From the sequence record NC_054935.2: a DNA stretch of 64,000 nucleotides; one strand, 5' to 3'. A model generated the notes under the pieces. That model was not told where the DNA came from. It worked only from the letters and a program-made list of their open reading frames with translations, and ran no database searches. Both the position numbers and the translations under genes were made by a program. This DNA comes from Escherichia phage YUEEL01. Below are positions 1 through 64,000 of the stretch, in pieces. Positions within the stretch are counted from its first letter, which is position 1; the number at the start of each line of letters is the position of its first letter.

Positions 1-4
1 AAGT

Positions 5-202
5 ATGAGAAAAATCTTCCGACTAAAAAGCTGTGGCGAGGATCAGATAATCAGCGACTTTGGTCAAATACCGATGGGGTGTGGAAACATGATTAAACTG
101 AATTACATTATGGATACTATAAATGATATGATTTTTCATTTTGGTCCAGAATTTTATTCCCAATATAGTTTAGTGCTTATCAATGCTTGGTTAATTAATT
201 AA
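5..202 (+). CDS. hypothetical protein; reading frame stays open to the window edge, so probably the 3' part of a longer gene
   Basis: ORF track; no stop between window start and the first ATG; no recognisable motif. Confidence 0.3.
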   Translation: MRKIFRLKSCGEDQIISDFGQIPMGCGNMIKLNYIMDTINDMIFHFGPEFYSQYSLVLINAWLIN

Positions 203-211
203 GGGTAAAAT

Positions 212-427
212 ATGTATAAATTTCGTAAAGGTTTAGCTGATTTTCTTACAACTGTAACATTCTTTCTGTTTATGGCAGTTGGAGCTATTTTCCTTATTCC
301 TTTTATTGCTATATTTTTCGTGATTAGTTTAATTTCTCCAGAAAAGGGCTTATCTTCTAGTGAGTTTAATGAGCGTCTGGATAAAATTACTAACAAGCTG
401 AATGCTGTTCTTGATAAAAAGGCTTAA
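212..427 (+). CDS. small hydrophobic (predicted membrane) protein
   Basis: 71-aa ORF with a long hydrophobic stretch; tightly packed with neighbours. Confidence 0.4.
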   Translation: MYKFRKGLADFLTTVTFFLFMAVGAIFLIPFIAIFFVISLISPEKGLSSSEFNERLDKITNKLNAVLDKKA

Positions 428-429
428 TT

Positions 430-741
430 ATGATTAGTTTTGAGCGGTATGTAGTAGAGAGTTGGAATGGTTTTGATATGTTCGGTAATGACTATTATTT
501 CTATGAATGTAGTCTGAACCCAAGCTTCTGGGCTGGACGTGAACAAGACCTCGAAGAAATCAACGCTCGTGCCGATTTGTTAGGTGAACTGCCTACTACT
601 TATTTCACCTTTGATGAATCCGGCTTCGTTATCCAGGTTTATTTTCCTGAAGAAAACTCTGGTGAGGATTCTGTTAACCCGCCATACTGGGCTTATCAAG
701 GAATTATTTCTCGTGGAACAAAACTCGAACTTAAAGAATAA
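430..741 (+). CDS. hypothetical protein
   Basis: 103-aa ORF, phage-like codon usage, start 2 nt after the upstream stop. Confidence 0.45.
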   Translation: MISFERYVVESWNGFDMFGNDYYFYECSLNPSFWAGREQDLEEINARADLLGELPTTYFTFDESGFVIQVYFPEENSGEDSVNPPYWAYQGIISRGTKLELKE

Positions 742-1036
742 GATTGAAATCTATGGCATCCCCGAAGAAGTAGGTCGTTGTCCTGGATGTCAATCAGTTA
801 CAAAACTTCTAAAGGAGCTCAATGCTCCTTTTACTTTCTATAAAGTTCTTACAAATAATGGTAAGATTGAGTATGATCGTCCACTGATTGTATCTCTTGC
901 TAAACGCGCCGGATTCACATCTCTTAACATTCGTTATCCAGTCATTTTCATTAATGATTCTAGACAAAAGAACATTAAACATTTCAAAGAAACTCTCATT
1001 TCACTTGGATATGATAGAGATATCATAGAAGACTAA
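713..1036 (+). CDS. thioredoxin/glutaredoxin-fold redox protein (CPGC active site), NrdH-like
   Basis: Translation contains IEIYGIPEEVGRCPGCQ, a CxxC redox motif; the only plausible start is an in-frame GTG near 713 with AAGGA upstream, overlapping the previous ORF; position matches the nrdH neighbourhood upstream of gene 55 in T4. Confidence 0.5.
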   Translation: MEQNSNLKNKIEIYGIPEEVGRCPGCQSVTKLLKELNAPFTFYKVLTNNGKIEYDRPLIVSLAKRAGFTSLNIRYPVIFINDSRQKNIKHFKETLISLGYDRDIIED

Positions 1037-1134
1037 GACGGGCCCTCTGGGTCCTTCTTTCTCACATTCTGTATATTACCATTCTAAGCTATCGTTCCCT
1101 TCTTATCATTCCCTAAAATAATTTTCACAAAGTT

Positions 1135-1164
1135 GTTTACAACGAGCTCAAACTGTGGTATTAT
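1135..1164 (+). promoter_or_regulatory. T4-type early promoter (GTTTAC -35, TGn-TATTAT -10)
   Basis: gtttac then ~18 bp then tgtggtattat; A-rich upstream tract. Confidence 0.55.
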
Positions 1165-1194
1165 TAACATATGAATTGCCTTTGAGGAATTGAT

Positions 1195-1377
1195 ATGGTT
1201 ATGGTTGATAAAGAAATTAAAAAGGGACAGTATTATCTCATTAATGGTAATGCTGTTCGTGTTACTCATGTAAATAGTTTTGAAGTTTGCTATATTATAC
1301 TCAAGTTACATAAACGCATGATTTGCGATCGTGCTGCATTTAGTTCAGTTGCTAAGGAAATTAAACTCCATGGGTAA
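1195..1377 (+). CDS. hypothetical protein
   Basis: 60-aa ORF with GAGGAA SD upstream. Confidence 0.35.
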   Translation: MVMVDKEIKKGQYYLINGNAVRVTHVNSFEVCYIILKLHKRMICDRAAFSSVAKEIKLHG

Positions 1378-1663
1378 AACGTATCGTCGTAAAGACTTAA
1401 AAGTGCGTGATTATGACTATTTCGGAAAGCGTAAAGCTCCTGATGGTGTAAGTCATAAAGATATGGTTGAAAACATTTTTCGCTCAGATAAATGGCGACG
1501 TATGCGAGGTGTTGATTCAGAGGTTAAGAATGAATTGAATCGTCAATTACGTGGTGAAGTAAGAAAGTTGAAAAAATCAGTTTACATTGACGATGATTTT
1601 GATTATAATACTTCTCAACGAGTTGCTAAACGCAAATCAAACGAGTGTTATCGTTACAGCTGA
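1370..1663 (+). CDS. hypothetical basic protein
   Basis: In-frame ATG at 1370 overlapping the previous stop; Lys/Arg-rich 97 aa. Confidence 0.4.
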   Translation: MGKTYRRKDLKVRDYDYFGKRKAPDGVSHKDMVENIFRSDKWRRMRGVDSEVKNELNRQLRGEVRKLKKSVYIDDDFDYNTSQRVAKRKSNECYRYS

Positions 1664-1670
1664 GGAAAAT

Positions 1671-1802
1671 ATGAATATCAAACGAATGCTTTTTAAGCAA
1701 GGGCTATATACTTTAAATGCTACTCCAAAAGGCGATACAACTAAGTGGTCAGTAAATGACTGGATTAAATTTATTGATGAAAATGGTAATTGGGAAATTT
1801 AA
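1671..1802 (+). CDS. hypothetical small protein
   Basis: ATG at 1671 preceded by GAGGAAAAT; track ORF 1587..1802 overlaps the upstream gene, so the internal start is preferred. Confidence 0.4.
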   Translation: MNIKRMLFKQGLYTLNATPKGDTTKWSVNDWIKFIDENGNWEI

Positions 1803-2003
1803 ATGAATCCTGAATCTAAATTATCGCAGCGAATTGCTGAAGAACGCGCCAAATTTTTCCAGAACATGAAACACAATGGTATTGAGGATGAAGTTTTTCT
1901 AAATTGGTTCTGGAATAATAAGTATGCAGCATGTGAAGGAGCTTTGTCATTGTCAGTCGCAATGATGTACGAAGGCTGGAAGGGTGCCAAAAAGTTTAGC
2001 TAA
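1803..2003 (+). CDS. hypothetical protein
   Basis: 66-aa ORF; start overlaps the upstream stop; followed by a terminator hairpin. Confidence 0.4.
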   Translation: MNPESKLSQRIAEERAKFFQNMKHNGIEDEVFLNWFWNNKYAACEGALSLSVAMMYEGWKGAKKFS

Positions 2004-2021
2004 GGGCTTCGGCCCTTTTTT
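2002..2021 (+). terminator. intrinsic terminator (GGGC-UUCG-GCCC hairpin plus U-run)
   Basis: aagggcttcggccctttttt immediately after the stop codon. Confidence 0.65.
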
Positions 2022-2056
2022 GGATAATAAAATTTTAACGTAATTGAGGATAATGT

Positions 2057-2383
2057 ATGACTATTAAAATTAAAAACGCCATCAATTCTTACGCATATGA
2101 TAAAGTAGTTTCTTTGCTAGAAAAAGGCGATATTGTAACTCCTCAAATTTTGGATAAATGGGAAAAAGAGCTTCATCAGATGATGAAACAGAATGATCAG
2201 AAGATTGGACGCAATACTGTCCGTGAATTGTTGGTTCAATATATCTTGTCAGAATTTGATGTTAAAGCTTTTGGTGTAGAATCTAAAGCTTATCAAAAGC
2301 ATGAAATTTCCGATAAAACTATTCGTCGCATGAAAAATCAACGCAAGAAAAAATTTGCAGACCTGAAAATTACTAAGGTATAA
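2057..2383 (+). CDS. hypothetical protein
   Basis: 108-aa ORF with GAGGATAAT SD. Confidence 0.45.
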   Translation: MTIKIKNAINSYAYDKVVSLLEKGDIVTPQILDKWEKELHQMMKQNDQKIGRNTVRELLVQYILSEFDVKAFGVESKAYQKHEISDKTIRRMKNQRKKKFADLKITKV

Positions 2384-2385
2384 TT

Positions 2386-2601
2386 ATGAACGAAGCTCTT
2401 ATTAACGATTTGCGTCTTGCTGGATATGAAGTAAATACAAATGGCATTGGTTTAACTCAAATTGAAGGAAACGGATTCATCCTTGAGTATGAATTTAGCC
2501 AATGGTGGTTATATGCCAATTACGGCGAATTGATTGAATATGTTGACCAATTTGATTCACTAGATGCAGCTCTTGAAGCGGCTAAGTTGATGAATGTATG
2601 A
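2386..2601 (+). CDS. hypothetical protein
   Basis: 71-aa ORF, 2-nt spacing from upstream gene. Confidence 0.4.
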   Translation: MNEALINDLRLAGYEVNTNGIGLTQIEGNGFILEYEFSQWWLYANYGELIEYVDQFDSLDAALEAAKLMNV

Positions 2602-2828
2602 AATTTATTAATATTTCTATTACTATTGAAAATTATGGCATTTTCTATGTTGACCAATACATGAAAATTTCATTTTTCCCAAATAAGACTGGTGTTGGAT
2701 ATTGGGAAAGTCATGTTTCTGAATTAAATGAAAGTGAATATGTTAGCACACATGAAAAGTTTTTAGACTTTTTATATCATGCTGATTTAACTAGTCATTA
2801 TATAGATATTCATGAATTAAAAAGATGA
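2598..2828 (+). CDS. hypothetical protein
   Basis: 76-aa ORF overlapping the upstream stop (ATGA). Confidence 0.35.
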   Translation: MKFINISITIENYGIFYVDQYMKISFFPNKTGVGYWESHVSELNESEYVSTHEKFLDFLYHADLTSHYIDIHELKR

Positions 2829-2944
2829 TGGAGAAAGTGTTCCAAGCATACTGCTTACTTAGATAACTGATATCCTCTATGCTTTAAGATAGATCTTCAA
2901 ATATTATGATATAATAGATCTATGAATTGAGCTAAGAGGTGAAA

Positions 2945-3502
2945 ATGTCAGAAACTAAGCCTAAATATAATTACGTAAACAATAAAGAGCTTTTACAAGC
3001 TATTATTGATTGGAAAACAGAATTAGCAAATAATAAAGACCCAAATAAAGTAGTTCGTCAGAATGATACTATCGGATTAGCCATTATGCTTATTGCAGAA
3101 GGCTTATCTAAACGTTTCAACTTTTCAGGATACACCCAGTCTTGGAAACAAGAAATGATTGCAGATGGTATAGAAGCTTCTATTAAGGGGCTTCACAATT
3201 TTGATGAAACGAAATATAAAAACCCACATGCGTATATAACTCAAGCTTGTTTTAATGCATTCGTCCAACGTATTAAAAAAGAACGTAAGGAAGTTGCAAA
3301 GAAATATAGTTACTTCGTTCACAATGTCTATGACAGTCGTGACGACGATATGGTTGCGTTAGTAGATGAAACTTTTATTCAAGACATCTACGATAAAATG
3401 ACGCATTACGAAGAATCAACCTATAGAACACCGGGGGCTGAAAAGAAAAGTGTTGTAGACGATTCTCCTAGTTTGGATTTTTTATATGAGGCTAACGATT
3501 AA
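2945..3502 (+). CDS. 55: gp55, sigma factor for late transcription
   Basis: 185-aa translation [24 protein letters not shown]... matches T4 gp55 as I remember it; GAGGTGA SD; track ORF begins at an upstream GTG. Confidence 0.9.
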
Positions 3503-3704
3503 CCTCTCCGGATTCTTGGAAGAAATACCTGAAGTTGAAGCTATTCCCTATTTACTTAAAATGTATCTCAGGGAAGTTTTAGCTCTTGACATTGATATTG
3601 ACCCAGAAAATCCGTATGATACCGCTTTTAAATCTAATGGTGTAGAATTAAACTATCGGTATCATTTAACAGATGATGATTTTTATTTTATATTAGAGAA
3701 ATAA
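3486..3704 (+). CDS. hypothetical protein
   Basis: 72-aa ORF overlapping the end of gene 55. Confidence 0.35.
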
Positions 3705-3705
3705 T

Positions 3706-4023
3706 ATGACTGATAAACCCGAAATTAATGATGAAGTGGAAAAGCTTATTTCTTCTATTGAAGAAAAGAACCGTCTTGAAGCAGAAAGAAAAGCAAATAA
3801 GTTATTGTCTAAAAACAAACGCGAACTGAATCGTCTTTATAAGCACGCTCAGATCGCAGCTGAAAATAATAATTTTGCTCAATACGAATATGCTATCAAG
3901 AAAAGTCGGGATATTCTAAAACAGCCATATAACGATGAACTCATTAGTATTCTTTGGAAGACTACTAGATCGCAGATTGAGGATATGATTGATGCTTACA
4001 CACGTAAAATTCAAGCGTCTTAA
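3706..4023 (+). CDS. hypothetical protein (predicted coiled coil)
   Basis: 105-aa ORF, charged and helical in character. Confidence 0.4.
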   Translation: MTDKPEINDEVEKLISSIEEKNRLEAERKANKLLSKNKRELNRLYKHAQIAAENNNFAQYEYAIKKSRDILKQPYNDELISILWKTTRSQIEDMIDAYTRKIQAS

Positions 4024-4195
4024 AATTAATGCAGGATTTACTGAATCTCTGAATGGTCATCTTTGTGTGAAAATTTCTGAAAAAGAATACCATGATAGTT
4101 CAATTAAAGAAGTTAATCCTCCTATTGTAAGAGCAGACCCTAATATGAAAGTGTGGGTTGATTCTTATCAAGTCAAAAAATGGTGGCAACTGTGA
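3989..4195 (+). CDS. hypothetical protein
   Basis: 68-aa ORF. Confidence 0.3.
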   Translation: MMLTHVKFKRLKINAGFTESLNGHLCVKISEKEYHDSSIKEVNPPIVRADPNMKVWVDSYQVKKWWQL

Positions 4196-4198
4196 AAG

Positions 4199-4372
4199 AT
4201 GAACACCCAGACTTCTGAAATAGATTATAATAAAATTCGTTCCTCTAAAGAGGAAATGATGAGACGCTTTAAAGAGTCTCATGATAAAGCTAAAGCAGAA
4301 GGAACTATAAAATATAAGCGCATAAAATTTAAAAGTTCTAACGAGCCTCTGTATGGCGTATTATGTGGATAG
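4199..4372 (+). CDS. hypothetical small basic protein
   Basis: 57-aa ORF read by eye (below track cutoff); ends inside a hairpin. Confidence 0.3.
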   Translation: MNTQTSEIDYNKIRSSKEEMMRRFKESHDKAKAEGTIKYKRIKFKSSNEPLYGVLCG

Positions 4373-4388
4373 GAGCTTCGGCTCCTAT
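4369..4388 (+). terminator. stem-loop with UUCG tetraloop, weak U-run
   Basis: ataggagcttcggctcctat. Confidence 0.4.
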
Positions 4389-4438
4389 ATTGCTTTATAA
4401 ATTTTTGGTAAAATAAACCAAAACAAAGAGGATATTAA

Positions 4439-5641
4439 ATGAAAGTATGTATTTTTATGGCTCGAGGTCTTGAAGGTTGTGGTGTAACTAAATTTTCTCT
4501 TGAGCAGCGTGATTGGTTTATTAAAAATGGTCATGAAGTAACTTTGGTTTATGCTAAAGATAAATCATTTACTCGTAACTGTGCACATGATTATAAATCA
4601 TTTTCAATTCCGGTTTTATTGGCAAAAGAATACGATAAAACGCTTAAGCTGGTAAATGATTGTGATATTCTAATTATCAATTCAGTTCCTGCTACTTCAG
4701 TCGAAGAAGACACAATTAATAACTATAAAAAAATTATTGATAACATTAAACCTTCGGTTCGTGTTGTAGTTTATCAGCATGACCATTCTTCTCTTTCTTT
4801 ACGCCGAAATTTGGGATTAGAAGAAACTGTTCGTCGAGCTGATGTTATTTTTAGCCATTCTGATAATGGTGATTTTAATAAAGTTCTGATGAAAGAATGG
4901 TATCCAGAAACTGTTTCTCTGTTTGATGATATTGAAGAAGCACCGACAGTATATAACTTTCAGCCTCCTATGGATATTGCGAAGGTTCGGTCAACCTACT
5001 GGAAAGATGTTTCTGAAATTAACATGAATATCAACCGTTGGATTGGTCGTACGACTACATGGAAAGGTTTTTATCAGATGTTTGATTTTCATGAAAAACA
5101 TCTTAAACCTGCAGGACTAAGTACTATTATGGAAGGTCTGGAACGTTCTCCAGCGTTCATTCCTATTAAAGAAAAAGGAATTCCATACGAGTATTATCGT
5201 CTTCATCAAGTAGACCAAATTAAAATTGCTCCTAATTTGCCAACGCAAATTCTTGACCGTTATGTAAATAGCGAAATGCTTGAACGCATGAGTAAATCCG
5301 GATTTGGTTATCAGTTGAGTAAGTTGGATAAAAAATATCTGCAACGTTCTTTAGAATATACTCATCTCGAGCTTGGTGCATGTGGAACAATTCCGGTATT
5401 TTGGAAATCTACTGGCGAAAATTTAAAATTCCGTGTTGATAATACTCCTTTGACCTCGCATGATAGCGGTATCATTTGGTTTGATGAAAATGATATGGAA
5501 TCAACGTTTGAACGTATTAAAGAACTGTCATCTGACCGAGCTCTTTATGACCGTGAGCGAGAAAAAGCATATGAATTTTTGTATCAGCATCAAGATTCAA
5601 GCTTCTGCTTTAAAGAACAGTTTGACATTATTACAAAATAA
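4439..5641 (+). CDS. agt: alpha-glucosyltransferase (glucosylates hydroxymethylcytosine DNA)
   Basis: 400-aa translation MKVCIFMARGLEGCGVTKFSLEQRDWFIKNGHEVTLVYAKDKSF... near-identical to T4 alpha-gt from memory. Confidence 0.92.
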   Translation: MKVCIFMARGLEGCGVTKFSLEQRDWFIKNGHEVTLVYAKDKSFTRNCAHDYKSFSIPVLLAKEYDKTLKLVNDCDILIINSVPATSVEEDTINNYKKIIDNIKPSVRVVVYQHDHSSLSLRRNLGLEETVRRADVIFSHSDNGDFNKVLMKEWYPETVSLFDDIEEAPTVYNFQPPMDIAKVRSTYWKDVSEINMNINRWIGRTTTWKGFYQMFDFHEKHLKPAGLSTIMEGLERSPAFIPIKEKGIPYEYYRLHQVDQIKIAPNLPTQILDRYVNSEMLERMSKSGFGYQLSKLDKKYLQRSLEYTHLELGACGTIPVFWKSTGENLKFRVDNTPLTSHDSGIIWFDENDMESTFERIKELSSDRALYDREREKAYEFLYQHQDSSFCFKEQFDIITK

Positions 5642-5657
5642 AGGGCTTCGGCCCTTT
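5641..5657 (+). terminator. intrinsic terminator hairpin (UUCG tetraloop)
   Basis: aagggcttcggcccttt directly after the agt stop. Confidence 0.6.
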
Positions 5658-5682
5658 AGCTTTATACGGAGTTTGATATAAT
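5656..5682 (+). promoter_or_regulatory. putative MotA-dependent middle promoter
   Basis: ttagcttta (MotA-box-like) 12 bp upstream of tataat; same arrangement recurs upstream of gene 39. Confidence 0.35.
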
Positions 5683-5821
5683 GATATTTCTTGGATATGT
5701 GATACTTTTTCTTGCATTTTATCTATTCACTAGAGCATGCTGGATTGGTTTCTTTAGCACACCAGATGGGTTTATTTCAATAATTTTATTTTGCATTTCA
5801 ATGACGGTTCTTGATATATGA
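5681..5821 (+). CDS. small hydrophobic protein (47.1-like position)
   Basis: 46-aa ORF read by eye, MIFLGYVILFLAFYLF..., ATGA overlap with gene 47 start. Confidence 0.4.
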   Translation: MIFLGYVILFLAFYLFTRACWIGFFSTPDGFISIILFCISMTVLDI

Positions 5822-6837
5822 AAATTTTAAATTTAGGTGATTGGCATTTAGGCGTTAAAGCTGATGATGAGTGGATTCGCGGTATTCAAATTGATGGAAT
5901 TAAACAAGCGATAGAATATTCTAAGAAAAATGGAATTACTGTATGGATTCAATATGGTGATATTTTTGATGTGCGAAAAGCAATCACGCATAAAACTATG
6001 GAGTTTGCCCGTGAAATAGTTCAAATGCTTGATGGTGCTGGAATCACATTACATACTATTGTAGGAAATCACGATCTCCACTATAAAAATGTAATGCATC
6101 CAAATGCCTCTACTGAGCTTTTGGCTAAATATCCTAATGTTAAAGTATATGATAAGCCTACTACAGTAGATTTTGACGGATGTTTAATTGATTTAATTCC
6201 TTGGATGTGTGAAGAAAATACTGGTGAAATTCTTGAGCATATCAAAACTTCATCTGCTTCTTTTTGTGTTGGTCACTGGGAACTGAATGGATTTTATTTT
6301 TATAAAGGAATGAAATCTCATGGTCTTGAACCTGATTTCCTTAAGACTTATAAAGAAGTGTGGTCTGGTCACTTCCATACTATTTCTGAGGCTGCTAACG
6401 TCAGATATATTGGGACACCATGGACACTAACAGCAGGTGACGAGAATGACCCTCGTGGGTTCTGGATGTTTGATACAGAAACAGAACGAATGGAATTTAT
6501 TCCAAATAATACTACCTGGCATCGTAGAATTCATTATCCATTTAAAGGAAAAATTGACTATAAAGATTTTACAAATCTATCAGTACGTGTTATAGTAACT
6601 GAAGTAGACAAAAATCTGACGAAGTTCGAATCTGAACTAGAGAAAGTTGTGCATTCATTACGAGTTGTGTCAAAGATTGATAACTCTGTCGAGTCAGATG
6701 ACAGCGAAGAGGTTGAAGTTCAATCTCTTCAGACGTTGATGGAAGAATACATTAATGCAATTCCAGACATCACCGATTCTGACCGTGAAGCACTTATTCA
6801 ATATGCAAATCAGCTATATGTAGAGGCAACACAATGA
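5818..6837 (+). CDS. 47: gp47 recombination nuclease subunit (Mre11-like phosphoesterase)
   Basis: 339 aa with GDWH and GNHD phosphoesterase motifs; matches T4 gp47. Confidence 0.92.
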   Translation: MKILNLGDWHLGVKADDEWIRGIQIDGIKQAIEYSKKNGITVWIQYGDIFDVRKAITHKTMEFAREIVQMLDGAGITLHTIVGNHDLHYKNVMHPNASTELLAKYPNVKVYDKPTTVDFDGCLIDLIPWMCEENTGEILEHIKTSSASFCVGHWELNGFYFYKGMKSHGLEPDFLKTYKEVWSGHFHTISEAANVRYIGTPWTLTAGDENDPRGFWMFDTETERMEFIPNNTTWHRRIHYPFKGKIDYKDFTNLSVRVIVTEVDKNLTKFESELEKVVHSLRVVSKIDNSVESDDSEEVEVQSLQTLMEEYINAIPDITDSDREALIQYANQLYVEATQ

Positions 6838-7097
6838 CTTTTGATGAATTTAAAAATGTTATGATGAGTCAGCATTTTGAATGCGAAGTAAAAGATGATA
6901 TTGGGCATAAAGAAATTATTGAATATTGGTTTGAACCGCTAGAGGTTGAAGATAATTGTATTAAAAAGGTTACGGTCTGCACTGACTGGGCTGTATCCTT
7001 TAACTTCAACATTTTAGATAATGACACACCTAAATCATTACGAGATATGGCCGTATCTTGTATTAAGGATGCATACTGTGAAGTTTTCGACATTTGA
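6834..7097 (+). CDS. hypothetical protein
   Basis: 87-aa ORF, ATGA overlap with gene 47 stop. Confidence 0.4.
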   Translation: MTFDEFKNVMMSQHFECEVKDDIGHKEIIEYWFEPLEVEDNCIKKVTVCTDWAVSFNFNILDNDTPKSLRDMAVSCIKDAYCEVFDI

Positions 7098-7284
7098 CAT
7101 TAATGATGAATTCATAGCAAACATTGATTATACCGAAGAAGATTCTAGATATGTTGGAATAATTTATATTACATCAAAAACAGCACAAGGCGTTGTTTGC
7201 ATGGCTGAATTTGATGAATACTTTTTAGATTATGATGATATGATAGAATGGTCTAAAAGATACATTAAAAGGAATCTTTTGTGA
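7069..7284 (+). CDS. hypothetical protein
   Basis: ORF track 7021..7284; internal ATG at 7069 reduces the overlap with the upstream gene; start uncertain. Confidence 0.35.
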   Translation: MHTVKFSTFDINDEFIANIDYTEEDSRYVGIIYITSKTAQGVVCMAEFDEYFLDYDDMIEWSKRYIKRNLL

Positions 7285-8963
7285 AGAATTTTAAACTTAA
7301 TAGAGTAAAATATAAAAATATAATGTCAGTTGGTCAAAATGGGATTGACATTCAATTAGATAAGGTTCAAAAAACTCTTATTACTGGACGAAATGGCGGT
7401 GGTAAGTCTACTATGCTAGAAGCCATCACATTTGGGCTTTTTGGCAAGCCATTTCGTGATGTAAAGAAAGGTCAATTAATAAACAGCACAAATAAGAAAG
7501 AACTTTTAGTTGAACTGTGGATGGAATATGATGAGAAAAAGTACTATATCAAAAGAGGACAAAAACCAAACGTTTTCGAAATCACCGTTAACGGTACACG
7601 TCTTAATGAATCTGCCAGCAGTAAAGATTTCCAAGCAGAATTTGAACAGCTTATCGGAATGTCATATGCCAGTTTCAAGCAGATTGTTGTCCTTGGTACA
7701 GCAGGGTATACCCCTTTCATGGGTTTGTCGACCCCTGCACGAAGAAAGCTTGTGGAAGACCTGCTTGAGGTAGGAACATTAGCTGAAATGGATAAGCTTA
7801 ATAAAGCACTAATACGTGAATTAAATTCGCAGAACCAAGTGCTTGATGTTAAAAAAGATAGTATTATCCAACAAATTAAAATATATAATGATAACGTTGA
7901 ACGCCAGAAAAAATTAACGGGTGACAACCTTACTCGTCTGCAAAATATGTATGATGATTTGGCAAAAGAAGCTAGAACGCTAAAATCTGAAATAGAAGAA
8001 GCTAATGAAAGATTAGTTAATATTGTTTTAGATGAAGACCCGACTGATGCATTTAATAAAATCGGTCAAGAAGCAGTTTTAATTAAATCAAAAATTGACT
8101 CGTATAATAAAGTCATTAATATGTATCACGAAGGTGGATTATGTCCAACCTGTTTGTCACAATTAAGTTCCGGTGATAAAGTTGTTTCTAAAATTAAAGA
8201 TAAAGTTTCTGAATGTACGCATTCGTTTGAACAGCTTTCAACACACCGTGATAATTTAAAAGTTCTTGTTGATGAATACCGAGATAATATTAAAACCCAA
8301 CAGTCGTTGGCAAATGATATTCGCAATAAAAAGCAATCTCTGATCGCAGCAGTAGATAAAGCTAAAAAGGTTAAAGCGGCTATAGAAAAAGCATCTTCTG
8401 AGTTTATTGACCATGCTGATGAAATAGCACTGCTTCAAGAAGAACTTGATAAAATTGTTAAGACAAAAACTAATTTAGTAATGGAAAAATACCACCGAGG
8501 AATTTTGACTGATATGCTCAAAGATTCTGGTATTAAAGGTGCTATTATTAAAAAGTACATTCCATTATTTAATAAGCAGATTAACCATTATCTTAAAATA
8601 ATGGAAGCGGATTATGTGTTTACATTAGATGAAGAATTTAATGAGACAATTAAATCCCGTGGTCGCGAAGATTTTAGTTATGCTTCATTTAGTGAAGGTG
8701 AAAAAGCGCGAATTGATATTGCTCTTTTATTTACTTGGCGTGATATTGCTTCTATTGTATCTGGTGTTAGTATTAGTACATTAATACTCGATGAAGTGTT
8801 TGATGGGTCATTTGATGCCGAAGGTATTAAAGGTGTAGCTAATATTATAAATTCAATGAAAAACACTAATGTTTTTATAATTTCGCATAAAGACCATGAC
8901 CCGCAAGAATACGGTCAGCATCTTCAAATGAAGAAAGTTGGTCGATTTACTGTAATGGTTTAA
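7281..8963 (+). CDS. 46: gp46 recombination ATPase (Rad50/SbcC-like)
   Basis: 560 aa, GTG start, Walker A GRNGGGKST, coiled-coil middle with CPTC zinc hook, C-terminal ILDEVFDGSFD. Confidence 0.92.
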   Translation: MKNFKLNRVKYKNIMSVGQNGIDIQLDKVQKTLITGRNGGGKSTMLEAITFGLFGKPFRDVKKGQLINSTNKKELLVELWMEYDEKKYYIKRGQKPNVFEITVNGTRLNESASSKDFQAEFEQLIGMSYASFKQIVVLGTAGYTPFMGLSTPARRKLVEDLLEVGTLAEMDKLNKALIRELNSQNQVLDVKKDSIIQQIKIYNDNVERQKKLTGDNLTRLQNMYDDLAKEARTLKSEIEEANERLVNIVLDEDPTDAFNKIGQEAVLIKSKIDSYNKVINMYHEGGLCPTCLSQLSSGDKVVSKIKDKVSECTHSFEQLSTHRDNLKVLVDEYRDNIKTQQSLANDIRNKKQSLIAAVDKAKKVKAAIEKASSEFIDHADEIALLQEELDKIVKTKTNLVMEKYHRGILTDMLKDSGIKGAIIKKYIPLFNKQINHYLKIMEADYVFTLDEEFNETIKSRGREDFSYASFSEGEKARIDIALLFTWRDIASIVSGVSISTLILDEVFDGSFDAEGIKGVANIINSMKNTNVFIISHKDHDPQEYGQHLQMKKVGRFTVMV

Positions 8964-9018
8964 TTTATAAGAGATTATGCTTTAATTTATTAGAGTATAA
9001 TCTCTATGGAGGAAAAAC

Positions 9019-9207
9019 ATGGAATATTCAACCGGACAGCATCTATTAACTATTCCTGAAATAAAACGATATATTCTGAGAAATAATTTTTCTAATGAAG
9101 AGCATATAGTTACTGAATCTATGCTTAGGAATGCATTTAAAGCAGAATATACAAAAATAATGTCCAATAGAAATGAAGCTTGGACTGTTACTGATTATTA
9201 TGACTAA
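9019..9207 (+). CDS. hypothetical protein
   Basis: 62-aa ORF with GGAGGAAAAAC SD. Confidence 0.4.
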   Translation: MEYSTGQHLLTIPEIKRYILRNNFSNEEHIVTESMLRNAFKAEYTKIMSNRNEAWTVTDYYD

Positions 9208-9216
9208 AGGTGTATT

Positions 9217-9606
9217 ATGACTAAAATTACTGTGAATTATACTGTTGATGTAAAAGATATTCAGCCAAAACACGTGCGTTCTGAATCAAATCCACAAAAC
9301 CAAAATAAAATTCGTCGAGCATGGGTTTTGTCTCTTTCTGATAACGCAATGGAAGTTATTCAGAACAAAATTAAATCTGCACCTGCTCGTCATGCGTATT
9401 ATGAAGCTATCGATCGTGAAGTAAGTAATAAATGGATTGAACTAATGCGCAAACATACTACAGAATCCCTAAACGCCGGTGCTAAATTTATTATGACTTC
9501 ATGTGGTGAACGTCTTGAAGATGATTATTGCGGTAATGCAGATGAACGTCTAATTGTTGCTGCTCAAATTGTTGCGGAAACAATTGCGGCTGATTTTAAT
9601 CGTTAA
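9217..9606 (+). CDS. rpbA: RNA polymerase-binding protein RpbA
   Basis: 129-aa ORF at the expected position between 46 and 45; size matches T4 RpbA; sequence recalled only approximately. Confidence 0.65.
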
Positions 9607-9661
9607 TTGCTTTATTAAATTAGTTATAAAATTAAATCTCATTTGAATTGAAGGAAATTAC

Positions 9662-10348
9662 ATGAAACTGTCTAAAGATACTACTGCTCTGCTTAAAAAT
9701 TTCGCTACTATTAACTCTGGTATTATGCTTAAATCCGGTCAATTTATTATGACTCGCGCAGTTAATGGTACAACTTACGCGGAAGCAAATATTTCTGACA
9801 CTATTGATTTTGATGTAGCAATTTACGATTTGAACGGTTTTCTCGGTATTCTGTCTCTAGTTAATGATGATGCAGAAATTTCCCAGTCAGAAGATGGAAA
9901 TATTAAAATTGCTGATGCCCGTTCAACAATTTTTTGGCCAGCAGCCGATCCGAGTACAGTAGTTGCTCCTAATAAACCAATTCCATTCCCGGTAGCATCT
10001 GTTGTTACCGAAATTAAAGCTGAAGACCTTCAACAGCTGTTGCGTGTATCTCGCGGTCTGCAGATTGATACAATTGCTATCACAGTAAAAGAAGGTAAAA
10101 TCGTAATTAACGGTTTTAATAAAGTAGAAGATTCTGCTCTGACCCGTGTTAAATATTCTTTGACTCTTGGTGATTATGATGGTGAAAACACATTTAATTT
10201 CATTATCAATATGGCAAATATGAAAATGCAACCAGGAAATTATAAACTTCTGCTTTGGGCAAAAGGTAAACAAGGCGCTGCTAAATTTGAAGGTGAACAT
10301 GCGAATTATGTAGTAGCTCTTGAAGCTGATTCTACCCATGATTTTTAA
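9662..10348 (+). CDS. 45: gp45 sliding clamp
   Basis: 228 aa MKLSKDTTALLKNFATINSGIMLKSGQFIMTRAVNGTTYAEANISDTIDFDVAIYDLNGFLGILSLV... matches T4 gp45. Confidence 0.92.
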   Translation: MKLSKDTTALLKNFATINSGIMLKSGQFIMTRAVNGTTYAEANISDTIDFDVAIYDLNGFLGILSLVNDDAEISQSEDGNIKIADARSTIFWPAADPSTVVAPNKPIPFPVASVVTEIKAEDLQQLLRVSRGLQIDTIAITVKEGKIVINGFNKVEDSALTRVKYSLTLGDYDGENTFNFIINMANMKMQPGNYKLLLWAKGKQGAAKFEGEHANYVVALEADSTHDF

Positions 10349-10350
10349 TA

Positions 10351-10368
10351 GAGGGCTTCGGCCCTTTA
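10351..10368 (+). terminator. terminator-like hairpin (UUCG tetraloop)
   Basis: gagggcttcggcccttt after the gene 45 stop. Confidence 0.55.
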
Positions 10369-10399
10369 TAATTTACACTAAAACTTGAATGAGGAAATT

Positions 10400-11359
10400 A
10401 TGATTACCGTAAATGAAAAAGAACACATTCTTGAACAGAAATATCGTCCATCTACTATCGATGAATGTATTCTTCCCGCCTTTGATAAAGAAACCTTTAA
10501 ATCTATTACAAGTAAAGGTAAGATTCCACATATTATTCTTCATTCTCCTTCTCCAGGAACAGGTAAAACAACTGTAGCAAAAGCATTGTGTCATGATGTA
10601 AATGCTGATATGATGTTTGTGAATGGTTCAGATTGTAAAATTGATTTCGTTCGTGGTCCTTTGACTAATTTTGCCAGCGCCGCTTCATTTGATGGTCGTC
10701 AAAAAGTAATCGTTATTGATGAATTTGACCGTTCAGGTTTAGCAGAATCTCAGCGACATCTTCGTTCCTTTATGGAAGCTTATAGTTCAAACTGTAGTAT
10801 TATTATTACTGCTAACAATATTGATGGTATTATTAAACCACTTCAGTCACGCTGCCGAGTTATTACGTTCGGTCAACCGACCGATGAAGATAAAATTGAA
10901 ATGATGAAGCAGATGATTCGTCGATTGACTGAAATCTGTAAGCATGAAGGAATTGCTATAGCTGATATGAAAGTTGTAGCAGCTTTGGTTAAAAAGAATT
11001 TTCCTGATTTTCGTAAAACTATTGGCGAGCTCGATAGTTATTCATCTAAAGGTGTTTTGGATGCTGGTATTTTATCACTGGTTACTAACGATCGTGGTGC
11101 TATTGATGATGTTCTTGAGTCTCTCAAAAATAAAGATGTTAAACAACTCAGAGCTTTAGCACCAAAATATGCAGCTGATTATTCGTGGTTCGTTGGTAAA
11201 CTTGCCGAAGAAATCTATTCACGTGTAACTCCGCAGAGTATTATTCGTATGTACGAAATTGTAGGCGAAAATAATCAGTATCATGGTATTGCAGCTAATA
11301 CTGAATTGCATTTAGCTTATCTTTTCATTCAATTAGCATGCGAAATGCAGTGGAAGTGA
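10400..11359 (+). CDS. 44: gp44 clamp loader subunit (AAA+ ATPase)
   Basis: [26 protein letters not shown]... with Walker [11 protein letters not shown]; ATG at 10400 preceded by GAGGAAATT; track ORF starts at an upstream TTG. Confidence 0.92.
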
Positions 11360-11360
11360 T

Positions 11361-11924
11361 ATGAGCTTATTTGAAGATGATATTCAATTAAACGAGCATC
11401 AAGTTGCTTGGTATTCAAAAGATTGGACAGCTGTCCAATCCGCTGCTGATTCTTTTAAAGAAAAAGCTGAAAATGAATTTTTTGAAATAATTGGAGCTAT
11501 TAATAATAAAACTAAATGCTCTATTGCTCAAAAAGATTATTCAAAATTCATGGTTGAAAATGCATTATCACAATTTCCAGAATGCATGCCAGCTGTATAT
11601 GCAATGAATTTAATCGGTTCTGGATTAAGTGATGAAGCTCATTTTAATTATCTAATGGCTGCAGTTCCTCGTGGTAAAAGATATGGTAAATGGGCAAAAC
11701 TGGTTGAAGATTCCACCGAAGTATTGATTATTAAGTTACTTGCTAAACGGTATCAAGTTAATACAAATGATGCAATTAACTATAAATCAATTCTTACTAA
11801 AAATGGAAAACTACCTTTAGTATTAAAAGAACTTAAAGGTTTAGTCACGGATGATTTTTTGAAAGAAGTGACTAAGAACGTAAAAGAACAGAAACAACTC
11901 AAAAAACTAGCATTGGAATGGTAA
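11361..11924 (+). CDS. 62: gp62 clamp loader subunit
   Basis: 187 aa immediately after gene 44; matches T4 gp62 size and position. Confidence 0.88.
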
Positions 11925-11925
11925 A

Positions 11926-12294
11926 ATGATTGAAATTACTCTTAAAAAACCTGAAGATTTTCTGAAAGTAAAAGAAACTTTGACTCGTATGGGAATTGCT
12001 AATAATAAAGATAAAGTTCTGTATCAGTCCTGTCATATTCTTCAGAAAAAAGGACTATATTATATCGTTCATTTTAAAGAAATGCTTCGTATGGATGGTC
12101 GCCAAGTTGAAATGACAGAAGAAGATGAAGTTCGTCGTGATTCGATTGCATGGCTATTAGAAGATTGGGGACTGATTGAAATCGTTCCTGGTCAAAGAAC
12201 TTTTATGAAAGATTTAACTAATAACTTCCGAGTTATTTCTTTTAAACAAAAACATGAATGGAAACTCGTTCCTAAATATACGATTGGTAATTAA
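11926..12294 (+). CDS. regA: RegA translational repressor
   Basis: 122 aa MIEITLKKPEDFLKVKETLTRMGIANNKDKVLYQSCHILQKKGLYYIVHFKEML... matches T4 RegA. Confidence 0.88.
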   Translation: MIEITLKKPEDFLKVKETLTRMGIANNKDKVLYQSCHILQKKGLYYIVHFKEMLRMDGRQVEMTEEDEVRRDSIAWLLEDWGLIEIVPGQRTFMKDLTNNFRVISFKQKHEWKLVPKYTIGN

Positions 12295-12295
12295 T

Positions 12296-12517
12296 ATGAC
12301 TGCTATAACTCCGCAAGAATACATGGCGTCTCTTAAAGAAAAATATAATCTTTCTGCAACAGAAACACTTTTCGATTTACCAGAAAACCTTCAACTAAAA
12401 TTTCAGGTAGAATTTCAAAAATTAGTTCACCCAGAACAAAAACACTTTACCGCGGTCGTTAAGTCAATTAATGCAGATGGATTGACAATTTTCACCCGAC
12501 AAATAGTACTAATTTAA
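12296..12517 (+). CDS. hypothetical protein
   Basis: 73-aa ORF from the internal ATG of track ORF 12254..12517; followed by a hairpin. Confidence 0.4.
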   Translation: MTAITPQEYMASLKEKYNLSATETLFDLPENLQLKFQVEFQKLVHPEQKHFTAVVKSINADGLTIFTRQIVLI

Positions 12518-12520
12518 GCA

Positions 12521-12537
12521 AGGGGCTTCGGCCCCTT
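12521..12537 (+). terminator. stem-loop (GGGGC-UUCG-GCCCC), no U-run
   Basis: aggggcttcggcccct; may act as an RNA stability or processing element rather than a full terminator. Confidence 0.45.
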
Positions 12538-12595
12538 AATTGGAGTATAATATATCAAGAGCCTAATAACTCGGGCTATAAACTAAGGAATATCT

Positions 12596-15292
12596 ATGAA
12601 AGAATTTTATATCTCTATCGAAACAGTCGGAAATAACATTGTTGAACGTTATATTGATGAAAACGGAAAGGAACGTACTCGTGAAGTAGAATATCTTCCG
12701 ACTATGTTTAGGCATTGTAAGGAAGAGTCAAAGTACAAAGACATCTATGGTAAAAATTGCGCTCCTCAAAAATTTCCATCAATGAAAGATGCTCGAGATT
12801 GGATGAAGCGAATGGAAGACATCGGTCTCGAAGCTCTTGGTATGAACGATTTTAAACTCGCTTATATCAGTGATACGTATGGTTCAGAAATTGTTTATGA
12901 CCGAAAATTTGTTCGTGTAGCTAACTGTGACATTGAGGTTACTGGTGATAAATTTCCTGATCCAATGAAAGCTGAATATGAAATTGATGCTATCACTCAT
13001 TATGATTCAATTGATGATCGTTTTTATGTTTTCGACCTTTTGAATTCAATGTACGGTTCAGTATCAAAATGGGATGCAAAGTTAGCTGCTAAGCTTGACT
13101 GTGAAGGTGGTGATGAAGTTCCTCAAGAAATTCTTGACCGAGTAATTTATATGCCATTTGATAATGAGCGTGATATGCTCATGGAATATATTAATCTCTG
13201 GGAACAGAAACGACCTGCTATTTTTACCGGTTGGAATATTGAGGGATTTGACGTTCCGTATATCATGAATCGTGTTAAAATGGTTCTCGGTGAACGTAGT
13301 ATGAAACGCTTCTCTCCAATCGGTCGAGTAAAATCTAAACTAATTCAAAATATGTACGGTAGCAAAGAAATTTATTCTATTGATGGCGTATCTATTCTTG
13401 ATTATTTAGATTTGTACAAGAAATTCGCTTTTACTAATTTGCCGTCATTCTCTTTGGAATCAGTTGCTCAACATGAAACCAAAAAAGGTAAATTACCGTA
13501 TGATGGTCCTATTAATAAACTTCGTGAGACTAATCATCAACGATACATTAGTTATAACATCATTGACGTAGAATCAGTTCAAGCAATTGATAAAATTCGC
13601 GGGTTTATCGATCTAGTTTTAAGTATGTCTTATTATGCTAAAATGCCTTTTTCTGGTGTAATGAGTCCTATTAAAACTTGGGATGCTATTATTTTTAACT
13701 CACTGAAAGGTGAACATAAGGTTATTCCTCAACAAGGTTCGCACGTTAAACAAAGTTTTCCGGGTGCATTTGTATTTGAACCTAAACCAATTGCTCGTCG
13801 ATATATTATGAGTTTTGACTTGACGTCTCTGTATCCGAGCATTATTCGTCAGGTTAACATTAGTCCTGAGACTATTCGTGGTCAGTTTAAAGTTCATCCA
13901 ATTCATGAATATATCGCAGGAACAGCTCCTAAACCGAGTGATGAATATTCTTGTTCTCCGAATGGATGGATGTATGATAAGCATCAAGAAGGTATCATTC
14001 CAAAGGAAATCGCTAAAGTATTTTTCCAGCGTAAAGATTGGAAAAAGAAAATGTTCGCTGAAGAAATGAATGCCGAAGCTATTAAAAAGATTATTATGAA
14101 AGGCGCAGGGTCTTGTTCAACTAAACCTGAAGTTGAACGATATGTTAAGTTCAGTGATGATTTCTTAAATGAACTATCGAATTACACCGAATCCGTTCTC
14201 AATAGTTTGATTGAAGAATGTGAAAAAGCAGCTACACTTGCTAATACAAATCAGCTGAACCGTAAAATTCTTATTAACAGTCTTTATGGTGCTCTTGGTA
14301 ATATTCATTTCCGTTACTATGATTTGCGAAATGCTACTGCTATCACAATTTTCGGCCAAGTTGGTATTCAGTGGATTGCTCGTAAAATTAATGAATATCT
14401 GAATAAAGTATGCGGAACTAATGGCGAAGATTTCATTGCAGCAGGTGATACTGATTCGGTATATGTTTGTGTAGATAAAGTTATTGAAAAAGTTGGTCTT
14501 GACCGATTCAAAGAGCAGAACGATTTAGTTGAATTCATGAATCAGTTCGGTAAGAAAAAGATGGAACCTATGATTGATGTTGCATATCGTGAGTTATGTG
14601 ATTATATGAATAACCGCGAGCATCTGATGCATATGGACCGTGAAGCTATTTCTTGCCCTCCACTTGGTTCAAAGGGCGTTGGTGGATTTTGGAAAGCGAA
14701 AAAGCGTTATGCTCTGAACGTTTATGATATGGAAGATAAGCGTTTTGCTGAACCACATCTAAAAATCATGGGTATGGAAACTCAGCAGAGTTCAACGCCT
14801 AAAGCGGTCCAAGAAGCTCTCGAAGAAAGTATTCGTCGTATTCTTCAGGAAGGTGAAGAGTCTGTCCAAGAATATTACAAGAACTTCGAGAAAGAATATC
14901 GTCAACTTGACTATAAAGTTATTGCTGAAGTAAAAACTGCGAACGATATAGCGAAATATGATGATAAAGGTTGGCCAGGATTTAAATGTCCGTTCCATAT
15001 TCGTGGTGTGCTAACTTATCGTCGAGCTGTTAGCGGTTTAGGTGTAGCTCCAATTTTGGATGGAAATAAAGTAATGGTTCTTCCATTGCGTGAAGGAAAT
15101 CCATTTGGTGACAAATGCATTGCTTGGCCGTCGGGTACAGAACTTCCAAAAGAAATTCGTTCTGACGTACTGTCTTGGATTGACTACTCAACTTTGTTCC
15201 AAAAATCGTTTGTTAAACCGCTTGCGGGCATGTGTGAATCGGCTGGTATGGACTATGAAGAAAAAGCTTCGTTAGACTTCCTGTTTGGCTGA
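12596..15292 (+). CDS. 43: gp43 DNA polymerase (family B with 3'-5' exonuclease)
   Basis: 898 aa MKEFYISIETVGNNIVERYIDENGKERTREVEYLPTMF..., conserved DTDS motif; uninterrupted. Confidence 0.95.
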   Translation: MKEFYISIETVGNNIVERYIDENGKERTREVEYLPTMFRHCKEESKYKDIYGKNCAPQKFPSMKDARDWMKRMEDIGLEALGMNDFKLAYISDTYGSEIVYDRKFVRVANCDIEVTGDKFPDPMKAEYEIDAITHYDSIDDRFYVFDLLNSMYGSVSKWDAKLAAKLDCEGGDEVPQEILDRVIYMPFDNERDMLMEYINLWEQKRPAIFTGWNIEGFDVPYIMNRVKMVLGERSMKRFSPIGRVKSKLIQNMYGSKEIYSIDGVSILDYLDLYKKFAFTNLPSFSLESVAQHETKKGKLPYDGPINKLRETNHQRYISYNIIDVESVQAIDKIRGFIDLVLSMSYYAKMPFSGVMSPIKTWDAIIFNSLKGEHKVIPQQGSHVKQSFPGAFVFEPKPIARRYIMSFDLTSLYPSIIRQVNISPETIRGQFKVHPIHEYIAGTAPKPSDEYSCSPNGWMYDKHQEGIIPKEIAKVFFQRKDWKKKMFAEEMNAEAIKKIIMKGAGSCSTKPEVERYVKFSDDFLNELSNYTESVLNSLIEECEKAATLANTNQLNRKILINSLYGALGNIHFRYYDLRNATAITIFGQVGIQWIARKINEYLNKVCGTNGEDFIAAGDTDSVYVCVDKVIEKVGLDRFKEQNDLVEFMNQFGKKKMEPMIDVAYRELCDYMNNREHLMHMDREAISCPPLGSKGVGGFWKAKKRYALNVYDMEDKRFAEPHLKIMGMETQQSSTPKAVQEALEESIRRILQEGEESVQEYYKNFEKEYRQLDYKVIAEVKTANDIAKYDDKGWPGFKCPFHIRGVLTYRRAVSGLGVAPILDGNKVMVLPLREGNPFGDKCIAWPSGTELPKEIRSDVLSWIDYSTLFQKSFVKPLAGMCESAGMDYEEKASLDFLFG

Positions 15293-15304
15293 TAGAATAA
15301 ATCT

Positions 15305-15326
15305 AGGGACCTCCGGGTCCCTTTTT
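15305..15326 (+). terminator. intrinsic terminator (7-bp stem, UCCG loop, U5)
   Basis: agggacctccgggtcccttttt after the gene 43 stop. Confidence 0.65.
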
Positions 15327-15408
15327 CATACAAGTAATATAAATCTATACTTATGAAAAACAGATGATTCTGGACATTTAGAATTCCCTAAAAAATTTTC
15401 ACAAAACT

Positions 15409-15438
15409 GTTTACAAGAATGTTCTTCCATGGTACTAT
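15409..15438 (+). promoter_or_regulatory. T4-type early promoter
   Basis: gtttac, 18 bp, tactat within tggtactatacaactatcaactac, a box shared with other early promoters in the window. Confidence 0.55.
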
Positions 15439-15475
15439 ACAACTATCAACTACTGATACGGATTTGGAGAATAAA

Positions 15476-15712
15476 ATGAAAATTGTTATGGGATGCTTAG
15501 CAGTTTGTTTAGTTGCATTAGCAGCAGTTCCATTTGTTAGTGTTGAAAATGATACTCAACCTGTGATTGAATCTAGCACTGTTATTCACACTAATGGTAA
15601 AATATCAGTTAAAATTGATGATAATCTTCATGTGAATACAAATGGATCTTTAGGTGTGCAAATGGGTAATACCTGCATAAGCACTACTGGAGTAATTACT
15701 ACTTGCATTTGA
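15476..15712 (+). CDS. small secreted or membrane protein (N-terminal signal-like segment)
   Basis: MKIVMGCLAVCLVALAAVPFVSVEN...; ATG at 15476 with GGAG SD; the track start at 15419 lies inside the promoter and is rejected. Confidence 0.5.
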   Translation: MKIVMGCLAVCLVALAAVPFVSVENDTQPVIESSTVIHTNGKISVKIDDNLHVNTNGSLGVQMGNTCISTTGVITTCI

Positions 15713-15722
15713 GGAAATTATT

Positions 15723-16103
15723 ATGAAAATCGCTATTTTGGTTATTGCATTAGGTCTTACTGGTTGTGTAGCTCAAGGACCGGCAGTAAATCAGTCTGAT
15801 GTAGGAAAAATTGTAAACTGTTCAAACAAATTTTATAATCCTAATGTCAAGTGTTATAAAGAAGCTCCAAAGCAAACAGTAGAACAAATGCAGGCGAATT
15901 TTGACGAAGCTATTCGTCCAGATGAATCTGCTCAAGCATATCGTAATTCGGATGTAATTACACGCGAAGAAAAAATTGAAAACTACTGCGCAGAACTTTG
16001 GGCAAATTGGGCTAATAATTACCAATGGCGTACAGGTAAAAATGCTCCGATGGAGTATGTAGTGAATTCTTATAATTCATGTGTAAAAAATTTGACTAAG
16101 TGA
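15723..16103 (+). CDS. predicted lipoprotein
   Basis: MKIAILVIALGLTGC: signal peptide with LTGC lipobox; 126 aa; GAGGAAATT SD. Confidence 0.55.
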   Translation: MKIAILVIALGLTGCVAQGPAVNQSDVGKIVNCSNKFYNPNVKCYKEAPKQTVEQMQANFDEAIRPDESAQAYRNSDVITREEKIENYCAELWANWANNYQWRTGKNAPMEYVVNSYNSCVKNLTK

Positions 16104-16110
16104 GGAAAAC

Positions 16111-16362
16111 ATGGAAACTTTAGTAGCAGGTTCAATTTTTATGGTTTTAGTTTCAGGTGTGTTGGCTATTATTATATACATGCTTCCATGGTTTATCGCC
16201 TTGATGCGTGGGTCAAAATCGACAGTAGGAATCTTTTTCACATCTTTACTGTTTAACTGGTCAATTATTGGTTGGTTTATTACATTTATTTGGTCAATTG
16301 CAGGTGAAACTAAAAAGTCTGCGCAGCCAAATCAGGTAATTATCATCAGAGAGAAGGAATGA
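16111..16362 (+). CDS. imm: Imm, immunity to superinfection membrane protein
   Basis: 83 aa METLVAGSIFMVLVSGVLAIIIYMLPWFIALMRGSKST... matches T4 Imm; two TM segments. Confidence 0.85.
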   Translation: METLVAGSIFMVLVSGVLAIIIYMLPWFIALMRGSKSTVGIFFTSLLFNWSIIGWFITFIWSIAGETKKSAQPNQVIIIREKE

Positions 16363-16508
16363 AAAGCAAAATTATAGCAGTGTTGCTTTTAATCTTGATG
16401 GTTATAATAAGTATATACTATAGCGTAACAGTTCCTGCTATGATTCCAACTATTATTTTAGGTTGGGGTTTATTACTGTTACAATTTAAATATGAATGCA
16501 TCAATTGA
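16359..16508 (+). CDS. small hydrophobic membrane protein
   Basis: 49-aa ORF read by eye, MKSKIIAVLLLILMVIISIYY..., ATGA overlap with imm stop. Confidence 0.4.
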   Translation: MKSKIIAVLLLILMVIISIYYSVTVPAMIPTIILGWGLLLLQFKYECIN

Positions 16509-16515
16509 GGTTTAA

Positions 16516-17256
16516 ATGATTAATGACTCTATGACAGTTGAAGAAATCCGTCTTCATTTGGGGCTTGCATTAAAAGAAAAAGATTTCGTAGTTGATAAAA
16601 CTGGCGTTAAAACTATTGAAATTATTGGCGCATCATTTGTAGCAGATGAACCGTTTATTTTTGGCGCTCTTAATGATGAATACATTCAGCGTGAACTTGA
16701 ATGGTATAAATCTAAGAGCTTGTTCGTTAAAGATATTCCGGGTGAAACACCGAAGATTTGGCAGCAGGTAGCATCTTCTAAAGGTGAAATTAACTCGAAT
16801 TATGGCTGGGCTATCTGGTCAGAAGATAACTATGCCCAGTATGATATGTGTTTAGCTGAACTTGGTCAAAATCCTGATTCTCGACGTGGTATCATGATTT
16901 ATACTCGTCCATCCATGCAATTTGACTACAATAAAGATGGTATGTCAGATTTCATGTGTACTAATACAGTACAGTACCTGATTCGTGATAAGAAAGTCAA
17001 TGCAGTAGTAAGCATGCGCTCAAATGACGTGGTCTTCGGATTCCGTAATGATTATGCATGGCAAAAATACGTATTAGATAAATTAGTATCTGATTTGAAT
17101 GCAGGCGATTCAACTCGTCAGTATAAAGCAGGTTCTATTATATGGAATGTTGGAAGTCTTCATGTATATTCTCGTCATTTTTACTTGGTTGATCATTGGT
17201 GGAATACTGGCGAAACTCATATTGTGAAAAAAGATTATAACGGTGAGTGGAAATGA
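16516..17256 (+). CDS. 42: gp42 dCMP hydroxymethylase
   Basis: 246 aa with thymidylate-synthase-like core (FMCTNTVQYLIRDKKVNAVVSMRSNDVVFGF); matches T4 gp42. Confidence 0.92.
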   Translation: MINDSMTVEEIRLHLGLALKEKDFVVDKTGVKTIEIIGASFVADEPFIFGALNDEYIQRELEWYKSKSLFVKDIPGETPKIWQQVASSKGEINSNYGWAIWSEDNYAQYDMCLAELGQNPDSRRGIMIYTRPSMQFDYNKDGMSDFMCTNTVQYLIRDKKVNAVVSMRSNDVVFGFRNDYAWQKYVLDKLVSDLNAGDSTRQYKAGSIIWNVGSLHVYSRHFYLVDHWWNTGETHIVKKDYNGEWK

Positions 17257-18095
17257 TTCAATTCGTAATTCCAAGCTATCAACGTGTAGGGGCAGTTTCT
17301 GCCCTTGATATGTTTCCGACTGATTATGAACCTCATATTGTAGTGCGTGAACACGAAGAAAAAGCTTATTATGATGCCTATGGGTCTAGAGCTAAAATTA
17401 TAACTATTCCTGATGATGTAAACGGAATTGCCGGTACTCGTAAAGCAATTACTGATATGTATGCAGGTCAACGAATCTGGATGATTGACGATGATACTAC
17501 TATCCGTATGAGTTCAATACGAAAGAGAGACGATAAACGGCGCGTAGATAAAATTAATCAATTAACTCGTGAACAGTTCTATGAATTGATTCAATATGTT
17601 GAGGATGCCATGGATTGCGGATATTATCATGGCCATGCTCGTCTACCAATTTTTAAAATTACTTCATCTTGGGGTAATTATCGTGAAAATTCATATGGAT
17701 TCACGAATACATGGTATGACCTCGGAAAACTTACGACAGAACAAATTGGGTATGGAAAAATTGATTTATGCGAAGATATGTATGCATTTCTCAATTTAAT
17801 TAATCAAGGTTATCCGCATTTGGCCTTGTTCAAATATCTAGTTGTATCTGGAAAAGCACAAGCTCCTGGCGGGTGTAGTTCAATTCGTAGTAATTCTAAA
17901 CATAATAGAGCGCTTGAGCAAATCAATAGAGAGTTTCCAGAGCAAGCTCGTTGGAAAACTTCTAATATTGAAAAACGAAAATCGTTGGGTGAAGAAGACG
18001 AGCCATTAAAGGTTCTTCGCATGTGCGTTTCGCGTAAAGAAAAATCAGAAGCATTTCATAAGTTTAATGCTATTCATCCAATAGCAGTTGATTAA
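17253..18095 (+). CDS. putative GT-A-fold glycosyltransferase occupying the T4 beta-glucosyltransferase slot
   Basis: N-terminal FVIPSYQR (GT2-like first strand) and WMIDDD (DxD motif); no similarity to T4 beta-gt as I remember it; ATG at 17253 overlaps the gene 42 stop, track start is an upstream GTG. Confidence 0.55.
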   Translation: MIQFVIPSYQRVGAVSALDMFPTDYEPHIVVREHEEKAYYDAYGSRAKIITIPDDVNGIAGTRKAITDMYAGQRIWMIDDDTTIRMSSIRKRDDKRRVDKINQLTREQFYELIQYVEDAMDCGYYHGHARLPIFKITSSWGNYRENSYGFTNTWYDLGKLTTEQIGYGKIDLCEDMYAFLNLINQGYPHLALFKYLVVSGKAQAPGGCSSIRSNSKHNRALEQINREFPEQARWKTSNIEKRKSLGEEDEPLKVLRMCVSRKEKSEAFHKFNAIHPIAVD

Positions 18096-18119
18096 TGCCT
18101 AAATTTATTGTGTTATAAT
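18094..18119 (+). promoter_or_regulatory. possible MotA-type middle promoter for uvsX
   Basis: aatgcctaa (partial MotA box) about 11 bp upstream of tgttataat. Confidence 0.3.
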
Positions 18120-18172
18120 TACTCTATCTTTAACCAGTGAGGAAAATATAATGATGCCTATGGAAAAAATGA

Positions 18173-19354
18173 ATGTCTATTGCAGATTTAAAATCCCGTT
18201 TGATTAAAGCTTCCACTTCTAAAATGACTGCTGAACTGACTACATCTAAATTCTTTAATGAAAAGGATGTAATTCGTACAAAAATTCCAATGCTTAATAT
18301 TGCTATTTCTGGTGCGATTGATGGCGGTATGCAGTCTGGTTTAACTATTTTCGCAGGGCCTTCTAAACACTTTAAATCAAATATGTCTTTGACTATGGTT
18401 GCAGCGTATTTGAACAAATATCCTGATGCAGTTTGTCTATTCTATGATAGCGAATTTGGTATTACTCCAGCTTATTTGCGATCCATGGGAGTTGACCCGG
18501 AACGTGTAATTCATACGCCAATTCAATCAGTTGAACAGCTGAAAATTGATATGGTGAATCAGCTTGAAGCTATTGAGCGTGGTGAAAAGGTTATAGTATT
18601 CATCGACTCAATTGGTAATATGGCTTCTAAGAAAGAAACGGAAGATGCCTTGAATGAAAAATCTGTGGCAGATATGACTCGTGCTAAATCACTGAAGTCA
18701 TTATTCCGTATTGTTACTCCTTATTTTAGTATTAAAAACATTCCATGTGTTGCGGTTAACCATACAATTGAAACAATTGAAATGTTTAGTAAAACCGTGA
18801 TGACAGGTGGTACAGGCGTAATGTATTCGGCTGATACTGTATTCATTATCGGTAAGCGCCAGATTAAAGATGGTTCTGATCTTCAGGGATATCAATTTGT
18901 TCTAAATGTAGAAAAATCTCGTACCGTTAAAGAAAAAAGTAAATTCTTTATTGATGTTAAATTTGACGGTGGTATCGATCCTTATTCTGGATTGTTAGAT
19001 ATGGCTCTAGAATTAGGATTTGTAGTAAAACCTAAAAATGGCTGGTATGCTCGTGAATTTCTTGATGAAGAAACCGGCGAGATGATTCGCGAAGAAAAAT
19101 CTTGGCGTGCAAAAGATACCAATTGCACTACATTCTGGGGTCCTTTATTTAAGCATCAACCATTCCGAGATGCTATTAAACGTGCTTATCAGTTAGGTGC
19201 TATTGATAGTAATGAAATTGTTGAAGCTGAAGTTGATGAATTGATTAACTCAAAGGTTGAAAAATTTAAATCTCCAGAAAGTAAAAGTAAATCAGCAGCT
19301 GATTTAGAAACTGACCTAGATCAGTTAAGTGATATGGAAGAATTTAATGAATAA
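18173..19354 (+). CDS. uvsX: UvsX recombinase (RecA/Rad51 family)
   Basis: 393 aa MSIADLKSRLIKASTSKMTAELTTSKFFNEKDVIRTKIPMLNIAISG...; T4 UvsX with a 2-residue difference near the N-terminus. Confidence 0.93.
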   Translation: MSIADLKSRLIKASTSKMTAELTTSKFFNEKDVIRTKIPMLNIAISGAIDGGMQSGLTIFAGPSKHFKSNMSLTMVAAYLNKYPDAVCLFYDSEFGITPAYLRSMGVDPERVIHTPIQSVEQLKIDMVNQLEAIERGEKVIVFIDSIGNMASKKETEDALNEKSVADMTRAKSLKSLFRIVTPYFSIKNIPCVAVNHTIETIEMFSKTVMTGGTGVMYSADTVFIIGKRQIKDGSDLQGYQFVLNVEKSRTVKEKSKFFIDVKFDGGIDPYSGLLDMALELGFVVKPKNGWYAREFLDEETGEMIREEKSWRAKDTNCTTFWGPLFKHQPFRDAIKRAYQLGAIDSNEIVEAEVDELINSKVEKFKSPESKSKSAADLETDLDQLSDMEEFNE

Positions 19355-19691
19355 AGATGATTTAGACTTAGATCTAGAAATTATCGATGAATCCCCCTCT
19401 TCGGAGGGGGAAGAAGAAAGAAAAGAACGTCTTTTTAATGAATCTCTTAAGATAATTAAATCTGCCATGGAAAATGTTATCCAGGAGATTGTCATTAAAC
19501 TAGAAGACGGTTCTACACACATTGTGTATGTGACAAAATTAGATTGGGTTGATGGAAAAGTCGTAATGGACTTTGCTGTTCTTGACCAAGAAAGAAAAGC
19601 TGAGTTAGCTCCTCATGTAGAAAAATGTATTACAATGCAACTACAAGATGCATTTAATAAAAGGTCAAAGAAAAAATTTAAATTCTTTTAA
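19347..19691 (+). CDS. 40: gp40 head vertex assembly chaperone
   Basis: ORF overlapping the uvsX 3' end; ATG at 19347 with GGAAG SD (track uses GTG at 19329); size and position fit T4 gene 40. Confidence 0.65.
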   Translation: MNKDDLDLDLEIIDESPSSEGEEERKERLFNESLKIIKSAMENVIQEIVIKLEDGSTHIVYVTKLDWVDGKVVMDFAVLDQERKAELAPHVEKCITMQLQDAFNKRSKKKFKFF

Positions 19692-19700
19692 GGAGTAAGT

Positions 19701-21128
19701 GTGGTAGAAATTATTCTTTCCCATCTCATATTTGATCAAGCTTATTTTTCAAAAGTTTGGCCATGTATGGATTCAGAATATTTTGAAAGTGGTCCAGCTA
19801 AAAATACATTCAAATTAATTAAATCTCATGTTAATGAGTACCATAGCGTTCCATCTATTAATGCGTTAAATGTTGCATTAGAAAATAGTTCATTTACTGA
19901 AACAGAATATTCTGGTGTAAAAACACTTATTTCGAAACTAGCCGATTCTCCAGAAGACCATAGCTGGTTAGTAAAAGAAACAGAAAAATATGTTCAGCAA
20001 AGGGCGATGTTTAATGCTACGTCTAAAATAATTGAAATTCAAACTAATGCTGAGCTTCCTCCGGAAAAACGAAATAAGAAAATGCCAGATGTAGGTGCTA
20101 TTCCTGACATCATGCGCCAAGCATTATCAATTTCATTTGATAGTTACGTTGGTCATGATTGGATGGATGACTACGAAGCACGTTGGCTATCTTATATGAA
20201 TAAAGCTCGTAAGGTTCCATTTAGACTCAAAATTCTAAATAAAATTACTAAAGGTGGAGCTGAAACTGGAACACTGAACGTTTTAATGGCTGGTGTTAAC
20301 GTCGGTAAGTCATTAGGTCTGTGTTCATTGGCAGCAGATTATTTGCAGCTCGGACATAATGTTCTTTACATTTCCATGGAAATGGCAGAAGAAGTCTGTG
20401 CTAAGCGTATTGATGCTAATATGCTTGATGTTTCTCTTGATGACATTGATGACGGGCATATTTCTTACGCTGAGTATAAAGGAAAAATGGAAAAATGGCG
20501 CGAGAAATCTACTCTCGGTCGTTTAATAGTTAAACAGTATCCTACTGGTGGAGCAGATGCTAATACATTTCGATCGCTTTTAAACGAATTAAAGCTCAAG
20601 AAGAATTTTGTTCCAACAATCATTATTGTCGACTATCTGGGTATTTGTAAATCTTGCCGCATTAGAGTTTACTCAGAAAATAGTTACACAACTGTTAAAG
20701 CCATTGCAGAGGAATTACGTGCTCTTGCTGTTGAAACCGAAACTGTTCTTTGGACTGCAGCACAGGTTGGTAAACAAGCTTGGGATTCTTCTGATGTTAA
20801 CATGAGCGATATTGCAGAATCTGCCGGTCTTCCAGCAACAGCTGATTTTATGCTTGCGGTCATTGAAACCGAGGAGCTAGCAGCTGCTGAACAACAACTC
20901 ATTAAGCAAATCAAATCACGATACGGTGATAAGAATAAATGGAATAAGTTTTTGATGGGTGTTCAAAAAGGAAATCAGAAATGGGTAGAAATTGAACAAG
21001 ATTCTACTCCAACTGAAGTGAACGAAGTAGCAGGTTCACAGCAAATTCAGGCTGAACAGAATCGCTATCAAAGAAACGAATCCGCTCGAGCTCAGTTAGA
21101 TGCTTTGGCAAATGAATTAAAATTTTAG
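19701..21128 (+). CDS. 41: gp41 replicative helicase (DnaB-like)
   Basis: 475 aa, GTG start after AGGAG, MVEIILSHLIFDQAYFSKVWP..., Walker A GVNVGKS; matches T4 gp41. Confidence 0.93.
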   Translation: MVEIILSHLIFDQAYFSKVWPCMDSEYFESGPAKNTFKLIKSHVNEYHSVPSINALNVALENSSFTETEYSGVKTLISKLADSPEDHSWLVKETEKYVQQRAMFNATSKIIEIQTNAELPPEKRNKKMPDVGAIPDIMRQALSISFDSYVGHDWMDDYEARWLSYMNKARKVPFRLKILNKITKGGAETGTLNVLMAGVNVGKSLGLCSLAADYLQLGHNVLYISMEMAEEVCAKRIDANMLDVSLDDIDDGHISYAEYKGKMEKWREKSTLGRLIVKQYPTGGADANTFRSLLNELKLKKNFVPTIIIVDYLGICKSCRIRVYSENSYTTVKAIAEELRALAVETETVLWTAAQVGKQAWDSSDVNMSDIAESAGLPATADFMLAVIETEELAAAEQQLIKQIKSRYGDKNKWNKFLMGVQKGNQKWVEIEQDSTPTEVNEVAGSQQIQAEQNRYQRNESARAQLDALANELKF

Positions 21129-21157
21129 TTTACAAGCTGACAAGACTATGGTATAGT
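21128..21157 (+). promoter_or_regulatory. T4-type early promoter upstream of dmd
   Basis: gtttac, 18 bp, tatagt; an 8-bp inverted repeat caagacta/tagtcttg (21141..21164) straddles the -10. Confidence 0.5.
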
Positions 21158-21186
21158 AGTCTTGTTGGTTAAATGAGGAGATTGTT

Positions 21187-21369
21187 ATGGAATTGGTAAA
21201 GGTAGTTTTTATGGGGTGGTTTAAGAACGAAAGCATGTTTACTAAAGAGATCACAATGATGAAAGATGACGTTCAATGGGCTACTACTCAATATGCTGAA
21301 GTTAATAAAGCACTAGTTAAAGCTTTCATTGATGACAAGAAGGTATGTGAAGTGGATTGCCGAGGATAA
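21187..21369 (+). CDS. dmd: Dmd, antitoxin against RnlA/LsoA-type toxins
   Basis: 60 aa MELVKVVFMGWFKNESMFTKEITMMKDDVQWATTQYAEVNKALVKAFIDDKKVCEVDCRG, recognised as T4 Dmd. Confidence 0.85.
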   Translation: MELVKVVFMGWFKNESMFTKEITMMKDDVQWATTQYAEVNKALVKAFIDDKKVCEVDCRG

Positions 21370-21370
21370 T

Positions 21371-21628
21371 ATGCATATCGTTTTATTTAAACCTACTCCG
21401 TATAATGTCAGGAAAAATACTCAATTCAAAGCACTTATTGCAGATACGTGGGAATTAGTATTAGATATTCCGGCAGAAGAAAGCCCTCCATTTGGTCGAG
21501 TGGAATTTATTAAGTTTGCTGTGCGCCCTACAAAGCGACAGATTCGTCAATGCAAAAGATACTTTCGTAAAATCGCCAAGTTAGAGAAACAGTTTGTAAC
21601 ATGTGATTATGCAGAAGTTTTAAAATAA
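21371..21628 (+). CDS. hypothetical protein (T4 61.4 position; possibly a TifA-like ToxN inhibitor)
   Basis: 85-aa ORF directly after dmd; functional guess rests only on position and on uncertain memory of the T4 literature. Confidence 0.4.
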   Translation: MHIVLFKPTPYNVRKNTQFKALIADTWELVLDIPAEESPPFGRVEFIKFAVRPTKRQIRQCKRYFRKIAKLEKQFVTCDYAEVLK

Positions 21629-21688
21629 CTGTTTACTTTTATTGGAAATTGAGATACTATATAAACATAAACTACTGAGGAGATTATC

Positions 21689-21982
21689 ATGAAAAAATTT
21701 ATCTTTGCTGCAATTTTTGCTTTATCTTCTTGCGCTGCTCAGCCTGCTATGGCGGGTTATGACAAAGATTTGTGCGAATGGTCTATGACTGCAGATCAGA
21801 CTGAAGTTGAAATTCAAATTGAAGCGGATATTATGAATATCGTTGAACGTGATCGTCCTGAAATGAAAGCTGAAGTGCAAAAACAACTTAAATCTGGTGG
21901 TGTAATGCAGTATAATTATGTTCTGTATTGCGATAAAAACTTTAATAATAAAAATATCATCGCTGAAGTGGTAGGTGAGTAA
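21689..21982 (+). CDS. sp: Spackle-like periplasmic protein (superinfection exclusion / lysozyme inhibitor)
   Basis: 97 aa with cleavable signal peptide MKKFIFAAIFALSSCAAQPAMA; size and position match T4 sp. Confidence 0.65.
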   Translation: MKKFIFAAIFALSSCAAQPAMAGYDKDLCEWSMTADQTEVEIQIEADIMNIVERDRPEMKAEVQKQLKSGGVMQYNYVLYCDKNFNNKNIIAEVVGE

Positions 21983-21994
21983 TTAGAGGTTAGT

Positions 21995-22351
21995 ATGTAT
22001 AGTTCTGAATTTTCATATTTAAAAATGGAAAAAATTTCATACGATTTTATAGATGAAAAGGTTTATTACAGTTTCCATGAACCACGTTTTAATAGTGAGG
22101 TTGGGTTTATTGTAGTAAAAGACAATTTTATTTTAAAAATATATTCAGCATTAAAGGATTTTCATTACGAAAATATTAACCTAAAATTTAATAAAGAAAA
22201 CGTTCGTAATTGTGCAGTAACAATTACAGGAAATAAAGGCACATGTGTTATGCTATCTGATGAAATTAATGATTTGCTAAATGATGCCGAAAAGGTTGCT
22301 ATTCCATCTATTGATGACCAAATTTTTAATGCTTTTATGAATAGAGGTTAA
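21995..22351 (+). CDS. hypothetical protein (T4 61.2 position; possible anti-DarTG AdfA-like factor)
   Basis: 118-aa ORF; functional suggestion is positional only. Confidence 0.4.
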   Translation: MYSSEFSYLKMEKISYDFIDEKVYYSFHEPRFNSEVGFIVVKDNFILKIYSALKDFHYENINLKFNKENVRNCAVTITGNKGTCVMLSDEINDLLNDAEKVAIPSIDDQIFNAFMNRG

Positions 22352-22352
22352 T

Positions 22353-22517
22353 ATGAAAACATATAAAGAATTTATTAAAGAAGATATGGTTGCTGGAGAT
22401 TCAGGTGGTAATCCTGAAAATATCTCTACTGGAACAACATCAGGTGCTGTAGTAAATAAAGGTCCTGAACAGATTCCTAAAAAGAAAAAAGAGGAATCTA
22501 AAGAAAAAGAAGAGTAA
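22353..22517 (+). CDS. hypothetical small acidic/lysine-rich protein
   Basis: 54-aa ORF read by eye, MKTYKEFIKEDMVAGDSGGNPENI... Confidence 0.35.
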   Translation: MKTYKEFIKEDMVAGDSGGNPENISTGTTSGAVVNKGPEQIPKKKKEESKEKEE

Positions 22518-22520
22518 AGA

Positions 22521-23549
22521 ATGTCATCAATAGCTTGGATTGATAATGAGTTTGCATATCGTGCATTAGCTCATTTACCTAAATTCACACAAGTAAATAA
22601 TAGTTCAACTTTTAAATTACGGTTTAGATGCCCAGTTTGTGGAGATTCAAAAACCGACCAAAATAAAGCGCGTGGATGGTATTATGGTGATAATAATGAA
22701 GGAAATATTCATTGTTATAACTGTAACTATCATGCGCCAATCGGAATATATTTAAAGGAGTTTGAACCTGATTTATATCGTGAGTATATCTTTGAAATAA
22801 GAAAAGAAAAAGGTAAAAGTCGTCCAGTAGAAAAACCTAAAGAACTTCCTAAACATCCTGAGAAGAAAATAATTAAATCTCTTCCGTCATGTGTTAGATT
22901 AGATAAACTGGCGGAAGACCATCCAATTATAAAATATGTAAAAGCTCGTTGTATTCCAAAGGATAAATGGAAATATCTTTGGTTTACAACCGAATGGCCT
23001 AAATTAGTTAATAGTATAGCTCCAGGAACATATAAAAAGGAAACACCTGAGCCTCGTCTTGTTATTCCAATTTATAATGCTAACGGAAAAGCTGAGTCTT
23101 TTCAAGGACGTGCATTAAAGAAAGATGCTCCTCAAAAATATATCACCATCAAAGCTTATCCTGAGGCAACAAAAATATATGGAGTCGAACGAGTTAAAGA
23201 TGGTGATGTATATGTTCTAGAAGGACCTATAGATTCACTTTTTATTGAAAATGGTATAGCTATTACGGGTGGTCAATTAGACCTAGAAGTTGTTCCATTT
23301 AAAGATAGACGAGTGTGGGTTTTAGATAATGAACCTCGTCACCCTGACACTATCAAGCGAATGACTAAATTAGTTGATGCAGGAGAAAGGGTTATGTTTT
23401 GGGATAAATCTCCCTGGAAATCAAAAGATGTTAATGATATGATTAGAAAGGAAGGTGCAACCCCTGAACAAATTATGGAATATATGAAAAATAATATTGC
23501 CCAGGGGTTAATGGCTAAAATGCGGTTATCTAAATATGCCAAGATTTAA
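22521..23549 (+). CDS. 61: gp61 DNA primase
   Basis: 342 aa; N-terminal zinc ribbon CPVCGDSK...HCYNCNYH and TOPRIM-like EGPIDSLF; matches T4 gp61. Confidence 0.9.
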   Translation: MSSIAWIDNEFAYRALAHLPKFTQVNNSSTFKLRFRCPVCGDSKTDQNKARGWYYGDNNEGNIHCYNCNYHAPIGIYLKEFEPDLYREYIFEIRKEKGKSRPVEKPKELPKHPEKKIIKSLPSCVRLDKLAEDHPIIKYVKARCIPKDKWKYLWFTTEWPKLVNSIAPGTYKKETPEPRLVIPIYNANGKAESFQGRALKKDAPQKYITIKAYPEATKIYGVERVKDGDVYVLEGPIDSLFIENGIAITGGQLDLEVVPFKDRRVWVLDNEPRHPDTIKRMTKLVDAGERVMFWDKSPWKSKDVNDMIRKEGATPEQIMEYMKNNIAQGLMAKMRLSKYAKI

Positions 23550-23746
23550 ATTAACCCAACTAAAGCAAATGCTAGATCTACGAATGTATCAAGAGTAACT
23601 ACTGGAATATTAACACCATGCGCAATTGCAATTGGTGATAAAATAAAGTTCCAGAGTAAAATTCCTACCATAGCAGAAATAGTAAAAGCTATACGTTTTT
23701 TATTACCTTTTATGGCATTAACAAGTGCCATTAATTTTTGTGCCAT
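23546..23746 (-). CDS. small membrane protein encoded on the opposite strand
   Basis: 66 aa with hydrophobic segments; AAGGAGG SD 4 nt before the ATG; divergent from the downstream nuclease-like gene. Confidence 0.45.
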   Translation of the reverse strand: MAQKLMALVNAIKGNKKRIAFTISAMVGILLWNFILSPIAIAHGVNIPVVTLDTFVDLAFALVGLI

Positions 23747-23790
23747 ATGTCCTCCTTTAAATTAATATTTATCACAAATTTCATAAATTT

Positions 23791-23820
23791 GTTTACTTTC
23801 TCAGCTTGTTATGGTATTAT
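23791..23820 (+). promoter_or_regulatory. T4-type early promoter upstream of the nuclease-like ORF
   Basis: gtttac, 18 bp, tattat (atggtattataaaat). Confidence 0.5.
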
Positions 23821-23845
23821 AAAATAAATTGCTGAGGATGATATA

Positions 23846-25185
<1,340 letters not shown>

Positions 25186-25245
25186 TTGCTTACATACTCA
25201 AATGATATAATTATTTAACTTATTAATGAATTGAAAGGAAAAATA

Positions 25246-25764
25246 ATGGCTTACTTTAACGAATGTAGTCAACTGATCGAAGGCGCTGATAAAGCTCAAA
25301 ATGAATATTGGGATATTCTCGGTGATGAAAAAGACCCGCTGCAGGTTATGCTTGATATGCAGAAATCTCTACAGGTTCGTTTAGCTAAAGATAAACCTGA
25401 ATATAACCGTCATCCTGATGATTTGGCTACTGCGGGTGAAGTTGTTGATTGGCTGCGTAATCAGAAAGATTATATTGATGATGAATTCCGCGAACTATTG
25501 ACTTCTCTTGGTGGTATGAGCAATGGTGAAAAAGATGCATCTGCTGTATGGAAGCCTTGGAAAGCTCAACATGGTGAACGACGTGAAACTCTGATTACTG
25601 ATTTGTCTCCACAAGACCAGTTGGAAATTAAATTCGAAATGATTGATATTCTTCATTTCGTTCTGAACATGTTCCAAGGTCTCGGTCTTACGGCTGAAGA
25701 AATCTTTAAACTTTATTATCTGAAAAATGCTGAAAATTTCGCTCGTCAAGACCGAGGTTATTAA
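25246..25764 (+). CDS. 56: gp56 dCTPase/dUTPase (MazG-like)
   Basis: MAYFNECSQLIEGADKAQNEYWDILGDEKDPLQVMLDMQK... matches T4 gp56; ATG at 25246 after GAAAGGAAAAATA. Confidence 0.88.
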   Translation: MAYFNECSQLIEGADKAQNEYWDILGDEKDPLQVMLDMQKSLQVRLAKDKPEYNRHPDDLATAGEVVDWLRNQKDYIDDEFRELLTSLGGMSNGEKDASAVWKPWKAQHGERRETLITDLSPQDQLEIKFEMIDILHFVLNMFQGLGLTAEEIFKLYYLKNAENFARQDRGY

Positions 25765-25964
25765 TGGCTCGTTTAAATAAACGTCAACTTAAGAAAGCCC
25801 ACAAGAAACGTATTGACCAGCTATTTAAAAATTATGACAAGGAGCTCACATACGAGCTCCTATCTAATCAGCTCCACAAAGCTTACACAATTAAAACTGG
25901 ACATATACAATTAGGTAAGGTGCATGAAGAAGCCTTAAAATTAATTATAGAGCATTCAAAATGA
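25764..25964 (+). CDS. hypothetical basic protein (soc.2-like position)
   Basis: 66-aa ORF whose ATG overlaps the gene 56 stop. Confidence 0.4.
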   Translation: MARLNKRQLKKAHKKRIDQLFKNYDKELTYELLSNQLHKAYTIKTGHIQLGKVHEEALKLIIEHSK

Positions 25965-26170
25965 AATTTGATTTTTATGCATGGCAAAAAGCCGGGAGAC
26001 CGGCTAGTTGAGCATTTGGTTCTGATGGATATAATATTAGAGCTCATTGGAAGTTTAATGCTCCAGACGATTATTCTCCGGTAGTTATTAACGGTGATGT
26101 TGTTATATTAACTAAAATTGGGTATTTTAACGTTCCGCAAGAATTTATTATAAATAATCATGTAATTTAA
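25961..26170 (+). pseudogene. small ORF interrupted by an in-frame TGA at codon 17 (soc.1-like position)
   Basis: ATG at 25961, TGA at 26009..26011, same frame stays open for 52 more codons to TAA at 26168..26170; no start codon after the TGA. Confidence 0.45.
26149..26156 (+). promoter_or_regulatory. late promoter (TATAAATA) for soc
   Basis: Exact TATAAATA about 30 nt upstream of the soc ATG. Confidence 0.55.
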
Positions 26171-26186
26171 ATAAAAGGAGAATTAC

Positions 26187-26432
26187 ATGGCTAGTACTCG
26201 CGGTTATGTTAATATCAAAACGTTTGAGCAGAAATTAGATGGAAATAAGAAAATTGAAGGAAAGGAAATTTCTGTAGCTTTCCCTCTTTATTCTGACGTT
26301 CACAAAATTTCTGGCGCTCATTACCAGACATTCCCTTCAGAAAAAGCAGCATATTCTACAGTATATGAAGAAAATCAACGTACTGAATGGATTACTGCAA
26401 ACGAAGATTTGTGGAAAGTAACTGGTGAATAA
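26187..26432 (+). CDS. soc: Soc, small outer capsid protein
   Basis: 81 aa MASTRGYVNIKTFEQKLDGNKKIEGKEISVAFPLYSDVHKISGAHYQTFPSEKAAYSTVYEENQRTEWITANEDLWKVTGE. Confidence 0.9.
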   Translation: MASTRGYVNIKTFEQKLDGNKKIEGKEISVAFPLYSDVHKISGAHYQTFPSEKAAYSTVYEENQRTEWITANEDLWKVTGE

Positions 26433-26438
26433 ATTCAA

Positions 26439-26462
26439 GGACTCCTTCGGGAGTCCTTTTTT
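26439..26462 (+). terminator. intrinsic terminator (GGACUCC-UUCG-GGAGUCC plus U6)
   Basis: ggactccttcgggagtcctttttt. Confidence 0.7.
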
Positions 26463-26472
26463 CGTTTAAACA

Positions 26473-26502
26473 GTTTACTTTCCAAAATGAGTATGGTATA
26501 AT
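26473..26502 (+). promoter_or_regulatory. T4-type early promoter
   Basis: gtttac, 18 bp, tataat (gtatggtataat). Confidence 0.55.
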
Positions 26503-26528
26503 AGAATTATCTTATAGAGGAGAGCACT

Positions 26529-26741
26529 ATGTTAAATCGTTGGATTAAACCAAATGAAGACCTCCAGAAGGTTCTTGATAAAGCTATCTCTGATAAATGG
26601 GGTATGAAAAGCTGGGATTGTGATATCGTCACGCATTCATTCATGATGCATGCAGATGGTTCAGTCGAGTTCAATGCTGAAATGCGATACACTGATTGGG
26701 GTGGATTTCAAAGAGTCGAATTTCAAAGAGGCTTTTTGTAA
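26529..26741 (+). CDS. hypothetical protein
   Basis: 70-aa ORF with GAGGAGAG SD. Confidence 0.4.
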   Translation: MLNRWIKPNEDLQKVLDKAISDKWGMKSWDCDIVTHSFMMHADGSVEFNAEMRYTDWGGFQRVEFQRGFL

Positions 26742-27079
26742 TGTTTATCTTTAATTGGTTTAAAAGTTTCTTTACGGATTTTTTCTCTACAACTCCCGGA
26801 GAAGGTGTAGTTCCTATTTCAAATGACTACCTTCCTTTAACTGTAGTTGAATATGTTTATATGGGAGATGGAACAGTAGAAGCAGTTACTATGACTTATG
26901 AAGAAGCCCAGGAATATTATAAAAATCCTTGGCGTTGGTCAACACCTACATCATCTAATACGCAGAATACACAGTCTAGTTCTGATTCATATGATACTAA
27001 TGTTCCTGTTCATGTGTGGACGGGCGATTCATGTGGAAGTTCTTGTGATTCTAGTTGTTCATCTACATCTTGTGATTGA
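26741..27079 (+). CDS. hypothetical protein with N-terminal hydrophobic segment and Cys/Ser-rich C-terminal tail
   Basis: Internal ATG at 26741 overlapping the upstream stop; C-terminus [18 protein letters not shown]. Confidence 0.4.
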
Positions 27080-27087
27080 GGAAAATT

Positions 27088-27573
27088 ATGGAAGCGATTT
27101 TGTTTGAAATGTATATTAGCAGTAATAGTTTGTCATTTGCTAAAGATGTTCCAATTACTGTAGCAGTAATGATTGATAAGGGTTATTGTGACCCAATGTA
27201 TCTCGTAGAAAATTTCGTTTCAATGCCAGTTCCAGAAGATGCTGAAATAAAACTTAAAAAGATTGGTATTATTGAAACTGTACCAAATATTCCGTTTAGA
27301 GCAATTGAAGCATTTACTAAATCCGAATACATTAATGTTAGCGCAGAACAATATAATGATAAACCTTTATCTTTCTATTCGTATGATTCATTATATAGTT
27401 GGAAAATAGATAAAGGAAACAAATTTATAATTGCGGGTGAAGATGCGTTATCATACTTTATTTCTTCTGTATGGAATAGTTTACATCCAAATTTGCTCAA
27501 AATTCATGAATTTGATGATGCTCCTACTGTTGTTTTAGGTAAAACAAATGAAAGCTCTGAAGAAGATGCTTGA
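27088..27573 (+). CDS. hypothetical protein (size and position of T4 mrh)
   Basis: 161-aa ORF from ATG at 27088 after GAGGAAAATT; identification positional only. Confidence 0.4.
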
Positions 27574-27751
27574 ATGGTTCAATAGACCAAACTCGATGTA
27601 TATTGATGATGGTTGGGTTGAACAAGCAAATAAAGAAATGCAGAACGAATCAGAAGAATGGATGAAATCAATGATTAGTGCTGAGAAAGAAAAGAAATTA
27701 GAACGCTCAGCGCTTAAATTGATGAGAGATATCTATGGGGATAAATCATGA
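27566..27751 (+). CDS. hypothetical protein
   Basis: Internal start of track ORF 27548..27751. Confidence 0.3.
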
Positions 27752-27912
27752 ACAGAGATATGACGCTAGAAGAGGCCAAGGCTAAAGCAAATGAAGCACT
27801 GGATTTGCTTCTTAAAATTGGCAGTAAAATGATGGAAGAAAATGAGAAATATATCCAGGAAAACAAAATTCCTGACGGCCCATTAGTAGGCAAAAGGAAA
27901 TCACATGATTGA
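27748..27912 (+). CDS. hypothetical small protein
   Basis: 54-aa ORF read by eye, [25 protein letters not shown]... Confidence 0.3.
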
Positions 27913-28375
27913 AGTAGCAAAACATTATTCAATAGAATTTATGTCTAAAGAAGGTAAATCAGTAAATGCACTTGATAAAAAATGCTCATTAATTATTCCT
28001 TTAGCAGAAAATCCGGATCTTTTAATTAAAGATATAAAAGAAAGAAAATATCCAGAAAATGTTATTCTAATTATAAAGCATACTGAAGATATTTTACAGA
28101 ATACTGATTCACCGTTTTCTTCTTCTGAAGCTTTAACTATTAAAGGCTATAAAAGAGCTCATGAATATGGTCTTTTTGCCCTGTTTGAAGACGATAAAGT
28201 TAAATTAGCGAGTCAACCTTCTAAAAGTAAAACATTCATTATTGAAGATATTAAAGATATAAATGCATTTGTTAAGATGGTCTGGGCTCATTTTGATGTT
28301 GGACTACGCTGGAGAATATCTGAAGAAGAAAGAAAGATTATTGAAGCTAATCGTTATTTTGGTTTTTATCGCTAG
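27905..28375 (+). CDS. hypothetical protein
   Basis: 156-aa ORF. Confidence 0.45.
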
Positions 28376-28383
28376 GAATTAAT

Positions 28384-28566
28384 ATGGATTTATTTGAGAT
28401 GTTAGAAGATAATCATTCTACGAATATCCAGAATGATTCTAGTGATTATAAGAAAGAGTACCGTATAGTATTACAGAATTATGGAATTGAAGCCCCAGAT
28501 GCTCTTCTAGAAGAACTAGCTTCATACCATCTTGACCCTCCGCCTTGGGCTCCCTGGGCAAAATAA
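28384..28566 (+). CDS. hypothetical small acidic protein
   Basis: 60-aa ORF. Confidence 0.35.
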   Translation: MDLFEMLEDNHSTNIQNDSSDYKKEYRIVLQNYGIEAPDALLEELASYHLDPPPWAPWAK

Positions 28567-28578
28567 TTCAAAAAGTTG

Positions 28579-28608
28579 TTTACTTTCCTTCCTAACAATG
28601 ATATGATA
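28579..28608 (+). promoter_or_regulatory. T4-type early promoter
   Basis: gtttac, 18 bp, tatgat. Confidence 0.5.
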
Positions 28609-28621
28609 GCTTCTGAAGTAT

Positions 28622-29257
28622 ATGGAGGCTATCATGATTATTAATCTCGCAGATGTTGAACAGTTATCTATAAAAGCTGAAAGTGTTGATTTTCAATATG
28701 ATATGTACAAAAAGGTCTGTGAAAAATTTACTGACTTTGAACAGTCAGTTCTTTGGCAGTGTATGGAAGCCAAAAAGAATGAAGCTCTTCATCGGCAGTT
28801 GAATAAAATCGTTAAAAAGCATTTAACTAAATCGCCTTATCAGCTATATCGTGGTATATCAAAATCGACAAAAGAACTCATTAAAGATTTACAAGTCGGA
28901 GAAGTGTTTTCAACGAACAGAGTAGATTCATTTACTACTAGTTTGCACACAGCATGTGGTTTTTCTTATGTTGAGTATTTCACTGAAATAATATTTCGCT
29001 TAAAAACTGATAAAGCTTTTAATTATTCTGACCATATCAGCGATATTATACTTTCTTCTCCTAATACTGAATTTAAGTATACATATGAAGATACTGATGG
29101 ATTAGATTCAGAACGTACTGATAACTTAATGATGATTGTACGTGAACAAGAATGGATGATTCCAATTGGAAAGTATAAAATAACTTCTATTTCAAAAGAA
29201 AAATTACACGATTCATTTGGAACATTTAAAGTGTATGATATTGAGGTAGTTGAATGA
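28622..29257 (+). CDS. modB: ModB ADP-ribosyltransferase
   Basis: 211-aa ORF paralogous to the following ModA ORF; R-S-E type ADP-ribosyltransferase position; matches T4 ModB by size and order. Confidence 0.75.
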   Translation: MEAIMIINLADVEQLSIKAESVDFQYDMYKKVCEKFTDFEQSVLWQCMEAKKNEALHRQLNKIVKKHLTKSPYQLYRGISKSTKELIKDLQVGEVFSTNRVDSFTTSLHTACGFSYVEYFTEIIFRLKTDKAFNYSDHISDIILSSPNTEFKYTYEDTDGLDSERTDNLMMIVREQEWMIPIGKYKITSISKEKLHDSFGTFKVYDIEVVE

Positions 29258-29856
29258 AATATTCAGCAATGCAATTAAAAGATTTTAAAATCAAATCAAT
29301 GGATGCATCTGTGCGTGCTTCTATTCGTGAAGAATTACTTTCCGAAGGATTTAATTTATCTGAAATTGAACTTTTAATTCATTGTATTACTAATAAACCA
29401 GACGATCATTCTTGGTTAAATGAAATAGTCAAATCTCGTTTGGTTCCAAACGATAAACCTCTTTGGAGAGGTGTTCCAGTTGAGACTAAACAGGTGTTAA
29501 ATCAAGGAATTGATATTATTACATTTGATAAAGTAGTATCAGCTTCATATGATAAAAATATAGCTCTACATTTTGCTTCTGGATTAGAATACAACACACA
29601 AGTTATTTTTGAATTCAAAGCTCCTATGGTGTTTAATTTCCAGGAGTATGCTATAAAAGCTTTACGTTGTAAAGAATATAGTCCGAGTTTTAAGTTTCCG
29701 GATAGCCATCGCTATCGTAATATGGAATTAGTTTCAGATGAACAAGAAGTAATGATACCAGCTGGAAGTGTATTTAGAATTGCGGATAGATACGAGTATA
29801 AAAAGTATTCAACATACACTATCTATACTCTTGATTTTGAAGGATTTAATCTATAA
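29254..29856 (+). CDS. modA: ModA ADP-ribosyltransferase
   Basis: 200 aa MKYSAMQLKDFKIKSMDASVRASIREELLSEGFNLSEIELLIHCITNKPDDHSW...; recognised as T4 ModA. Confidence 0.85.
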   Translation: MKYSAMQLKDFKIKSMDASVRASIREELLSEGFNLSEIELLIHCITNKPDDHSWLNEIVKSRLVPNDKPLWRGVPVETKQVLNQGIDIITFDKVVSASYDKNIALHFASGLEYNTQVIFEFKAPMVFNFQEYAIKALRCKEYSPSFKFPDSHRYRNMELVSDEQEVMIPAGSVFRIADRYEYKKYSTYTIYTLDFEGFNL

Positions 29857-29912
29857 TGGAAGGACTTAGATTCATTATACCATGAAAGTTTTAAAGCATT
29901 TTTCATAAAGTT

Positions 29913-29942
29913 GTTTACAAGCTGAAGTAAAAATGTTATAGT
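29913..29942 (+). promoter_or_regulatory. T4-type early promoter
   Basis: gtttac, 18 bp, tatagt. Confidence 0.5.
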
Positions 29943-29972
29943 ATAAGTAGTTAACCCGTCCGTGAGAAAAAT

Positions 29973-30719
29973 ATGAAACTGTCTAAAAATCAAATTCGTA
30001 AAATTACACGTCGTCTAGAGCACACTCAGGCATCTGCTAAAAGACGTTCTAAAGATTTTAACTTAGACTTCAATTACATTAAGAACATTTTAGATCAGAA
30101 AGTTTGCGCTTACTCAGGAGAACCTTTTGATAATCGTATTGAAGGAGAGAAATTATCATTAGAACGTTTTGATAATAACGTTGGATACATTAAAGGGAAT
30201 GTTATTGCAGTAAAGAAAAAGTACAATACATTTCGTTCTGATTATACTTTAGAAGAGTTGATTGAAAAGCGTGATTTATTTGCTTTGCGAATTGGTCGTT
30301 CATCTGCGAAAAAAGTTTATAAACTAAATTTAGATGAAAAGAAATGGGCTAAAATCAAAAAGACTTATAATCAAATTAAAGCTATACAGAAAAAACGTGA
30401 AAACCGAATTGAGCACATTTCTCAGCTTTCTAAATCAAAACAAACCTCTGACGTTAAGCTAACGATTGTAGCACTCAAAGCTCGTATTGATGGTTCTCGT
30501 ATAGCAGAAGGCGCTGAAGTTGTTAAACTGAACGTTCTTCTTAAAGGCTCGGATTGGAAAACCGTGAAAAAGTTGTCAGAAGCAGAAATGCAATATGATA
30601 TGTGTGATAAAATTATTCAAGGTGTAGAGCGGTATCAAAATTTGTCTTTTATTGATAAACTTAAACTGAAAAGAGGATACCCGCTAAATTGTTCAATTTT
30701 TAAACTTATCCGAGGATAA
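29973..30719 (+). CDS. srd: Srd-like protein (T4 srd position)
   Basis: 248-aa lysine-rich ORF between modA and dda.1; identification by position and size. Confidence 0.55.
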   Translation: MKLSKNQIRKITRRLEHTQASAKRRSKDFNLDFNYIKNILDQKVCAYSGEPFDNRIEGEKLSLERFDNNVGYIKGNVIAVKKKYNTFRSDYTLEELIEKRDLFALRIGRSSAKKVYKLNLDEKKWAKIKKTYNQIKAIQKKRENRIEHISQLSKSKQTSDVKLTIVALKARIDGSRIAEGAEVVKLNVLLKGSDWKTVKKLSEAEMQYDMCDKIIQGVERYQNLSFIDKLKLKRGYPLNCSIFKLIRG

Positions 30720-30720
30720 T

Positions 30721-31032
30721 ATGGTTTATGTATATGCGATAGTTTACCGAGACAAAGACGGATTTACGGCGCCAGTTCCGCTTGATGAACATCGTCCTGC
30801 TGTATTTTTTGAATGGAAGATTGCTGATAAAGTATTTACTACTCTTAAAGAGCAGTATCGACTAGCTTTAGGTAAGGGAATTCCAAGATTAGTTGAGACT
30901 CCACGTAAATTTTGGTTTAATAAAATAGAAGTTAAACATGTTAAGCCTGACGTAGACACACAAAGATTATATCAGCGAATTTTAGATACTGGGCGTATTG
31001 TTAGTATACCAATTGCAGGGAATTTACGATGA
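30721..31032 (+). CDS. hypothetical protein (dda.1 position)
   Basis: 103-aa ORF immediately upstream of dda. Confidence 0.45.
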   Translation: MVYVYAIVYRDKDGFTAPVPLDEHRPAVFFEWKIADKVFTTLKEQYRLALGKGIPRLVETPRKFWFNKIEVKHVKPDVDTQRLYQRILDTGRIVSIPIAGNLR

Positions 31033-32348
31033 CATTTGATGATTTGACCGAAGGCCAGAAAAATGCCTTTAACATTGTTATGAAGGCTATTAAAGAAAAG
31101 AAACATCATGTAACTATTAATGGACCTGCTGGTACCGGTAAGACTACTCTTACTAAGTTCATCATTGAAGCTTTAATATCTACGGGTGAAACTGGTATTA
31201 TTTTAGCAGCTCCTACTCATGCGGCTAAAAAGATTCTTTCAAAACTATCAGGGAAAGAAGCAAGTACTATTCATAGCATTCTTAAAATTAACCCAGTAAC
31301 ATATGAAGAAAACGTTCTTTTTGAACAAAAAGAAGTACCGGATTTAGCTAAATGCAGAGTATTAATCTGCGACGAAGTGTCAATGTATGATAGAAAGCTA
31401 TTTAAAATTCTGCTTTCAACTATCCCGCCGTGGTGTACTATAATTGGAATAGGTGATAATAAGCAGATTAGACCTGTTGACCCAGGAGAAAACACTGCTT
31501 ATATCAGTCCATTCTTTACACACAAAGATTTTTATCAGTGTGAACTCACTGAAGTTAAACGCAGTAATGCTCCTATTATTGATGTAGCTACTGACGTTCG
31601 TAACGGTAAGTGGATTTATGATAAAATTGTTGACGGGCATGGAGTACGTGGATTTACAGGTGATACCGCTTTACGCGATTTTATGGTAAATTATTTTTCA
31701 ATCGTAAAATCACTAGATGATTTGTTTGAAAATCGCGTAATGGCATTTACGAATAAATCTGTTGACAAGTTAAATAGCATTATTCGTAAAAAGATTTTTG
31801 AAACTGATAAAGATTTTATTGTCGGTGAAATTATTGTAATGCAGGAACCATTAATTAAAACATATAAAATTGATGGAAAGCCTGTGTCAGAAATTATTTT
31901 TAATAACGGACAATTAGTTCGTATTATAGAAGCAGAGTATACATCGACGTTTGTTAAAGCTCGTGGTGTTCCTGGAGAATACTTAATTCGTCATTGGGAT
32001 TTAACAGTAGAAACTTACGGCGATGATGAATATTATCGTGAAAAGATTAAAATAATTTCATCTGATGAAGAGTTATATAAGTTTAATCTATTTTTAGGTA
32101 AAACAGCAGAAACTTATAAAAATTGGAACAAAGGCGGAAAAGCTCCATGGAGTGATTTTTGGGATGCTAAATCACAGTTCAGTAAAGTGAAAGCACTTCC
32201 TGCATCAACATTCCATAAAGCTCAGGGTATGTCTGTAGACCGTGCTTTCATTTATACGCCTTGTATTCATTATGCAGATGCTGAATTGGCCCAACAACTT
32301 CTTTATGTTGGTGTTACCCGTGGTCGTTATGATGTATTTTATGTATGA
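31029..32348 (+). CDS. dda: Dda 5'-3' DNA helicase (SF1)
   Basis: 439 aa MTFDDLTEGQKNAFNIVMKAIKEKKHHVTINGPAGTGKTTLTKFIIEAL... with Walker A and B; matches T4 Dda. Confidence 0.9.
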   Translation: MTFDDLTEGQKNAFNIVMKAIKEKKHHVTINGPAGTGKTTLTKFIIEALISTGETGIILAAPTHAAKKILSKLSGKEASTIHSILKINPVTYEENVLFEQKEVPDLAKCRVLICDEVSMYDRKLFKILLSTIPPWCTIIGIGDNKQIRPVDPGENTAYISPFFTHKDFYQCELTEVKRSNAPIIDVATDVRNGKWIYDKIVDGHGVRGFTGDTALRDFMVNYFSIVKSLDDLFENRVMAFTNKSVDKLNSIIRKKIFETDKDFIVGEIIVMQEPLIKTYKIDGKPVSEIIFNNGQLVRIIEAEYTSTFVKARGVPGEYLIRHWDLTVETYGDDEYYREKIKIISSDEELYKFNLFLGKTAETYKNWNKGGKAPWSDFWDAKSQFSKVKALPASTFHKAQGMSVDRAFIYTPCIHYADAELAQQLLYVGVTRGRYDVFYV

Positions 32349-32354
32349 TTAAAT

Positions 32355-32615
32355 TTGAGGAAGCTATTCGTGGAAATAACTAAAGATCAGTTTTATCTTC
32401 TTCAAGATAAAGTAAGCGAAATTTATGAAATTGCTTATAGCAAAAATCGTGAAACTGTAAAAATAGAATCTAGTAAGTTGAGGCTTCAATTAGAAGAAAT
32501 TGAACGAGATTTAATTGCGTTAGAATTCTTTTGTGGTGAAGTGAAAACTGTTACAATCAATGATTATATTTTAGGCGAAATTAGCTATCTTTATAAGGCG
32601 ATTATTAATGATTGA
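32355..32615 (+). CDS. hypothetical protein
   Basis: Track ORF from TTG at 32355; a GTG at 32370 with GAGGAAG SD is the likelier start. Confidence 0.4.
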   Translation: MRKLFVEITKDQFYLLQDKVSEIYEIAYSKNRETVKIESSKLRLQLEEIERDLIALEFFCGEVKTVTINDYILGEISYLYKAIIND

Positions 32616-32850
32616 ATTGAGTTGGTACCAGTTTAAATCTCTTATGACAAATGTTAAAGCTGTCATTGAAGAAAATCAGGGTCCTGAAAATATTACTATT
32701 CGCGAAAAAGCTTTAAAGATAGTATACAGTCTTGAAGAAATACAAAAAGATATTGAATCTATGGCAAAATTTATTGATGAACCTATTAATAAAGTTTATA
32801 TTCAAGACTATACTGTAGGTCAAATTCGCGATTTAGCAAGGAAAATTTAA
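32608..32850 (+). CDS. hypothetical protein
   Basis: 80-aa ORF. Confidence 0.4.
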   Translation: MIELSWYQFKSLMTNVKAVIEENQGPENITIREKALKIVYSLEEIQKDIESMAKFIDEPINKVYIQDYTVGQIRDLARKI

Positions 32851-33533
32851 TGTTTGATTTTATTATAGATTTTGAAACAATGGGAAGCGGCGAAAAGGCA
32901 GCTGTTATTGATTTAGCTGTAATTGCTTTTGACCCTAATCCAGAAGTCGTTGAAACATTTGATGAATTAGTTTCACGTGGCATTAAAATCAAATTTGATT
33001 TAAAAAGCCAAAAAGGACATCGTCTTTTTACTAAAAGTACTATCGAATGGTGGAAGAATCAATCCCCTGAAGCTCGAAAAAATATTGCACCATCAGATGA
33101 AGATGTAAGCACCATCGATGGTATTGCAAAATTTAATGATTATATCAATGCGCATAATATCGATCCTTGGAAATCTCAAGGTTGGTGTCGTGGAATGTCG
33201 TTTGATTTTCCAATTTTAGTCGATCTCATTCGTGATATTCAACGCCTTAATGGTGTATCTGAGAATGAGCTTGACACATTTAAGTTAGAACCATGTAAAT
33301 TCTGGAATCAGCGTGATATTCGTACCAGAATTGAAGCACTTCTGCTTGTTCGTGATATGACCACATGTCCTCTTCCAAAGGGAACTTTAGATGGATTCGT
33401 TGCACATGATTCTATTCATGACTGTGCGAAAGACATCCTGATGATGAAGTACGCTTTGCGATATGCTATGGGTCTTGAAGATGCTCCATCAGAGGAAGAT
33501 TGCGATCCTCTATCTCTTCCAACAAAACGATAA
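32850..33533 (+). CDS. dexA: DexA exonuclease A (DnaQ-like 3'-5' exonuclease)
   Basis: 227 aa MFDFIIDFETMGSGEKAAVIDLAVIAF... with DFET exo I motif. Confidence 0.85.
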   Translation: MFDFIIDFETMGSGEKAAVIDLAVIAFDPNPEVVETFDELVSRGIKIKFDLKSQKGHRLFTKSTIEWWKNQSPEARKNIAPSDEDVSTIDGIAKFNDYINAHNIDPWKSQGWCRGMSFDFPILVDLIRDIQRLNGVSENELDTFKLEPCKFWNQRDIRTRIEALLLVRDMTTCPLPKGTLDGFVAHDSIHDCAKDILMMKYALRYAMGLEDAPSEEDCDPLSLPTKR

Positions 33534-33539
33534 AAAGTT

Positions 33540-33569
33540 GTTTACTTCCTCGGTTAGTTGTGGTATTAT
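33540..33569 (+). promoter_or_regulatory. T4-type early promoter
   Basis: gtttac, 18 bp, tattat. Confidence 0.55.
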
Positions 33570-33596
33570 AACACCATAGCTACTGAGGATAATAAA

Positions 33597-34097
33597 ATGA
33601 AAATTTATCGTGTTGAATCATCGTTTAGTATTCTTAATTATGAAGATGCTATAACAATACGTCGAAATCTTTGTGTTCAAATAACGCCGTACAGGAGTAT
33701 AATAGATTCATGGAGCGAAGAGTGGCTATTACACGTAGGTTATGACAGACCTAATTTTATGCATCATAGCGATAATAATAAAAGAATTCCTTTACCACAC
33801 GAAGATAAACTATTAGTTAAAAACGCTAATATAGTAATTAATACTAAGTTCAAGAAAGATTATGTTGGAGTAGAATATCATATTCCAGGATGGTTTATAG
33901 CTCTTTATCATTTTGCTTTCGCTAGCGAATATGATATGATGAGATGGTTCACACGAGAAGAGCGTGAAGAATTAGCTTCGAAAGGATTTTATCTTGCTGT
34001 ATACGAAGTACCAGATGACCAAGTTATCGTTGGCGGGCATCAAGTAATGTTCCGCAAATCTCATGCCGAACTAAAAGGCTTTATTACCTTAGATTAA
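33597..34097 (+). CDS. hypothetical protein
   Basis: Internal ATG at 33597 after GAGGATAATAAA; the track start lies in the promoter. Confidence 0.45.
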   Translation: MKIYRVESSFSILNYEDAITIRRNLCVQITPYRSIIDSWSEEWLLHVGYDRPNFMHHSDNNKRIPLPHEDKLLVKNANIVINTKFKKDYVGVEYHIPGWFIALYHFAFASEYDMMRWFTREEREELASKGFYLAVYEVPDDQVIVGGHQVMFRKSHAELKGFITLD

Positions 34098-34107
34098 AGA
34101 GAAAATT

Positions 34108-34611
34108 ATGATTAAAAATAATGCTGTTTATCAATTGAAAAAATTTGATGAAATTAAGAATTTTCCGGTACTGTCTAATACAGCTCATAATAAGTTTTGT
34201 GAACTTCTTGCTTTAACTGGCGGATATCCTTTTACTGTTATTAGTGTTAATAGCGGAATTCTTATCGGCATGATGTATATTGAAATTAGAAACTATTATG
34301 GAATGGTGTCATCGCTTATTATTTATGAAAAAGATTTTAGTCTATTGACAGAAATTGAAAAAGAAGAACAGGAAAAATTCCATATTGATATGGATTTAGT
34401 TTCTATGTATGTGGCACCAGTTGAAAAAATTGAATACCCGACTGATTTGTTGTGTAAGGCGGTTTACATTCGTCGTCCATTCGCGAATCCGGTCGGTGGT
34501 TGGGTAACTGACCAGTGGATTGAAGATGGCGTTGAACTTCTGAACGTAGTTCATGCTGGAGAATACTCTGTAGTTCCTCGTAGCGCAGTGATTAATGTTC
34601 GTGTAAGCTAG
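34108..34611 (+). CDS. hypothetical protein, paralogue of 34685..35176
   Basis: C-terminal TDQWIEDGVELLNVVHAGEYSVVP aligns with TDQWVEDGVKLYNAVFLGTYKVIP in the next ORF. Confidence 0.5.
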   Translation: MIKNNAVYQLKKFDEIKNFPVLSNTAHNKFCELLALTGGYPFTVISVNSGILIGMMYIEIRNYYGMVSSLIIYEKDFSLLTEIEKEEQEKFHIDMDLVSMYVAPVEKIEYPTDLLCKAVYIRRPFANPVGGWVTDQWIEDGVELLNVVHAGEYSVVPRSAVINVRVS

Positions 34612-34640
34612 TTTACAAACTCTTGGGACCAGAGTATAAT
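34611..34640 (+). promoter_or_regulatory. T4-type early promoter
   Basis: gtttac overlapping the upstream stop, 18 bp, tataat; the -10 sits in the loop of a ggacc/ggtcc inverted repeat. Confidence 0.5.
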
Positions 34641-34684
34641 GGTCCTGTGGAGTATAAAATCTTTTTAACAAGTGAGAGATAATT

Positions 34685-35176
34685 ATGAATATTAATATCG
34701 GCGAAATTGCTCGTGTATCTGATAAATCCCGTTCTAAAGCAGCAGGAAAATTGGTTGAAGTTGTAAGCATTCAGCTTAAACACGGTGTTAAAGATGAAGA
34801 TTCTGAAGTAAAAGTGCGTATCATTGCTAAAGATGGAATGTCTAAGCCCCAGTTTGGTTATGTTCGATGGAAATTTCTTGAGCCTGCGTTTTTGAAAGCT
34901 GTTCCCGCTAAAGGAATTGAAACGATTGATACTTCGCATGTAGGTGTAGACTTTAAGTGGAAACTCGGTCAAGCTATTAAGTTCATTGCTCCTTATGAGT
35001 TTGAATTTATCGAAGGTGGACAACCACTTCCTCGGCGTACTCGCGCTATGTGTGCATACATTACTGATCAATGGGTAGAAGATGGCGTTAAGTTATACAA
35101 CGCGGTATTTTTAGGAACATACAAAGTCATTCCTGAAAGTTGGATTAAACACTACAGCAAAGCTCGCTATGCATAA
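34685..35176 (+). CDS. hypothetical protein, paralogue of 34108..34611 (T4 motB neighbourhood)
   Basis: 163-aa ORF sharing the C-terminal motif above. Confidence 0.5.
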   Translation: MNINIGEIARVSDKSRSKAAGKLVEVVSIQLKHGVKDEDSEVKVRIIAKDGMSKPQFGYVRWKFLEPAFLKAVPAKGIETIDTSHVGVDFKWKLGQAIKFIAPYEFEFIEGGQPLPRRTRAMCAYITDQWVEDGVKLYNAVFLGTYKVIPESWIKHYSKARYA

Positions 35177-35348
35177 AGTTTAAAATTTTTTTCATAAAAC
35201 TATATACATCAGTAGTTGATTATGGTACTATATCAATATCAACTACTGATACAGAAAACAACTTGAAGAATAAAATGAATAATTCGTTAAAGGTGCGCTG
35301 ATACTCTTCTGAAACGCATCGCTCCAATGTTCAATTAATGAGGAAATT

Positions 35349-35567
35349 ATGATGAAACGTAAAATTGTTCAGAATTGCACTAATGATGAATTTGAAGATG
35401 TATTATTCGATCCAGATTTGGTAGTAGTTCAAAAGGAACATACTAGCAAGTTTACTCACTTGACTTCTGTTTATGTGTATGAGAAAGTCGGTGATAAACA
35501 GCCAATTTATGGTGTATTTCGTGAAATTACTGAAGATGGCACAACTTACTGGAAGGAAATTTATTAA
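35349..35567 (+). CDS. hypothetical protein
   Basis: 72-aa ORF with GAGGAAATT SD. Confidence 0.4.
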
Positions 35568-35992
35568 TGGCTATTAAATTCGAAGTTAATAAATGGTATC
35601 AATTTAAAAATAAACAAGCTCAAGAAAATTTTATTAAAGACCATACTGATAACGGAATCTATGCGCGGCGTTTAGGTATGGAACCTTTTAAAGTTATAGA
35701 TATTGACCATCTTGGTCGTCCTACTAAAATTGTGACATCTACTGGAAGATTGGCATTATCCTCCGGTAAAGATATTTTGGATGAAGATTTTATTTGGCTT
35801 TCTACTAGCGAAGCTGAATTCTTTGATGAAGTTGAAAATCCATACCAGGCAGCTGAAGAGCAAGAGCAGGAAGAGAAAGAGCAAGAACAAATAGAAGATT
35901 TCACAGAATTTCCTGTCATGAAAGTTACTATTGAAAATAATGAACAGGCATGGTCTTTGTATCAGATGTTGAAAGCTCACTTTAAGGAATAA
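35567..35992 (+). CDS. hypothetical protein with acidic Glu/Gln repeat
   Basis: 141 aa containing [17 protein letters not shown]. Confidence 0.45.
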
Positions 35993-35994
35993 TT

Positions 35995-36171
35995 ATGCCT
36001 CTTTATGATTATAAATGTCAATCCAAAGACTGTGCAAAAGAATACGAAAAAATCAAGAAAATTTCTGAAAGGGATACTGATGTATGTCCTGATTGTCATC
36101 GGATTGCTATTCGGTTAGTTTCCGCTCCTAAGCATGTGAACGGTGGATTTTACGACTTACTTAAAGGGTAA
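35995..36171 (+). CDS. small zinc-ribbon protein (CxxC ... CxxC)
   Basis: 58-aa ORF read by eye, MPLYDYKCQSKDCAKEYEK...DVCPDCHR. Confidence 0.45.
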   Translation: MPLYDYKCQSKDCAKEYEKIKKISERDTDVCPDCHRIAIRLVSAPKHVNGGFYDLLKG

Positions 36172-36173
36172 TT

Positions 36174-36434
36174 ATGAAATATGTTAATCGTTCTATCGCA
36201 GCATTAGTATTAGCAGTGTCTTTAGTAGGATGTACTGATGCTGATAATGCAACCAAAGTTTTGTCTTCAAGTGGGTTTACTAATATTGAAATCACTGGAT
36301 ATAACTGGTTCGGTTGCTCTGAAAATGATTTCCAACACACTGGATTTCGTGCTGTTGGACCTACTGGGCAGAAAGTAGAAGGAACAGTATGTTCTGGTCT
36401 ATTCTTCAAGGATTCGACTATCCGTTTTAAATAA
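36174..36434 (+). CDS. predicted lipoprotein
   Basis: MKYVNRSIAALVLAVSLVGC: signal peptide with LVGC lipobox; 86 aa. Confidence 0.5.
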   Translation: MKYVNRSIAALVLAVSLVGCTDADNATKVLSSSGFTNIEITGYNWFGCSENDFQHTGFRAVGPTGQKVEGTVCSGLFFKDSTIRFK

Positions 36435-36451
36435 AAGGCCTTCGGGCCTTT
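36435..36451 (+). terminator. terminator-like hairpin (UUCG tetraloop)
   Basis: aaggccttcgggcctt. Confidence 0.55.
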
Positions 36452-36476
36452 AGCTTTATGATTACCGGAGTATAAT
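36450..36476 (+). promoter_or_regulatory. putative MotA-dependent middle promoter for gene 39
   Basis: tagcttta MotA-box-like element 12 bp upstream of tataat. Confidence 0.4.
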
Positions 36477-36503
36477 ATTCCCGAAACCAAACGAGGATAA
36501 GTG

Positions 36504-38321
36504 ATGATTAAGAATGAAATTAAAATTCTGAGCGATATTGAACATATCAAAAAGCGTAGCGGCATGTACATTGGCTCTTCTGCTAATGAAATGCATGAGC
36601 GCTTTCTGTTTGGTAAATGGGAAAGTGTTCAGTATGTACCTGGTCTTGTTAAGCTTATTGATGAAATTATCGATAACTCAGTAGATGAAGGTATTCGTAC
36701 TAAGTTTAAATTCGCAAATAAAATTAATGTTACTATTAAAAACAATCAAGTAACAGTTGAAGATAACGGTCGTGGTATTCCACAAGCGATGGTTAAAACA
36801 CCTACTGGTGAAGAAATTCCTGGTCCAGTTGCTGCATGGACTATTCCAAAAGCAGGTGGTAACTTTGGTGATGATAAAGAACGCGTCACCGGTGGTATGA
36901 ACGGTGTTGGTTCTAGTTTGACAAACATTTTTTCTGTGATGTTTGTTGGTGAAACTGGCGATGGTCAAAATAATATTGTAGTTCGTTGTTCAAATGGCAT
37001 GGAAAATAAATCATGGGAAGATATTCCTGGAAAATGGAAAGGAACCCGTGTTACTTTCATTCCTGATTTTATGTCATTTGAAACTAATGAGCTGTCCCAA
37101 GTTTATCTTGACATTACACTAGATCGTCTCCAGACACTTGCTGTTGTTTATCCTGATATTCAATTTACCTTTAATGGTAAAAAGGTTCAGGGCAATTTTA
37201 AGAAATATGCACGACAGTATGATGAACATGCTATTGTTCAAGAACAAGAAAATTGTTCTATTGCGGTTGGTCGTTCACCTGATGGTTTTCGTCAGTTGAC
37301 GTACGTCAATAACATTCATACTAAGAATGGTGGCCATCACATTGACTGTGTTATGGATGATATTTGTGAAGACCTTATTCCACAAATCAAACGTAAGTTC
37401 AAAATTGATGTAACTAAAGCACGTGTCAAAGAATGTTTGACTATCGTCATGTTTGTTCGTGATATGAAAAACATGCGATTTGATTCTCAAACTAAAGAGC
37501 GTTTGACTTCTCCATTTGGTGAAATTCGTAGTCATATTCAGCTTGATGCTAAAAAGATTTCACGCGCTATTTTAAACAATGAAGCAATTTTAATGCCAAT
37601 TATTGAAGCTGCCTTGGCTCGTAAATTGGCGGCAGAAAAAGCAGCAGAAACTAAAGCAGCTAAAAAGGCTTCTAAAGCTAAGGTTCATAAACATATTAAA
37701 GCGAATCTTTGTGGTAAAGATGCTGATACTACTCTTTTCTTGACTGAGGGCGATTCTGCTATCGGATATCTTATTGATGTTCGTGATAAAGAACTTCATG
37801 GTGGTTATCCATTGCGTGGTAAAGTTCTCAACAGTTGGGGTATGTCATATGCTGATATACTTAAAAACAAAGAACTGTTTGATATTTGCGCAATCACTGG
37901 ATTAGTTCTCGGTGAAAAAGCTGAAAACTTGAATTATCATAATATCGCTATTATGACTGATGCTGACCATGATGGTCTAGGAAGCATTTATCCTTCTCTG
38001 CTCGGGTTTTTTAGTAATTGGCCAGAATTGTTTGAGCAAGGACGAATTCGCTTTGTCAAAACTCCTGTAATCATCGCTCAGGTCGGTAAAAAACAAGAAT
38101 GGTTTTATACAGTCGCTGAATATGAGAGTGCCAAAGATGCTCTACCTAAACATAGCATCCGTTATATTAAAGGACTTGGCTCTTTGGAAAAATCTGAATA
38201 TCGTGAGATGATTCAAAACCCAGTATATGATGTTGTTAAACTTCCTGAGAACTGGAAAGAGCTTTTTGAAATGCTCATGGGAGATAATGCTGACCTTCGT
38301 AAAGAATGGATGAGCCAGTAG
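36504..38321 (+). CDS. 39: gp39 topoisomerase II large subunit (GyrB-like ATPase plus TOPRIM), unsplit form
   Basis: 605 aa from ATG 36504; MIKNEIKILSDIEHIKKRSGMYIGSS...; includes the C-terminal TOPRIM region that T4 encodes separately as gene 60. Confidence 0.92.
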   Translation: MIKNEIKILSDIEHIKKRSGMYIGSSANEMHERFLFGKWESVQYVPGLVKLIDEIIDNSVDEGIRTKFKFANKINVTIKNNQVTVEDNGRGIPQAMVKTPTGEEIPGPVAAWTIPKAGGNFGDDKERVTGGMNGVGSSLTNIFSVMFVGETGDGQNNIVVRCSNGMENKSWEDIPGKWKGTRVTFIPDFMSFETNELSQVYLDITLDRLQTLAVVYPDIQFTFNGKKVQGNFKKYARQYDEHAIVQEQENCSIAVGRSPDGFRQLTYVNNIHTKNGGHHIDCVMDDICEDLIPQIKRKFKIDVTKARVKECLTIVMFVRDMKNMRFDSQTKERLTSPFGEIRSHIQLDAKKISRAILNNEAILMPIIEAALARKLAAEKAAETKAAKKASKAKVHKHIKANLCGKDADTTLFLTEGDSAIGYLIDVRDKELHGGYPLRGKVLNSWGMSYADILKNKELFDICAITGLVLGEKAENLNYHNIAIMTDADHDGLGSIYPSLLGFFSNWPELFEQGRIRFVKTPVIIAQVGKKQEWFYTVAEYESAKDALPKHSIRYIKGLGSLEKSEYREMIQNPVYDVVKLPENWKELFEMLMGDNADLRKEWMSQ

Positions 38322-38350
38322 TTTACTTTACCACAAGGATGTGGTATAAT
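38321..38350 (+). promoter_or_regulatory. T4-type early promoter
   Basis: gtttac overlapping the gene 39 stop, 18 bp, tataat (tgtggtataat). Confidence 0.55.
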
Positions 38351-38375
38351 TAATTGGGCAAATGAGGATATTGAA

Positions 38376-38579
38376 ATGAAATCATATAAAGTAAATTTAG
38401 AACTTTTTGATAAAGCAGTTCATCGAGAATATAGAATCATTCAACGCTTTTTCGATATGGGAGAAGCCGAAGAATTTAAAAACCGCTTTAAGGATATTAG
38501 AGATAAAATTCAATCCGATACCGCAACTAAAGATGAACTACTAGAAGTTGCCGAAGTTATTAAACGTAATATGAATTAA
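38376..38579 (+). CDS. hypothetical protein (rIIA.1 position)
   Basis: 67-aa ORF between 39 and rIIA. Confidence 0.45.
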
Positions 38580-38589
38580 TGAGGAAATT

Positions 38590-40767
38590 ATGATTATCAC
38601 CACTGAAAAAGAAACAATTCTTGGCAATGGTTCTAAATCAAAAGCATTTAGCATCGCAGCAAATCCTAAAGTATTTAAAATTCTATCATCTGATTTGTAT
38701 ACAAACAAGATTCGCGCAGTGGTCCGTGAATTAATTACTAACATGATTGATGCCCATGCTCTCAATGGAAATCCTGAAAAATTTATCATTCAAGTTCCAG
38801 GACGATTAGACCCACGATTTGTTTGTCGAGATTTTGGTCCGGGTATGAGTGATTTTGATATTCAGGGTGATGATAATTCTCCTGGGTTGTATAATTCATA
38901 CTTCAGTTCATCTAAAGCTGAATCTAATGACTTTATTGGCGGATTTGGTTTAGGTTCTAAATCTCCGTTTAGTTATACTGATACGTTTAGTATTACTTCG
39001 TATCATAAAGGTGAAATTCGTGGTTATGTAGCTTACATGGATGGTGATGGCCCACAGATTAAACCTACATTCGTAAAAGAAATGGGTCCAGATGATAAAA
39101 CTGGTATTGAAATCGTAGTTCCAGTTGAAGAAAAAGACTTTAGAAACTTTGCTTATGAAGTTTCTTATATCATGCGACCGTTCAAAGATTTGGCTATCAT
39201 TAATGGTCTTGACCGCGAAATTGATTATTTTCCGGATTTTGATGATTATTATGGCGTAAATCCAGAAAGATACTGGCCAGATCGTGGTGGATTATATGCT
39301 ATCTATGGCGGTATTGTTTATCCTATCGATGGTGTTATTAGAGACCGTAACTGGCTAAGCATTCGCAATGAAGTGAATTACATTAAGTTTCCAATGGGTT
39401 CACTTGATATTGCTCCATCTCGCGAGGCTCTTTCACTGGATGATCGCACTCGTAAAAATATTATTGAACGAGTTAAAGAACTCAGTGAGAAAGCATTTAA
39501 TGAAGATGTAAAACGATTTAAAGAATCTACATCTCCTCGTCATACATATCGCGAATTAATGAAGATGGGGTATTCTGCTCGAGATTATATGATTAGTAAT
39601 TCAGTCAAATTCACGACTAAAAATCTGTCATATAAGAAGATGCAGAGTATGTTTGAACCTGATAGTAAGTTATGCAACGCGGGAGTTGTGTATGAAGTAA
39701 ATCTTGACCCTCGACTGAAACGCATTAAGCAAAGCCATGAAACTTCAGCCGTTGCATCAAGTTATCGTCTGTTTGGTATTAATACAACAAAAATTAATAT
39801 CGTTATTGATAATATTAAAAATCGTGTTAATATTGTCCGTGGATTAGCACGTGCATTAGATGATAGTGAATTTAATAACACTTTAAATATTCATCACAAT
39901 GAGCGTCTTCTGTTTATTAATCCGGAAGTAGAATCACAGATTGATTTACTCCCTGATATTATGGCAATGTTTGAAAATGATGAAGTTAACATTCATTATT
40001 TGTCAGAAATCGAAGCTTTAGTTAAAAGCTATATTCCAAAGGTAGTTAAAAGTAAAGCTCCTCGTCCTAAAGCTGCTACAGCATTTAAGTTTGAAATTAA
40101 AGACGGGCGCTGGGAAAAAGAGGAATTATTTACGCTCACATCAGAAGCAGATGAAATTACTGGTTATGTAGCGTATATGCATCGTTCTGATATTTTCTCT
40201 ATGGATGGTACTACATCTCTTTGTCATCCATCTATGAATATTTTGATTCGTATGGCTAATCTTATTGGCATTAATGAATTTTATGTTATTCGTCCGCTTT
40301 TACAGAAAAAGGTAAAAGAACTCGGTCAGTGCCAATGTATTTTTGAAACTTTGCGTGATTTATATGTAGATGCTTTTGATGATGTAGATTATGATAAGTA
40401 CGTAGGTTATTCAAGTTCAGCTCAACGATATATTGATAAAATTATCAAGTATCCTGAGTTAGATTTTATGATGAAGTACTTCAGTACAGATGAAGTTTCT
40501 GAAGAATATACACGACTCGCTAATATAGTTAGTTCATTGCGCGGTGTATATTTTAATGGTGGAAAAGATACCATTGGTCATGACATCTGGACAGTAACTA
40601 ATCTTTTTGATGTATTATCAAATAATGCTTCAAAAAACAGTGATAAAATGGTTGCTGAGTTTACCAAGAAATTCCGCATTGTTTCCGACTTCATCGGTTA
40701 TCGCAACTCTTTAAGTGATGATGAAGTTTCTCAAATCGCTAAAACTATGAAGGCCCTTGCGGCCTAA
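38590..40767 (+). CDS. rIIA: rIIA protein (membrane-associated, GHKL-ATPase-like N-terminus)
   Basis: 725 aa [57 protein letters not shown]... matches T4 rIIA. Confidence 0.93.
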
Positions 40768-40778
40768 TAAGGAAAATT

Positions 40779-41717
40779 ATGTACAATATTAAATGCCTGA
40801 CCAAAAACGAACAAGCTGAAATTGTTAAACTGTATTCAAGCGGTAATTATACCCAACAGGAATTGGCTGATTGGCAAGGTGTATCGGTTGACACAATCCG
40901 TCGTGTTTTGAAAAATGCCGAAGAAGCTAAACGCCCTAAAGTTACTATTAGTGGTGATATTACAGTTAAAGTTAATAGCGATGCAGTTATTGCTCCAGTT
41001 GCTAAATCTGACATTATTTGGAATGCATCTAAAAAATTCATTTCAATTACTGTTGACGGTGTAACTTATAACGCAACTCCTAATACTCATTCAAACTTCC
41101 AGGAAATTCTTAATCTGCTTGTAGCGGATAAGCTGGAAGAAGCAGCACAAAAAATTAATGTTCGTCGCGCTGTTGAAAAATATATTTCCGGCGATGTTCG
41201 AATTGAAGGTGGAAGCTTGTTCTATCAAAATATTGAATTGCGGTCTGGTTTGGTTGATCGTATTCTTGACTCGATGGAAAAAGGCGAAAACTTTGAATTT
41301 TATTTTCCGTTCTTGGAAAATCTGCTGGAAAACCCAAGCCAAAAAGCGGTATCTCGACTCTTTGATTTCTTGGTAGCAAACGATATTGAAATTACAGAAG
41401 ATGGCTACTTCTATGCTTGGAAAGTAGTTCGCAGCAATTACTTTGACTGTCACTCAAATACCTTTGATAACAGTCCGGGTAAAGTAGTTAAAATGCCACG
41501 TACTCGTGTGAATGACGATGATACACAAACTTGTTCTCGTGGTCTGCATGTGTGTTCTAAATCTTATATTCGTCACTTTGGCAGTTCAACCAGCCGAGTC
41601 GTAAAAGTTAAAGTGCATCCTCGCGATGTGGTATCAATTCCGATTGATTACAACGACGCTAAAATGCGTACCTGCCAATACGAAGTAGTTGAAGACGTTA
41701 CTGAACAATTTAAATAA
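40779..41717 (+). CDS. rIIB: rIIB protein
   Basis: 312 aa MYNIKCLTKNEQAEIVKLYSSGNYTQQELADWQGVSVDTIRRVLKNAEEAKRPK... matches T4 rIIB. Confidence 0.93.
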   Translation: MYNIKCLTKNEQAEIVKLYSSGNYTQQELADWQGVSVDTIRRVLKNAEEAKRPKVTISGDITVKVNSDAVIAPVAKSDIIWNASKKFISITVDGVTYNATPNTHSNFQEILNLLVADKLEEAAQKINVRRAVEKYISGDVRIEGGSLFYQNIELRSGLVDRILDSMEKGENFEFYFPFLENLLENPSQKAVSRLFDFLVANDIEITEDGYFYAWKVVRSNYFDCHSNTFDNSPGKVVKMPRTRVNDDDTQTCSRGLHVCSKSYIRHFGSSTSRVVKVKVHPRDVVSIPIDYNDAKMRTCQYEVVEDVTEQFK

Positions 41718-41731
41718 GGGCTTCGGCCCTT
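41716..41731 (+). terminator. hairpin (UUCG tetraloop) after rIIB
   Basis: aagggcttcggccctt; no U-run. Confidence 0.45.
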
Positions 41732-41745
41732 AACTAAGGAAAATT

Positions 41746-41940
41746 ATGTTAGGTTATCAAGCACGAGTAAAAGAAGAATACGATCAATTAATGCTTAAAA
41801 TTAATGCACTGAGTAAATTTTTAGAAAGCGCAAAGTTTCTAACAGTTAGTGTAGTTGAGCAAGAACTGCTACTTTCACAGTTCATCTCAATGAAATCTTA
41901 TGCTGAATGTCTAGAGAAAAGAATTGCACAATTCAAGTAA
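41746..41940 (+). CDS. hypothetical protein
   Basis: 64-aa ORF with AGGAAAATT SD. Confidence 0.4.
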   Translation: MLGYQARVKEEYDQLMLKINALSKFLESAKFLTVSVVEQELLLSQFISMKSYAECLEKRIAQFK

Positions 41941-41944
41941 AATA

Positions 41945-41967
41945 AAGGGCTTCGGCCCTTTTGTTTT
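41945..41967 (+). terminator. intrinsic terminator (UUCG hairpin plus U-run)
   Basis: aagggcttcggcccttttgtttt. Confidence 0.6.
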
Positions 41968-41978
41968 AAGGAAAAATT

Positions 41979-42308
41979 ATGATTTATTGTATGAATATCG
42001 GTGATTCCGACATAAAAGAGATTAAACTGCACGGAAATCATCACGCTAATATTGTGTACTGTAATAAATTTGAGTTTGGTCACGAAAAACTTGGGTTTCT
42101 TTACTGTAATGATGTTATAGTCATGGATAAAAAGGAGCTCGATGAACTTGACCGCGAGTCTTTAGATGAAAATGACCGAATTTATTACGGCACTCTTAAA
42201 GTATATAACGCTTATCTCAGTGGTAAAAAGGAAAGTCTAAATGCAGAAAACGAATCCGGGTTTACAGAGACTATTTCAGATTCCGACATTTACCCTATCG
42301 AACAGTGA
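41979..42308 (+). CDS. hypothetical protein
   Basis: 109-aa ORF. Confidence 0.4.
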   Translation: MIYCMNIGDSDIKEIKLHGNHHANIVYCNKFEFGHEKLGFLYCNDVIVMDKKELDELDRESLDENDRIYYGTLKVYNAYLSGKKESLNAENESGFTETISDSDIYPIEQ

Positions 42309-42798
42309 CTTGACTAGCGAAATGAAGGTCAAAATTGCTGATACTGCAAGATACTCTTTAAAACAAAACCCGAACCAGGATAAAGCAGAAGTTATTGAAA
42401 GATGTCGTATTGCTGTATACGCAGAGTTTTTTGTAGCAGATTGGCTAAGCGGGTATGTTAATAAAGGTCAAGAAGATGTCGATGATCCATATACATACGC
42501 GTGGGATGTTTTAGCACATCCAAAATACTGTGGGCTTCGTGTAGAAGTTAAGACACATCAAACTGGCTCACGTTGGATTTCTGTAACAACAGGATGCAGC
42601 GGAGAGTATCCATACGGTTCTGGAATAAATCTAGGGCCCATTCTAAATCATCAAGTCGCTGACTGTATAATTATATTCAACACTAAAGAAATTCATCCAG
42701 GTGTTATCCAGTACACTCCGAAGTTCATCGGTGACAGAGAAGACCTTCGTAAGGTTGTAAGAAAAAGCAACTACAATGGATGGTATCTTTCCATTTAA
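42241..42798 (+). CDS. denB: DenB endonuclease IV
   Basis: 185-aa ORF, T4 DenB size and position; the 5' end overlaps the upstream ORF so the true start may be an internal ATG. Confidence 0.7.
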   Translation: MQKTNPGLQRLFQIPTFTLSNSDLTSEMKVKIADTARYSLKQNPNQDKAEVIERCRIAVYAEFFVADWLSGYVNKGQEDVDDPYTYAWDVLAHPKYCGLRVEVKTHQTGSRWISVTTGCSGEYPYGSGINLGPILNHQVADCIIIFNTKEIHPGVIQYTPKFIGDREDLRKVVRKSNYNGWYLSI

Positions 42799-42816
42799 AA
42801 AAATTTTCACAAAACA

Positions 42817-42846
42817 GTTTACATACCACAAGGACCGTGGTACTAT
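42817..42846 (+). promoter_or_regulatory. T4-type early promoter
   Basis: gtttac, 18 bp, tactat within the conserved tggtactatacaactatca box. Confidence 0.55.
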
Positions 42847-42873
42847 ACAACTATCAGCTACGGAGGAGTAAAA

Positions 42874-43137
42874 ATGAAATTTAAATTTTATTACGCTAAA
42901 CATAAAATTACCGGTGAATTTATTGCATTTACGACTTCAACTACAGATGAAGGAGATATTTTTACTGCAGTATTTTTATCAAAATGGGAATCAGATCAAC
43001 CTTACTTATCATCACGTGAAGATCTCCAACGATTAGTTAATGGAGAATATAATGATTCATGGTCATATTTAGTCCATGATTGTGTTAAAAAGGCAATAAA
43101 ACAAAAACACTTGGAAATCGTTGAGATTGAACTATGA
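42874..43137 (+). CDS. hypothetical protein
   Basis: 87-aa ORF with GGAGGAG SD. Confidence 0.45.
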   Translation: MKFKFYYAKHKITGEFIAFTTSTTDEGDIFTAVFLSKWESDQPYLSSREDLQRLVNGEYNDSWSYLVHDCVKKAIKQKHLEIVEIEL

Positions 43138-43322
43138 GTTCATTATGTTGGTGTTTTGTTTGGTTAATTAGTATTCCAGTAATTTGTTTAACATTTACTT
43201 TTGTGATGAGGTTATTATGAAAATTTTGAATTCTGTACTTATTGCGTGTGCATGGTGGGTTGCACAAGTTTCGGCAGTAGTGATTGGTATTCACATTTAT
43301 TACGAATATTTTTAAAAAAGTT

Positions 43323-43352
43323 GTTTACAAGACTGTTCTTCCGTGGTACTAT
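43323..43352 (+). promoter_or_regulatory. T4-type early promoter
   Basis: gtttac, 18 bp, tactat. Confidence 0.55.
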
Positions 43353-43380
43353 TACCCTATCAACTACGGAGGAACAGAAA

Positions 43381-43494
43381 ATGAAAAAGATTGTTAAAGC
43401 TATATGGAATGTAGTTATAATACTAATAGTTTTGAGTATATTCCCAATCGTTTTAATGATTGATGTATTAAACGTTTACTTTGGATTTATGTGA
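43381..43494 (+). CDS. small hydrophobic membrane peptide
   Basis: 37-aa ORF read by eye, MKKIVKAIWNVVIILIVLSIFPIVLMIDV..., GGAGGAAC SD. Confidence 0.35.
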   Translation: MKKIVKAIWNVVIILIVLSIFPIVLMIDVLNVYFGFM

Positions 43495-43501
43495 GGAAAA
43501 T

Positions 43502-43699
43502 ATGAAGCGTAAACGCAGTGCTTTTACATTTATTGAATGGTTTTTCGATAATATTTTTCCGGCTTTATTCATTTTCATGCTGATTTTTGCCTTAGGTTCA
43601 GTTGTAGTTGGAATTTATTTGATGACGGTAGTCGGAATGGATATTCATCAAAATGGTTTAAAATCCGTGGTTGAAACAATTTGGAATGGTGTAAAATGA
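43502..43699 (+). CDS. small membrane protein
   Basis: Internal ATG of track ORF 43481..43699 after GAGGAAAAT; hydrophobic. Confidence 0.4.
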   Translation: MKRKRSAFTFIEWFFDNIFPALFIFMLIFALGSVVVGIYLMTVVGMDIHQNGLKSVVETIWNGVK

Positions 43700-43814
43700 T
43701 GAATTTGCTGAGTGGTTGGTTTTATATTCTTATGTTTTACATTGGCGCAAATTTTCCATATTGGATGGGATGGTCAACAACTGCATTTGGATTTTATACT
43801 CCTTGAGGTGAATT

Positions 43815-44030
43815 ATGAAAATCTTTAAAGATGTAAAAGTTGGTGAAATTTTTTGCTTGGATAGTGGTGATCAGTTAATTCGTATTTCACCTCTTAAGAG
43901 CACCAGCGAGAAAATGACAGTTAACGCTACTTTAGCAAATAACAGTAATGAACGTTTCTGTATTGAAAATGATACTGAAACTTATACCGTAGAAGAGTTT
44001 TGGGAATTGAGCGTCGACTGCGACGATTAA
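43815..44030 (+). CDS. hypothetical protein
   Basis: 71-aa ORF with GAGGTGAATT SD. Confidence 0.45.
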   Translation: MKIFKDVKVGEIFCLDSGDQLIRISPLKSTSEKMTVNATLANNSNERFCIENDTETYTVEEFWELSVDCDD

Positions 44031-44036
44031 TTTAAT

Positions 44037-44058
44037 GGCCGCGTGTATTCATGCGGCC
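44037..44058 (+). other. GC-rich stem-loop (GGCCGC ... GCGGCC) between ORFs
   Basis: 6-bp perfect stem, 10-nt loop, no U-run; possible RNA processing or stability element. Confidence 0.3.
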
Positions 44059-44090
44059 TTGGAGTAGAAAATAATTTAGAGGAAATTAAT

Positions 44091-44549
44091 ATGAAATACA
44101 TGACTGTTACTGATCTGAATAATGCAGGCGCTACTGTTATTGGCACAATCAAGGGCGGTGAATGGTTTTTGGGAACTCCGCATAAAGATATTTTATCTAA
44201 ACCTGGATTTTACTTTTTAGTGAGTAAATTAGATGGTCGTCCATTTAGTAATCCGTGCGTGTCCGCACGATTTTATGTAGGTAATCAGCGTTCTAAGCAA
44301 GGATTCAGTGCGGTTCTAAGTCATATTCGTCAGCGTCGGTCTCAGCTTGCGCGTACTATTGCAAATAACAATGTTCCATACACAGTATTTTATCTTCCTG
44401 CTTCTAAGATGAAACCTCTGACGACAGGATTTGATAAAGGTCAGTTAGCGTTGGCGTTTACTCGTAATCATCATTCTGAGTATCAAACACTTGAAGAAAT
44501 GAACCGTATGTTGGCTGATAACTTTAAATTTGTTTTGCAGGCATATTAA
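44091..44549 (+). CDS. ndd: Ndd, host nucleoid disruption protein
   Basis: [52 protein letters not shown]... matches T4 Ndd; ATG at 44091 after GAGGAAATTAAT. Confidence 0.88.
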
Positions 44550-44635
44550 TGAGTAATTTCCATAACGAACATGTGATGCAGTTCTATCGTAACAATCTTA
44601 AAAACTTTGGTATTTTAGGTTCTAAAAATAGTTGA
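44549..44635 (+). CDS. stp: Stp peptide (suppressor of three-prime phosphatase)
   Basis: 28-aa ORF read by eye, [28 protein letters not shown]; N-terminal 18 residues match T4 Stp as I recall it; ATG overlaps the ndd stop. Confidence 0.75.
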
Positions 44636-44645
44636 GGAGAATATT

Positions 44646-44804
44646 ATGAATATCGCAAAATTATTAGGAGTTATTTCATTTATTTGTTGGATAGTAGCAT
44701 GTGTTTTAACTATCTGTATCGATGCTAGCAGTGTGTTTTCACAAGCTTTAGCCCAGGGTATGTGTGCATATTTAACATTTGTGTTGTTATCTACTAATGA
44801 TTAA
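44646..44804 (+). CDS. small hydrophobic membrane protein (candidate ac)
   Basis: 52-aa ORF read by eye, MNIAKLLGVISFICWIVACVLTICID...; size and position fit T4 ac. Confidence 0.4.
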   Translation: MNIAKLLGVISFICWIVACVLTICIDASSVFSQALAQGMCAYLTFVLLSTND

Positions 44805-44937
44805 GAAAATCTTGGGCTATTCATTAGCCCTTGCTACTTTATTAGTAGCACTATATTATGGAGTAATGTTCGGATTAATTCAAGTCGTGCTTTTCATTTC
44901 TGATGTTATTATGGCACTACATTCACTAGTATGGTAA
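44797..44937 (+). CDS. small hydrophobic membrane protein
   Basis: 46-aa ORF read by eye, MIKKILGYSLALATLLVALYYGVMFG... Confidence 0.35.
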   Translation: MIKKILGYSLALATLLVALYYGVMFGLIQVVLFISDVIMALHSLVW

Positions 44938-44941
44938 ATTT

Positions 44942-46270
44942 ATGCAACTGAATAATCGCGATTTAAAAAGTATCATTGATAATGAAGCATTGGCTTATGC
45001 TATGTACACGGTTGAAAATCGTGCTATTCCAAATATGATTGATGGATTTAAGCCAGTTCAACGATTTGTTATTGCTCGAGCTCTTGATTTGGCACGAGGA
45101 AATAAAGATAAGTTTCATAAGCTCGCTTCTATCGCAGGTGGTGTAGCGGACCTTGGATATCACCATGGCGAAAACTCTGCACAAGACGCAGGTGCTTTGA
45201 TGGCTAATACTTGGAATAATAACTTTCCTTTGTTAGATGGTCAAGGAAACTTTGGTTCTCGTACCGTTCAAAAAGCAGCGGCAAGTCGTTATATTTTTGC
45301 TCGTGTAAGTAAAAATTTCTATAACGTATATAAAGATACTGAATATGCTCCGGTACATCAAGATAAAGAACACATTCCGCCTGCTTTCTATTTGCCTATT
45401 ATTCCTACCGTTCTTCTTAATGGCGTTTCCGGTATTGCAACTGGTTATGCAACTTACATTCTTCCTCATAGTGTTTCTTCTGTCAAGAAAGCTGTACTGC
45501 AAGCTCTTCAAGGAAAGAAAGTAACTAAACCGAAGGTAGAATTCCCAGAATTTCGTGGTGAAGTCGTTGAAATTGATGGGCAATATGAAATTCGTGGAAC
45601 ATATAAGTTTACTTCACGAACTCAAATGCATATCACTGAGATTCCGTATAAGTATGATCGTGAAACTTACGTGAGTAAAATCTTAGACCCGCTTGAAGAT
45701 AAAGGCTTCATTACATGGGATGATGCTTGCGGTGAGCATGGTTTTGGCTTTAAAATTAAATTCCGCAAAGAATACTCTTTGAGCGATAATGAAGAAGAAC
45801 GCCATGCAAAAATTATGAAAGACTTCGGACTGATTGAGCGTCGTTCTCAGAATATTACTGTCATTAATGAGAAAGGAAAGCTACAAGTTTACGATAACGT
45901 AGTTGATTTAATTAAAGACTTCGTTGAAGTTCGTAAAACTTATGTCCAAAAACGAATTGATAACAAAATTAAAGAAACTGAGTCAGCTTTTCGTTTAGCC
46001 TTTGCCAAGGCACATTTCATTAAGAAAGTAATTTCAGGTGAAATTGTTGTACAGGGTAAAACTCGTAAAGAACTGACCGAAGAACTTTCTAAAATTGATA
46101 TGTATTCTTCTTATGTTGATAAACTAGTTGGAATGAATATTTTTCATATGACTTCTGACGAAGCAAAGAAACTTGCTGAAGAAGCTAAAGCTAAAAAAGA
46201 AGAAAACGAATATTGGAAAACTACTGATGTAGTTACAGAATACACCAAAGATTTAGAGGAAATCAAATGA
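44942..46270 (+). CDS. 52: gp52 topoisomerase II medium subunit (GyrA-like)
   Basis: 442 aa MQLNNRDLKSIIDNEALAYAMYTVENRAIPNMIDGFKPVQRFVIARALD... matches T4 gp52. Confidence 0.92.
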   Translation: MQLNNRDLKSIIDNEALAYAMYTVENRAIPNMIDGFKPVQRFVIARALDLARGNKDKFHKLASIAGGVADLGYHHGENSAQDAGALMANTWNNNFPLLDGQGNFGSRTVQKAAASRYIFARVSKNFYNVYKDTEYAPVHQDKEHIPPAFYLPIIPTVLLNGVSGIATGYATYILPHSVSSVKKAVLQALQGKKVTKPKVEFPEFRGEVVEIDGQYEIRGTYKFTSRTQMHITEIPYKYDRETYVSKILDPLEDKGFITWDDACGEHGFGFKIKFRKEYSLSDNEEERHAKIMKDFGLIERRSQNITVINEKGKLQVYDNVVDLIKDFVEVRKTYVQKRIDNKIKETESAFRLAFAKAHFIKKVISGEIVVQGKTRKELTEELSKIDMYSSYVDKLVGMNIFHMTSDEAKKLAEEAKAKKEENEYWKTTDVVTEYTKDLEEIK

Positions 46271-46416
46271 GTCCATTCATTGGTATTACAAGCGCGGCAT
46301 TAGTATCTGGCGGCATTTTACTAGCGGGGGTAGGTGTTGTTCCAGCTGTAGCAGGAGGTCTTCTTGCGTTCGGCATTCAACGTGTTATCATGACAGTTAT
46401 CACAGTCATGCAGTAA
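46267..46416 (+). CDS. small hydrophobic Gly/Ala-rich membrane peptide
   Basis: 49-aa ORF read by eye, MSPFIGITSAALVSGGILLAGVGVVPAVAGGLLAFG...; ATGA overlap with the gene 52 stop. Confidence 0.4.
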   Translation: MSPFIGITSAALVSGGILLAGVGVVPAVAGGLLAFGIQRVIMTVITVMQ

Positions 46417-46421
46417 TTTTA

Positions 46422-46447
46422 GGGAGAGCCTCGGCTCTCCCTTTTTT
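46422..46447 (+). terminator. intrinsic terminator (8-bp stem plus U6)
   Basis: gggagagcctcggctctcccttttttatt. Confidence 0.7.
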
Positions 46448-46472
46448 ATTTCAAAAATTTTTTCACAAAACG

Positions 46473-46502
46473 GTTTACAACCAAAGCATACTGTGGTACT
46501 AT
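46473..46502 (+). promoter_or_regulatory. T4-type early promoter
   Basis: gtttac, 18 bp, tactat. Confidence 0.55.
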
Positions 46503-46506
46503 ACAA

Positions 46507-46529
46507 CTATCAAATAAATGAACTGAAAC
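46507..46529 (+). repeat. 23-bp leader repeat, copy 1
   Basis: ctatcaaataaatgaactgaaac; identical copy at 46852..46874. Confidence 0.6.
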
Positions 46530-46551
46530 AAACAACCCGGAGATACAAAAA

Positions 46552-46779
46552 ATGAAATTTAAAATCGAAAACGAAATCGTTAAAGCTAAAAATGCTCTGA
46601 CTGCTAACAAACTGGTTGTAGATGGTATTGAATATGATATCTGTGGAGTTCGTGAAGAAAAACCTGGTGTTCTGACTTTCTTCACAATGATTTTTAAATT
46701 TAAAGGTGACACAGAATTCAAACAGTTTGATTTTGCCCATGAAGACGAAATCGAAGTTCGTAATCTGAACATTAAGTAA
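46552..46779 (+). CDS. hypothetical protein
   Basis: 75-aa ORF between the two repeat copies. Confidence 0.45.
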   Translation: MKFKIENEIVKAKNALTANKLVVDGIEYDICGVREEKPGVLTFFTMIFKFKGDTEFKQFDFAHEDEIEVRNLNIK

Positions 46780-46818
46780 GTACTTTATTAGAGCTCTTGA
46801 AAAAGAGTGCAAAAAAGT

Positions 46819-46847
46819 GTTTACTTCTGCTTTAAACATGATACTAT
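46819..46847 (+). promoter_or_regulatory. T4-type early promoter for motA
   Basis: gtttac, 17 bp, tactat. Confidence 0.55.
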
Positions 46848-46851
46848 AGAC

Positions 46852-46874
46852 CTATCAAATAAATGAACTGAAAC
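46852..46874 (+). repeat. 23-bp leader repeat, copy 2
   Basis: ctatcaaataaatgaactgaaac directly upstream of the motA SD. Confidence 0.6.
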
Positions 46875-46884
46875 GGAGATTAAA

Positions 46885-47520
46885 ATGTCTAAAGTAACTT
46901 ACATCATCAAAGCTTCTAACGATATTCTGAATGAAAAAACTGCTGCGATTTTAATTACCATTGCTAAGAAAGATTTCATTACAGCTGCAGAAGTTCGTGA
47001 GGTGCATCCAGATTTAGGTAATGCAGTAGTTAATAGTAATATTGGGGTATTGATTAAAAAAGGCCTGGTGGAGAAATCTGGTGATGGATTAATCATTACT
47101 GGTGAAGCTCAGGATATTATTTCAAATGCAGCAACTTTATACGCACAGGAAAACGCTCCGGAACTGCTGAAAAAACGAGCAACTCGTAAAGCTCGCGAAA
47201 TTACTTCTGATATGGAAGAAGATAAAGACTTCATGTTAAAACTTTTAGATGAAAATGGATTTGTTCTTAAAAAGGTTGAAACTTACCGCAGTAACTATCT
47301 CGCTATTTTAGAAAAACGCACTCACGGAATTCGTAATTTTGAAATTAACAACAATGGAAATATGCGAATTTTTGGATACAAAATGATGGAACATCATATT
47401 CAGAAATTTACTGACATCGGAATGTCATGTAAAATCGCTAAAAACGGTAATGTGTATCTTGACATTAAACGCTCGGCAGAAAACATTGAAGCTGTAATCA
47501 CTGTAGCATCTGAACTGTGA
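46885..47520 (+). CDS. motA: MotA middle-transcription activator
   Basis: 211 aa MSKVTYIIKASNDILNEKTAAILITIAKKDFITAAEVREVHPDLGNAVVNSNIGVLIKKG... matches T4 MotA. Confidence 0.9.
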   Translation: MSKVTYIIKASNDILNEKTAAILITIAKKDFITAAEVREVHPDLGNAVVNSNIGVLIKKGLVEKSGDGLIITGEAQDIISNAATLYAQENAPELLKKRATRKAREITSDMEEDKDFMLKLLDENGFVLKKVETYRSNYLAILEKRTHGIRNFEINNNGNMRIFGYKMMEHHIQKFTDIGMSCKIAKNGNVYLDIKRSAENIEAVITVASEL

Positions 47521-47530
47521 GGAATAAATA

Positions 47531-47860
47531 ATGAACAAGTTAGAAATTGTCAATGAACTTCGTCGTTGTGCAGAACCCACTCAGGAGGGGTGGGACATCT
47601 GGTACCATGGGGCTTATCTTGGAACTATTGTAAAGATTAAGACTGGCAAATACATGATTATTCGTGAAAGTAAAGATGCTCCAGTAGGTATTCGCAATAA
47701 TTTCATGGCAGCTATAAGTTCCTTTATGGATTCAGCTTACGAAATTTACCTTGCTGATTATAAAGAATTCCATGAATCTCAACCAGTTATTCGCTCAATT
47801 GGTGTTAACAAAGCTCAACAGAAAACTTTATGGCAACGTATTAAAGGATGGTTTAAATGA
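47531..47860 (+). CDS. hypothetical protein
   Basis: 109-aa ORF with GAGGAATAAAT SD. Confidence 0.45.
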   Translation: MNKLEIVNELRRCAEPTQEGWDIWYHGAYLGTIVKIKTGKYMIIRESKDAPVGIRNNFMAAISSFMDSAYEIYLADYKEFHESQPVIRSIGVNKAQQKTLWQRIKGWFK

Positions 47861-48008
47861 AAACATTTAAAATTGTCGTAGAATTTTATAACGGCGAAGG
47901 TGTAGTCCATCTTAAAGCGGCCAACCAGTTTGATGCGGTAAGAGTATATTGTCAATGCTTTGAAAGTTCTAAACAAGCTATAAAAATTAAAAGTGTTGAG
48001 GAAACCAA

Positions 48009-48476
48009 ATGAAAACCTTCAAAGAGCGTCTTGAATTATTAGACCTGGCTTTATTACGTGAAACTCCAGAAAGTCTAGCAGCTAAATTACAGGCCTATGG
48101 CGACTACACCGAATATACGGAAGAGGATGTTTTAGAAGAGGTTCCTGAAATCTGTTGGCAAGTAGCTCATTGGAACAATAATGAAAAATATCAACGTCGA
48201 ATTGTGTGTGCAGCCAACCGCTTTAAGTTAAAAGATGGTGGGACTCTGGTTATTCCTGGTGCTCGTCATTATTCTAAAGATATGGCTGAAGTTCTTGACC
48301 AGGTAAGTGATAAACTTGTATCAGACCATGTTTGTGGTGAAGACCAAGGATTTATTGACCAGTATAGCAATTACTGGACACGTGAAGAAGCAATGATTAT
48401 TGCAACTTACGCTGGACAAGTGCGTATTGAACGTGGTGGTAGTGAAAAAGAACTTTACTCTGAGGACCTTTACTAA
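48009..48476 (+). CDS. hypothetical protein
   Basis: 155-aa ORF. Confidence 0.45.
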
Positions 48477-48772
48477 TGAATATTAAAAAGTTTCAAATTG
48501 ATGGAATTAAGAATCAAATCCAGGCGTTGGAATATGCCAATAAAATGATGTCAACTAATTGGGGAATTTATACAAATGAACCGGCATTTCAGTTCTGTGA
48601 TATGGAATTCACTAAAAAGCTCGTAGGAAAAGATTATGTATGTCCATTTAGTTATCCAGTAAATGGAATGCTAAAACTTGCTTTACGCGATCTTTATATT
48701 GCGATGAACGAAGAGATGATAAAAGAGCTAAAACGCCAACTGAAGGTGATTCAAATTGGCCAGGGAAATTAA
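48476..48772 (+). CDS. hypothetical protein
   Basis: 98-aa ORF, ATGA overlap with upstream stop. Confidence 0.4.
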   Translation: MNIKKFQIDGIKNQIQALEYANKMMSTNWGIYTNEPAFQFCDMEFTKKLVGKDYVCPFSYPVNGMLKLALRDLYIAMNEEMIKELKRQLKVIQIGQGN

Positions 48773-48974
48773 TTCAAAATCCGATTATTTTAATTCTCTC
48801 AACGATAAAGATAAAAATCTAATACGGCATTTTATTGTTGAGATGGGATATACCGATACACGCGATTTAAGAGAACATATATTTGAATGTGGTGTAGCTA
48901 AAAAGTTTTCATTCACATGCAAATGTTTAAGAGAGGTAATTCAGCACTATGAACAATTTAGTCGCAAAGCATAA
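48756..48974 (+). CDS. hypothetical protein
   Basis: 72-aa ORF. Confidence 0.35.
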   Translation: MAREINSKSDYFNSLNDKDKNLIRHFIVEMGYTDTRDLREHIFECGVAKKFSFTCKCLREVIQHYEQFSRKA

Positions 48975-49057
48975 TTTTAATAAAGCTTCTGTTCATAAGG
49001 ATAAGAAGAAAGCGTTTAAAGAATCTAATCGCAAACAGAAACATAAGGGGAAGGTCT

Positions 49058-49336
49058 ATGATTATTGATTCTCAGTCCGTGGTTCAATACACAATCAAAA
49101 TTGATATTCTAGAAAAGCTATATAAGTTTCTACCAAACCTATACCATTCAATTGTCAATGAATTAGTTGAAGAGTTACATCTTGAGAATAATGATTTCTT
49201 GATTGGAACTTATAAAGACCTCTCAAAAGCAGGATATTTTTACGTAATTCCAGCTCCAGGAAAAAGCATTGATGATGTATTAAAAACTATAATGATTTAT
49301 GTCCATGATTACGAAATTGAAGATTATTTCGAATGA
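49058..49336 (+). CDS. arn: Arn, anti-restriction nuclease (McrBC inhibitor)
   Basis: 92-aa acidic protein at the T4 arn position next to asiA; size matches. Confidence 0.7.
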   Translation: MIIDSQSVVQYTIKIDILEKLYKFLPNLYHSIVNELVEELHLENNDFLIGTYKDLSKAGYFYVIPAPGKSIDDVLKTIMIYVHDYEIEDYFE

Positions 49337-49497
49337 GTCATAATCTTGAAAAGGTAATCGAGCATAATGTAGCTCAGGAACGCGAGTCGTTCAAGGAATT
49401 CGTAGAAAAAATTTTTGAAGAAAATAACACAGACCAGTTTACAAATCAAGCGTCTGATGATATTATAACAAAGTCAACTAATTGAGTGGTATAGTTA

Positions 49498-49770
49498 ATG
49501 AATAAAAACATTGATACAGTTCGTGAAATTATTACTGTTGCATCTATTTTGATTAAATTTTCCAGAGAAGATATTGTTGAGAATCGTGCTAATTTTATTG
49601 CATTTCTTAATGAGATTGGAGTAACGCATGAAGGTAGAAAGTTAAATCAGAATTCATTTCGTAAAATTGTTTCTGAATTAACTCAAGAAGATAAGAAAAC
49701 CCTCATCGATGAATTCAACGAGGGTTTTGAGGGTGTATATCGATATCTAGAAATGTATACGAACAAATAA
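49498..49770 (+). CDS. asiA: AsiA anti-sigma-70 factor
   Basis: 90 aa MNKNIDTVREIITVASILIKFSREDIVENRANFIAFLNEIGVTHEGRKLNQNSFRKIVSEL... matches T4 AsiA. Confidence 0.92.
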   Translation: MNKNIDTVREIITVASILIKFSREDIVENRANFIAFLNEIGVTHEGRKLNQNSFRKIVSELTQEDKKTLIDEFNEGFEGVYRYLEMYTNK

Positions 49771-50427
49771 TTATTTAGCCCTTCCTAATATTCTGGCCGC
49801 CTGAGCACATATTGATTCAAGGCGGTCATTACTTATATGATCATTTCTATACCAGTACATGGTTATCGTTCCAGCATAGATATTATCCAAATTAAAATAT
49901 GGACAACTGTACATGTAGTTTATTTCGGGAGTAGGCTTTTTAGTTGGTAAAAAAGCAAATTTTGAGTCGGAATAATAATGACGTCCATTTAAATGAACTG
50001 TATATTCATCCATAGTTTTATCAACAGGATATCCTCCAAGTGATTTTTCACTTATTGTTGAAGGTAATTTTCCTTCATATGCTATAATATCAACAAAATA
50101 GTTTAAGTTTTTAGGGCGGAAAGAATACACCGCACTAAAGTCTGCCTCAGATGATATATGAACTATCTGGAGTTGTTCCAGGGCGACAGATTCAAAGCGT
50201 GCATTTCTTTCCTTTTCAATAATTTCACTGTATGTTTCATACTTTGATTGCTTATAGTACTCAAAGAAACTATCTCCCCTATACCAAACAATCGCCATCA
50301 TAAATAAAAGAATTACGACAGCTACCCGGGAAGCAAGAACCTTCCCGGTAGCGTTATCTTTGAACAAGCGATCTAGAACACCAAATAGAATATCAGAGGG
50401 CGAAAATGATATTCTAGGTGCTGCCAT
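49771..50427 (-). CDS. t: holin T
   Basis: 218 aa MAAPRISFSPSDILFGVLDRLFKDNATGKVLASRVAVVILLFMMAIVWYRGDSF... matches T4 holin. Confidence 0.93.
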   Translation of the reverse strand: MAAPRISFSPSDILFGVLDRLFKDNATGKVLASRVAVVILLFMMAIVWYRGDSFFEYYKQSKYETYSEIIEKERNARFESVALEQLQIVHISSEADFSAVYSFRPKNLNYFVDIIAYEGKLPSTISEKSLGGYPVDKTMDEYTVHLNGRHYYSDSKFAFLPTKKPTPEINYMYSCPYFNLDNIYAGTITMYWYRNDHISNDRLESICAQAARILGRAK

Positions 50428-50457
50428 AGACCCTCCTTTTAAGGGTATTTATTCACA

Positions 50458-51240
50458 TTATACTCTTGGACCATATATTGCTCCAACATTTTGCCACGTT
50501 GGAGCAGACCCTATGACGGCATAACCAGCAGCACCGCCATCGTATTCATATCCTTGACCACGAATATTACATCTACCTCCTGCGGAGCCAACTTCACCAC
50601 CAGACCCGCCGCTATAGATACCGTTCACAGACCCTGAGCCTGGTGCAGAAATAGTACCAGCAGTTGCTCCTGATTGCATATCAATAGATCCGCCCGGCGC
50701 GCCAAACGGACGACCGCCACCACCGCCAAAGGTCAATCTCATTTGTGAAAAAGGAGAATAATATCCGCCGCCGCCACCGCCGCCGCCGCCAGCAATAGCT
50801 CCGCCATTATTAATTCTTAGTCTCCCACCAATATCATTTTGAATACAATGACCCCCAGCTGAGCCAGGACTATTGCTACCGCCATTACCGCCACGGCCAT
50901 ACATCGTTACACCATGTATATTCAGTTGAACATATTCATTCGGTGTATCTCCGTACATGAAGAATAAAGGAACATCTTTAGAATATGATACTAAATCTCC
51001 AGTGATATTAAACACTATAGGTGTACTACCTGCCTCAAAACACCTATCTCGGAACCATTGACCATTGAAGTTATGATCTGCTCCAAGTGTATGAATAATT
51101 TCTCTTGAGCGACCTGCAAATTGACTCATCCAGCAAGGAACACCTAATCTTAATTGACCAGCCGCTTGACTCATCCATCGTTGTCCTGTTTCATTTACGG
51201 ATGAACTACCAATCCAACCAGGAACACCAACTACTGCCAT
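50458..51240 (-). CDS. 38: gp38 long tail fibre adhesin, T2-type with glycine-rich motifs
   Basis: 260 aa; poly-Gly runs ([30 protein letters not shown]) separating variable segments; differs from the 183-aa T4 gp38 chaperone. Confidence 0.85.
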
Positions 51241-51273
51241 AATTTATCTCCAAAGGGGCAATGCCCCTTGTTA

Positions 51274-54200
51274 TTAGAATTTAAAGTATTTACCAATTTT
51301 GCGAGCAATTTTAGTGAAGAAAGGCGTTTTTAATTCTTTAATTTCTTCACTCATTTCCTGAATGGCCTTAATTAAAAGAGCATTCACAGCGGAGTTAGAA
51401 ATTGTCAGAACTTCGTCTGGTTTATCAAGATTGCCAATTTTCGAAATATTAATCGCTTCTGGTAATATTTCTTGTAAATCCTGCGCGATAATGCCGATCT
51501 CATGACCGATAATTTCACGGTCGGATAATGATTTAACTTTATCGTAGGTTTTAACTTTCAGTTTACCGATTAAATCAGTTGCATTTCCTATATAATCTTC
51601 GATGTTTTCTTTGAGGCGACGGTCTGATCGAATATAAACATCGTTAAAGTTTCCGTTACCAGTGGCATGAAATTCTCCACTTGCATTGAATTGATAATCA
51701 GCAGACTGAACATGGAGAACCGCTGCCGCAGTATTATTACTATCACCGGGACAATGAACGTCCAGAGCAGCGATGTAGTTACGCCCCCAATCAACCGCTT
51801 TCCAAATAGCATGAGCACTATCAACGCTTTGTTGACAGTCAAGCAACAAACCAGCAGGGCGATCTCTCCAATTCACATAAGCACCACCAGAAACTTCACC
51901 GCGAATAAGCCCTTGATCTCCGGCATAAGGAACACGCTCTCCCACTTTAATCATTGCGCCCTGGAAGTGATGACTAAATGAACCCCCATGATTATTGCGA
52001 ATATGTAAAATACCCTCATCTGTAGCCCAGATAACAGCCTTTTCTGCATCGCTATCATCTTTAAACCAGATGTGGCGAGCACCAACAGAGTTTTTGATAG
52101 TGATCCCGCTAGATCCATGCACGGTAAAAGTGCCAGCAACATCAAACGTCAAACTGTTATCTGTCCTGCGTTCTGTATAGAAGTGATAACCTTTGGAATC
52201 ACCGACTTCCATCACTGCCGAGCGACCAACTTCTGAATTTCCCCAATTATTGATATGGAATTGTTCAGAGCTATTATTCATCTGATTTAGGTATAATGTA
52301 CCATCAGTAAATGTTTCGCCAAAGAAACGAGTTTTAATTGCACCTGTCGCTAAAGTACGTTCAGTGGAAAAATGGGCGCCTTGACTATCTTCTAACTGGA
52401 TGATGTTATCACGAGCATTATTACTATCACCCCAATGGTTAAATTTAAAATAATCTCGTGATCCTAAACGTCCGGCATCAAAAGTCAGCAAGCCTTTCAT
52501 GTTAATATCACCGCCAAAAAATGCGGTGAGAGAATCACGTTTTAATTTTAAAACGCTACCACGAGTAGTACCACCCAAAGTAACATCACCAGTGTTCAAT
52601 TCATAACTGAAAGGTCTATTTGCATTAAAGTTTCCATCTTTATCATTCTCGTCAGTAGAAAGTAGATAAAACCTGCTACTATCAGCACGCCAAATAACAT
52701 CATAATTACTACTAGCGGTCATACGGAATGCATTAGATGAGCGGAATTTAACTTCTGTATTAAATGTTGTAGTTGATTTAAACGTTGTTGAACCACCAAA
52801 GTTAACAGCACCATTAAAATCTTGTTGAGCTGTCCATTTGTGGCTACCATCTTCAAGAACAACACGACGAACTCTGAAACTTCTATTTCCCGGATTACCA
52901 GCAACACGAACGACAAAATAACGGTAGTTAGCTTGTGACACAGTACCACGCCAAACCTGAACAGTACGCCCTGTGCTAGTGTGTTCGCTAGGACCGACGG
53001 AAAACAGAATCAAGTTTCCGTCAATCGTACCCCAATCCATATTTGCTGGCATGTTCTTTATTTTGTTCAAAGGAACGCTAAACATACTGCCAGGAACAAA
53101 ATCAAATGTGTTCCAATCTAGCTCCGCTAATTGAGATTTAACACCACCCATACCCAAAGTAATTGGCAGAGAATAAGATGTGTATACTTCGTTCCATGCA
53201 CCCCAAACACTATTAGTATATGCACGCTCAAAAATACGTCCGCGAGTAGTTGTACCTGTTCCGGCAGTAGTAAATTTTTGGAAAATAGCACCACCAGAAG
53301 CACGCTGTTTAACTTCTAGCAAACCAACAATAACGGCTGGTAAACCTTCACCGGTAGGACAGTTAATAACGGCATCAGTGCCTAAAATGTTATATAACCC
53401 AGGAGCTTTAAAATCATTCAGATCTCCATCATAGAAAGTCGCTGGTGTGCCATGACCAACCTGCTTCCATTCCTCCCACTTAGGTGCACTAGCATCCCAT
53501 GCAGCAGCGAGACAACGAGTATAAACCATACCCATGCGGGTAGTATAACGCTGCGTTCTTGTGTATAAACCACCTTCAAATATTTCTAAAAATCCTTGTG
53601 CGGCTGATCCTTCTTCTGGATAATGGCGATCAAATGATGCGATTGCGCTTGAACTGTTTCTCCATAAGCCACAATGTTCTAATTCTCCCAAGCTATCAAG
53701 GTCAATCGTTTGTGAAAGTGGACGAGTTGACGCTTGAACATTACGCCACACACCCCATGGACCATCGACGCCATTCCATTTAGCAGATAAGGAACGAATA
53801 TAGACGTTACCAGATCTTACAGTATAACGCTGAGTGCCAGCAAATTGGCCGGCCACAAATACTTCTAGTACACCTACGGCATTTTCTTCTGGGAATTTAT
53901 TTGCTGGTTGCGCATTTGTTGAAGTAGATTTCGACCAAACACCAAGATATTCTTCAATGGGCCCATACGTATCTAAATTAGCATCAGTAGGTAATTCGCC
54001 ATTATTTTTTATAAACGTTGTGCTATTGACATTTATGTCAGATGGAGTTAGCGTGATATCTTTTGACCCATCAAAGGATATACCATTAATTTTTCGTGCT
54101 GTTTTTAATTTCGTTGCAGTTGCAGCGTTACCTGTTAAATTTCCAATTATATTTCCATTAACAGTTAAAGAACCATCAATTGTTCCTCCATATTTTAAAC

Positions 54201-54351
54201 CTAATTCTATAACACTGCCTGAGTCATCTTTTGTGAAAATTGTTTTATCTTTTAAATTAATAGCCAATTCACCTTCGGCTAATACTGAAGCAGCAGGACG
54301 TTGACCTGCAGTTTTGCTTCTTTTAAATTGTATTTGTTTTAAAGTAGCCAT
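51274..54351 (-). CDS. 37: gp37 long tail fibre distal subunit with C-terminal chaperone-like segment
   Basis: 1025 aa [45 protein letters not shown]...; C-terminal [17 protein letters not shown] ... [17 protein letters not shown] resembles an intramolecular chaperone. Confidence 0.9.
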
Positions 54352-54359
54352 AAGTCCTC

Positions 54360-55010
54360 TTAATAATAGCCGAAATCTTGAACAGAATCCTTAATCACGA
54401 TTTGGTCAAATCGCGGAACATGCGAGGGTTGAGATGCAGGATTCTGCGAGAAAAAGTTTGGCGCTGTTAAATTACCTGTCATGGTGTCACCTTTACGCAA
54501 AACTCTAGAATTCGCATTTGCCGTAACAATATTTATTGCTCCATCGACATAATCTTTACGAGTAACATCAGATGCTGCGGAAGGAGTAGATGTAACAGTT
54601 ACCGATGGAGCCGTTACGGCCCTGGTAAATGTTGTCAAACCTTCCGGCGTAATAGTAATTTGTCCAGTAGTGATTTCACTACCTGCCGGTCTAAAACTAA
54701 TACCGCCGGAAGAGCCACCAACTACAAGAGTATTACCGGTACCGCCACCAGAACGAATTCGAATGGGGGTTTCATTATTACTTAATTGAAGATAACTATT
54801 TACCCCGTAATTAATAGTAATTGGACCGGTGTAAGTGCCACCATTAGCTTTAGAAACGAAATCGTTATCAGCTGCCTGTGGTTTATTATATTCTGAATAT
54901 ATTTTAAATGATTTGTAGAGTACATCGTCACCGGCTGAATTCAATGGAAAATTTCCTTGATGCCAAATGACAGATCCACCTACAGTTGAACCTACTTTTA
55001 AATCAGCCAT
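54360..55010 (-). CDS. 36: gp36 long tail fibre hinge connector
   Basis: 216-aa ORF in the T4 gene 36 position. Confidence 0.85.
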
Positions 55011-55033
55011 TGTATGCCCCTTTATTTTAATAT

Positions 55034-55041
55034 TATTTATA
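55034..55041 (-). promoter_or_regulatory. late promoter (TATAAATA) for genes 36-37-38
   Basis: Plus strand tatttata is the reverse complement of TATAAATA; 24 nt upstream of the gene 36 ATG. Confidence 0.6.
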
Positions 55042-55044
55042 AAG

Positions 55045-55067
55045 AAAAAAGGAACCCGAAGGCTCCC
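55045..55067 (-). terminator. intrinsic terminator between genes 35 and 36
   Basis: Minus-strand RNA reads ggagcc-uucg-gguucc followed by U6. Confidence 0.55.
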
Positions 55068-55072
55068 TCAGT

Positions 55073-56188
55073 TTAAACTTCTCTAAATTCCTGTCCAAAC
55101 ACTTTACCAGTTTTAGACGATGCCTGTGTAGGAAGTACCATTATATCTGGAGGTAAAGAGGATTCACCGATATAATTAACACGAATACCATTGACACCAA
55201 ATTCAGCAGGTTTTGAAATTCCGCCATTTCTTGATACTTCAGAAAAGCTTAAATTTCTCATGCCGCCTTGACCTGCTTGGGCAGTTCTTTGTGCATATAT
55301 CGTAAATCCTACTGCATTTTCAGGAACAACTACATAATCTTCTTTTAATTCCCAAGACCCAGCTTGCCCAGTAAACTCAGCTTGGGTCGAGGAAATATAT
55401 CCATTTGATGCATCATAAAAACGAATGGATATGTTTGTAGTTCCAAGATCAAGTAAATCAGCATCAGCATATAACTGTGCTTTAAGATAAAGAACATCAC
55501 CAGGAATTAAATTATAGTCAGAAAGTTTACTTATAGCAGCTGAAGTTGGCAATCGCGCAATTTCGTTATTAGTTCCACCAACTGCTGACATGAATTGCTC
55601 GACACTTTCATAAGTTCTTTTTGGAAATCCTGTCGCTCCGACGTCTTCTAAACTATCAAATACAACATCTAAAATAGTTTGATAATCATCTGTGCTTTTT
55701 CTATTACTTAGTTTAACATGCTCTAATGCAATAGCTCTTTTAGAAGAAGTATAAAAAGCAGCATATGATACGTCAAATCTTGACAATACTGAATCTGATG
55801 GAAAAACTGAAGTTCCTGCTCCCCTTAACCAAGATACCACTTCAGGAGGAAAATTAACCTTTCCGCTAGTTAATATAGCAACAAGTCTATTGTTTGACAA
55901 AGAATTCATGAAACTAACAAAAGCAGCTGATGTAGTATTATTTGAAGTAGAAAAAGCATATGACTTACTATCAACTAATGCTCCTGTAGAAGGGTCAAAA
56001 ACTCTTAAATGAAGACCTGCACTAAATGTTTGATTTCCAACGGGATTATCCTGAAATTTAACATATGGCCCCGCAGTAGAAAGCGGGCAAGAACCCGCTA
56101 TGCTTATTTTATATCTTACTGAATTGCTTTCCGATAAAAATGGCGTTTGGACATATCCTTGTCCAAACTCTGCCATAAATTTTTCCAT
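55073..56188 (-). CDS. 35: gp35 long tail fibre hinge
   Basis: 371-aa ORF in the T4 gene 35 position. Confidence 0.85.
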   Translation of the reverse strand: MEKFMAEFGQGYVQTPFLSESNSVRYKISIAGSCPLSTAGPYVKFQDNPVGNQTFSAGLHLRVFDPSTGALVDSKSYAFSTSNNTTSAAFVSFMNSLSNNRLVAILTSGKVNFPPEVVSWLRGAGTSVFPSDSVLSRFDVSYAAFYTSSKRAIALEHVKLSNRKSTDDYQTILDVVFDSLEDVGATGFPKRTYESVEQFMSAVGGTNNEIARLPTSAAISKLSDYNLIPGDVLYLKAQLYADADLLDLGTTNISIRFYDASNGYISSTQAEFTGQAGSWELKEDYVVVPENAVGFTIYAQRTAQAGQGGMRNLSFSEVSRNGGISKPAEFGVNGIRVNYIGESSLPPDIMVLPTQASSKTGKVFGQEFREV

Positions 56189-56196
56189 AATACCTC

Positions 56197-59100
56197 TTAT
56201 TCAATCCACTCAAATTTAACAGTTTTATTCACTGGGTCAGGAATAATGCGAACATTACCAATTCGCAAGAAATCGCGAATAGTAAGATTACCTATTATTC
56301 CATTATCAGATGGGATCGCTCCTATATCTGAAGGTTGAGGAGGGTTACCTCCGTCAAATACCTGAACAAAACTTGACCAAGAGTTTTTGGTTTTCTGCCA
56401 TGTACGTGTCCAGCGAGTGGTACGTGCTTCTGGGGTCGTTGGATAAGTAATCCAATCTTGGTAAAGTGAATCAAGTGTGTTACCAAACTGAGTCAATGTA
56501 CCAGGAGATTTAACTTCTTCACCACGTTCTAAGTATGGAAGTCCAGTCACTTCATTAGTTTTTTCAACCATTTTAAAATAACCCGGGAACTGGTTATAAG
56601 TGGCTGAATCATTAATATCGATTGACCAGAATCCTACTGTATCAGATGTTGGCGCACGGGTATATAAATCAGAGGTTTTAGTACCCTGAGAACGAATTCT
56701 CGAGTTAACAGTCAAACCACCCGAACTTATAGTAGCACCTTTTGCAATGATTAAGCTTTCACCAATCGTTACTTGGCCAGATGCATTATTAATAGCTAAA
56801 GGACGCAATCCATTAAATCCGCCAGTTTGATCACCCGATGCAGTAAGCATAAAATTCGTTACTGACCCATCATTGCGAACAATGAAACCATAATTTCCGT
56901 TAATAGCACGGAAAGCATTTGCGCTTCGAGAAATAATTTCACCAGTTGCAGTGACTGAATTACCAAATGTTGCTACACCATTTGCATTCAATGTTCCTGA
57001 AGCATTAACATTTATCGGTGTTACTGTACCGTTGATATTAAATGTTATATTTCCAGCTTTATTACGCTGAGAATAAAAATGACTAGACGTTTCATCACTA
57101 ACTTCAAATACGGTAGAACGTGTTGTGTCTGATTCCCCGCTAAATTGATTTCCCCACACTCTGACTGTCATCGTTTGAGCCGGGTTTGTTCCAGTTTGAG
57201 GTCCTTTCTCAAAAATCAGACGAGTTGCCGTTCCAGTATTAGAAATAGTTAATGTACTATTTGCTGAAACTGATCCACCGAATGTAGCAGTACTAGATGA
57301 TACAAGAGGGGCACTCAGATTCGTTTGTTGGGTTAAGGTTAGTGAACCATTAACCGTCTGCGCAATATCCCTACGAATGAACTGGAGTGAATCTAAACCA
57401 TCTAATAAATTACTATCTACAGCTTTTGCTTTTAACGGCAAATAATTTGCTAATACGCGGTTTAATTCATATGGTGATACTGCATAGTTATTTTTCTCAT
57501 ATAGTTCTAAGTCCTGCGTAGAACCCGCTGTATCATTACCAACGAACGTAATTGAACCAGATGAGGTTTTAACAAAACCTCTTATCGCAGTAGTAGCTGC
57601 CCAAGTAGGTTCACTCTGCACAATCCATTTTAAATTTTTTGGAGATACAGCAGTATTTGCTGACGTTCCAGCTACAGTTTCAGACCGAGTTGCAACTTTA
57701 ATAACACCTTCCTGCGCTTCAGTAGATTTAGTACCTAAAAGCTTTTTAGGAGTTATTAGAACATTATCCAATGTTCCTGCAGCAGCTTCAACTTGTGTAG
57801 CTACACGAAGTGTACCACGTTGTGTCTCATTTGCTTCAAGAATATTAAGGGTATAATGGTCCCAGAGAGTTCCTGATTCAACTAATCCAGATAGAGCAAC
57901 AACAGAAGTACGATCAGTACTATTAAATCTGGTTTTAATTTTTAATGGTGTAGAGATACGAGTATCGTCGACGCCTGCGTCGAATTCAACTTGTGTAGCA
58001 ATTTCAGCTACACCAGTTAAACTTTCAGTTGCTTTACGGTCATTTAAAGTTTTAGGAGTGACTGCACGAGTATAATCAGTTCCTGTATTAACTTCACTTT
58101 GCGTAGCAATTTCAATTAAACCAATTCTTGCATCAGTTGATGTCTTTTTATGTAACGTTTCTGGCGTTACAACCGCATTTGCCCATCCTTCTTGGCTTTG
58201 TCCAGCAATTACTTCACTTTCAACTGCTAAAATTACTGCACCTTGTTGCGTTGGAGTAGCTTTATACTGATCCAAAGCTTTAGGCGAAACAACTAAATTA
58301 TTAGTGTTTTTATTATAAACATTTGTACCATTTAATTCACGACTAGAAGCTGGAGTAGCTCCTGCAGTAGATACAAAGGTTACAATACCAGATAATGATT
58401 CAGAACCTTGACGAGCTTGAAGCTTTTTAGGAGTGATGATTGTAGTATCATCAGTACCTGTATTAGTTTCCTGCTGCGTAGCAATTTCAGCTACACCTCT
58501 ACGAGTTTCTGTAGCAGTTCTTTCATTCAGCTTTTTAGGAGTGATGATAAGGTCATCAGCAAAAGAGAATGTGGTGTTCTGATTCACTTGAGCAGTAGTT
58601 GCTATTCTTGCGATACCTCTACGAGTTTCTGTAGCAGTACGGTTAGCTAATGTTTCTGGTGTAATTGCTAATTCTTTTTGTGGAGAATTTTCTAAATCGA
58701 CGTTAGCTTGAGCTTGTGTAGCTAAAGCAATTACGCCTAATCTTGCTCTAGTAGAATTATTTAAAGAATCGACTCTTTCAACCGTTGGAACGTTTTGTTG
58801 TACAACCCAGTATTTTCCGTCAGAATCTTCTATATAAGCAAGTTGTAAAACCGGAACATAATTAGTTTCACCATTGAAAACTAATTCTTGGACAGTCACC
58901 CATTCAGCTTCAGGTGGATATTCTGAACGTTTTGGGAATTGCAGCAATTGAACTGAAGAAGCAATTTTATCTTCACCGGCAGCTTTGATTTTAACTGTTT
59001 GTCCTTTTCTCATGTAATTCATGGAAATTTTAACAGTATCACCAATGGAAATATCGGTTGGAAGTTGAAGTTCAATTGTTTGGGCTGTTCCGTTATTCGC

Positions 59101-60066
59101 ACCAAATACCATAACTTCTTCATTTGGACGAATATTAGAATTAGTTGTTATAATGCGTAAACGTGCTTTACTATCCCCGTCAAACAATCTCCATAATTTT
59201 TCATTATCATCAAACATCAAGAAACCGTCAATCGATGTACGGCCTTCAATAGAATGAGTTCCAACTTCTTGTACTGAAGTTGTTTCATCATATGTCGTGA
59301 CAATTGTATGATAAAGTGGATTTAATTTATCTAAATCAACGAAATTAATAATATCGCCATGATTAGCAAATCTCGGAAGTTTAATATTAATCGGCGCAGC
59401 GGAAGTAAATCTACGCACGATAAAATCATTAGATTGTGCTTGATATGCAGTCGATGGAGTAACAATCGCAGCTTCTCTGCTATAATCAGCAACATACATT
59501 TGCCACAAACGATTATTAAAAATGAATATCATCTGTGACTTTGGATGAGTCATTAGAACTGAACGTACTTGTTCACCTCTAAAATTAACAATACTCTGAT
59601 TTGAAGAATTTATTTTAACCTGATTTATACCAGGTTTTCCACCAATATCTTGAATTATTACGGTTTCTCCATCAAGCGGAGAAGGTGGTAAATTAAACTC
59701 AATGTCATTACCAACTGATGTATCTACTGAAATTGCTTCTCCGGATTTTAATTGATATGGTCCAGATGATACGGTTGTATATACGGCATCAGTACGTAAT
59801 GCTTTCCAACGAATTCTATTAAAACTTCCAGCAGGTTTTGGAATATTATCCGTTGCTGCCCAAAAACGATTATTATAAATGATTACAAAATCTTTTAAAT
59901 ATCCACGAGTTGGATCATATTGTTGAACTGTGTTTTCTTGAATTAAGTAATCAACGTTAACACCGTCAGTTCCTACGGTACGATCAGCTAAAGCTACGTT
60001 GATTATTTTATCGCCACCTGCGTCCAGACCATCTTCTGCTCTGAACTTTCTTTTAATCTCGGCCAT
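56197..60066 (-). CDS. 34: gp34 long tail fibre proximal subunit
   Basis: 1289 aa MAEIKRKFRAEDGLDAGGDKIINVALADRTVGTDGVNVDYLIQEN...; internal repeats TETRRGxAxIAT. Confidence 0.92.
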   Translation of the reverse strand: MAEIKRKFRAEDGLDAGGDKIINVALADRTVGTDGVNVDYLIQENTVQQYDPTRGYLKDFVIIYNNRFWAATDNIPKPAGSFNRIRWKALRTDAVYTTVSSGPYQLKSGEAISVDTSVGNDIEFNLPPSPLDGETVIIQDIGGKPGINQVKINSSNQSIVNFRGEQVRSVLMTHPKSQMIFIFNNRLWQMYVADYSREAAIVTPSTAYQAQSNDFIVRRFTSAAPINIKLPRFANHGDIINFVDLDKLNPLYHTIVTTYDETTSVQEVGTHSIEGRTSIDGFLMFDDNEKLWRLFDGDSKARLRIITTNSNIRPNEEVMVFGANNGTAQTIELQLPTDISIGDTVKISMNYMRKGQTVKIKAAGEDKIASSVQLLQFPKRSEYPPEAEWVTVQELVFNGETNYVPVLQLAYIEDSDGKYWVVQQNVPTVERVDSLNNSTRARLGVIALATQAQANVDLENSPQKELAITPETLANRTATETRRGIARIATTAQVNQNTTFSFADDLIITPKKLNERTATETRRGVAEIATQQETNTGTDDTTIITPKKLQARQGSESLSGIVTFVSTAGATPASSRELNGTNVYNKNTNNLVVSPKALDQYKATPTQQGAVILAVESEVIAGQSQEGWANAVVTPETLHKKTSTDARIGLIEIATQSEVNTGTDYTRAVTPKTLNDRKATESLTGVAEIATQVEFDAGVDDTRISTPLKIKTRFNSTDRTSVVALSGLVESGTLWDHYTLNILEANETQRGTLRVATQVEAAAGTLDNVLITPKKLLGTKSTEAQEGVIKVATRSETVAGTSANTAVSPKNLKWIVQSEPTWAATTAIRGFVKTSSGSITFVGNDTAGSTQDLELYEKNNYAVSPYELNRVLANYLPLKAKAVDSNLLDGLDSLQFIRRDIAQTVNGSLTLTQQTNLSAPLVSSSTATFGGSVSANSTLTISNTGTATRLIFEKGPQTGTNPAQTMTVRVWGNQFSGESDTTRSTVFEVSDETSSHFYSQRNKAGNITFNINGTVTPINVNASGTLNANGVATFGNSVTATGEIISRSANAFRAINGNYGFIVRNDGSVTNFMLTASGDQTGGFNGLRPLAINNASGQVTIGESLIIAKGATISSGGLTVNSRIRSQGTKTSDLYTRAPTSDTVGFWSIDINDSATYNQFPGYFKMVEKTNEVTGLPYLERGEEVKSPGTLTQFGNTLDSLYQDWITYPTTPEARTTRWTRTWQKTKNSWSSFVQVFDGGNPPQPSDIGAIPSDNGIIGNLTIRDFLRIGNVRIIPDPVNKTVKFEWIE

Positions 60067-60100
60067 TCTCCCGGGCTCCTATTGTGTTTTCAATAATAAG

Positions 60101-60108
60101 TATTTATA
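60101..60108 (-). promoter_or_regulatory. late promoter (TATAAATA) for gene 34
   Basis: Plus strand tatttata; about 35 nt upstream of the gene 34 ATG, AGGAG SD in between. Confidence 0.6.
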
Positions 60109-60111
60109 CTT

Positions 60112-60141
60112 GTTTACTTTAAGATTTGGATGGTATATAAT
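60112..60141 (+). promoter_or_regulatory. T4-type early promoter for rnh, divergent from the gene 34 late promoter
   Basis: gtttac, 18 bp, tataat. Confidence 0.55.
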
Positions 60142-60170
60142 AGAAATCTCACTAATTGAACGAGGTTCAT

Positions 60171-61088
60171 ATGGATTTAGAAATGATGCTGGATGAAGAT
60201 TACAAAGAAGGAATTTGCTTAATTGACTTTAGTCAAATTGCACTTTCGACTGCTCTAGTAAACTTTCCAGATAAAGAAAAAATTAATTTATCAATGGTTC
60301 GTCATTTGATATTGAACTCAATTAAGTTTAATGTCAAAAAAGCAAAAACTCTTGGATACACTAAAATTGTACTGTGTATCGATAACGCAAAATCCGGATA
60401 TTGGCGTCGTGATTTTGCTTATTATTATAAGAAAAACCGTGGAAAAGCACGAGAAGAATCTACTTGGGACTGGGAAGGTTATTTTGAATCCAGTCATAAA
60501 GTTATAGATGAATTGAAAGCTTATATGCCATACATTGTTATGGATATTGATAAGTATGAAGCAGATGACCACATTGCTGTTCTTGTTAAAAAGTTCTCTT
60601 TAGAAGGGCACAAGATTTTAATCATTTCATCGGATGGTGACTTTACTCAACTTCACAAGTATCCAAATGTTAAGCAATGGTCACCGATGCATAAGAAATG
60701 GGTTAAAATTAAAAGCGGTTCTGCTGAAATTGATTGCATGACTAAAATCCTTAAAGGCGACAAAAAGGATAACGTTGCTTCAGTTAAAGTACGATCTGAC
60801 TTTTGGTTTACCAGAGTTGAAGGTGAACGAACTCCTTCAATGAAAACATCTATTGTTGAAGCTATTGCTAATGACCGTGAGCAAGCTAAGGTGCTTCTCA
60901 CCGAATCTGAATATAATCGATACAAAGAAAATTTAGTTCTAATTGACTTTGATTATATTCCTGATAATATTGCTTCAAACATTGTGAATTACTATAATTC
61001 ATATAAATTACCACCGCGTGGCAAAATTTATTCATATTTTGTAAAAGCGGGTCTTTCTAAATTAACTAATAGCATTAATGAATTTTGA
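60171..61088 (+). CDS. rnh: RNase H (5'-3' exonuclease / flap endonuclease)
   Basis: 305 aa from ATG 60171, MDLEMMLDEDYKEGICLIDFSQIALSTALVNFPDKEK...; matches T4 RNase H; track ORF begins at an upstream TTG. Confidence 0.9.
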   Translation: MDLEMMLDEDYKEGICLIDFSQIALSTALVNFPDKEKINLSMVRHLILNSIKFNVKKAKTLGYTKIVLCIDNAKSGYWRRDFAYYYKKNRGKAREESTWDWEGYFESSHKVIDELKAYMPYIVMDIDKYEADDHIAVLVKKFSLEGHKILIISSDGDFTQLHKYPNVKQWSPMHKKWVKIKSGSAEIDCMTKILKGDKKDNVASVKVRSDFWFTRVEGERTPSMKTSIVEAIANDREQAKVLLTESEYNRYKENLVLIDFDYIPDNIASNIVNYYNSYKLPPRGKIYSYFVKAGLSKLTNSINEF

Positions 61089-61096
61089 GGTGAATA

Positions 61097-61366
61097 ATGG
61101 CTAAAAAAGAAATGGTTGAATTTGATGAAGCTATTCATGGCGAAGACTTGGCCAAATTCATCAAAGAAGCATCTGATCATAAACTGAAAATTTCTGGTTA
61201 TAATGAATTGATTAAAGACATTCGAATTCGTGCTAAAGATGAACTTGGCGTTGATGGAAAGATGTTTAATCGTCTGTTAGCTTTGTATCATAAAGATAAC
61301 CGTGATGTGTTTGAAGCTGAAACCGAAGAGGTAGTTGAACTTTATGACACAGTTTTCTCTAAATGA
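61097..61366 (+). CDS. dsbA: DsbA double-stranded DNA-binding protein (late transcription enhancer)
   Basis: 89-aa ORF at the T4 dsbA position between rnh and 33. Confidence 0.7.
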   Translation: MAKKEMVEFDEAIHGEDLAKFIKEASDHKLKISGYNELIKDIRIRAKDELGVDGKMFNRLLALYHKDNRDVFEAETEEVVELYDTVFSK

Positions 61367-61682
61367 TATTCGTCCGGTCGATGAGACCGGTCTTTCAGAA
61401 AAAGAACTTTCAATTAAGAAAGAAAAGGATGAAATTGCAAAGCTTCTTGACCGTCAAGAAAATGGATTTATTATTGAAAAAATGGTAGAAGAGTTTGGAA
61501 TGAGTTATCTTGAAGCTACAACAGCATTCTTGGAAGAAAATTCTATTCCTGAAACTCAATTTGCTAAATTTATTCCTTCGGGTATAATTGAAAAAATTCA
61601 GTCAGAAGCTATTGACGAAAATCTTTTACGTCCTTCTGTTGTTCGTTGTGAAAAAACTAATACCTTAGATTTTCTACTATGA
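61344..61682 (+). CDS. 33: gp33 late transcription co-activator
   Basis: 112 aa from ATG 61344, MTQFSLNDIRPVDETGLSEKELSIKKEKDEIAKLLDRQENGFIIEKMVEEFG...; matches T4 gp33. Confidence 0.88.
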   Translation: MTQFSLNDIRPVDETGLSEKELSIKKEKDEIAKLLDRQENGFIIEKMVEEFGMSYLEATTAFLEENSIPETQFAKFIPSGIIEKIQSEAIDENLLRPSVVRCEKTNTLDFLL

Positions 61683-62332
61683 TTAAACTCCGCATGCCTG
61701 CTGGTGGTGAAAGATATATTGATGGTAAATCAGTTTATAAATTATACTTAATGATAAAACAACATATGAATGGAAAGTATGATGTAATTAAGTATAATTG
61801 GTGCATGCGGGTGTCTGATGCCGCTTATCAAAAGCGAAGGGATAAGTATTTTTTCCAGAAGTTATCAGAAAAATATAAATTAAAGGAACTTGCTTTAATC
61901 TTTATAAGCAATCTTGTTGCTAACCAAGATGCTTGGATTGGTGACATCTCTGACGCTGATGCACTTGTGTTTTATCGTGAATATATCGGACGCTTAAAGC
62001 AAATTAAATTTAAGTTTGAAGAAGATATTCGCAATATTTACTATTTTAGTAAAAAAGTTGAAGTTTCTGCTTTTAAAGAAATCTTTGAGTATAATCCAAA
62101 AGTTCAATCAAGTTATATTTTTAAACTACTTCAATCGAATATAATTTCGTTTGAGACGTTTATCTTGCTTGATTCGTTTTTAAATATAATTGATAAACAT
62201 GATGAACAGACTGATAATTTAGTCTGGAATAATTATTCTATAAAGTTAAAGGCTTATAGAAAAATTTTAAATATTGATTCACAGAAAGCCAAAAGTGTTT
62301 TCATTGAAACTGTGAAATCTTGCAAGTATTAA
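61679..62332 (+). CDS. 59: gp59 helicase loader
   Basis: 217 aa MIKLRMPAGGERYIDGKSVYKLYLMIKQHMNGKYDVIKYNWCMRVSDAAYQ... matches T4 gp59. Confidence 0.9.
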   Translation: MIKLRMPAGGERYIDGKSVYKLYLMIKQHMNGKYDVIKYNWCMRVSDAAYQKRRDKYFFQKLSEKYKLKELALIFISNLVANQDAWIGDISDADALVFYREYIGRLKQIKFKFEEDIRNIYYFSKKVEVSAFKEIFEYNPKVQSSYIFKLLQSNIISFETFILLDSFLNIIDKHDEQTDNLVWNNYSIKLKAYRKILNIDSQKAKSVFIETVKSCKY

Positions 62333-62340
62333 TTGCTTAT

Positions 62341-62348
62341 TATAAATA
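62341..62348 (+). promoter_or_regulatory. late promoter (TATAAATA) upstream of gene 32
   Basis: Exact tataaata 84 nt upstream of the gene 32 ATG. Confidence 0.5.
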
Positions 62349-62365
62349 GATTATAATTATCTCAC

Positions 62366-62431
62366 TGACCAGCTATGAGGTCATACATCGTCATAGCACC
62401 AACTGTTAATTAAATTAAAAAGGAAATAAAA
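62366..62431 (+). promoter_or_regulatory. gene 32 translational operator: H-type pseudoknot plus A/U-rich unstructured leader
   Basis: Stem 1 tgacc/ggtca and stem 2 gctatga/tcatagc interleaved, followed by ttaattaaattaaaaaggaaataaaa before the ATG; this is the gp32 autoregulatory site known from T4. Confidence 0.8.
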
Positions 62432-63340
62432 ATGTTTAAACGTAAATCTACTGCTGAACTCGCTGCACAAATGGCTAAACTGGCTGGAAATAAAGGTGGT
62501 TTTTCTTCTGAAGATAAAGGCGAGTGGAAACTGAAACTCGATAATGCGGGTAACGGTCAAGCAGTAATTCGTTTTCTTCCGTCTAAAAATGATGAACAAG
62601 CACCATTCGCAATTCTTGTAAATCACGGTTTCAAGAAAAATGGTAAATGGTATATCGAAAACTGTTCATCTACCCACGGTGATTACGATTCTTGTCCAGT
62701 ATGTCAGTACATCAGTAAAAATGATTTGTACAACACTGACAATAAAGAGTACGGTCTTGTTAAACGTAAAACTTCTTACTGGGCTAACATTCTTGTAGTA
62801 AAAGACCCAGCTGCTCCAGAAAATGAAGGTAAAGTATTTAAATACCGTTTCGGTAAGAAAATCTGGGATAAAATCAATGCAATGATTGCAGTTGATGTTG
62901 AAATGGGTGAAACTCCGGTTGATGTAACTTGTCCGTGGGAAGGTGCTAACTTTGTACTGAAAGTTAAACAAGTTTCTGGTTTTAGTAACTACGATGAATC
63001 TAAATTCCTGAATCAATCTGCGATTCCAAACATTGATGATGAATCTTTCCAGAAAGAACTGTTCGAACAAATGGTTGACCTTTCTGAAATGACTTCTAAA
63101 GATAAATTCAAATCGTTTGAAGAACTGAGCACTAAGTTCAGTCAAGTTATGGGAACTGCTGCTATGGGTGGTGCCGCAGCAACTGCCGCTAAGAAAGCTG
63201 ATAAAGTTGCTGATGATTTGGACGCATTCAATGTTGATGACTTCAAAACAAAAACTGAAGATGATTTTATGAGCTCAAGCTCTGGCAGTTCATCTAGTGC
63301 TGATGACACGGACCTGGATGACCTTTTGAATGACCTTTAA
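62432..63340 (+). CDS. 32: gp32 single-stranded DNA-binding protein
   Basis: 302 aa [50 protein letters not shown]... with acidic Ser/Asp-rich C-terminus; matches T4 gp32. Confidence 0.95.
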
Positions 63341-63362
63341 TAGATTATATTACTAATTAATT

Positions 63363-63386
63363 GGGGACCCTAGAGGTCCCCTTTTT
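63363..63386 (+). terminator. intrinsic terminator after gene 32
   Basis: ggggaccctagaggtcccc followed by uuuuu. Confidence 0.65.
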
Positions 63387-63414
63387 ATTTCATTTTTTTT
63401 TTTTTCACAAAACG

Positions 63415-63444
63415 GTTTACATCCCTGTTCTTCTATGGTACTAT
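63415..63444 (+). promoter_or_regulatory. T4-type early promoter, preceded by a T13 tract
   Basis: gtttac, 18 bp, tactat within the conserved tggtactatacaactatc box. Confidence 0.55.
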
Positions 63445-63487
63445 ACAACTATCGGCAATACTGCTGACGATTAAAGAGGAAAACAAT

Positions 63488-63715
63488 ATGGCTAAAGTTG
63501 ATATTGACATCGTTGATTTTGAATATATTGAAGAAATTATTCGTAATCGTTATCCTGAACTTAGTATCACAAGAGTACAAGATTCTAAGTTTTGGAGTAT
63601 TCAAATCGTTATTGAAGGTCCTCTTGAAGACCTCACCCGCTTTATGGCTAATGAATATTGTGATGGTATGGATTCTGAAGACGCAGAATTTTATATGGGA
63701 CTGATTGAACAATAA
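63488..63715 (+). CDS. hypothetical acidic protein
   Basis: 75-aa ORF with AAGAGGAAAAC SD. Confidence 0.45.
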
Positions 63716-63759
63716 TTATCAAGGGGCTATTACAGCCCCGTTAAAATGAGGAAAACGTA

Positions 63760-64000
63760 ATGTATATTGGCAAAAAGTATGAACTTGTTCCAAGACTTAT
63801 TGATACATTTATTAATTATCGCCCACGTTCTAATTCATCAATAGTTAAAATTATTCAAGAAAATGGCGGATGGTTTGAAGTTAAAGAAGCTTTCTTTGCT
63901 GATGGATTTAGAGTAATAAAACACATTGAATGCGCAAATGGAAAGCATTTTTACTTTAACGTTTGCGAAGACGAATTTCATTGTTTCCGCGAGTATAAAG
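63760..64000 (+). CDS. hypothetical protein, 5' portion (runs off the window end)
   Basis: ATG at 63760 after GAGGAAAAC; open to the last base. Confidence 0.4.
   Translation, partial: MYIGKKYELVPRLIDTFINYRPRSNSSIVKIIQENGGWFEVKEAFFADGFRVIKHIECANGKHFYFNVCEDEFHCFREYK

Follow-up and report, generated by a model that had tools for sequence, protein, structure and literature searches.

Our analysis indicates that the 280-aa ORF lying between gene 42 and uvsX in the window, which is the whole 64,000-nt stretch of DNA analysed here, is very probably the beta-glucosyl-HMC-alpha-glucosyltransferase (ba-gt) of T2/T6-type Tequatroviruses, an enzyme that would add the second glucose to give gentiobiosyl-hmC. 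The sequence-only reading of this DNA had placed a GT-A-type glycosyltransferase in the slot that T4 gives to its beta-glucosyltransferase (b-gt), and had proposed that hmC is alpha-glucosylated and then modified further, either by a second glucose as in T2 and T6 or by a different sugar such as the arabinose of RB69. The identity of 97–98 % to the T2 and T6 enzymes is consistent with the first of these sugars and our comparisons did not favour the second. The window gene is that of a long-known T2/T6-type enzyme, and the literature already covers its identity, its fold, its synteny and its product; the finding is correct but ordinary, because T4-like coliphages usually carry ba-gt in this slot. 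The original paper on the ba-gt sequence is reportedly that of Winkler and Rueger in NAR in 1993.

The ORF is uninterrupted (843 nt including the stop codon), and the two motifs that had been picked out in the sequence-only reading were located at residues 4–11 (FVIPSYQR) and 76–81 (WMIDDD). The ORF listing gives a GTG start at 17247; every relative is annotated from the ATG at 17253, which overlaps, as ATGA, the gene 42 stop. The order of gene 42, ba-gt and uvsX is common to the window, T2, T6 and T4_ev151, and in T4 the same interval is filled by b-gt and the homing endonuclease gene segA. As had been claimed, the window also encodes both partner enzymes, namely a dCMP hydroxymethylase (gp42), which is ~100 % identical to that of T2, 99 % to T6 and 96 % to T4, and an alpha-glucosyltransferase (alpha-gt), which is identical to that of phage Solly at 400/400 residues, to that of T2 at 398/400 and to those of T4 and T6 at ~92 %. 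All that the sequence-only reading had given as fact was thus borne out, and its interpretation is supported. Gene 56 of the hmC pathway matched Pfam dUTPase_2 (28.9 bits, cut-off 22.9) and is syntenic with the annotated dCTP pyrophosphatase in T6 and EL.

Table 1. Coordinates of the ba-gt gene, its conserved residues and the associated genes in the window
Feature	Coordinates	Strand	Basis
ba-gt / ggt / TAGT (beta-glucosyl-HMC-alpha-glucosyltransferase, very probable) CDS	17253..18095	+	98 % T2, 97 % T6 ba-gt; PHROG 842; PF20691
Gene 42, dCMP hydroxymethylase, maker of hm-dCMP	16516..17256	+	Pfam Thymidylat_synt; T2/T6/T4 gp42 identity
Alpha-glucosyltransferase (a-gt), maker of the alpha-glucosyl-hmC acceptor	4439..5641	+	Pfam AGT E=1.8e-237
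uvsX, downstream edge of the slot	18173..19354	+	Synteny with annotated T4, T2, T6
Gene 56 dCTPase, hmC pathway; start codon uncertain, 519 bp in relatives' annotation	25231..25764	+	
Arg11 codon (CGT)	17283..17285	+	Family-invariant in 63-sequence alignment
Asp79-Asp80-Asp81 codons, DxD motif	17487..17495	+	63-sequence alignment, AF2 model
Glu174-Asp175 codons, 'ED' opening helix 174–184	17772..17777	+	D175 invariant; helix from AF2 model

An extended -10-like element (TGTTATAAT, 18111–18119, + strand) was observed in the 77 nt that separate ba-gt from uvsX; it is identical in T2 and Solly and is presumably the uvsX promoter. This element is absent from the output of the sigma-70 scan because it has no -35 match, and the scan itself returned 15 sites around ba-gt against 14.3 in shuffled sequence, which is no excess. 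Within codons 12–18 of ba-gt lies a G+C-rich, extendable hairpin (GGGGCAG-TTT-CTGCCC; 17287–17307, + strand), a terminator-like match whose sequence is likewise identical in T2 and Solly. The RNA fold of 17235–17325 around this hairpin was estimated at -25.8 kcal/mol (z=-2.65); attenuation and mRNA stabilization are possible roles for the hairpin.

Alignment with the T2 and T6 enzymes, which the sequence-only reading had suggested as a check, gave 274/280 and 272/280 identical residues, respectively; these two proteins are UniProt Q06717 and Q06718 (PMC6024577), and a protein of phage T4_ev151 was found to be 100 % identical to the window enzyme. The match to PHROG 842, a family named beta-glucosyl-HMC-alpha-glucosyltransferase, covered profile positions 4–269 of 270 (E=1.5e-88), and that to Pfam PF20691 (TAGT) covered positions 2–205 of 205, scoring 40.7 bits against a gathering cut-off of 27.5, while a search of NCBIfam matched no model. 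Among protein cluster representatives, 344 relatives were found at E<=0.001. Furthermore, a megablast search of 50,697 GenBank phage records, using a criterion of >=90 % nucleotide identity over >=80 % of the length, found the ORF in 472 records, most of which are Escherichia, Shigella, Yersinia or Salmonella Tequatroviruses and many of which annotate it as 'beta-glucosyl-HMC-alpha-glucosyltransferase'. It is not a chance ORF, because it has been kept in these 472 records, and a reading of it as a pseudogene was also rejected. The T4-type b-gt was present in 29 phage records, essentially T4 and its nearest relatives, and therefore the GT-A enzyme is the normal occupant of the slot and T4 the exception, as the literature agrees. 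This corrects a T4-centred view of the interval between gene 42 and uvsX, in which the GT-A enzyme is common and b-gt is rare.

Errors of annotation and possible errors of sequence were observed in records of this locus. The b-gt genes of RB55 (KM607002) and RB59 (KM607003), which are 100 % identical to T4 b-gt, are named 'beta-glucosyl-HMC-alpha-glucosyl-transferase', and in the T2 record AP018813 the label 'N-acetylmuramoyl-L-alanine amidase' stands on alpha-gt, and ba-gt is called hypothetical. For T6, record MH550421 has a TAG at codon 10 of ba-gt (CAG in AP018814; 7951–7953 of the locus, - strand) and annotates the gene from Met20, and record AP018814 is missing one Asp of the DDD triplet through an in-frame loss of 3 nt in a GAT repeat (2738–2743 of the locus, - strand). 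Mutation of the stocks or faulty sequencing may account for these lesions.

The AF2 model of the window protein comprises a single alpha/beta/alpha nucleotide-sugar-binding domain of the GT-A fold that matched solved GT-A structures, and the T6 protein has been modelled with AlphaFold3 as a GT-A enzyme in a sister group of GT2 (PMC13216743). A search of solved structures by sequence gave no match and no structure of a family member. In an alignment of 63 family sequences, R11, D80, D175, G186 and G207 were invariant and I6, P7, R63, D79, D81, G206, R212 and P229 were >=90 % conserved, all of which are intact in the window. No similarity to T4 b-gt was detected (BLASTP E=4.1), and PF09198 was matched by T4 b-gt alone. 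These observations confirm the assignment of the enzyme to GT-A. In the model, a hydrophobic strand (beta4, residues 74–78, RIWMI) directly precedes D79-D80-D81, and this DxD motif should, by analogy, bind metal-UDP. The enzyme would be of the inverting type, because UDP-alpha-glucose gives a beta-1,6 bond; if it resembles inverting GT2 enzymes in mechanism, Asp175 would probably serve as the catalytic base, and a dependence upon divalent metal would likewise be expected.

Identity, fold and gene context are observations upon the window itself, and the reaction proposed for its enzyme is drawn from the literature on the orthologues. [quoted passage not shown] Deletion of ba-gt from T6 left alpha-glucosyl-hmC only (PMC11078745; bioRxiv 10.64898/2026.02.25.707755). 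Ten environmental Tequatroviruses of the same gene arrangement, in which the position of the TAGT gene was stated to be syntenic with T4 beta-GT, were reported in 2026, from HPLC/MS, to carry alpha-5-gentiobiosyl-methyl-dC, with the beta-glucosyl form not detected (PMC13390438), and the ba-gt of 8/10 of these phages differs from the window enzyme by 3–6 residues. If the window enzyme acts in this way, its DNA should therefore hold hmC, some alpha-glucosyl-hmC, a large share of gentiobiosyl-hmC (~40–70 %) and no beta-glucosyl-hmC, and the presence of ba-gt would make this chemistry predictable for a phage. Such chemistry bears on sensitivity to Brig1, a defence directed at alpha-glucosyl-hmC that gentiobiose weakens, and to restriction of the GmrSD/BrxU and McrBC types (PMC11078745, PMC13390438).

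The position of ba-gt in the b-gt slot could also suggest that it stands in for T4 b-gt and glucosylates the bare hmC left by alpha-gt, and TAGT homologues do occur with alpha-GT or beta-GT, some of them alone (PMC13216743). We consider this very improbable. Phages with ba-gt leave ~25–33 % of their hmC unmodified and contain no beta-glucosyl-hmC (PMC13390438), and T6 without ba-gt retains ~75 % alpha-glucosyl-hmC (PMC11078745; bioRxiv 10.64898/2026.02.25.707755), so it is the second sugar alone that is lost. The two enzymes are, moreover, unrelated in sequence and fold. Functional replacement of b-gt was rejected on the unmodified hmC and the absence of beta-glucosyl-hmC.

Transfer of another sugar, e.g. 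arabinose as in RB69-type phages, appears more improbable still, to the point of being practically negligible. GT-A enzymes can in general switch donor with few substitutions, and solitary, distant TAGT homologues occur in other phages (PMC13216743). However, RB69 ORF003c (gp3) showed no similarity to ba-gt (BLASTP E=1.2, hhalign probability 0.17 %), and it and the other RB69/DLP3 arabinosyltransferases are GT-B-like and have 5-hydroxycytosine as their acceptor (PMC6024577; PMC13326640; PMC13390438). RB69 places its arabinose on 5-hydroxycytosine, by means of a different thymidylate-synthase-type enzyme and a sugar-nucleotide (NDP-arabinose) cluster (PMC13390438), whereas the gp42 of the window is 96–100 % identical to the true hydroxymethylases of T4 and T2, and the syntenic annotated region of T4_ev151 contains no sugar-nucleotide genes. 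Phages whose enzymes are 98–99 % identical to that of the window carry the glucose disaccharide only (PMC13390438). An RB69-type arabinosyltransferase was rejected on these grounds, i.e. no homology, a GT-B-like enzyme, another base pathway and a gp42 that is a true hydroxymethylase.

How far the second glucosylation of the window phage proceeds was considered from allelic variation among related phages. Ratios of hmC, alpha-glucosyl-hmC and gentiobiosyl-hmC of ~1:2:2, i.e. ~40 % gentiobiosyl-hmC, have been reported for EL, BGP and Geo, and approximately one-third hmC and two-thirds (~67 %) gentiobiosyl-hmC for Solly, TB37, EH2, CP, Some, NR1 and QOTSP (PMC13390438). Our comparison of alleles covered eight of these Durham phages, leaving out NR1 and QOTSP, and resolved two allele types that differ at seven residues (50, 89, 95, 97, 101, 202 and 203). 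The window enzyme is a mosaic of the two, having I89, K95, R97 and I101 of the EL type and I50, A202 and Q203 of the Solly type, and is thus 4 residues from the Solly-type and 3 from the EL-type enzyme. The share of gentiobiosyl-hmC in the window phage is therefore predictable only as 'substantial'. It is conceivable, though in our view unlikely, that the same enzyme is present here as a weak (T2-like) or partial allele, which would leave the DNA mostly mono-alpha-glucosylated with little gentiobiose. T2 carries ba-gt and yet has ~5 % gentiobiosyl-hmC (PMC6024577; PMC11078745), residues 89–101 of the window are as in EL, BGP and Geo, and the 186-aa gene beside its dam matches the EL counterpart at 100 % identity. 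Conversely, Arg11 and Pro251, the sole residues that separate the T2 enzyme from those of the high-gentiobiosyl phages, are both present in the window, the EL-group residues V50, S202 and H203 are absent from it, and its alpha-gt is that of the high-gentiobiosyl Solly.

The 186-aa ORF (23846–24406, + strand) lies directly upstream of a Dam-type methyltransferase (24406–25185, + strand), is without a Pfam match, and contains a possible PD-(D/E)xK-like FDIV...EIK stretch, as judged by eye. Its counterpart in EL is termed 'restriction enzyme-like', and a gene so named has been reported in EL, BGP and Geo only (PMC13390438). The ORF and the methyltransferase could be a phage-borne nuclease/methylase pair.

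The comparison with T2 revealed an allelic difference that may bear upon the contrast between T2 and T6-type phages, in which gentiobiosyl-hmC amounts to ~70 % (72 % in T6), a difference first observed 65 years ago. The ba-gt of T2 differs from those of Solly, TB37 and EH2 by R11H and P251S only, its alpha-gt differs from that of Solly by E327D and A368T, and T2, Solly and the window do not differ in the translation-initiation region of ba-gt. His11 is present in both independently sequenced T2 genomes, AP018813 (8092–8094 of the locus) and MH751506. With 40-mer queries placed so that any 28-base seed word includes the variant base, megablast of GenBank phages found the His11 (CAT) context only in seven T2 records and in SV76, whose record is as long as that of T2, and the Arg11 (CGT) context in at least 107 records; pattern scans of IMG/VR found 0 and 3 contigs, respectively, numbers too small to be informative. 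As alpha-glucosyl-hmC is normal and gentiobiose low in T2, a hypomorphic R11H enzyme would offer a simple explanation of the difference between T2 and T6. We tentatively propose, at somewhat less than an even chance, that small allelic differences in ba-gt set the ratio of mono- to di-glucosylation, and that R11H, possibly together with P251S, accounts for the contrast. If this holds, the window allele, which keeps Arg11 and recombines 'full' and 'partial' types, would be an informative natural chimera. A full-text literature search for T2 R11H in connection with gentiobiosyl or hydroxymethylcytosine found no paper, and this substitution is possibly the sole point of novelty in our study.

In comparison with the named systems, the window enzyme is closest to the ba-gt of T2 and T6, which it resembles in length (280 aa), sequence (97–98 %), slot between gene 42 and uvsX, partners (alpha-gt and gp42) and conserved residues, with the exception that T2 lacks the invariant Arg11 that the window retains. 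Six substitutions separate it from T2 (R11H, I89M, K95R, R97C, I101V and P251S, the window residue being given first) and eight differences from the T6 protein of AP018814. The TAGT enzymes of the Durham Collection (Solly, TB37, EH2, CP and Some; EL, BGP and Geo) share 98–99 % identity and the same synteny with the window.

The TET-associated glycosyltransferases (TAGT, PF20691) are named for members that lie beside TET/JBP-type oxygenases. The R, DDD, D and GG that are invariant in this family are all found in the window enzyme, which, unlike those members, would act after a thymidylate-synthase-type hydroxymethylase and an alpha-glucosyltransferase. It occupies the chromosomal slot of T4 b-gt (GT-B, PF09198) and, like that enzyme, would use UDP-glucose as donor and leave a beta-linked sugar on the hmC DNA of the phage; however, the T4 enzyme is of unrelated sequence and fold and its acceptor is bare hmC rather than alpha-glucosyl-hmC. 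Inverting GT-A enzymes of the GT2 type (TarS, 5tze; GlfT2, 4fix; SpsA, 1h7l; cellulose synthase, 4p00) are 8–16 % identical to ba-gt, which is set apart from them by its acceptor, a sugar on duplex DNA.

Follow-up and report, generated by a model that had tools for sequence, protein, structure and literature searches.

The 64,000-nucleotide stretch of DNA analysed here (the window) is Tequatrovirus sequence, 100% identical to phage fFiEco06. Between gene 41 (helicase) and gene 61 (primase) lie five small genes, all on the plus strand, in the place where a sequence-only reading of this DNA had put them. The elements of the interval and its borders are as follows.

19701..21128, plus strand: gene 41, replicative helicase, left border (471/475 identical to T4 gp41)
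21128..21157, plus strand: T4-type early promoter of the dmd-tifA operon, GTTTAC, 17-nt spacer with TG, TATAGT (motif scan; identical in T4)
21135..21170, plus strand: hairpin, or inverted repeat, across the -10 element (perfect 9-bp core, 21140-21148 / 21157-21165)
21187..21369, plus strand: dmd, antitoxin against RnlA and LsoA (Pfam Dmd, E = 1.6e-46; 60/60 identical to T4 Dmd)
21371..21628, plus strand: tifA (T4 gene 61.4), 85 aa, by homology an RNA-binding inhibitor of the ToxN endoribonuclease (83/85 identical to T4 gp61.4)
21631..21660, plus strand: second early-promoter-like site, before sp, GTTTAC-N18-TACTAT (pattern match)
21689..21982, plus strand: sp, periplasmic protein Spackle (Pfam T4_Spackle, PF25676, E = 1.6e-44; 93/97 identical to T4 Sp)
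21983..21994, plus strand: 12-nt spacer TTAGAGGTTAGT, resembling the last adfA bases, AGAGGTTAATATG
21995..22351, plus strand: 118-aa single-module AdfA paralogue of the RB32ORF033c type, phrog_4122 (Pfam AdfA, 34.4 bits; phrog_4122, 1.4e-72)
22353..22517, plus strand: gene 61.1, 54 aa (52/54 identical to T4 gp61.1)
22521..23549, plus strand: gene 61, DNA primase, right border (336/342 identical to T4 gp61)

The borders are tight. The TAG stop codon of gene 41, whose counterpart in NC_054914 is annotated as a DnaB-like helicase, overlaps the -35 region of the dmd promoter, and 3 nt separate the 61.1 stop codon from the start of gene 61. In its flanking genes (41 and 61), its gene order and its two early promoters, the islet matches the T4 locus dmd-tifA(61.4)-sp-adfA(61.2)-61.1. 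The two loci differ in the 61.2 slot, which holds the 118-aa single-module paralogue here and the 208-aa AdfA in T4, and in the scar-like 12-nt spacer that follows sp here. Among RB69, SP18, RB32, a Klebsiella phage and an Aeromonas phage the content of the 41-61 interval varies, with sp and 61.1 persisting.

That the interval serves counter-defence, as first proposed from the letters of this DNA, is well founded, given a Dmd identical to that of T4 and the experimentally demonstrated roles of T4 61.4 as TifA (anti-ToxN) and 61.2 as AdfA (anti-DarT1) (PMC9391042, PMC11257639). Srikant et al. 2022 (eLife) already described the region as a possible "anti-TA island" and named its remaining genes as candidates (PMC9391042); the idea is thus published, and most islet genes are characterised. 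The further suggestion that the uncharacterised reading frames are candidate inhibitors of host defence survives for the 118-aa gene; it is out of date for the 85-aa frame, which is TifA, and finds no support for the 54-aa frame, which behaves like a conserved partner of the primase gene and has head-targeting features.

Besides its identity to the T4 protein, the dmd product matches PF17587 over the full model (positions 1-60 of 60) and PDB chain 5hy3_B, 'Antitoxin Dmd'. The action of Dmd against the toxins RnlA and LsoA has been described (PMC3014915, PMC9391042), and its 100% identity to the T4 protein suggests that the Dmd encoded here would likewise bind, inhibit and so neutralise both RNase toxins. 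The start of the next gene overlaps the dmd stop codon, as in T4, and the gene occupies the operon position of T4 gp61.4; its ATG sits within a longer open reading frame with a TTG start. Since its product is T4 gp61.4/TifA, a ToxN inhibitor with a published mechanism (PMC10853763), the 85-aa frame cannot count as uncharacterised. TifA matches Pfam DUF7279 (E = 2.2e-20), and its translation contains F41, K55, R56 and R59. Residue 41 is an interface position at which F marks the weak-inhibitor state of wild-type T4 TifA, and K55, R56 and R59 are basic residues mutated jointly in the RB69 TifA variant used for RNA-seq (PMC10853763). ToxN inhibition has been shown for the T4, T2, T6 and RB69 homologues (PMC10853763), and 98% identity to the T4 protein leads us to infer the same activity here. 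TifA would bind ToxN together with RNA and trap it in an inactive ribonucleoprotein.

The spackle-like gene with a signal peptide is sp itself. Its Pfam match is full length and the signal peptide, ending AMA/G, can be read in the translation (N-terminus MKKFIFAAIFALSSCAAQPAMA/G). Spackle structures are available (PDB 6x6o, 6xc0, 6xc1, 7cn6 and 7cn7; 6x6o matches with E = 8.3e-60). Its inclusion among counter-defence genes is misplaced, as Sp is a periplasmic superinfection-exclusion protein of solved structure and no inhibitor of host immunity; exported to the periplasm, it would block the gp5 lysozyme of superinfecting phages. For T4, mention has been made of a promoter after tifA (PMC9391042), the place where the second early-promoter-like site lies here.

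The 118-aa gene is a genuine uncharacterised candidate for a counter-defence function, but it is a half-length AdfA paralogue. Its product scores above the gathering cut-off of Pfam AdfA (PF23813; 34.4 bits against 27), and the precomputed PF23813 assignments of its close homologues agree. It covers only positions 113-211 of the 211 in the profile. The protein is not T4 AdfA (gp61.2); it is a paralogue of the AdfA C-terminal half. The profile, the alignment and the AlphaFold2 (AF2) model all give a single module in 118 aa in place of the two-module architecture of about 208-216 aa. A profile built from the single module matches AdfA twice, in the C-terminal half (i-E 1e-11 to 1e-17) and in the N-terminal half (5e-4 to 0.2), and the order of secondary-structure elements repeats in AF2 models of the AdfA family. 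We read the 118-aa protein as one copy of a beta5-alpha-beta module that is present twice in AdfA.

Compared with AdfA (anti-DarT factor A; RB69/T4 gp61.2), the protein shares homology with the C-terminal half that contains position 164, the same tail and the same slot. It shares about 34-37% of its residues with the T4 AdfA C-terminal half (35/95, or 34% over 103 columns with BLASTP E = 2.5e-8). Position 164 is a specificity position at which His enables neutralisation of DarT1 (PMC11257639). In the alignment, the 118-aa protein has no His equivalent to RB69 164: the residue aligned with RB69 R164 and the T4 His is Cys (NVRNCAV, against NIINHIA in T4 and NNINRIA in RB69). Binding of DarT is a property of AdfA, which differs from the protein here in having two modules, His or Arg at 164 and only about 34% identity to it. 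The C-terminal tail DDQIFNAFMNRG is invariant in the family, identical to the AdfA tail, and conserved as protein, with synonymous changes between genera. We propose that the variable body would give specificity and the DDQIFNAFMNRG tail a shared function, and that the 118-aa protein would bind stoichiometrically to some toxin distinct from the E. coli DarT1 examined to date.

The protein matches RB32ORF033c/phrog_4122 over its full length, with 96.6% identity to RB32ORF033c. RB32 carries adfA and ORF033c in tandem, the latter downstream of full-length adfA, whereas the gene stands alone here, as it does in T2. The 12-nt spacer in front of it is probably the scar of an adfA deletion from an RB32-like tandem, to judge from its resemblance to the end of adfA. 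T2 carries only the single-module form (95% identical to the 118-aa protein), and T2 lacking adfN is sensitive to DarTG1 (PMC11257639); the T2 orthologue is thus insufficient against DarTG1. T4 AdfA itself is without phenotype at its native level (PMC11257639).

A gene that spans only half of AdfA, and whose T2 orthologue confers no protection against DarTG1, might be taken for a decaying, functionless remnant of adfA. We give this explanation very little credence. The reading frame is intact in 331 phage records and at least 90% identical in 290 of them, RB32 and others carry it alongside a full-length adfA, and distinct orthologues with 44-49% identity occur in other genera. Moreover, the AF2 model is a compact, confident fold (pLDDT 82.5), and an identity of merely 34% to the AdfA C-terminal half makes the gene an old paralogue rather than a recent truncation. 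The AdfA family as a whole is small and T-even-restricted: clustered at 50% identity, it makes up only 10 clusters in a set of 1.84 billion protein representatives.

Gene 61.1, proposed earlier as another candidate inhibitor, looks different. It adjoins the primase gene across the Straboviridae, where the family is near-universal, and it is far more conserved than the other islet genes and the least islet-like of them. Its product combines an N-terminus, MKTYKEFIKE, that resembles a capsid targeting sequence (CTS), a segment resembling the N-arm of gp23, and a Lys/Glu-rich tail. The N-termini of T4 IPII and IPIII read MKTYQEFIAE, and T4 gp61.1 and IPI both begin MKTFKEF. Residues 4 and 7 of the CTS determine targeting and residues 8 and 10 processing (PMC9026906); gp61.1 keeps all of them (Y4, F7, I8 and E10). 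The gp23-like segment matches gp23 residues 57-93 (BLASTP E = 1e-8) and includes the prohead-protease site, and a profile of the 61.1 family finds gp23 as its top match in the PDB (E = 1.3e-7). This short segment accounts for the database name 'major capsid domain-containing protein'; beyond gp23 57-93, gp61.1 shows neither an HK97-type capsid fold (about 500 residues) nor a Pfam capsid domain. In other genera, longer forms of 149-163 aa carry the cleavage motif, (L/M)-x-E, internally.

The smallest gene of the islet carries a predicted, apparently unreported head-packaging signal, and a role for gp61.1 as an inhibitor in the cytoplasm is improbable. The N-terminus would serve for capsid targeting and contain the prohead-protease site I-x-E, the remainder copying the N-terminal arm of gp23. 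We infer that gp61.1 would enter proheads and then be cut by gp21. More speculatively, the cut would fall after Glu10 here and after the equivalent internal (L/M)-x-E in the 149-163-aa forms, and the released peptide would occupy sites on the capsid lattice or scaffold, or be injected with the DNA like internal proteins. The CTS, with its targeting and processing residues, is common to gp61.1 and T4 IPI, IPII and IPIII. Unlike those proteins, for which packaging and cleavage are not predictions from sequence as they are here, gp61.1 has a gp23-like mature part that is slightly acidic to neutral rather than basic, and its gene lies beside the primase gene, not in the internal-protein locus. A search of the accessible literature found no report of gp61.1 in T4 heads.

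The location of 61.1 beside the primase gene in an early/middle transcription unit counts against a head role, and the counter-defence genes adjoining it in that unit invite another explanation. As a cytoplasmic early decoy of the gp23 N-terminal segment, gp61.1 might never be packaged and might instead act against a gp23-sensing host system (e.g., of the EF-Tu/Lit type, or a capsid-triggered defence). The resemblance to gp23 residues 57-93 would suit such a decoy, as would the reported more stable binding of EF-Tu by the first quarter of gp23 than by the 29-residue Gol peptide alone (PMC3014915). A gene that is near-universal in the Straboviridae and fixed beside the primase gene does not follow the pattern of host-specific decoys, however, and a decoy would need neither a conserved CTS nor a protease site. 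Furthermore, the copied segment ends just short of the Gol region, which we take to lie just beyond gp23 residues 57-93. We regard the decoy as unlikely. Head targeting remains our preferred account of gp61.1. The broader proposal joins two separate ideas, namely that gp61.1 is an unrecognised head-targeted mini-protein of the Straboviridae and that the DDQIFNAFMNRG tail marks AdfA-family proteins as adaptors docking toxin-binding bodies onto a shared partner; this joint reading is tentative, and we would sooner see it doubted than assumed.

The dmd promoter has the usual make-up of T4 early promoters, with GTTTAC at -35, TGn and TAnnnT at -10 and a spacing of about 17 nt. In sigma-70 terms it reads TTTACA-17-TATAGT (21129-21157), 10/12 to consensus with an extended -10 TG. 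It also fits the pattern GTTTAC-N16-18-TAnnnT, of which the window has 21 instances where 2.8 would be expected. In T4, an early promoter drives dmd and 61.4 (PMC9391042, citing Liebig & Ruger 1989 and Miller 2003), and the annotation of OL960580 also places an early promoter here. Promoter and palindrome together (21128-21165) are identical to T4; the 61-nt intergenic region differs at a single base, 21166 (T->C).

The inverted repeat reported across this -10 element is real and one base longer on each side than the 8 bp first described, with arms ACAAGACTA (21140-21148) and TAGTCTTGT (21157-21165) separated by 8 nt and the -10 hexamer lying in the loop and running into the right arm. Taken alone, the DNA palindrome is unremarkable: the window contains 11 perfect 9-bp inverted repeats (loop length 3-12 nt) against 5.8 +/- 2.8 in Markov shuffles, so that about six would arise by chance. 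The sense RNA is more distinctive, forming a 15-bp stem, G-U pairs included, of -18.9 kcal/mol (z = -3.5; 1/200 shuffles as stable). This fold is about 9 kcal/mol stronger than that of the antisense strand because of G-U pairs, which DNA symmetry does not need.

An operator at which a protein regulates the dmd promoter had been suggested for the palindrome, and a perfect 9-bp dyad straddling the -10 element, kept in most of about 500 Tequatrovirus records, would be in keeping with one. We nevertheless consider an operator highly improbable. Besides the chance frequency of such repeats and the G-U contribution to the sense structure, conservation extends over all 61 nt of the intergenic region (488/514 records show at least 95% identity) and is not specific to the arms. 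Natural variants break the core DNA symmetry yet keep RNA pairing, namely 21142 A->G in RB32 and the IMG/VR locus L005 and 21148 A->G in SA21RB. Further changes in L005, SA21RB, PEC04, GEP001 and phage 132 lie in the outer part of the stem, which exists only in RNA. In addition, T4 early promoters are shut off globally, via AsiA/MotA and ADP-ribosylation of RNA polymerase; we know of no operator-type repressor for them and of no cognate repressor for the dmd palindrome.

The repeat might also be functionless, frozen by chance within a strongly conserved promoter and intergenic region. The high chance expectation for the DNA repeat is in line with this, and covariation is absent from the 10-phage alignment, with zero compensatory double changes and no better result than shuffles. 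The six observed transitions all keep pairing, but by a count over the pair list about 63% of possible transitions would do so too. Against chance stand the z-score of the RNA fold and the scarcity of such folds (0.43% of 50-nt windows reach -17 kcal/mol), yet among the 19 early-promoter sites on the plus strand two attain -17 kcal/mol and one more attains -15.2. We consider a frozen chance repeat somewhat unlikely.

The three hairpin-promoter sites (dmd, 33540 and 34611) share a -10 element in the loop and a position directly after a stop codon, and OL960580 annotates all three as overlapping terminator and promoter. The palindrome is best read as one of these three post-stop-codon hairpins enclosing an early-promoter -10, and not as an operator. 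The label of the dmd hairpin in OL960580, rho-independent terminator, is a software prediction; our scan of 20900-22700 returned zero terminator-like sites, and the stem is followed by AAATGAGG and lacks a T-run, which sets it apart from canonical intrinsic terminators. Formation of the hairpin would be confined to RNA reading through from gene 41, in which it might terminate transcription or form the 3' end; a transcript initiated at the dmd promoter would have its 5' end within the right arm and would not contain the hairpin. A comparable arrangement, a promoter inside a hairpin, is reportedly found at T4 genes e, soc, 49 and I-TevI, so that the hairpin is present in read-through RNA and missing from RNA started at the promoter. 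Those promoters are said to be late or middle, with occlusion of the ribosome-binding site as the defining feature, whereas the dmd promoter is early and its hairpin ends 5 nt before the Shine-Dalgarno sequence, leaving it uncovered. The hairpin at 33540 also takes the next gene's Shine-Dalgarno sequence into its right arm.

With a probability of roughly 0.8, we interpret the interval as a Tequatrovirus accessory-gene islet between the replication genes 41 and 61, organised in two early-promoter units and with the gene roles and the palindrome reading proposed above. The first unit would run from the dmd promoter through dmd and tifA, the second from the promoter before sp through sp, the 118-aa gene, 61.1 and 61.

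As such, the islet goes no further than the T4 "anti-TA island" already in print; it yields three usable by-products. About half of the Tequatrovirus records, T2 included, carry the one-module AdfA paralogue instead of or beside adfA. Published surveys scored these phages as lacking adfA, and the paralogue offers a clean test case for the evolution of specificity in the AdfA family. The hairpin-promoter design at three early promoters provides a handle on read-through versus promoter-initiated early T4 transcripts. If packaged, gp61.1 would be a further T4 head component or injected peptide, unlisted despite decades of work.

Positions 21000-22600, which include the interval between genes 41 and 61, have a 100% match in the Tequatrovirus Escherichia phage vB_EcoM-fFiEco06, and 507 phage records match them at 90-100% identity. 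The window runs opposite to the standard T4 map. All five small ORFs lie on the + strand, flanked by genes 41 (471/475 residues identical to T4 gp41) and 61 (336/342), which confirms as written the sequence-only reading of five small genes between helicase and primase. Its description of an anti-defence islet is accurate as an observation, but the central idea is not new: Srikant et al. 2022 (eLife, PMC9391042) proposed that the 41-61 region "may be an anti-TA island" and that other genes there are attractive antitoxin candidates, so the main interpretation of the islet is already in the literature. None of the five islet proteins was matched in NCBIfam and PADLOC searches, and 20900-22700 had no match in Rfam.

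A Dmd scan of IMG/VR returned only 5 loci, all near-identical, and the comparison between genera was based on GenBank phage records instead. RB69 has two extra ORFs before dmd and two small ORFs before 61.1, and the superinfection-immunity genes imm.1 and imm are inserted between its 61.4 and sp (3058-3736 of its locus, L008). Shigella phage SP18 carries two tandem AdfA-family paralogues of 146 and 119 aa (3149-3950 of its locus, L010) and is devoid of tifA. The interval is reduced to a small ORF, sp, a second small ORF and 61.1 in a Klebsiella phage, and to one ORF and a long 61.1 in an Aeromonas phage; in Phi1, dmd is located elsewhere in the genome. Thus, sp and 61.1 persist, in contrast to the variable dmd, tifA and AdfA-family genes, and these differences in gene content define the 41-61 interval as a genuine site of accessory genes between two core genes.

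Dmd is identical to its T4 counterpart at all 60 residues (Pfam Dmd, 1.6e-46) and matches PDB chain 5hy3_B, 'Antitoxin Dmd'. The 85-aa ORF had been listed as uncharacterised; at 83/85 residues identical to T4 gp61.4 it is TifA, a published ToxN inhibitor. T4 61.4 was renamed tifA when its protein was found to inhibit the ToxN toxin, and in T4 one early promoter, located ahead of dmd, drives both genes as a joint transcript (Srikant et al. 2022, PMC9391042). TifA binds ToxN and RNA, trapping the toxin in an inactive ribonucleoprotein (Guegler et al. 2023, PMC10853763). TifA of the window keeps F41, the weak-inhibitor state of wild-type T4, together with K55, R56 and R59, the residues jointly mutated in an RB69 TifA variant (PMC10853763). 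A PDB sequence search with TifA gave no match. Sp is a full-length match to Pfam T4_Spackle, shares 93/97 residues with T4 Sp, and belongs to a family with solved structures. Spackle inhibits the gp5 tail lysozyme in the periplasm; it serves superinfection exclusion and does not act against host immunity. GGAG, the RegB endoribonuclease motif, lies within the Shine-Dalgarno sequences of both dmd (21177-21180) and sp (21679-21682), and therefore these early messages may be RegB targets.

The inverted repeat at the dmd promoter comprises 9+9 bp (21140-21148 and 21157-21165) around an 8-nt loop, and promoter and repeat are identical in T4. Its position across the -10 element had led to the proposal of an operator. 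As a DNA repeat it is unremarkable, since 11 perfect repeats of this kind were observed in the window versus 5.8 +/- 2.8 expected. RB32, SA21RB and the IMG/VR locus L005 break its perfect core; the DNA dyad is therefore not maintained, and an operator is very improbable. As sense RNA, the same sequence folds into a 15-bp stem with four G-U pairs (-18.9 kcal/mol, z = -3.5), and the antisense strand reaches only -10.1 kcal/mol. With the -10 hexamer at 21152-21157, transcripts from the promoter would start near 21164, inside the right arm, so the hairpin is expected only in RNA read through from gene 41, where it begins 7 nt after the stop codon. No T-run follows the stem, which is thus not a canonical intrinsic terminator; software annotation in record OL960580 places an overlapping early promoter and rho-independent terminator here. 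Among ten phages, six distinct transitions keep pairing (G-U to G-C, G-U to A-U, A-U to G-U, U-G to C-G), two transversions disrupt pairs of the outer stem, and double compensatory changes number zero. Shuffled controls score equally well in a covariation test, which carries little information on RNA structure because the sampled phages are 95% identical in the region. The likeliest reading is an RNA 3'-end or read-through structure, with a palindrome devoid of function as a serious rival.

An early-promoter pattern has 19 plus-strand sites in the window. Three of them combine a strong hairpin, the -10 hexamer in its loop and a location immediately behind the preceding gene's stop codon:

Hairpin-embedded early promoters in the window
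21135-21170, + strand, dmd promoter, -18.9 kcal/mol
33540-33590, + strand, downstream of dexA, -15.2 kcal/mol (-23.1 with more flank)
34611-34660, + strand, upstream of motB, -17.4 kcal/mol

Only 0.43% of 50-nt windows reach -17 kcal/mol. The sites at 33540 and 34611 are annotated in OL960580 as overlapping terminator and promoter and are conserved in T4, RB32 and SA21RB; in the 33540 hairpin, the Shine-Dalgarno sequence of the gene that follows lies within the right arm. This design resembles that of T4 e, soc, 49 and I-TevI. In those genes, a promoter within a hairpin separates read-through from promoter-initiated RNA.

Elsewhere in the window, a 186-aa ORF (23846-24406, + strand) runs into the start of dam (24406-25185), which encodes the Dam (GATC) methyltransferase. 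The corresponding place in T4 is no more than an unannotated gap of 309 nt, and the ORF is therefore an insertion relative to T4. It carries a PD-ExK-like FDIVIS...EIK motif and two sub-threshold Pfam matches, one to DpnII, a restriction endonuclease specific for GATC (E = 0.0045; 16.8 bits, cut-off 23), and one to RE_BanI.

The best family match of the 118-aa protein is phrog_4122, a 118-residue family. Its assignment as AdfA itself was rejected, as T4 gp61.2 has 208 residues and only its C-terminal half aligns (~34-37% identity, with the last 14 residues identical); Pfam AdfA scores 34.4 bits (threshold 27) at profile positions 113-211 of 211 only. In RB32, ORF033c (96.6% identical to the 118-aa protein) lies behind a full adfA. 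T4 has adfA but not the short gene, and the reverse holds for the window phage, ECO07P4 and T2. The short gene was found in 331 phage records; among rows sampled at even intervals, about one-quarter of its close homologues share their record with a second match, which is presumably adfA. Between sp and the ATG of the short gene, the 12-nt spacer TTAGAGGTTAGT is similar to the 3' end of adfA (AGAGGTTAATATG), which suggests that the window arrangement may have arisen from an RB32-like tandem by adfA deletion.

The AdfA family is small, with 73 members retrieved from 5.8 billion proteins by a profile search and only 10 clusters in an exhaustive HMMER pass over 1.84 billion representatives. Members with a meaningful source name all come from T-even-type phages. 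They fall into three size classes (116-125, 144-148 and 206-216 aa) and three subfamilies, whose bodies are 22-46% identical and which all end in an invariant C-terminal tail, DDQIFNAFM(N/K)R(G/D):

AdfA-family tail
22310-22351, + strand, DDQIFNAFMNRG, last codons of the 118-aa gene; also at the 3' ends of AdfA-family genes in the compared loci L008 (RB69), L010 (SP18) and L013

Tail codons differ synonymously between genera, which argues for selection on the peptide itself; the tail might be a shared docking motif. In the same codons, a MotA-box-like TGCTTTT lies 12 nt upstream of TAATAT (22328-22354) and could be a candidate middle promoter for 61.1-61. This promoter was rejected as the cause of tail conservation because SP18 has TGCCTTC there and keeps the peptide. 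In the AF2 model of the 118-aa protein (pLDDT 82.5), five strands are followed by a helix, one more strand and a second helix; the tail is a helix set apart from the body and modelled with low confidence. The AdfA model (pLDDT 71.6) contains the series of five strands, helix and strand twice, and a profile built from short proteins only matches AdfA in both halves. We therefore conclude that AdfA is a two-module tandem and the 118-aa protein one module plus tail. Foldseek against the PDB with the 118-aa model returned nothing below E = 0.1, a BFVD fold search found family members as its only viral-model relatives, and the family profile matched no PDB sequence.

Functional statements on AdfA are based on PMC11257639 and PMC9391042. 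R164H in RB69 AdfA confers DarT1 binding, and T4 AdfA has His there (PMC11257639); the 118-aa protein has Cys73 at the aligned position. T2, treated as devoid of adfA, loses four logs of plating on DarTG1 when adfN is absent (PMC11257639). T2 nonetheless carries the short gene, 94.9% identical to that of the window, and therefore the short protein, expressed at its native level, fails to neutralise the DarT1 of that experiment. The best inference, short of demonstration, is that the 118-aa protein binds a different toxin.

gp61.1, 52/54 identical to its T4 counterpart, has homologues in 1,394 phage records (versus 798 for Dmd) from Escherichia, Klebsiella, Acinetobacter, Aeromonas and other hosts. 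Its gene is directly upstream of the primase gene in 6/8 phages examined; RB16 has one small ORF in between, and the compared stretch of RB69 ended inside 61.1. Some records name the homologues "major capsid (domain-containing) protein" because of a real but short similarity to gp23. The alignment pairs residues 2-38 of gp61.1 with 57-93 of T4 gp23 (16/37 identical, E = 1e-8), all homologues tested match the same segment at E 1e-8 to 1e-9 (3e-5 for the truncated RB69 fragment), and gp23 is the top match of the family profile among all PDB sequences (E = 1.3e-7). This segment contains what we take to be the gp21 maturation site of gp23, LTE|A; at the aligned position, the family keeps (I/L/M)-x-E, with Glu10 invariant.

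In the window, gp61.1 starts with MKTYKEFIKE, ten residues that match the capsid targeting sequence (CTS) of T4 internal proteins IPII and IPIII, MKTYQEFIAE, and T4 gp61.1 starts with MKTFKEF, exactly as IPI does. For IPIII, packaging has been examined with a GFP fusion of this segment. CTS residues 4 and 7 mainly govern targeting, and 8 and 10 processing (reviewed in PMC9026906); gp61.1 retains all four. A relaxed CTS pattern had no occurrence outside gp61.1 in the six-frame translation of the window. Long forms of 149-163 residues in Acinetobacter, Aeromonas and RB16-type phages (L015, L016 and L017) carry the motif at the C-terminus, behind a conserved, unannotated domain of ~100 residues (phrog_2086) with no Pfam match and no gp23-propeptide similarity. 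A literature search found no paper connecting 61.1 with head targeting. From these sequence features, we infer that gp61.1 is a putative prohead-targeted protein that would then be cleaved by gp21, leaving the N-terminus DMVAGDSGGNPENISTGTTSGAVVNK. Its early-gene context and acidic mature part argue for caution on head targeting.

Follow-up and report, generated by a model that had tools for sequence, protein, structure and literature searches.

A minus-strand gene convergent with gene 61

The 64-kb stretch of phage DNA that was analysed (the window) contains a short open reading frame (ORF) on the minus strand, lying tail-to-tail with the primase gene. The ORF, its ribosome-binding signal, its convergent neighbour and a more distant gene with the same start signal are as follows.

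23546..23746, minus strand: coding sequence (CDS) of the small gene, 66 aa, ATG start, product MAQKLMALVNAIKGNKKRIAFTISAMVGILLWNFILSPIAIAHGVNIPVVTLDTFVDLAFALVGLI (ORF listing)
23751..23757, minus strand: Shine-Dalgarno sequence AAGGAGG with a 4-nt spacer to the small-gene ATG (sequence)
22521..23549, plus strand: gene 61, DNA primase, the convergent neighbour, given for context only (ORF listing, annotation)
49771-50427, minus strand: gene t, encoding T4 holin T, 218 aa (window)

In the window sequence, the frame at 23546-23746 is intact over 66 codons, and the minus-strand sequence 5′ of its ATG reads GATAAATAttaatttaAAGGAGGacatATG. When both strands were scanned, AAGGAGG was found twice in the 64 kb, each time 4 nt 5′ of an ATG, with one copy belonging to the small gene and the other to holin gene t. 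At the opposite end, the TAA of gene 61 occupies 23547-23549 and the small-gene stop codon is read from 23546-23548 on the complementary strand, giving the convergent pair a 4-nt overlap within TTTAAA. A preliminary description of this DNA had reported a hydrophobic 66-aa ORF with a near-perfect Shine-Dalgarno sequence at a 4-nt spacing that ends at the gene 61 stop, and both statements were confirmed here, with AAGGAGG at 23757-23751, a GRAVY value of 1.21 for the product and overlapping stop codons. Because antisense ORFs of 67-84 aa arise nearby by chance, as is evident from the ORF listing, the length of the frame alone is not evidence for a gene. Unlike length, the surrounding signals and the conservation of the frame under purifying selection do count as such evidence.

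An imperfect direct repeat of 21 nt was also seen on both sides of the ORF, and was taken as probable chance. In Tequatrovirus only, the small gene has a possible dual start (M1/M6), which was not used as evidence.

The small gene is conserved across the Tevenvirinae

The window protein is a member of phrog_2024, whose profile it matches almost end to end (E 1.6e-31, with residues 3-66 aligned to positions 2-65 of a 65-position profile), and it corresponds to RB69 ORF029c and RB32 ORF030w. The same profile was matched by all 26 of the 26 diverse members of our family alignment (A6). As a whole the family is narrow, with 21 cluster representatives among 1.84 billion proteins. The gene itself is intact in 696-932 phage records (about 700-930), and its carriers include Tequatro-, Mosig-, Gapriver-, Karam-, Moon-, Jiaoda- and Kanagawavirus. 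It always lies on the opposite strand, either tail-to-tail with the primase gene 61 or a short distance away from it, and metagenomic contigs are alike in this respect. The preliminary description had proposed comparing this interval across T-even genomes, and the comparison revealed an ORF conserved in both place and orientation in at least seven Tevenvirinae genera.

Within Tequatrovirus, dN/dS for the gene is 0.10-0.25, while between Mosigvirus and Gaprivervirus dS is saturated and dN is about 0.5. In the protein, no variation was seen at W32, N33 or P38 and little at A40, G44, P48 and G64, and the invariant residues persist across family members that share about 25% identity. A strong Shine-Dalgarno sequence is likewise kept upstream of the gene in every lineage examined. 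The coding status, conservation and synteny of the ORF are directly supported by these observations, which identify it, as far as sequence comparison can tell, as a real and ancient Tevenvirinae gene under purifying selection.

The competing view, that this is not a gene at all but an accidental antisense frame in the 3′ region of gene 61, conserved through an early terminator or through recent ancestry, seems to us barely tenable. Besides the antisense ORFs of similar length that occur nearby by chance, it can draw on the T4 reference records, in which the small gene is present in the DNA but its CDS is unannotated, on the record of phage Shinka, in which the frame is shifted within an A-run, and on a terminator-like element of the early strand inside the ORF:

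23712..23741, plus strand: intrinsic-terminator-like hairpin with a T-run, within codons 6-12 of the small gene (prediction; annotated terminator in the fPS-65 record)

This hairpin would end the gene 61 transcript. It was not found at the equivalent place in the Mosigvirus, Gaprivervirus and Jiaodavirus loci, and an early-strand terminator inside the ORF was rejected as an explanation for the conservation of the frame, the hairpin being confined to Tequatrovirus. A search of 23000-24500 against Rfam likewise gave no RNA family match. Against the accidental-frame view there also stand the frame that is kept across genera with saturated synonymous sites and a dN/dS well below 1, the residues that remain invariant at such low identity and the conserved ribosome-binding signal. 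Our search of the literature, directed at the names of the ORF, ribosome profiling in T4 and the T4 transcriptome with its antisense and late transcripts, found no paper on the small ORF.

The small gene is not tied to the nuclease and Dam genes beside it

On the other side of the small gene, the plus strand carries an early-type promoter match and two genes.

23792..23820, plus strand: match to the T4 early promoter type, TTTACT-17-TATTAT plus a TG upstream, for the 186-aa ORF and dam (sequence match)
23846..24406, plus strand: 186-aa PD-(D/E)xK nuclease-like accessory ORF upstream of dam, given for context only (motif, fold matches)
24406..25185, plus strand: dam (ORF listing)

The 186-aa ORF had been called nuclease-like in the preliminary description, and this assignment is supported by a D72...E85-x-K87 motif and by fold matches to PD-(D/E)xK nucleases; a weak Pfam match to DpnII (E 0.0045) fell below the cut-off. 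The promoter match at 23792-23820 in turn agrees with the earlier proposal that the 100-bp gap holds a promoter for the nuclease-Dam pair. It lies within an early promoter predicted in the fPS-65 record and overlaps a promoter predicted in the JB75 record. This element is divergent from the small gene and outside its transcription unit.

It had further been proposed that the three genes form a compact arrangement. Taken functionally, this would mean that the small protein, the nuclease-like ORF and Dam work as a module, for example as a membrane-linked cassette that resembles a restriction-modification system or a toxin. The three genes are indeed adjacent here, as they are in some 150 Tequatrovirus genomes like it, and the 100-bp gap holds divergent promoters, but their co-occurrence fails beyond these: the nuclease was found in 161 phage records, against 696-932 for the small gene, and its partners are often absent. 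T4 keeps the small gene and dam, yet all that is left of its nuclease is a remnant of the last ~20 codons. In other Tequatroviruses (L010) and in six other genera, namely Mosigvirus, Gaprivervirus, Jiaodavirus, Karamvirus, Moonvirus and Kanagawavirus, both nuclease and dam are missing and the small gene is flanked by gene 56 and gene 61, while a Klebsiella phage carries a homologue of the nuclease about 150 kb away from its small gene. The strands of the supposed partners differ as well, as does their predicted timing (an early-type promoter versus a late box). The trio is not a functional unit by these data, and we give the idea of a joint module almost no weight. The small gene is independent of the nuclease and Dam genes next to it, and the nuclease-dam pair is better treated as a separate, mobile accessory unit.

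A conserved late-promoter box precedes the small gene

Upstream of the Shine-Dalgarno sequence, the minus strand carries a match to the late-promoter consensus of T4.

23766..23773, minus strand: T4 late-promoter box GATAAATA, consensus TATAAATA, with one mismatch at -13 (sequence and conservation)

The box begins 27 nt 5′ of the small-gene ATG. T4 late boxes lie about one helical turn 5′ of the transcription start and may serve either strand; by the promoter rules in PMC2988020, transcription of the small gene is predicted to start near 23760, equivalent to T4 coordinate ~17.72 kb, just 5′ of the Shine-Dalgarno sequence. A late-type box was found 5′ of the gene in every lineage examined. It reads AATAAATA in a second Tequatrovirus type and in Mosigvirus, CATAAATA in Gaprivervirus, Jiaodavirus and L024, and ATTAAATA, two bases off the consensus, in Karamvirus and Moonvirus; in phage CIP9 it is a perfect TATAAATA. 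In most lineages its start lies 20-30 nt 5′ of the ATG (41 nt in L022), even where the flanks cannot be aligned, and it is exactly at this box that conservation of the upstream sequence starts. Within the window, NATAAATA occurs ten times, with five copies placed 5′ of genes known to be transcribed late (soc, 34, a tail-fibre gene, t and 32) and a sixth being the box of the small gene. The combination of box, AAGGAGG and ATG was found in the 64 kb for the small gene and holin gene t only. These promoter-like and ribosome-binding signals are observed directly in the sequence.

In T4, early and middle transcripts all have one polarity and the other is used by late transcripts only (PMC2988020); the polarity of the small gene therefore implies late transcription. 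Of 50 listed T4 late promoters, 32 have a perfect TATAAATA, nine have A at -13 and most others deviate at one position, -13 being the most tolerant position of the box, with the caveat that variant late boxes are not guaranteed to be active in vivo (PMC2988020). The preliminary description had seen no late promoter for this gene and considered its timing unknown, a view that is contradicted by the box GATAAATA, with its single mismatch and conserved position, and by the polarity of the gene. We therefore infer that the small gene is most likely expressed late.

A real gene that is instead expressed early or constitutively, from a promoter that has escaped recognition, seems quite unlikely. In its favour, the late box falls short of a perfect TATAAATA, and the minus strand has a weak sigma-70-like match at 23865-23838. 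This match was rejected as a promoter since such matches are no better than in shuffled sequence (6 found versus 4.5 expected) and, in addition, since it is absent from T4 and L010, whose upstream DNA differs. The onset of conservation precisely at the late box also speaks against early expression. Downstream of the small gene no minus-strand terminator was predicted, and a late transcript would run antisense into gene 61.

The small protein resembles the C-terminal hairpin of a holin family

The product of the gene has hydrophobic segments at residues 19-42 and 48-66, the latter with a 19-residue Kyte-Doolittle mean of 1.86, and an N-terminus with a net charge of +5. An AF2 model (pLDDT 78) has helices at residues 2-12, 16-42 and 52-62, and the protein ends in ...ALVGLI, right after the conserved Gly. 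Since the second helix is short (52-62 in the AF2 model) and contains two Asp residues, the hairpin topology is uncertain; the product is most likely a 66-aa two-helix inner-membrane protein, judging from these predictions.

When the window protein was searched against Pfam and NCBIfam, there was no significant match (none at E<=1 in Pfam), and a PDB profile search with the small protein returned only transmembrane-helix noise (E >= 0.27). Foldseek against viral models found family members only, one of which is labelled ‘Holin’ by UniProt. Across the family alignment, PF11351 was the sole Pfam family matched by more than one member, with weak matches in 5 of the 26 (best E 0.03), none of which reached the gathering score of 24.8 bits. 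The link to these holins comes from profile-profile comparison over a hydrophobic segment of ~50 residues, in which hhalign matched the family (A6) to nine PF11351 phage holins (A7) with a probability of 95.0% (E 3.6e-8, score 45.4). The alignment pairs N33, F/Y34, P38, A40, G44, P48 and G64. As controls, reversed alignments scored 10.6 and 11.8, and 200 column shuffles had a mean of 10.0 and a maximum of 23.7. Reciprocal cross-matches in PHROG agree: a phrog_3427 holin matched phrog_2024 at 6.2e-4, 4 of the 26 members matched phrog_3427, and the cross-matches of the family point to holin families only. The 66-aa protein aligns to columns 71-132 of the PF11351-holin template only, and remote family members of 80-99 aa keep an extension at the N-terminus that is holin-like, along with W-[RK], part of the holin motif GWRPxIGW. 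The homology is directly supported at the level of profiles, and the small protein appears to be a remote homologue of PF11351/phrog_3427 holins, cut down to their C-terminal transmembrane hairpin.

The PF11351 holins used in this comparison adjoin endolysins. Among the remote family members, two are encoded 0.5-1.4 kb from a phage lysozyme gene and a third, L042, lies among tail genes with no lysis gene nearby, making holin-endolysin pairing in these contexts only suggestive. The placement of L042 is one of several points that would fit a less specific reading, in which this is a conserved small late membrane protein whose resemblance to holins has no functional meaning, and which acts, for example, in late superinfection exclusion, in anti-defence or as an assembly anchor. 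The lack of a significant Pfam or NCBIfam match for the window protein, the absence of the domains found next to the hairpin in PF11351 holins, the abundance of host-interaction genes in the region (for example dmd and spackle) and the fact that T-even phages already have holin T, encoded in the same window, can all be read in this way. Three results weigh against it: the profile-profile match spans exactly the invariant residues of the family, at a score far above the composition controls; the reciprocal PHROG matches lead to holin families and to nothing else; and the layout of promoter and ribosome-binding site is almost identical to that of gene t. We regard a role unrelated to holins as a serious, if clearly less probable, alternative.

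A proposed late accessory role in lysis or at the envelope

The reading that we favour, by a modest degree and with its functional part drawn from homology and gene layout, is that the gene encodes a late, truncated holin-like inner-membrane protein that assists the lysis or envelope programme in an accessory role, independently of the nuclease and Dam genes. The small gene would be read late from its own variant box GATAAATA by RNA polymerase modified by gp55, gp33 and gp45, giving a transcript whose 5′ end lies just ahead of a very strong Shine-Dalgarno sequence and whose direction is opposite to that of every early gene around it. The basic, amphipathic N-terminus of the protein would then sit in the cytoplasm, and a transmembrane helix at about residues 19-42, in which the W32-N33...P38 motif is invariant, would lead through a short loop in the periplasm (HGVNIP) to a second hydrophobic helix (48-66), also short. 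Having entered the inner membrane late in infection, the protein would most likely use the polar face of its helix, which contains the Asn, to self-associate or to bind a partner, and would thereby modulate membrane integrity or the timing of lysis, as an accessory to the main holin T and not as the primary holin.

A bolder version is that T4 and its relatives possess a second, cryptic gene of a holin family, a minimal two-helix derivative of the gene-transfer-agent type, with its own late promoter, acting with or against holin T. Such a protein would, for example, prime or delay the triggering of T, aid lysis inhibition or depolarise the membrane late in infection. The gene may also be a relic of a holin that was used before T was acquired. 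We hold the cryptic-holin version to be rather improbable as it stands, but, if it is true, one of the most thoroughly studied lysis systems has a part that has gone unrecognised.

Work on late transcription, on lysis under holin control and on lysis inhibition takes T4 as its reference system, and yet the small gene is missing from the reference annotation of this phage. Should the protein prove to be a late membrane factor related to holins, omics studies that rely on that annotation would overlook a component of the T4 lysis or envelope programme; should it have nothing to do with lysis, phages used in therapy would still carry a widely conserved late membrane protein. Either way, the T4 reference annotation should gain a CDS for the small gene, together with its variant late promoter.

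Comparison with known systems

The window protein matches phrog_2024 in both sequence and position (on the opposite strand, with gene 61 on one side and gene 56 or dam on the other), with no difference between them.

The PF11351/phrog_3427 holins owe their family name (GTA_holin_3TM) to rcc00556, the release holin of the Rhodobacter capsulatus gene-transfer agent; marine and alphaproteobacterial phages also carry them in lysis cassettes. The small protein would share with them the C-terminal transmembrane hairpin with its motif N-[FY]-x3-P-x-A-x3-G-x3-P...G, and late or lysis-type expression is predicted for both. It differs from them in having about half their length, in lacking the N-terminal helical domain of ~60 residues and the GWRPxIGW motif, and in lacking the basic cytoplasmic C-terminal tail. 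Its gene in T-even phages is not beside an endolysin gene, its neighbours being gene 61 and gene 56, dam or the nuclease, and its phage already has a different main holin.

In size, in having two hydrophobic segments and a basic N-terminus, and in its predicted late expression, the small protein resembles class II holins, pinholins and antiholins (~65-95 aa), as judged from its predicted features. It lacks the charged cytoplasmic C-terminus of small two-helix holins.

Holin T, which is essential for lysis, spans the membrane once and has a large periplasmic domain. Since T4 t mutants fail to lyse, the small protein cannot be a sufficient holin on its own. No sequence similarity to gpT was detected for the small protein, for which the Pfam scan was empty at E<=1 and structure searches returned family members only. 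Like holin T, the small protein is predicted to reside in the inner membrane, and the two genes are alike in how they begin: gene t lies on the same strand and also has AAGGAGG, a 4-nt spacer and an ATG, preceded by a variant late box, AATAAATA in gene t and GATAAATA in the small gene, that starts 26 and 27 nt before the ATG, respectively.

A conserved small gene opposite primase gene 61

The small opposite-strand ORF beside primase gene 61 is almost certainly a real gene. The surrounding region matches Escherichia phage 232Ecol030PP at 100% identity and many Tequatrovirus genomes at 99-100%, and the + strand of the window is equivalent to the counter-clockwise (early/middle) strand of T4. The genes concerned are arranged as follows.

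Left to right in the window, + strand: genes 41, dmd, sp, 61, dam, 56 and soc
Further along the window, - strand: tail-fibre genes and holin gene t
23546-23746, - strand: small ORF, intact in the ORF listing, 66 codons, ATG start
23547-23549, + strand: gene 61 stop codon, TAA
Reverse complement of 23546-23548, - strand: small ORF stop codon, TAA
23712-23741, + strand: terminator-like hairpin of the early gene 61 transcript (ATGGCATTAACAAGTGCCAT with a T-run), within codons 6-12 of the small gene
23846-24406, + strand: nuclease-like ORF, 186 aa, directly upstream of the gene for the GATC methylase Dam, its stop sharing one base with the dam ATG (24406)

Length is no proof of the gene, because antisense ORFs of 67-84 aa arise by chance close by. 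The features attributed to the ORF in the preliminary description are present in the sequence: an AAGGAGG with a 4-nt spacer (minus-strand upstream sequence, GATAAATAttaatttaAAGGAGGacatATG), an end at the gene 61 stop, where the two TAA codons overlap inside TTTAAA, and a hydrophobic product (GRAVY 1.21), which has an N-terminal net charge of +5 and hydrophobic stretches at residues 19-42 and 48-66. In the 64-kb window AAGGAGG occurs twice, counting both strands, each time 4 nt ahead of an ATG: that of the small ORF and that of holin gene t. A 21-nt imperfect direct repeat (23534-23554 and 23745-23765, 76% identity, both copies including TTTAAATTAA) exactly flanks the ORF, probably by chance. 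The + strand frame just past the gene 61 TAA is open for 71 codons (23550-23762), antisense to the small gene, and is most likely a by-product of that gene's coding frame.

A tblastn search starting from the window protein located homologues in 696 phage records, and one starting from a divergent member located them in 932. When T-even genomes were compared, the ORF proved to be kept in place across genera, its position being common to Tequatrovirus, Mosigvirus (HX01, whose homologue is noted as similar to RB69 ORF029c), Gaprivervirus (VR20 and EAWsc9), Karamvirus (CkP1), Jiaodavirus (JD18), Moonvirus (KM16), Kanagawavirus (CIP9) and metagenomic T4-like contigs. In each lineage it is the sole opposite-strand gene, convergent with gene 61, and the two frequently share 4 nt. 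Within Tequatrovirus its dN/dS is 0.10-0.25; between Mosigvirus and Gaprivervirus dN is ~0.5 and synonymous sites are saturated. Across 29 diverse sequences W32, N33 and P38 are invariant, and A40, G44, P48 and G64 nearly so. Since the early-strand hairpin lies inside the small gene, one stretch of DNA serves both strands; the hairpin is not conserved outside Tequatrovirus, which rules it out as the cause of the small gene's conservation.

The protein is a full-length member of phrog_2024, labelled 'unknown function', in a narrow family: 1.84 billion proteins yielded just 21 cluster representatives. T4 itself carries an intact copy, 95% identical to that of the window (T4 coordinates 17738-17938, L004 3239-3439, + strand), which is unannotated in records AF158101.6 and NC_000866.4 and appears as a hypothetical protein in newer ones. 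In the single record of phage Shinka, a 1-nt deletion in an A-run (L003 ~1870, equivalent to window ~23695) frameshifts the ORF, which is unannotated there; the deletion reflects either a sequencing error at the homopolymer or a natural knockout. In VR20 a shorter paralogous ORF, beginning MGFLTLDVFLWNLLVVPIAAIQGVHLPQVT, lies just downstream of the first copy, between it and gene 61 (L006 2260-2400, + strand). This second Gaprivervirus ORF is a tandem duplication, and the family representatives P0098 and P0100 belong to its subfamily.

The small gene does not form a unit with the nuclease-dam pair

The preliminary description called the 186-aa ORF nuclease-like, and a D72...E85-x-K87 motif and fold matches support this: its AF2 model (pLDDT 82) matches the PD-(D/E)xK nucleases VC1899, Card1/Can2, the R2 endonuclease domain, McrC, XisH, Bax1, Mus81 and RecU. 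A match to Pfam DpnII was sub-threshold (E 0.0045). Together with dam, this ORF could form a restriction-modification-like pair in the phage.

The suggestion that membrane protein, nuclease and methylase form a compact three-gene unit does not survive comparison. The 186-aa ORF is found in just 161 phage records, T2 included. In T4 only its final ~20 codons survive, ahead of dam (L004 3140-3202); the rest of the ORF and the early promoter are gone, which makes the T4 locus a deletion derivative. Neither nuclease nor dam lies between 56 and 61 in Tequatroviruses of the L010 type or in the other genera with readable annotated genes in that interval; there the small gene has 61 on one side and 56, or a small hypothetical ORF, as its immediate neighbour on the other. 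Given these differing distributions, the three genes are not a unit.

A probable variant late promoter precedes the small gene

Early and middle T4 transcripts have a single polarity, and either strand is used by late transcripts only (PMC2988020); the small gene lies on the strand opposite that polarity and is therefore expected to be late, a timing that we regard as very likely. T4 late promoters consist of an 8-bp box, TATAAATA, placed roughly one helical turn before the transcription start (Geiduschek and Kassavetis, PMC2988020). A perfect box is present in 32 of the 50 promoters listed there, 9 carry A at -13, and most of the remainder show a single deviation (PMC2988020). The small gene had been described as having no clear promoter; a late-type box is in fact present.

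23773-23766, - strand: late box GATAAATA of the small gene, deviating from TATAAATA at -13 only

Transcription would start near 23760. At homologous loci the box reads AATAAATA in the second Tequatrovirus type and Mosigvirus, CATAAATA in Gaprivervirus, Jiaodavirus and locus L024, and ATTAAATA in Karamvirus and Moonvirus, and it is a perfect TATAAATA in Kanagawavirus CIP9. From box start to ATG the distance is 20-30 nt in most lineages (41 nt in locus L022). In three Tequatrovirus contexts the upstream sequences otherwise fail to align, and conservation starts exactly at the box.

Ten copies of NATAAATA occur on the two strands of the window. Half precede known late-transcribed genes (soc, 34, a distal tail-fibre gene, t and 32) and a sixth precedes the small ORF; the other four, at 34327 (-), 47523 (+), 50299 (+) and 54537 (-), have no obvious gene start downstream. 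The order box, Shine-Dalgarno, ATG is found just twice in the window, at t and at the small ORF. No minus-strand terminator was found downstream of the small ORF, so a late transcript would enter gene 61 antisense.

The small protein resembles a holin transmembrane hairpin

An AF2 model of the protein (29-sequence alignment, pLDDT 78) has helices at 2-12, 16-42 and 52-62. The window protein matched no solved structure or Pfam family. Two remote members found by exhaustive profile search match PF11351 ('GTA_holin_3TM') weakly, and one matches by tblastn the annotated holin of phage C72C1, a clear member of PF11351 and phrog_3427. When the family alignment (26 sequences) was compared with nine PF11351 phage holins using hhalign, residues 16-66 paired with the C-terminal transmembrane hairpin of the holins (probability 95.0%, E 3.6e-8, score 45.4), superposing N33, F/Y34, P38, A40, G44, P48 and G64. 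The controls scored far lower: 10.6 and 11.8 for reversed alignments, and a mean of 10.0 (sd 1.8, maximum 23.7) when the template columns were shuffled 200 times. Moreover, PF11351 is the sole Pfam family matched by more than one member (5/26), PHROG cross-hits between phrog_2024 and phrog_3427 are reciprocal, and remote members of 80-99 aa retain a holin-like N-terminal extension and a W-R/K motif. Taken together, these profile comparisons make homology to the holin hairpin likely.

PF11351 is named after the endolysin-holin locus rcc00555/rcc00556 of Rhodobacter capsulatus, needed for lysis and gene-transfer-agent release (PMC5026251, PMC3423380), and the PF11351 holins compared here adjoin endolysins. 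Among the remote members on non-T4 phage contigs of 47-123 kb, two have a lysozyme gene 0.5-1.4 kb away and one (L042) has none near. The first two, of 80-98 aa, lie near a Phage_lysozyme gene (L040 2029-3243, L035 2191-4297). In L040 a SegE-type GIY-YIG homing endonuclease gene lies between lysozyme gene and member, immediately upstream of the latter; in L035 SegE follows the lysozyme gene, with two more ORFs before the member; and in L042 an Endonuclease VII gene is immediately upstream.

Proposed role and comparison with known holins

The ORF is already a hypothetical protein in hundreds of genomes and is labelled 'holin' in a few automated records; our literature search found no paper on it. 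New here are the recognition of a predicted late promoter of variant type that is conserved, a profile-level link, now documented, from its family to GTA-type holins, and its demonstrated independence from the nuclease-dam pair.

We propose that the small gene is transcribed late in infection from its variant late promoter and efficiently translated, and that the product would insert in the inner membrane with its N-terminus in, probably as a hairpin. Its conserved polar face (W32-N33, P38, G44) could then serve self-association or partner binding, through which the protein may affect the integrity of the membrane or the moment at which T-dependent lysis occurs. Because T4 t mutants do not lyse, the small protein cannot suffice as a holin by itself, and it more probably has an accessory, modulatory or antiholin-like role. 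That it acts in lysis control at all is a tentative suggestion.

Membership of PF11351 was rejected by that family's own criteria, the score falling short of its gathering threshold. PF11351 holins have an N-terminal domain, a GWRPxIGW motif and a basic tail, all of which the small protein lacks, and belong to a lysis cassette, whereas the small gene lies outside any. The protein is best described as a putative truncated, remote homologue of the holin transmembrane hairpin. With holin gene t of the same phage, the small gene shares an almost identical expression signal: at t (50427-50460, - strand) a variant late box, AATAAATA, is followed by AAGGAGG and a 4-nt spacer, and the box starts 26 nt from the ATG, compared with 27 nt at the small gene.

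Follow-up and report, generated by a model that had tools for sequence, protein, structure and literature searches.

A small open reading frame in front of the soc gene of Escherichia phage YUEEL01 (NC_054935.2) meets a TGA codon soon after its start and then stays open in the same frame, which raises the question of whether a gene has been broken at this locus, is still expressed across its stop, or has been misread in sequencing. The analysis covers 64,000 nucleotides of this genome, referred to here as the window. The first-pass annotation placed the ORF at 25961, with an ATGA overlap with the preceding gene, a TGA at codon 17 and 52 more codons behind it, and these coordinates were confirmed. 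We conclude that the ORF is probably a young, lineage-specific null allele (pseudogene) of the gene soc.1, and nothing shows that its stop is deliberately read through. The features on which this conclusion draws are the following.

25246..25764, plus strand: gene 56 (dCTPase), annotated as dCTP pyrophosphatase in relatives
25764..25964, plus strand: soc.2, an intact 66-aa ORF (PHROG 5782, E 3.9e-37)
25961..26011, plus strand: soc.1 5' fragment, ATG and 15 more sense codons, then the premature TGA
26009..26011, plus strand: opal codon 17 of soc.1, with C-to-T at 26009; CGA (Arg) in intact homologues
26012..26170, plus strand: soc.1 3' remainder, 52 codons and TAA (26168-26170), frame open, without a start of its own
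25968..26084, plus strand: out-of-frame ORF of 38 aa that overlaps soc.1, given as "putative transmembrane protein" in some records that carry the TGA
26067..26504, plus strand: putative recombinant patch of soc.1 3' part, soc and terminator, with 14 differences from the TGA clade
26149..26156, plus strand: T4-type late promoter TATAAATA for soc, an exact octamer within soc.1 codons 63-66
26158..26190, plus strand: predicted hairpin with an 11-bp stem, 5' arm 26158-26168 and 3' arm 26180-26190 with the soc AUG
26187..26432, plus strand: soc, small outer capsid protein, 81 aa (from relatives' annotations)
26437..26458, plus strand: intrinsic terminator-like stem-loop and T-run 3' of soc

According to the ORF list, the gene order in the window is dam (24406-25185), gene 56, a 66-aa ORF, the flagged ORF and soc. 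The TAA stop of gene 56 shares bases with the ATG of the 66-aa ORF, which is named soc.2 in the annotations of Shfl2, T6 and T2, and the TGA stop of soc.2 (25962-25964) in turn overlaps the ATG of the flagged ORF (25961-25963). The frame of the latter translates as MKFDFYAWQKAGRPAS, then the stop, then AFGSDGYNIRAHWKFNAPDDYSPVVINGDVVILTKIGYFNVPQEFIINNHVI and the final stop. As had been stated earlier, no alternative start follows the stop; neither the ORF list nor the codons checked by eye hold an in-frame ATG, GTG or TTG after the TGA. Inter-stop gaps reach 52 codons in 1.7% of cases in shuffled window sequence.

The identity of the ORF follows from family searches, in which the conceptual translation was used with the stop replaced by Arg. 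Translated across the stop, the ORF matches Pfam DUF7422 (PF24197) with 155.7 bits against a cut-off of 27 (E 3e-46), and the match spans the whole profile (positions 1-69 of 69). PHROG 5773 is matched as well (E 1.3e-41), and identity to the 69-aa soc.1 of Shigella phage Shfl2 is 99%. The soc.1 annotation is carried by the homologues in Shfl2, ime09 and T2, and RB14 is a further phage with soc.1 (PF24197, PHROG 5773). The position of soc.1 between gene 56/soc.2 and soc is that of the window ORF, and intact soc.1 of T2, T6, PP01 and Shfl2 has the same locus, flanks, ATGA start and 210-nt length. Thirteen residues are invariant (M1, W8, G12, R13, P14, A15, S21, H29, W30, F32, Y38, F56 and V58), as judged across nine family members down to 37% identity, and all 13 are present in the window's conceptual translation. 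Pairwise dN/dS lies between 0.12 and 0.31 among ten intact soc.1 sequences of Tequatrovirus, Mosigvirus and an Erwinia phage, and variable sites in intact alleles are distributed 22/13/40 over the three codon positions. This pattern indicates that intact soc.1 is under purifying selection, which argues that soc.1 is a real gene. An exhaustive HMMER profile search found a small family of phage proteins only; large repeat proteins also came up in it, through summed weak repeat matches that look spurious. The AlphaFold2 model of soc.1 is a single compact domain over residues 1-66 (pLDDT 92.1), which had no match among solved structures in one PDB Foldseek search and matched family members only in BFVD. 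The window ORF lacks the uninterrupted frame of the DUF7422 family, and the TGA at codon 17 together with the lack of an in-frame restart argues that it should be counted as a pseudogene allele and not among the functional members of the family. A separate observation concerns the names in use: soc.1 and soc.2 are called "head protein", "virion structural protein" or "small outer capsid protein" in some records (e.g., NC_015457, NC_054907). These structural names in RefSeq and GenBank appear to be propagated from "soc.N" locus names; no other basis for the structural naming of soc.1 was found, the PDB search having given no structural-protein fold match.

The ancestral state of codon 17 can be read from the alignment with relatives. 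The codon is CGA in T6, Shfl2 and OES_C-2, and Arg is also found in T2, PP01 and IsaacDaniel; across DUF7422 the position holds R, K or P, with K and P in the more distant members. In the 5' fragment, position 26009 is the sole difference from intact alleles, codon 17 being TGA in the window as opposed to CGA in the intact soc.1 of T2, T6, PP01 and Shfl2. As the intact homologues read CGA, the lesion is best explained by one C-to-T transition (CGA, Arg, to TGA). The first-pass annotation had named a recent TGG-to-TGA nonsense mutation as one possibility and suggested looking for TGG at this codon in homologues. The nonsense mutation stands, while the alignment shows CGA in T2, T6 and others and so rules out a TGG ancestor; moreover, the mutation is shared by a clade and is not private to this genome. 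The PP01 soc.1 (CGA) differs from the TGA allele of the clade by that single base, and OES_C-2 combines the gene 56 allele of the clade with an intact soc.1, so that these two phages bracket the ancestral state.

Exact matching of a 69-nt query centred on codon 17 to 196 public phage records recovered the identical TGA allele in 16 of them, from several laboratories and countries. The records are those of ES19, ES21, ZN18 (GenBank and RefSeq copies), CHD2BS1, CHD16UKE1, G3F6, G3F8, G3F9, G3G6, G3G7, ECO07P4, ECO07P5, a51, phage 107 and DCP2, and the origins of the isolates, where stated, are Houston, New Haven, China and Korea. A scan of IMG/VR for further TGA alleles returned ZN18 only, and scans of JGI metagenomes and GTDB genomes returned none. 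Homologues with the same stop, which the earlier annotation would have counted against its reading, were thus found among the nearest relatives, whereas most homologues are intact, about 90% of them being without the stop. The TGA-allele records are the nearest relatives of the window over 12 kb (98.1-98.5% identity), and the isolates of this clade share with it not only the nonsense codon but also an identical haplotype of gene 56, soc.2 and the 5' part of soc.1. With CHD16UKE1 the identity is complete over 792 bases, from 25240 (the gene 56 start) through the TGA to 26031, which argues that the TGA allele was inherited with the window's lineage. Downstream of the stop the window departs from the other TGA isolates, which have a PP01-like haplotype (A35, I41, S65) and one A fewer in the soc leader. 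A second origin of the TGA in the window, considered on account of this different downstream haplotype, was rejected because of the 792 bases identical to CHD16UKE1, which favour common descent and a recombination patch.

Outside the putative patch, the window matches CHD16UKE1 exactly over most of 25240-27312. The left junction of the patch would lie between 26009 and 26067, and its three sites inside soc.1 (A35D, I41V, S65N) are also present in intact alleles such as Shfl2, so the 3' part of the window's soc.1 looks like a recombination patch, not decay. The window's mix of D35, V41, Q59 and N65 does not occur together in any sampled allele; the donor of the patch is apparently unsampled, an exact match being found in no sampled phage. 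The downstream frame is open in 10 of 11 TGA alleles examined, these being the window, eight database records read directly and two that match the window ORF without indel at the identity level of the clade. The eight alleles read directly have identical soc.1 ORFs. Within the clade, soc.1 shows 0 differences in 210 nt as compared with 15-99 differing sites in about 2.1 kb of flank, but at the divergence of the clade a count of zero is not significant (P(0) ~0.2 for the closest pair). The open frame was therefore rejected as a sign of constraint; the invariance of soc.1 is compatible with a young lesion and with flank differences that are clustered and driven by recombination, although some residual constraint may exist.

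Secondary decay was found in one clade member. L021, a contig of 167,383 bp from an ENA metagenome, belongs to the TGA clade by its flanks, and its soc.1 carries the TGA, a downstream +1 insertion and F56S at an invariant residue. Such extra lesions are what neutral decay predicts and would be unexpected in a gene maintained by readthrough, although in a metagenome-assembled contig they could be assembly errors. L021 combines the 56-soc haplotype of the clade with a left flank that lacks dam. Between genes 61 and 56, dam is likewise missing in PP01, Shfl2, T6 and IsaacDaniel; these phages and L021 have a small reverse-strand ORF in its position (dam.1 in T6), and dam is present in the window, most TGA-clade records, T2 and OES_C-2.

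Independent disruptions of soc.1 were found on a CGA background. L022 (1501-1695) has a +A insertion, L023 (1501-1623) a 1-nt deletion and HZ_ZJUN4 (L028, 201-411) an extra T in a T-run that is possibly a sequencing error; these indels give rise to chimeric or truncated called "proteins" (P0006, P0009). In MH992122, a frameshifted 5' fragment of soc.1 is fused to a duplicated gene 56 3' end. The degraded soc.2/soc.1 relic of this record (MH992122.1, L020, 2740-3205) is flanked by two direct repeats of about 120 nt, and each repeat unites the 3' end of gene 56 with TATAAATA and the Shine-Dalgarno sequence of soc. The fusion of the soc.1 fragment to the second of these gene 56 ends is a 53-aa chimera (P0015). 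This arrangement looks like the footprint of an insertion, a deletion or a homing-related recombination. In T2 itself, the original "T2 ORF soc.1" (UniProt Q94MW2, P0010) has a product of 40 aa whose frame is shifted against that of the family, and a later complete T2 genome (L014, MH751506) has an intact 210-nt soc.1 at 1487-1696; the discrepancy reflects either an error in the older sequence or differing T2 stocks. In a spread sample of full-length soc.1 matches, 37 of 38 have the canonical 210-nt span. Disruption of soc.1 is therefore the exception, which is consistent with a useful but dispensable accessory gene.

The interval in which soc.1 lies is known from T4 for a different occupant. 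T4 has the order dam-56-segF-soc, whereas the window has dam-56-soc.2-soc.1-soc; segF, a free-standing GIY-YIG homing endonuclease, sits in the same slot as soc.2 and soc.1, with soc/56 as insertion site and gene 56 as target (PMC2988022, Table 1). Synteny and this source bear out the earlier statement that T4 carries segF in the 56-soc interval, where the window has two small ORFs, and that gene 56 is its target. Unlike the T4 segF locus, the slot of the window holds no endonuclease gene. A passage in PMC5931544, citing Belle et al., describes T2 as being without segF and having soc.1 and soc.2 in this slot. The 3' end of gene 56 in the window diverges from T4, and the gene as a whole is about 75% identical at the DNA level to gene 56 of T4 and to that of T2 (T4 against T2, 73%). 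Gene 56 of the window, the TGA clade and OES_C-2 represents a third allele.

In T4 and the window alike, the late promoter of soc lies within the 3' end of the ORF that precedes soc, as the first-pass annotation had noticed for the exact octamer in the window. The T4 copy of the octamer overlaps the stop codon of segF. In the window it lies 31 nt upstream of the soc ATG (26187), with the soc Shine-Dalgarno AAGGAG at 26175-26180, and the sequence from the octamer to the ATG equals that of T4 except for one A in an A-run. Across the window the octamer occurs in 4 copies, compared with 9.9 +/- 3.1 expected from shuffles, every one of which had at least 4; this scarcity is consistent with selection against stray late promoters in a largely early-gene region. 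The 5' arm of the predicted hairpin consists of the last four soc.1 codons including the stop (CAT GTA ATT TAA), and the same soc hairpin is predicted in T4. T4 soc is listed with the genes whose translation initiation region is masked when the transcript originates ahead of the late promoter (PMC3014915). The arrangement of soc in the window is predicted to be likewise that of the T4 genes with a late promoter and a start-masking hairpin (e, soc, 49 and I-TevI), and no differences from this control were detected at the window soc apart from the overlap with soc.1 codons. A late transcript that starts a few bases past the octamer is predicted to begin inside the 5' arm of the hairpin. The last seven soc.1 codons (ATA AAT AAT CAT GTA ATT TAA) are thus built from the regulatory cassette of soc, and this cassette is constrained whichever ORF adjoins it upstream. 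In phages with CGA, ribosomes on soc.1 would reach the 5' arm of the hairpin, whereas in phages with TGA they would not, and therefore early soc translation from read-through transcripts may differ between the two alleles.

Several other explanations of the interrupted frame were weighed. One is that the stop is functionally leaky, with readthrough by host Trp-tRNA providing a useful reduced dose of Soc.1 R17W. The locus does resemble the Q-beta coat/A1 arrangement, in which an E. coli phage has a long open frame behind an in-frame UGA, and such a reading gains from the open downstream frame in nearly all TGA alleles examined, from the wide distribution of the allele (USA, China, Korea and other sources) and from the tolerance of position 17 for R, K or P. 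In E. coli K-12, basal readthrough of UGA amounts to about 2% at 37 C and about 4% at 25 C (PMC10570021), so that host Trp-tRNA is likely to yield a trace of full-length R17W protein, roughly 2% in K-12-type hosts; given the variability of position 17, some functional Soc.1 may persist. However, such passive leak is a property of any UGA and no evidence of design. Programmed readthrough of the Q-beta type differs from the window, where the stop is unconserved, no known stimulatory context is present and one lineage member has decayed. Conservation of the stop among homologues was not found, since TGA occurs in 16 of 196, the other sampled alleles having CGA and the distant ones K or P. Folding of the 91-nt stretch that begins at 26000 is no stronger than that of shuffled sequence (z = -0.56), which gives no sign of a stimulatory RNA structure after the stop, and a search for Rfam families and SECIS elements between 25600 and 26600 returned nothing relevant, only noise at E <= 1. 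No tRNA genes were found in the window. In ZN18, the one clade member checked for a suppressor tRNA, there is neither a UCA anticodon nor a tRNA-Trp among the 11 tRNAs (Arg, His, Asn, Tyr, Met, Thr, Ser, Pro, Gly, Leu and Gln); ARAGORN identifies the RefSeq "tRNA-OTHER" at 19287-19373 of this phage (L030, NC_054945) as an ordinary class II tRNA-Tyr (anticodon GTA). Of 51 long ORFs in the window, 12 end in TGA, soc.2 among them, and four of the 12 have the TGA-G context of codon 17; TGA is a normal stop in the window and TGA-G an ordinary terminator context. As to selection on the extension in the TGA lineages, the eight alleles are invariant and L021 has lost both the frame and the invariant F56, and divergence in the clade is too low for dN/dS or for the open frame to be informative. 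The suggestion in the first-pass annotation that the gene is kept at a low level by UGA readthrough therefore found no positive support, the secondary lesions of L021 speak against it, and we regard a functional leaky stop as unlikely.

It is also improbable that the loss of soc.1 was itself advantageous in some hosts, or that the mutation had a second effect by creating a -35 element. Independent disruption of soc.1 on several occasions and the spread of the TGA allele across isolates of several countries would fit an advantageous loss, but about nine tenths of alleles are intact and under purifying selection, and sequencing error may account for some of the frameshifts, which fall in homopolymer runs. 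No defence system is known to sense Soc.1, which also counts against an adaptive loss. As for a second effect, the C-to-T change at 26009 turns TCGAGC into TTGAGC, a sigma-70 -35-like hexamer whose second T is the mutated base, and TTGAGC-16-TATAAT at 26008-26035 has a perfect TATAAT and matches at 10 of 12 positions. Yet promoter-like sites number 10 in the region against 5.7 +/- 2.4 in shuffles, such matches being common in AT-rich DNA, so that the site created by the SNP may be due to chance, and the hairpin over the soc AUG would still be part of transcripts from the 26035 region. Even less credence is due to the notion that the real gene is not soc.1 but the overlapping ORF of 35-38 aa (25968/25978-26084), which is annotated as a CDS in CHD2BS1, CHD16UKE1, a51 and phage 107 and in whose frame the C/T polymorphism is synonymous (GTC/GTT). 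Variable sites peak at the second codon position of this ORF (7/24/13), on which ground it was rejected as a gene, whereas the same sites peak at the third position in the soc.1 frame (13/7/24). The 38-aa ORF has no match in PHROG, its sequence is scrambled in the Mosigvirus and Erwinia-phage homologues, its stop is lost in COW86c, and gene callers choose it only where soc.1 is broken. A sequencing or assembly error in the window, with CGA as the true codon, was among the earlier suggestions and agrees with the single-base difference from most homologues, but it is most unlikely, because the same base stands in 16 records deposited by independent groups and in the ENA metagenome contig, and all TGA carriers share the flanking haplotype of the window.

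A young null allele of soc.1 accounts for the locus in the following way. As a small accessory DUF7422 gene, soc.1 fills, together with soc.2, the 56-soc interval in T4-like phages without segF. A single C-to-T change at 26009 turned Arg17 (CGA) into an opal codon (TGA), a lesion that was inherited in a Tequatrovirus clade that also includes CHD16UKE1, ZN18, ES19, ES21, a51, phage 107, DCP2, ECO07P4 and ECO07P5. Ribosomes coupled from soc.2 would start at the ATGA overlap and halt after 16 residues, and since the predicted fold needs residues 1-66, the resulting peptide should be unable to form the domain. The 52 codons downstream would still be open because the lesion is young; in the window, their 3' part would have been refreshed by a recombination patch with polymorphisms of intact alleles, and the last seven codons or so are constrained as DNA because they also make up the late promoter of soc and the 5' arm of its start-masking hairpin. 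We infer that soc.1 has lost its function in the TGA phages and is dispensable under the conditions in which these phages live. There is only a slight chance that the opal allele is a selected state, be it a knock-down leaky at about 2% (R17W) or an adaptive knock-out of a protein sensed by a defence system. If true, a selected opal state would explain the spread over several continents and the repeated disruption of soc.1 despite purifying selection, and the leaky or knock-out stop would provide a handle on DUF7422 function; nothing here supports it.

The value of recognizing the lesion lies chiefly in annotation. In the TGA clade, gene callers either leave a gap at this locus or call a spurious out-of-frame "transmembrane protein", where soc.1 pseudogene is the proper annotation. 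For the T4-like phages, the 56-soc interval is plastic: it may be occupied by segF, by soc.2 and soc.1 in intact form, by alleles with a nonsense or frameshift lesion, or by relics between direct repeats. The soc cassette, with its late promoter and masking hairpin, stays fixed whichever ORF precedes it.
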